Shown piece by piece: positions 1 through 6,600 of a DNA stretch of 6,600 nt. The notes beneath the pieces were generated by a model that made no database searches, was not told the origin of the DNA, and worked only from the letters and a program-made list of their open reading frames with translations. Position numbers and translations under genes: made by a program. Within the stretch, counting starts at the first letter, position 1, and the number at the start of each line of letters is the position of its first letter. The stretch comes from a virus (lineage: Duplodnaviria; Heunggongvirae; Uroviricota; Caudoviricetes), in IMG/VR virus record IMGVR_UViG_2713896772_000009; one strand, written 5' to 3'.

Positions 1-2345
1 TAACCACCTTCCGCATAGCCGCGCATCAGACGGTAAAGATTCCCCACACCTATCCGGCTGGTTGCCTCTTTCGTGAAAACAAACTCCCCGCGGTGAACTA
101 TCCCCGCAGGCTCATATTTGCCGCCCGTCCCCGTAAATCCTCCGGTCGCNNNNNNNNNNNNNNNNNNGCCAATGGCGCTGCCGATACGCCCGACAATGCC
201 CACCATGGCCTGTTTAAGCAGGATTTCTGTCATCATGGACAGCACCGAACGGGTGAATCCCCGCCAGTCTGCCTCTGCACCGGTCAGCATCGCCGCCATA
301 TTCTGTGCAATACCGTCAAAGGTCTGCGTGGCCACGCTTTTAACCTGCGAAAAACTGTCCGTCGCACTTTCTGCCCACTCGCCCCAGCCGGACTTCAGAC
401 CGGCCATCCAGTCACCGCGCAGCATGTCTTCATCCGCCCATGTCTGTTTCAGTGCCCCAGTGACCCGGGCCAGCGCATCCGGATTATCACCGTACACGTC
501 ACGAAGGCGCTGCTCTTCCGACTCCCGCTGCGCCTGACGGTCGGTGAGGCCCCGCGCCTGGGCACTGATTGCCGCCTGCTTCGCGCCCTGCTGCTGCTCA
601 AACCGCGCAGCCTGCTGTGCCAGCTCATTCAGCCGTTTCTGGTGTTCAACTTTGTCTCCCAGCTCAGCCAGCTGGCGTTTGTACTCCAGCGTCTCTTTCT
701 CATGGGTCAGCAGGGATTTTTCCTGCTCAGATAACTGCCGTTTCGTGGCTGCCTCTTTCAGGACCGCATACTGATTTTCCGCTTTCCATAAATCGCGACG
801 CTGCTGGCTGATTTTCCCATTCGCACCGCTGTGTTTTTCCAGCGTCCGGAGCTCGGTTTCAAGCGCCAGCAGAGCCTCTCTTGCCTGCTCCTCTTCCCTC
901 TCCCCGGCAGAGCGCGTTTTCGGTGATGTATGCTTTTTACCTGTCAGCTCTTCAGCCAGACGGCTGACGGCTTCCTGCTGCCCAGGACCTTTGCTGACGC
1001 CTGTTGCACGCGAGCGGTTGATGTACCCCATTTCCCCCTGGCGTATACGCGCATCCCGTTCCGCAATGGATTTTCTCAGCGCCAGTTCATCGCGTTTTGT
1101 TTTCTCAATAAATACGCGGTTCTCTTCTGCCAGTTCACCAAACAACGCACCAACGCCGGGCACATTCTTTGTCGTTTCCCAGGCTGACTGAATAAATTCA
1201 GCCAGCGCCAGATCCCCCTGCACAAGCAGCAGCTTCACTTGTTCAACGGTTCCGGCCACCACGTCAGTGATCAGACTGAGTGCCCCCAGTGTATGATCAC
1301 CTATCCATGCCCATGCGTCAGAAGTCCAGGTTTTAACATCGTCCCAGATTTTTTCCACCGGCGTGGCCGCTTTATCAAGTTGCTCCAGACGTGCATTCAT
1401 GACATCCGCAAACAGGGACATCGCCTCCGTCACCGCAGCCTGTTTACCTTTCGTGCGCTCAAGCTCATCAATATGGCGTAACTGGGAAACGCTCAGGAAG
1501 TTATACTGCTGATTCAGGGAGGCCAGCGCCTTCACCGGATCTGCTGCAATCCCTTCAAAGGCTTTTTCCACCTTCCCGGCATCGTCCCCCACCGTCTGCA
1601 GCCATCTCTGAGAGGTTTCCCCCATGATCCGTAGCTGCCCGGCGGTATATTTCCCGCTTTCTGCCAGACGGGCCAGATTTTCTGCCGCCTGTCTGATACC
1701 ACCACCGGCTTCATCGCTGATCACCCCGGCCATTTTCCACAATTCTGCCGTTGTGGTGGCAGCCGCCCCTCCGGTCAGGATCAGTGAACGCAATAAGGCC
1801 CGGTCAGCCTGCTCTGCCTGCCAGGCGGCGGCAGCAAGCGCGGCCAGTACGGCAACCCCGCCACCTGCCGCCACACGGGCCACCGACATAAATCGTCCCA
1901 GCTCACCGGCATTCCGGGCATTTTCAGCCAGTGCATTTGCCGTATCTGACAGCGACTCCTCTGATGATTCAGAGGCATCCCTGATCCCGAGAAGTTCCTC
2001 CTTCAGCAGGGTAAGCAGGCTGAGCGGTCCACCGAATGAATCGCTGATCTGCCCCCCCTGCTGCAGCATGATAAGGAAGGGATTCTGACCACCGGCAAGC
2101 TGAGTGACAATATCCGTGAACTGTGCGGGCAGTGTGCGCATGGCAGCCTTATACTGTCCGACTGATATCCCGGCTTTTTGTGCAGCCAGCGCCTGTCGGC
2201 TCAGCCCCTGTTCAACAGTACTGGCGGTTTTTCTGGCATCCGCCTCCAGACTGGAAAAATGACGGTGTACCCGGGCCATCTGTTCATCAAACCGGGCCGC
2301 ATCCAGACTCAAATCAATAACCAGATCACCCGCTGGCTGGGACAT
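1..2345 (-). CDS. H: Tail tape measure protein (lambda gpH-like), 3'-truncated by the window start; interrupted by an 18-nt N run at 150-167
   Basis: Own minus-strand translation from ATG at 2343-2345 gives MSQPAGDLVIDLSLDAARFDEQMARVHRHFS..., which matches the lambda gpH N-terminus as I recall it. The frame stays open to position 1 (spot-checked near 1000, 1800 and 1-170), ending ...GEFVFTKEATSRIGVGNLYRLMRGYAEGG, again like lambda gpH. GGAGG Shine-Dalgarno (complement of 2354-2358) sits 8 nt upstream. Absent from the ORF track because no stop codon lies in the window. No other minus-strand ORF in the same frame appears in the track across 1-2345. Confidence 0.9.
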   Translation of the reverse strand, partial: MSQPAGDLVIDLSLDAARFDEQMARVHRHFSSLEADARKTASTVEQGLSRQALAAQKAGISVGQYKAAMRTLPAQFTDIVTQLAGGQNPFLIMLQQGGQISDSFGGPLSLLTLLKEELLGIRDASESSEESLSDTANALAENARNAGELGRFMSVARVAAGGGVAVLAALAAAAWQAEQADRALLRSLILTGGAAATTTAELWKMAGVISDEAGGGIRQAAENLARLAESGKYTAGQLRIMGETSQRWLQTVGDDAGKVEKAFEGIAADPVKALASLNQQYNFLSVSQLRHIDELERTKGKQAAVTEAMSLFADVMNARLEQLDKAATPVEKIWDDVKTWTSDAWAWIGDHTLGALSLITDVVAGTVEQVKLLLVQGDLALAEFIQSAWETTKNVPGVGALFGELAEENRVFIEKTKRDELALRKSIAERDARIRQGEMGYINRSRATGVSKGPGQQEAVSRLAEELTGKKHTSPKTRSAGEREEEQAREALLALETELRTLEKHSGANGKISQQRRDLWKAENQYAVLKEAATKRQLSEQEKSLLTHEKETLEYKRQLAELGDKVEHQKRLNELAQQAARFEQQQGAKQAAISAQARGLTDRQAQRESEEQRLRDVYGDNPDALARVTGALKQTWADEDMLRGDWMAGLKSGWGEWAESATDSFSQVKSVATQTFDGIAQNMAAMLTGAEADWRGFTRSVLSMMTEILLKQAMVGIVGRIGSAIGXXXXXXATGGFTGTGGKYEPAGIVHRGEFVFTKEATSRIGVGNLYRLMRGYAEGG
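150..167. other. Run of 18 ambiguous bases (N): assembly gap or masked bases inside the H coding region
   Basis: Directly visible in the sequence. Reading frame of H is the same on both flanks (...GRIGSAIG / 6 X / ATGGFTGTGGKYEPAG...). Confidence 0.95.
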
Positions 2346-2802
2346 ATCTCACACCTCCGGAAATCCCCGCTGAAGCCATCATTAATGCAACATCATCCTC
2401 GCTGACATCCACCACATCCGCAGAAGGTGAAATATCGCGCCCTCCGTCCCCTCCGAACCGGACGCCTCCGGCAACTCCTGTCGCTTTCTGCATCAGCATT
2501 TCTTCCTCGTCCGGCATCTCCGTCTGCTCTTCCTCACACGCTGGAGCAAGCAGACTGAAATCCGCCGGATGCATATCCGGATCGCCAAAAAACAGGCTGA
2601 GTACGGCGTACATCAGCCCGGAAAAATGAGCGTCCAGTTGGGTATCCTGAAAATAATGCGTGCAGTAAAAACGTCGCCAGTCGGCATATTCGGTGGATGT
2701 CATCCCGGCAAGCATGGCGCGCCAGTCGGGTCTCCCCATCTCTCGCGCCAGTTTCAGGACAAAGTTCAGCTCGCCTTCGAATGCTTTTTTGATGTTACCG
2801 GC
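2326..2802 (-). CDS. T: Tail assembly chaperone T-frame segment, expressed as the C-terminal part of a G-T fusion via programmed -1 frameshift (not independently initiated)
   Basis: Track ORF 2326..2739 (137 aa, acidic C-terminal half) lies in the -1 frame relative to G. That frame is open upstream to the TGA at 2803-2805 and overlaps the last ~12 codons of G. Its position between G and H matches the lambda G/G-T arrangement. The internal ATG at 2737-2739 has no convincing Shine-Dalgarno motif. Confidence 0.8.
   Translation of the reverse strand, partial: AGNIKKAFEGELNFVLKLAREMGRPDWRAMLAGMTSTEYADWRRFYCTHYFQDTQLDAHFSGLMYAVLSLFFGDPDMHPADFSLLAPACEEEQTEMPDEEEMLMQKATGVAGGVRFGGDGGRDISPSADVVDVSEDDVALMMASAGISGGVRYVPASG
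2354..2358 (-). promoter_or_regulatory. Shine-Dalgarno (GGAGG) for H
   Basis: Complement of cctcc, 8 nt upstream of the H ATG at 2343-2345. Confidence 0.6.
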
Positions 2803-3188
2803 TCAGTCGCTTCTGCTTTCCCGGTTTGTTCAGGATCGGCATCGTGCCGGTTATCCAGCATACCTGAAAGATAAAGCACCCGGTTCGTTGCCTGATTCAG
2901 TGCATCAGCAGGCCATCCCAGCATCACTTCACGGCGGATCTGCTGCATCTCTGTCTCCGGAGAGGCCAGAGTGCCTTTGAGGGAATGGGAATGCCATAGC
3001 GACATCGCCACAAGCAGGGATGCCGTTTCCAGATATCGCTGGTTAATGTGCACGACATCATGCTTCGTTGTCTCCTGTTGTTCTGCGTCTGAAACAAACT
3101 TTATATAATCAAACCGCTGCAGCGCAGACAATTCGGAAAGCGTGACGGACACACCGTTATATTCAAATTGTTCTGTTTTCAGAAACAT
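2766..3188 (-). CDS. G: Tail assembly chaperone (lambda gpG-like), 140 aa
   Basis: Track ORF beginning MFLKTEQFEYNGVSVTLSELSALQ..., recalled similarity to the lambda gpG N-terminus and same length (140 aa). ATG at 3186-3188 with GGAGG (complement of 3195-3199) 6 nt upstream. Lies immediately downstream of V. Confidence 0.9.
   Translation of the reverse strand: MFLKTEQFEYNGVSVTLSELSALQRFDYIKFVSDAEQQETTKHDVVHINQRYLETASLLVAMSLWHSHSLKGTLASPETEMQQIRREVMLGWPADALNQATNRVLYLSGMLDNRHDADPEQTGKAEATEPVTSKKHSKAS
2784..2790 (-). promoter_or_regulatory. Candidate -1 programmed ribosomal frameshift slippery heptamer A_AAA_AAG (G to G-T)
   Basis: Minus-strand sequence ...ACA UCA AAA AAG CAU UCG... puts AAA AAG (Lys-Lys) in the G zero frame, preceded by A. 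A -1 slip continues in the T frame as A-F-E-G-E-L-N-F-V-L-K-L-A-R-E-M-G-R-P-D-W... with no stop. It lies 5 codons before the G stop, within the G/T overlap. Confidence 0.7.
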
Positions 3189-3194
3189 GTATTA

Positions 3195-3199
3195 CCTCC
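3195..3199 (-). promoter_or_regulatory. Shine-Dalgarno (GGAGG) for G
   Basis: Complement of cctcc, 6 nt upstream of the G ATG at 3186-3188, between the V stop (3202-3204) and the G start. Confidence 0.6.
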
Positions 3200-3201
3200 G
3201 T

Positions 3202-3954
3202 TTACCCTGCAGCGCCCGCTTCAGTAACGGTGACTTCAGCCACTGCGGCGAACTGACCATTTCCGCTCACCACAGGGATCTGCACCTTACCTGTCGCCAC
3301 GCCGTTTACCGTAATTGTCATATCTTTCACACTAATGGTGGCTTTCGACGGATCGGCGGAAACCGCTCTGAACGTCTTGTCGGTTGCACTTTCCGGCTCA
3401 AAAGAAACCGTCAGGGTGGTTGTTTTCCCTTTTGCCACCGTACCGGATGTCGGCGTCACCTTAATCGCAGTGACCGGCGTAATTTTGCTGCGTTCTTCCG
3501 CTACAGAAGGTTTGCCCACGTTGGTCACTTTCACCGTGCGGGTGATCACTTCTTTCGCCGTCACGGCCTTACCGATACTGCTGACCCAGCCACGGAACAC
3601 ATCCACCGTGCCATTTGGGAAACGGATTTTATAGGCCCGCACATCCCCGCTTTCAAACCAGCCTATAAGCCCTTTCTGACCTTCTTCTCCCGGTTTCCAG
3701 GCCAGCGTAAAACTGGTATCTCCTGCAGACTTCTGCCCCTGCCCGGTCGCGGTCCAGTCCGCGTCTTCATCATCCAGGTAGTTATCATCGTAGGGTTCTG
3801 CCGTCATCTCGCCCGGCGTCAGATCCTTCACCTTAGCCAGTCGCTGCCAGTCATCGTCTGACAACGGGTTTGCATAAGCATCACCCTTGCCGTTGTAAAC
3901 CCACAGAGTGGTACCGGCACCTTTTACCGGCTCAAGGGGATTTGGTGTTGCCAT
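3202..3954 (-). CDS. V: Major tail tube protein (lambda gpV-like), 250 aa, with C-terminal Ig-like region
   Basis: Track [39 protein letters not shown]...[39 protein letters not shown]... closely resembles lambda gpV as recalled. The C-terminal ~90 aa is rich in T/V/S/K (...[63 protein letters not shown]), typical of a Big_2/Ig-like decoration domain. GAGGA Shine-Dalgarno upstream overlaps the U stop. Confidence 0.93.
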
Positions 3955-3961
3955 ATCGTCC

Positions 3962-4357
3962 TCACATCTCGTATGTAATGGAATAAGTCAGATCTGCAGA
4001 ACTCCATAACGCCATATCGTCATCACGACGATACTCATAGCCCTGCGTAACCATCGTGGTAATCAGTCCTGCCAGTGCCGGGATATCGCTCATCACCGGA
4101 TAAATCCGGGACTCCATCCACGCATCCAGCTCTGAATCCGGCACCTGAGCAGGCAGGAAAACTTCAATATGCAGCTCCGCCTGCCAGGTATCGCTGTCCA
4201 GCTCTTCGCCCGTGTATTCAGCGCCGGTGAGATAAACGGCAACTGCCGGAAAATCCGCCTCATCAAAAACAGCGGGGCGACCATCAAAAAGCGTCGCCCC
4301 GGTGTCATGCTTCTCCAGTGCATCCAGTACGGCTGCACGGAGTTCAGTATGTTTCAT
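3962..4357 (-). CDS. U: Tail terminator protein (lambda gpU-like), 131 aa
   Basis: Track [36 protein letters not shown]... matches lambda gpU as recalled, with the same length (131 aa). Its start ATG overlaps the Z stop (ATGA). Confidence 0.93.
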
Positions 4358-4932
4358 CGCTTTATTACCATTCTCAGTTGATGCTGCAGCGCATAGCCCA
4401 GCTCTTTCGGAAGACGTTCACGCCGTATCCGTTCAATATTCTGTTTAAACGCCGTGGTAAGCGGCACCGCCATCGGGATTTTCACCACATCAATGGGGTA
4501 ACGGTTTTTCCCGGCCACACGCTGCATGACATGCCACCGCCCATTTTTCAGTTGCTGAATAAACGCGCCGGGAATACGACGGTTTCCCACCACAAGCACG
4601 CTGCCGCCACCTTTCAGGGATGAACGCTGCCCCTTTTTACGACGCCTGCGTCGGGACAGGACAACCCGCGCATTCCCCAGCTTGATTACGGGCAAATCCC
4701 CCCGGTTAACCTTGATTCTGGCCTGCGGATTTTTAACCGTGGCCCTTTTCAGCCTGGCCCTTTCCTTTACCAGTTTCCGGCGTACCTTTGTCTCACGGGC
4801 AACCTGTGACGCAGACTGCGATATCGCGGATGAAGCAACGCGGTTAATGGCCATTGCTGACGCACCGGGCACCGCCGTTTTGCTGATACGGCTGAGGTTT
4901 TCAACGGCCTGCTCAAGACCTTTTATGGCCAT
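4354..4932 (-). CDS. Z: Tail completion protein (lambda gpZ-like), 192 aa
   Basis: Track ORF MAIKGLEQAVENLSRISKTAVPGASAMAINRVASSAISQSASQVARETKVRRKLVKERARLKRATVKNPQARIKVNRGDLPV... matches lambda gpZ as recalled, with the same length (192 aa). AAGGGGG Shine-Dalgarno upstream. Position between FII and U. Confidence 0.93.
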   Translation of the reverse strand: MAIKGLEQAVENLSRISKTAVPGASAMAINRVASSAISQSASQVARETKVRRKLVKERARLKRATVKNPQARIKVNRGDLPVIKLGNARVVLSRRRRRKKGQRSSLKGGGSVLVVGNRRIPGAFIQQLKNGRWHVMQRVAGKNRYPIDVVKIPMAVPLTTAFKQNIERIRRERLPKELGYALQHQLRMVIKR

Positions 4933-4943
4933 ACATCCCCCTT

Positions 4944-5297
4944 TCAGCGGCGACGGTTAACGGCAGGCGGCACGCCACGCCCAAGCCAGAGATGACAGCT
5001 TCCGCCATCATCCGGCGAAATCCGGTCTATCCAGAAGTTTTCCTCACCGATGGTCAGCGTGTCTCCACGCCGCAGCTGCCGCACATCATCAGTCCGGACA
5101 AACAGGGACGGGCTGGAGCCTTCAACGCGCACGCCCTGTCCGGCATAGCTGATATTTTCAGGGTCATCAAAAACACCACGTATTACTGCGCCGGACTGCT
5201 CACCGGATGTCATGGTGGCTGACGTTCCCATGTACCCGCGTATCGTTTCATCGGCGCGGGCAATGGCAGCATCGAACAGGTTATCGAAATCAGCCAC
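4944..5297 (-). CDS. FII: Head-tail joining protein (lambda gpFII-like), 117 aa, GTG start
   Basis: Track ORF MADFDNLFDAAIARADETIRGYMGTSATMTSGEQSGAVIRGVFDDPENISYAGQGVRVEGSSPSLFVRTDDVRQLRRGDTLTIGEENFW... is near-identical to lambda gpFII as recalled (117 aa). Start codon is GTG (complement of 5295-5297), preceded by GGGAGG. Confidence 0.93.
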   Translation of the reverse strand: MADFDNLFDAAIARADETIRGYMGTSATMTSGEQSGAVIRGVFDDPENISYAGQGVRVEGSSPSLFVRTDDVRQLRRGDTLTIGEENFWIDRISPDDGGSCHLWLGRGVPPAVNRRR

Positions 5298-5308
5298 AGC
5301 GCCTCCCG

Positions 5309-5704
5309 TTATTGCATTCTGGCCAGGCCACGTTCTGTCATTTCGGCTGCCACACCGGCAGAGACACGAAACGCCGTTCCCGGCAGCACAAATGCCACAG
5401 GTTCATCCCGCGTGGCGTGAAGTGCATCGGTATGCAGCGTCACCAGTGCCACAACCGTGACCAGAGCAGCCGTATCAGTCACGGTATCCGTCTGTGCTGA
5501 TACCACCTCATTTTCATGTCCGGTCAGCGCATTTTCCGGGCTGACAGACGTGTCCTGACCGGCTGCGTCATCCGTGTCATCAAGCTCCTCTTCCAGCTCT
5601 GCCACACGGAGCGCCAGTTCTTCTTTCGTCCCCGTCAGGCTGACATCACGGTTCAGTTGTTCACCCAGCGAGCGGAGACGGGCAATCAGTTCATCTTTCG
5701 TCAT
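5309..5704 (-). CDS. FI: DNA-packaging / head assembly protein (lambda gpFI-like), ~131 aa
   Basis: Track ORF 5309..5743 reads MALRGHCFSVDES-MTKDELIARLRSLGEQLNRDVSLTGTKEELALRVAEL... The lambda gpFI N-terminus as recalled is MTKDELIARLRSLGEQLNRDVSLTGTKEELALRVAEL, so I place the start at the internal ATG (codon 5702-5704). The 13 upstream codons fall in the E-FI intergenic hairpin. The C-terminus (...TDALHATRDEPVAFVLPGTAFRVSAGVAAEMTERGLARMQ) is also lambda-like. Confidence 0.88.
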   Translation of the reverse strand: MTKDELIARLRSLGEQLNRDVSLTGTKEELALRVAELEEELDDTDDAAGQDTSVSPENALTGHENEVVSAQTDTVTDTAALVTVVALVTLHTDALHATRDEPVAFVLPGTAFRVSAGVAAEMTERGLARMQ

Positions 5705-5725
5705 GGACTCATCCACAGAGAAACA

Positions 5726-5743
5726 ATGGCCCCGAAGGGCCAT
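5726..5743 (-). other. Intergenic RNA hairpin with UUCG tetraloop between E and FI (minus-strand transcript AUGGCCC-UUCG-GGGCCAU)
   Basis: Deduced from the track ORF codons ATG GCC CTT CGG GGC CAT, which give a perfect 7-bp stem with a UUCG loop. It starts 3 nt after the E stop codon and is followed by UGUUUCUCUGUGG before the FI start. Confidence 0.5.
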
Positions 5744-5745
5744 GA

Positions 5746-6600
5746 TTACGCCAGTTGTACAGACACGAACTCATCAGGGTCAGCCAGCAGCATCAGCGGT
5801 GCTGACTGAATCATGGTGAACTCTCGCGCCGGATCGCCGGTAGTCACCCAGTTTTTCGGGTAACGGGCAGAGGCGTTAATGCCTTCGCGCTGTGCGTCCG
5901 CATCCTGAATACAGCCATAGGTACGCAGACCGCGTGCCTGAGTGTTCCCCAGCACCATCGTGTTGTCCGGCAGGAAGTTCTTTTTGACGCCGTTTTCCAC
6001 GTACTGTCCGGAATACACGACGATGGCCACATCGCCATACATTCCCTTATAAGACACCGCTTTGCCCAGGTCTTTTACCGCTGTCTCCAGCTCGGAATGA
6101 GAGCCGCGACGGGTATCCAGCTTATCCCTGACGGCTTTGAAGGAACGGAACAGCGCCCATCCTTTCGGATCAAACACGATGATATTCACCACGCCGCTGG
6201 CGTTCAGCGCGTAGGCTTCGATATCGTCGGTCGGGTCATACGTGGACTTGTCACGCTTGCTCCACTCCGTGCCACCGGACTGTGTGATGTTGTTTGCCGC
6301 ACTGCGGCCCATATCCACCTCAACCGGATCAAAGGCTTCACCGGTCATGGTGTATTTGCCCTTAAGCACGGCAGAAACTGCCTGCATCTCTTCGACCTGG
6401 GCAATGGCCAGCTCTTCGTCACGCATGTTCTGCATGATGATGCGACGGCGGCGGTAAGCCGGGTCCGCCAGATTCTGCGGATCTTCATCCGGCAGGCGAC
6501 GCAGGGTCATCTGCGGATTCACCTCATGCTTCGGCTTGACATATCCCGGCGTAAATTCAGAGGTGGAGCCGCCACGGGAACGGATAACCTCACCGGAAAC
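5746..6600 (-). CDS. E: Major capsid protein (lambda gpE-like), 5'-truncated by the window end (C-terminal ~284 aa present)
   Basis: Track ORF ...NPQMTLRRLPDEDPQNLADPAYRRRRIIMQNMRDEELAIAQVEEMQAVSAVLKGKYTMTGEAFDPVEVDMGRS...REFTMIQSAPLMLLADPDEFVSVQLA is near-identical to the lambda gpE C-terminal region as recalled. The frame continues open upstream of the track's GTG at 6522 to the window end (VSGEVIRSRGGSTSEFTPGYVKPKHEV), so the true start is beyond 6600. Confidence 0.95.
   Translation of the reverse strand, partial: VSGEVIRSRGGSTSEFTPGYVKPKHEVNPQMTLRRLPDEDPQNLADPAYRRRRIIMQNMRDEELAIAQVEEMQAVSAVLKGKYTMTGEAFDPVEVDMGRSAANNITQSGGTEWSKRDKSTYDPTDDIEAYALNASGVVNIIVFDPKGWALFRSFKAVRDKLDTRRGSHSELETAVKDLGKAVSYKGMYGDVAIVVYSGQYVENGVKKNFLPDNTMVLGNTQARGLRTYGCIQDADAQREGINASARYPKNWVTTGDPAREFTMIQSAPLMLLADPDEFVSVQLA

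Follow-up and report, generated by a model that had tools for sequence, protein, structure and literature searches.

A probable -1 frameshift site, A_AAA_AAG, at the G-T junction of a lambda-like Stx1-type Escherichia coli prophage

Tail gene cluster and identity of the prophage

We analyzed a 6,600-nucleotide stretch of viral DNA (IMG/VR record IMGVR_UViG_2713896772_000009; hereafter, the window), whose minus strand carries tail and neighboring genes in the same order as phage lambda (E, FI, FII, Z, U, V, G, T, H). The G and T reading frames lie between the genes for the major tail protein (V) and the tape measure protein (H) and overlap at the junction under study, where we identified the features listed in Table 1. 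The product of G matched Pfam family PF06894 (Phage_TAC_2; E = 6.5e-35, residues 1-123), which is the family of the lambda gpG protein, and aligned to lambda G without gaps over 140 aa with 43% identity. The T-frame part matched the family of lambda T (PF06223, Phage_tail_T, minor tail protein T; E = 1.2e-11) and shared 69% identity with the lambda T part. When aligned as DNA, the two loci had a divergent G body and a well conserved T, and the heptamer AAAAAAG marked the boundary between them.

Table 1. Features of the G-T junction and its neighbors (window coordinates)
Feature	Coordinates	Strand	Evidence
Gene V, major tail protein, upstream neighbor	3202..3954	-	ORF list; RefSeq annotation of identical locus
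Shine-Dalgarno GGAGGT, 5 nt before the G start codon (ATG)	3194..3199	-	Direct reading
Gene G, tail assembly chaperone, zero frame, 140 aa	2766..3188 (stop included)	-	ORF list, translation, PF06894, 43% identity to lambda gpG
G/T overlap, bounded by T-frame TGA (2805..2803) upstream and G stop downstream	2766..2802	-	Three-frame translation
Slippery heptamer A_AAA_AAG; P-site AAA = K134, A-site AAG = K135	2784..2790	-	Phase, alignment to lambda GGGAAAG
T-frame (-1) extension, 152 codons, first GCA (2784..2782), stop 2328..2326	2326..2784	-	PF06223, conserved residues
Candidate stimulatory structure, two nested helices	2707..2775	-	MFE, RNAalifold, one covarying pair
Internal ATG at which databases begin a separate 'T' gene; unlikely to be a true start	2737..2739	-	No spaced Shine-Dalgarno, Phe in relatives
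Gene H, tape measure protein, downstream neighbor; first base 2345, overlapping the end of T; continues beyond the window	1..2345	-	Frame open for 781 codons; annotation

The window is part of a lambdoid, Stx1-type E. coli prophage. Its G-T region was 100% identical to prophages of many Shiga-toxin E. coli (serogroups O26, O111 and O103) and shared 99.9% identity with Stx1a-converting phages, among them LC645428. In a search of 5,426 complete E. coli genomes, an 86-nt probe centered on the site hit the allele 1,445 times. The 644 genomes that carry it have a median of two copies each and include Shiga-toxin strains of serogroups O157, O26, O111, O121 and O145. Even the O121 and O157 copies, which are more divergent, have the same heptamer, and the codons AAA AAG were kept in all IMG/VR matches of the site pattern (69/69).

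Some copies differ from the window downstream of the junction. VT1-Sakai, ASU11, Stx2_95 and the O157/O121 copies have the same G allele and heptamer, but their T ORF measures only 309 nt from the ATG (414 nt in the window) and is separated from H by a gap; RefSeq describes the shorter T of the VT1-Sakai-type copies as 'missing C-terminus'. Within the tape measure gene of the window, an 18-N run of masked or unresolved bases spans positions 150-167. Further, the minus strand of H has a run of seven G at 2052-2058 that is six G long in the near-identical copy of E. coli E2865. This single-base deletion explains why the E2865 tape measure gene is listed in RefSeq as a 'frameshifted' pseudogene. 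The difference in run length may reflect a mutable homopolymer or an error in the assembly.

The probable slip site and its variants

The heptamer reads CTTTTTT on the plus strand of the window and AAAAAAG on the coding (minus) strand. It falls within codons 133-136 of G (UCA AAA AAG CAU) in the exact X_XXY_YYZ phase of a slippery sequence (A_AAA_AAG). Direct reading agreed with the preliminary description of this locus, which had placed a heptamer in this codon context and phase at 2784-2790. In the -1 frame, a TGA stop at 2805..2803 is followed by an open stretch that begins at 2802, crosses the heptamer and ends with the T stop. A -1 slip would join residues 1-135 of G to 152 residues of the T frame in a product that, as computed from the frames, has 287 aa. 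Frame translation thus upheld the earlier proposal of an open -1 frame leading into the T ORF and of a G(1-135)-T fusion of about this length. A T-frame stop between the heptamer and the T ORF, named in advance as evidence against the fusion, is absent from the window sequence.

Only within the 37 nt that separate the T-frame stop from the stop of G, with about 12 in-phase positions, can a -1 shift give a G-T fusion. A motif scan of this overlap identified A_AAA_AAG as its sole in-phase slippery motif. On both strands of the window we counted one AAAAAAG, with 0.92 expected by chance. Hence, the mere presence of the motif is not significant. Its phase and placement are, for the chance of finding AAAAAAG among the 12 in-phase positions of the overlap is approximately 8e-4 (rate of ~7e-5 per position).

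The site coincides with that of lambda. When lambda, VT1-Sakai and the window were aligned together, AAAAAAG filled the same seven columns as the lambda GGGAAAG, and the ungapped protein alignment placed S133-K134-K135 over lambda A133-G134-K135, so that both would slip at the same codon, K135. The alignment to lambdoid G/T genes that had been recommended earlier therefore gave a clear result, with AAAAAAG in the columns taken by GGGAAAG or GGAAAAG in other members. The two systems have in common both Pfam families, the gene order V-G-T-H, a 140-aa G, the A_AAG tetramer and the T-frame sequence downstream. They differ in the P-site part of the heptamer, which is G_GG in lambda (Gly-Lys) and A_AA in the window (Lys-Lys), and in the length of the fusion, which has 279 aa in lambda (135 + 144); their G proteins are, moreover, only 43% identical. 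The lambda G/G-T frameshift was reportedly studied by Levin, Hendrix and Casjens in 1993 and by Xu, Hendrix and Duda in 2004, 2013 and 2014.

We then compared the site across the family, beginning with the window, E2865, VT1-Sakai, lambda and the 80 IMG/VR loci whose T is nearest to that of the window. AAAAAAG was present in 33 of these loci and GGGAAAG in 51, in each case as the sole in-phase XXXYYYZ motif of the overlap (33/33 and 51/51). More distant relatives have GGAAAAG (G_GAA_AAG) at the same position, among them Enterobacter, Citrobacter, Kluyvera, Pluralibacter and Yokenella and phages N15, phi80, mEp043, mEp460, Fels-1 and a Providencia phage. Among 80 N15-type IMG/VR loci, 79 had GGAAAAG and one GGCAAAG. 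The GenBank records of N15 and phi80 label GGAAAAG as a "slippery sequence for -1 translational frameshift". These two phages (gp14/gp15 in N15, gpG-T in phi80) have a homologous G (40% identity) and T, the same site position and also the candidate helix described below. Perfect -1 re-pairing is impossible for their P-site codon, GAA (Glu), whereas the heptamer of the window is fully canonical; most of the wider G-T family has this Glu codon. An ungapped alignment of 27 distinct sequences left AAAG, the A-site tetramer A_AAG, as the only invariant part of the site, and A_AAG is also kept in N15, phi80, Fels-1, mEp460, mEp043 and the Providencia phage. The A-site AAG is retained across the family despite being the minor Lys codon of E. 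coli (24%). In nearly all members the P site holds AAA (Lys), GGA (Gly) or GAA (Glu). We left out of these comparisons non-enteric genome contigs (labeled Neobacillus, Kitasatospora, Shewanella, Leeuwenhoekiella, Pseudoxanthomonas and others) with a G-T junction identical to that of lambda. Several are short or have low coverage, and the matches look like lambda DNA contamination of the assemblies.

Because the wider family mostly carries G_GAA_AAG, the lambda G_GGA_AAG is not the family norm and the site of the window is one of three variants. This qualifies the earlier view of the locus as a conserved frameshift with a swapped heptamer: the mechanism appears conserved, but with G only 43% identical and a family that is mostly G_GAA_AAG there is no simple swap from a lambda norm. 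We propose that G_GGA_AAG, G_GAA_AAG and A_AAA_AAG are functionally interchangeable variants that share A_AAG. All 64 heptamers have been measured in E. coli reporters (Sharma et al., 2014; PMC4066793, Table S3). A_AAA_AAG slipped at 0.291% with no stimulator, 4.255% with the IS911 stimulators and 39.0% with the IS3 pseudoknot; the values for G_GGA_AAG were 0.277, 3.801 and 43.0%, respectively (PMC4066793). Given that the two heptamers were nearly equal in the three reporter contexts, their exchange should leave the G:GT ratio essentially unchanged, and it fits a neutral interchange under selection for rate. Lambda slips on G_GGA_AAG at ~4%, with a G:GT ratio of 30:1. As the bare heptamer reaches only ~0.3% in the reporter, a rate of a few percent would need context effects.

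The same heptamer occurs in other systems, and the literature confirmed the two assignments on which the preliminary description had relied, namely G_GGA_AAG for lambda and A_AAA_AAG for dnaX. In their survey, Sharma et al. accepted two prophage clusters, G_GGA_AAG_4 (gpG) and A_AAA_AAG_25, the latter represented by ECs1801, a "tail assembly chaperone" whose frameshift was "safely inferred" (PMC4066793). Hence, A_AAA_AAG has a precedent among tail chaperones of E. coli prophages, though in another family (PF06222). ECs1801 (Sakai prophage Sp9) was considered as the gene of the window and rejected, because it belongs to PF06222 rather than PF06894 and had a BLASTP E value of 1.2. Like the G of the window, this HK97-type tail chaperone is encoded in an E. 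coli prophage by a gene that has A_AAA_AAG at its 3' end and is flanked by those for the major tail and tape measure proteins. It differs in its family (Phage_TAC_1) and in having the zero-frame stop directly after the heptamer. Frameshifting of 6-7% was measured for two genes of an HK97-like chaperone cluster (Antonov et al., 2013). The dnaX gamma/tau cassette has the identical heptamer, read by the single E. coli tRNA-Lys, with a Shine-Dalgarno-like stimulator upstream and a hairpin close downstream; it shifts at ~50% and the shift yields the shorter product. By comparison, the window has no visible upstream Shine-Dalgarno-like element, a candidate long-range stem, an expected shift of a few percent and a longer product.

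Alternatives to ribosomal slippage on the heptamer

The RefSeq and GenBank records that we checked list G and T as two genes without a join, or mark T as a pseudogene, and start T at the internal ATG (2739), from which an ORF of 137 aa extends. If these separate coding sequences were correct, T would be translated from its own start with no frameshift, and the heptamer would be a chance Lys-Lys pair of the kind expected about once per window. Several features of the T frame argue against this annotation and make it highly improbable. ATG 2739 has no properly spaced Shine-Dalgarno sequence (GAGAG abuts the codon), and we detected no promoter-like site in the G-T region. Conservation of the T frame also extends upstream of the ATG back to the heptamer, with F2, G4, E5, L6, F8, L10, L12, A13, R14 and E15 invariant in six diverse homologues. 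Further, the Met at this position is replaced by Phe (AREFGRPDW) in N15, phi80, Enterobacter, Citrobacter, Kluyvera and other relatives, which therefore have no start there at all. The G-frame tail after the heptamer varies in sequence and length (HSKAS, CSTVS, SSTAS, PLPAS or just P), so the selected frame in this segment is that of T. Added to this are the match in position with the experimentally proven site of lambda and the low chance expectation for an in-phase motif within the 12-codon overlap. A synonymous-site test of the two Lys wobble positions of this allele found two invariant sites that were unremarkable among 34 distinct sequences, a test without power because 33-52% of the wobble sites vary in this set.

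A fused product could also arise before translation, if RNA polymerase slipped on the A6 run to make transcripts one A shorter or two A longer that encode G-T. The homopolymeric A run is present and poly-A tracts are known slippage sites in the literature, but transcriptional slippage has been described as productive for runs of at least 8 nt and the run here has six. The lambda- and N15-type sites (GGGAAAG and GGAAAAG) have, in the same place, only 3-4 A, which identifies the tRNA re-pairing motif A_AAG as the conserved feature rather than run length. We consequently regard slippage of the polymerase as extremely improbable. Closer to ribosomal slippage on the full heptamer is a slip of the A-site tRNA-Lys alone on A_AAG, with the P-site codon (AAA, GGA or GAA) largely irrelevant. 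That only A_AAG is invariant across the family agrees with such a slip, as do the G_GAA_AAG sites and the one G_GCA_AAG variant, which lack perfect P-site re-pairing, and the 5.6% reached by A_AAG alone with a pseudoknot (PMC4066793). Yet full heptamers are ~7 times as efficient as the tetramer in the same reporter (39-43% vs 5.6%; the tetramer gave 0.178% with no stimulator and 5.64% with the IS3 pseudoknot) (PMC4066793), and the P-site codon is limited to the purine-rich AAA, GGA and GAA in nearly all members. The single-tRNA slip, which we consider unlikely, is a refinement of the main explanation and not an alternative to it: both give the same protein and sequence cannot separate them.

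Other candidate slip sites were also inspected. GGGAAAG occurs on the minus strand within G (2822..2816), 32 nt upstream of A_AAA_AAG. We rejected it as a slip site: its phase is XXX_YYY_Z, the motif is not conserved (GGGAAAA in O157 SS52) and a slip there would be abortive owing to the T-frame stop that follows at 2805..2803. Gene Z carries on its minus strand in-phase A_AAG_GGG and G_GGA_AAC (window 4630-4636 and 4582-4588), heptamers with low to moderate published efficiencies; nothing suggests that these gene Z motifs are used.

Candidate stimulators and proposed mechanism

Nothing resembling GGAGG or AGGGAG was seen in the 20 nt upstream of the heptamer (GCGACUGAGCCGGUAACAUC). The two prophage tail-chaperone clusters listed in the published survey, neither of which is this allele, were scored 'N' for an upstream Shine-Dalgarno element and as having a downstream structure (PMC4066793). 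The downstream structure recommended for study in the preliminary description proved to be a mixed case. The 49 nt directly after the heptamer folded worse than shuffled sequences (z = +2.35), but the 94 nt downstream were predicted to adopt a two-helix fold with an MFE of -34.4 kcal/mol (z = -2.24) and one covarying pair. The predicted outer helix (2775..2769 paired with 2713..2707) starts 8 nt after the heptamer and encloses an inner helix (2750..2744 paired with 2721..2715). Both helices were recovered by RNAalifold from a 27-sequence alignment, and pair counting in the same sequences scored 95.8% of the cells as paired in the outer helix and 94.9% in the inner one. The covarying pair is G-C in 15 sequences and A-U in the other 12, and so is intact in all; the inner helix does not vary and is thus uninformative. 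The fold was also the MFE structure in lambda, N15, phi80 and mEp043, and the outer helix reaches 10 bp in the N15 type. It was not the MFE structure in Fels-1, mEp460 and the Providencia phage PSTCR8lys, where the protein sequence differs as well. No Rfam family, whether a frameshift element or any other, matched positions 2600-2900. The conserved stem predicted to start 8 nt downstream may stimulate the slip. The covariation reflects perhaps two events and tracks the clades, which makes the stem a lead rather than a finding.

The phase of the heptamer, the two frames, the homology of both proteins, the positional identity with the lambda site and the conservation of the junction were observed here. 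Considered together, they suggest with high probability that this lambda-like Stx1-type E. coli prophage recodes its G/G-T tail assembly chaperone here, by a -1 slip on A_AAA_AAG whose rate would set the G:GT ratio. Most ribosomes would read UCA AAA AAG CAU and stop five codons later to release the 140-aa gpG. In a few percent of the passages, tRNA-Lys (mnm5s2UUU) on the P-site AAA and the A-site AAG would slip back by one base, re-pair on A_AA and A_AA and go on in the T frame to make the 287-aa G-T. The slipping itself is proposed from homology to lambda, the only phage in which a G-T fusion at a few percent of G is known to be needed for tail assembly. The slip rate and the role in assembly given here likewise follow the lambda literature, which is the source of the chaperone model with many gpG and few gpGT. 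By analogy, the tape measure protein H would be coated by many copies of gpG and a few of gpGT, whose T domain would recruit the major tail protein V; if both forms act in this way, the slip rate would fix the proportion of G to GT.

Thiolation of tRNA-Lys modulates the frameshift and yield of lambda. Two more tentative and rather doubtful extensions of the model are that the P-site codon choice is non-neutral through its dependence on tRNA-Lys and that the downstream stem (2775..2707) is a stimulator of the slip. On A_AAA_AAG both slipping tRNAs are tRNA-Lys (mnm5s2U34), whereas in lambda only the A-site tRNA is. If the choice is non-neutral, the G:GT ratio of the prophage would consequently depend more on the thiolation and sulfur-relay state of the host tRNA. 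The stem, if it acts as proposed, would raise the ~0.3% of the bare heptamer to the few percent seen in lambda.

Our literature search on G-T slippery sequences of Stx prophages retrieved nothing relevant. We found no paper or database record on the slip site of this allele, which may have been mentioned earlier by Xu et al. (2004, 2013). The notion of a conserved mechanism with a free sequence, raised in the preliminary description, is not new: later literature credits Xu, Hendrix and Duda (2004) with this now established conclusion. The locus is an ordinary, under-annotated member of a well known recoding family and adds little in concept. Its value is partly in annotation, because records that split G and T should describe a joined G-T product. 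Further, A_AAA_AAG, G_GGA_AAG and G_GAA_AAG in near-identical downstream contexts offer a natural three-way comparison that could be used to study P-site effects and a shared stimulator. The prophage thus provides one more example of an established rule, in which the G-T frameshift is kept and the slippery sequence drifts among equally efficient motifs.
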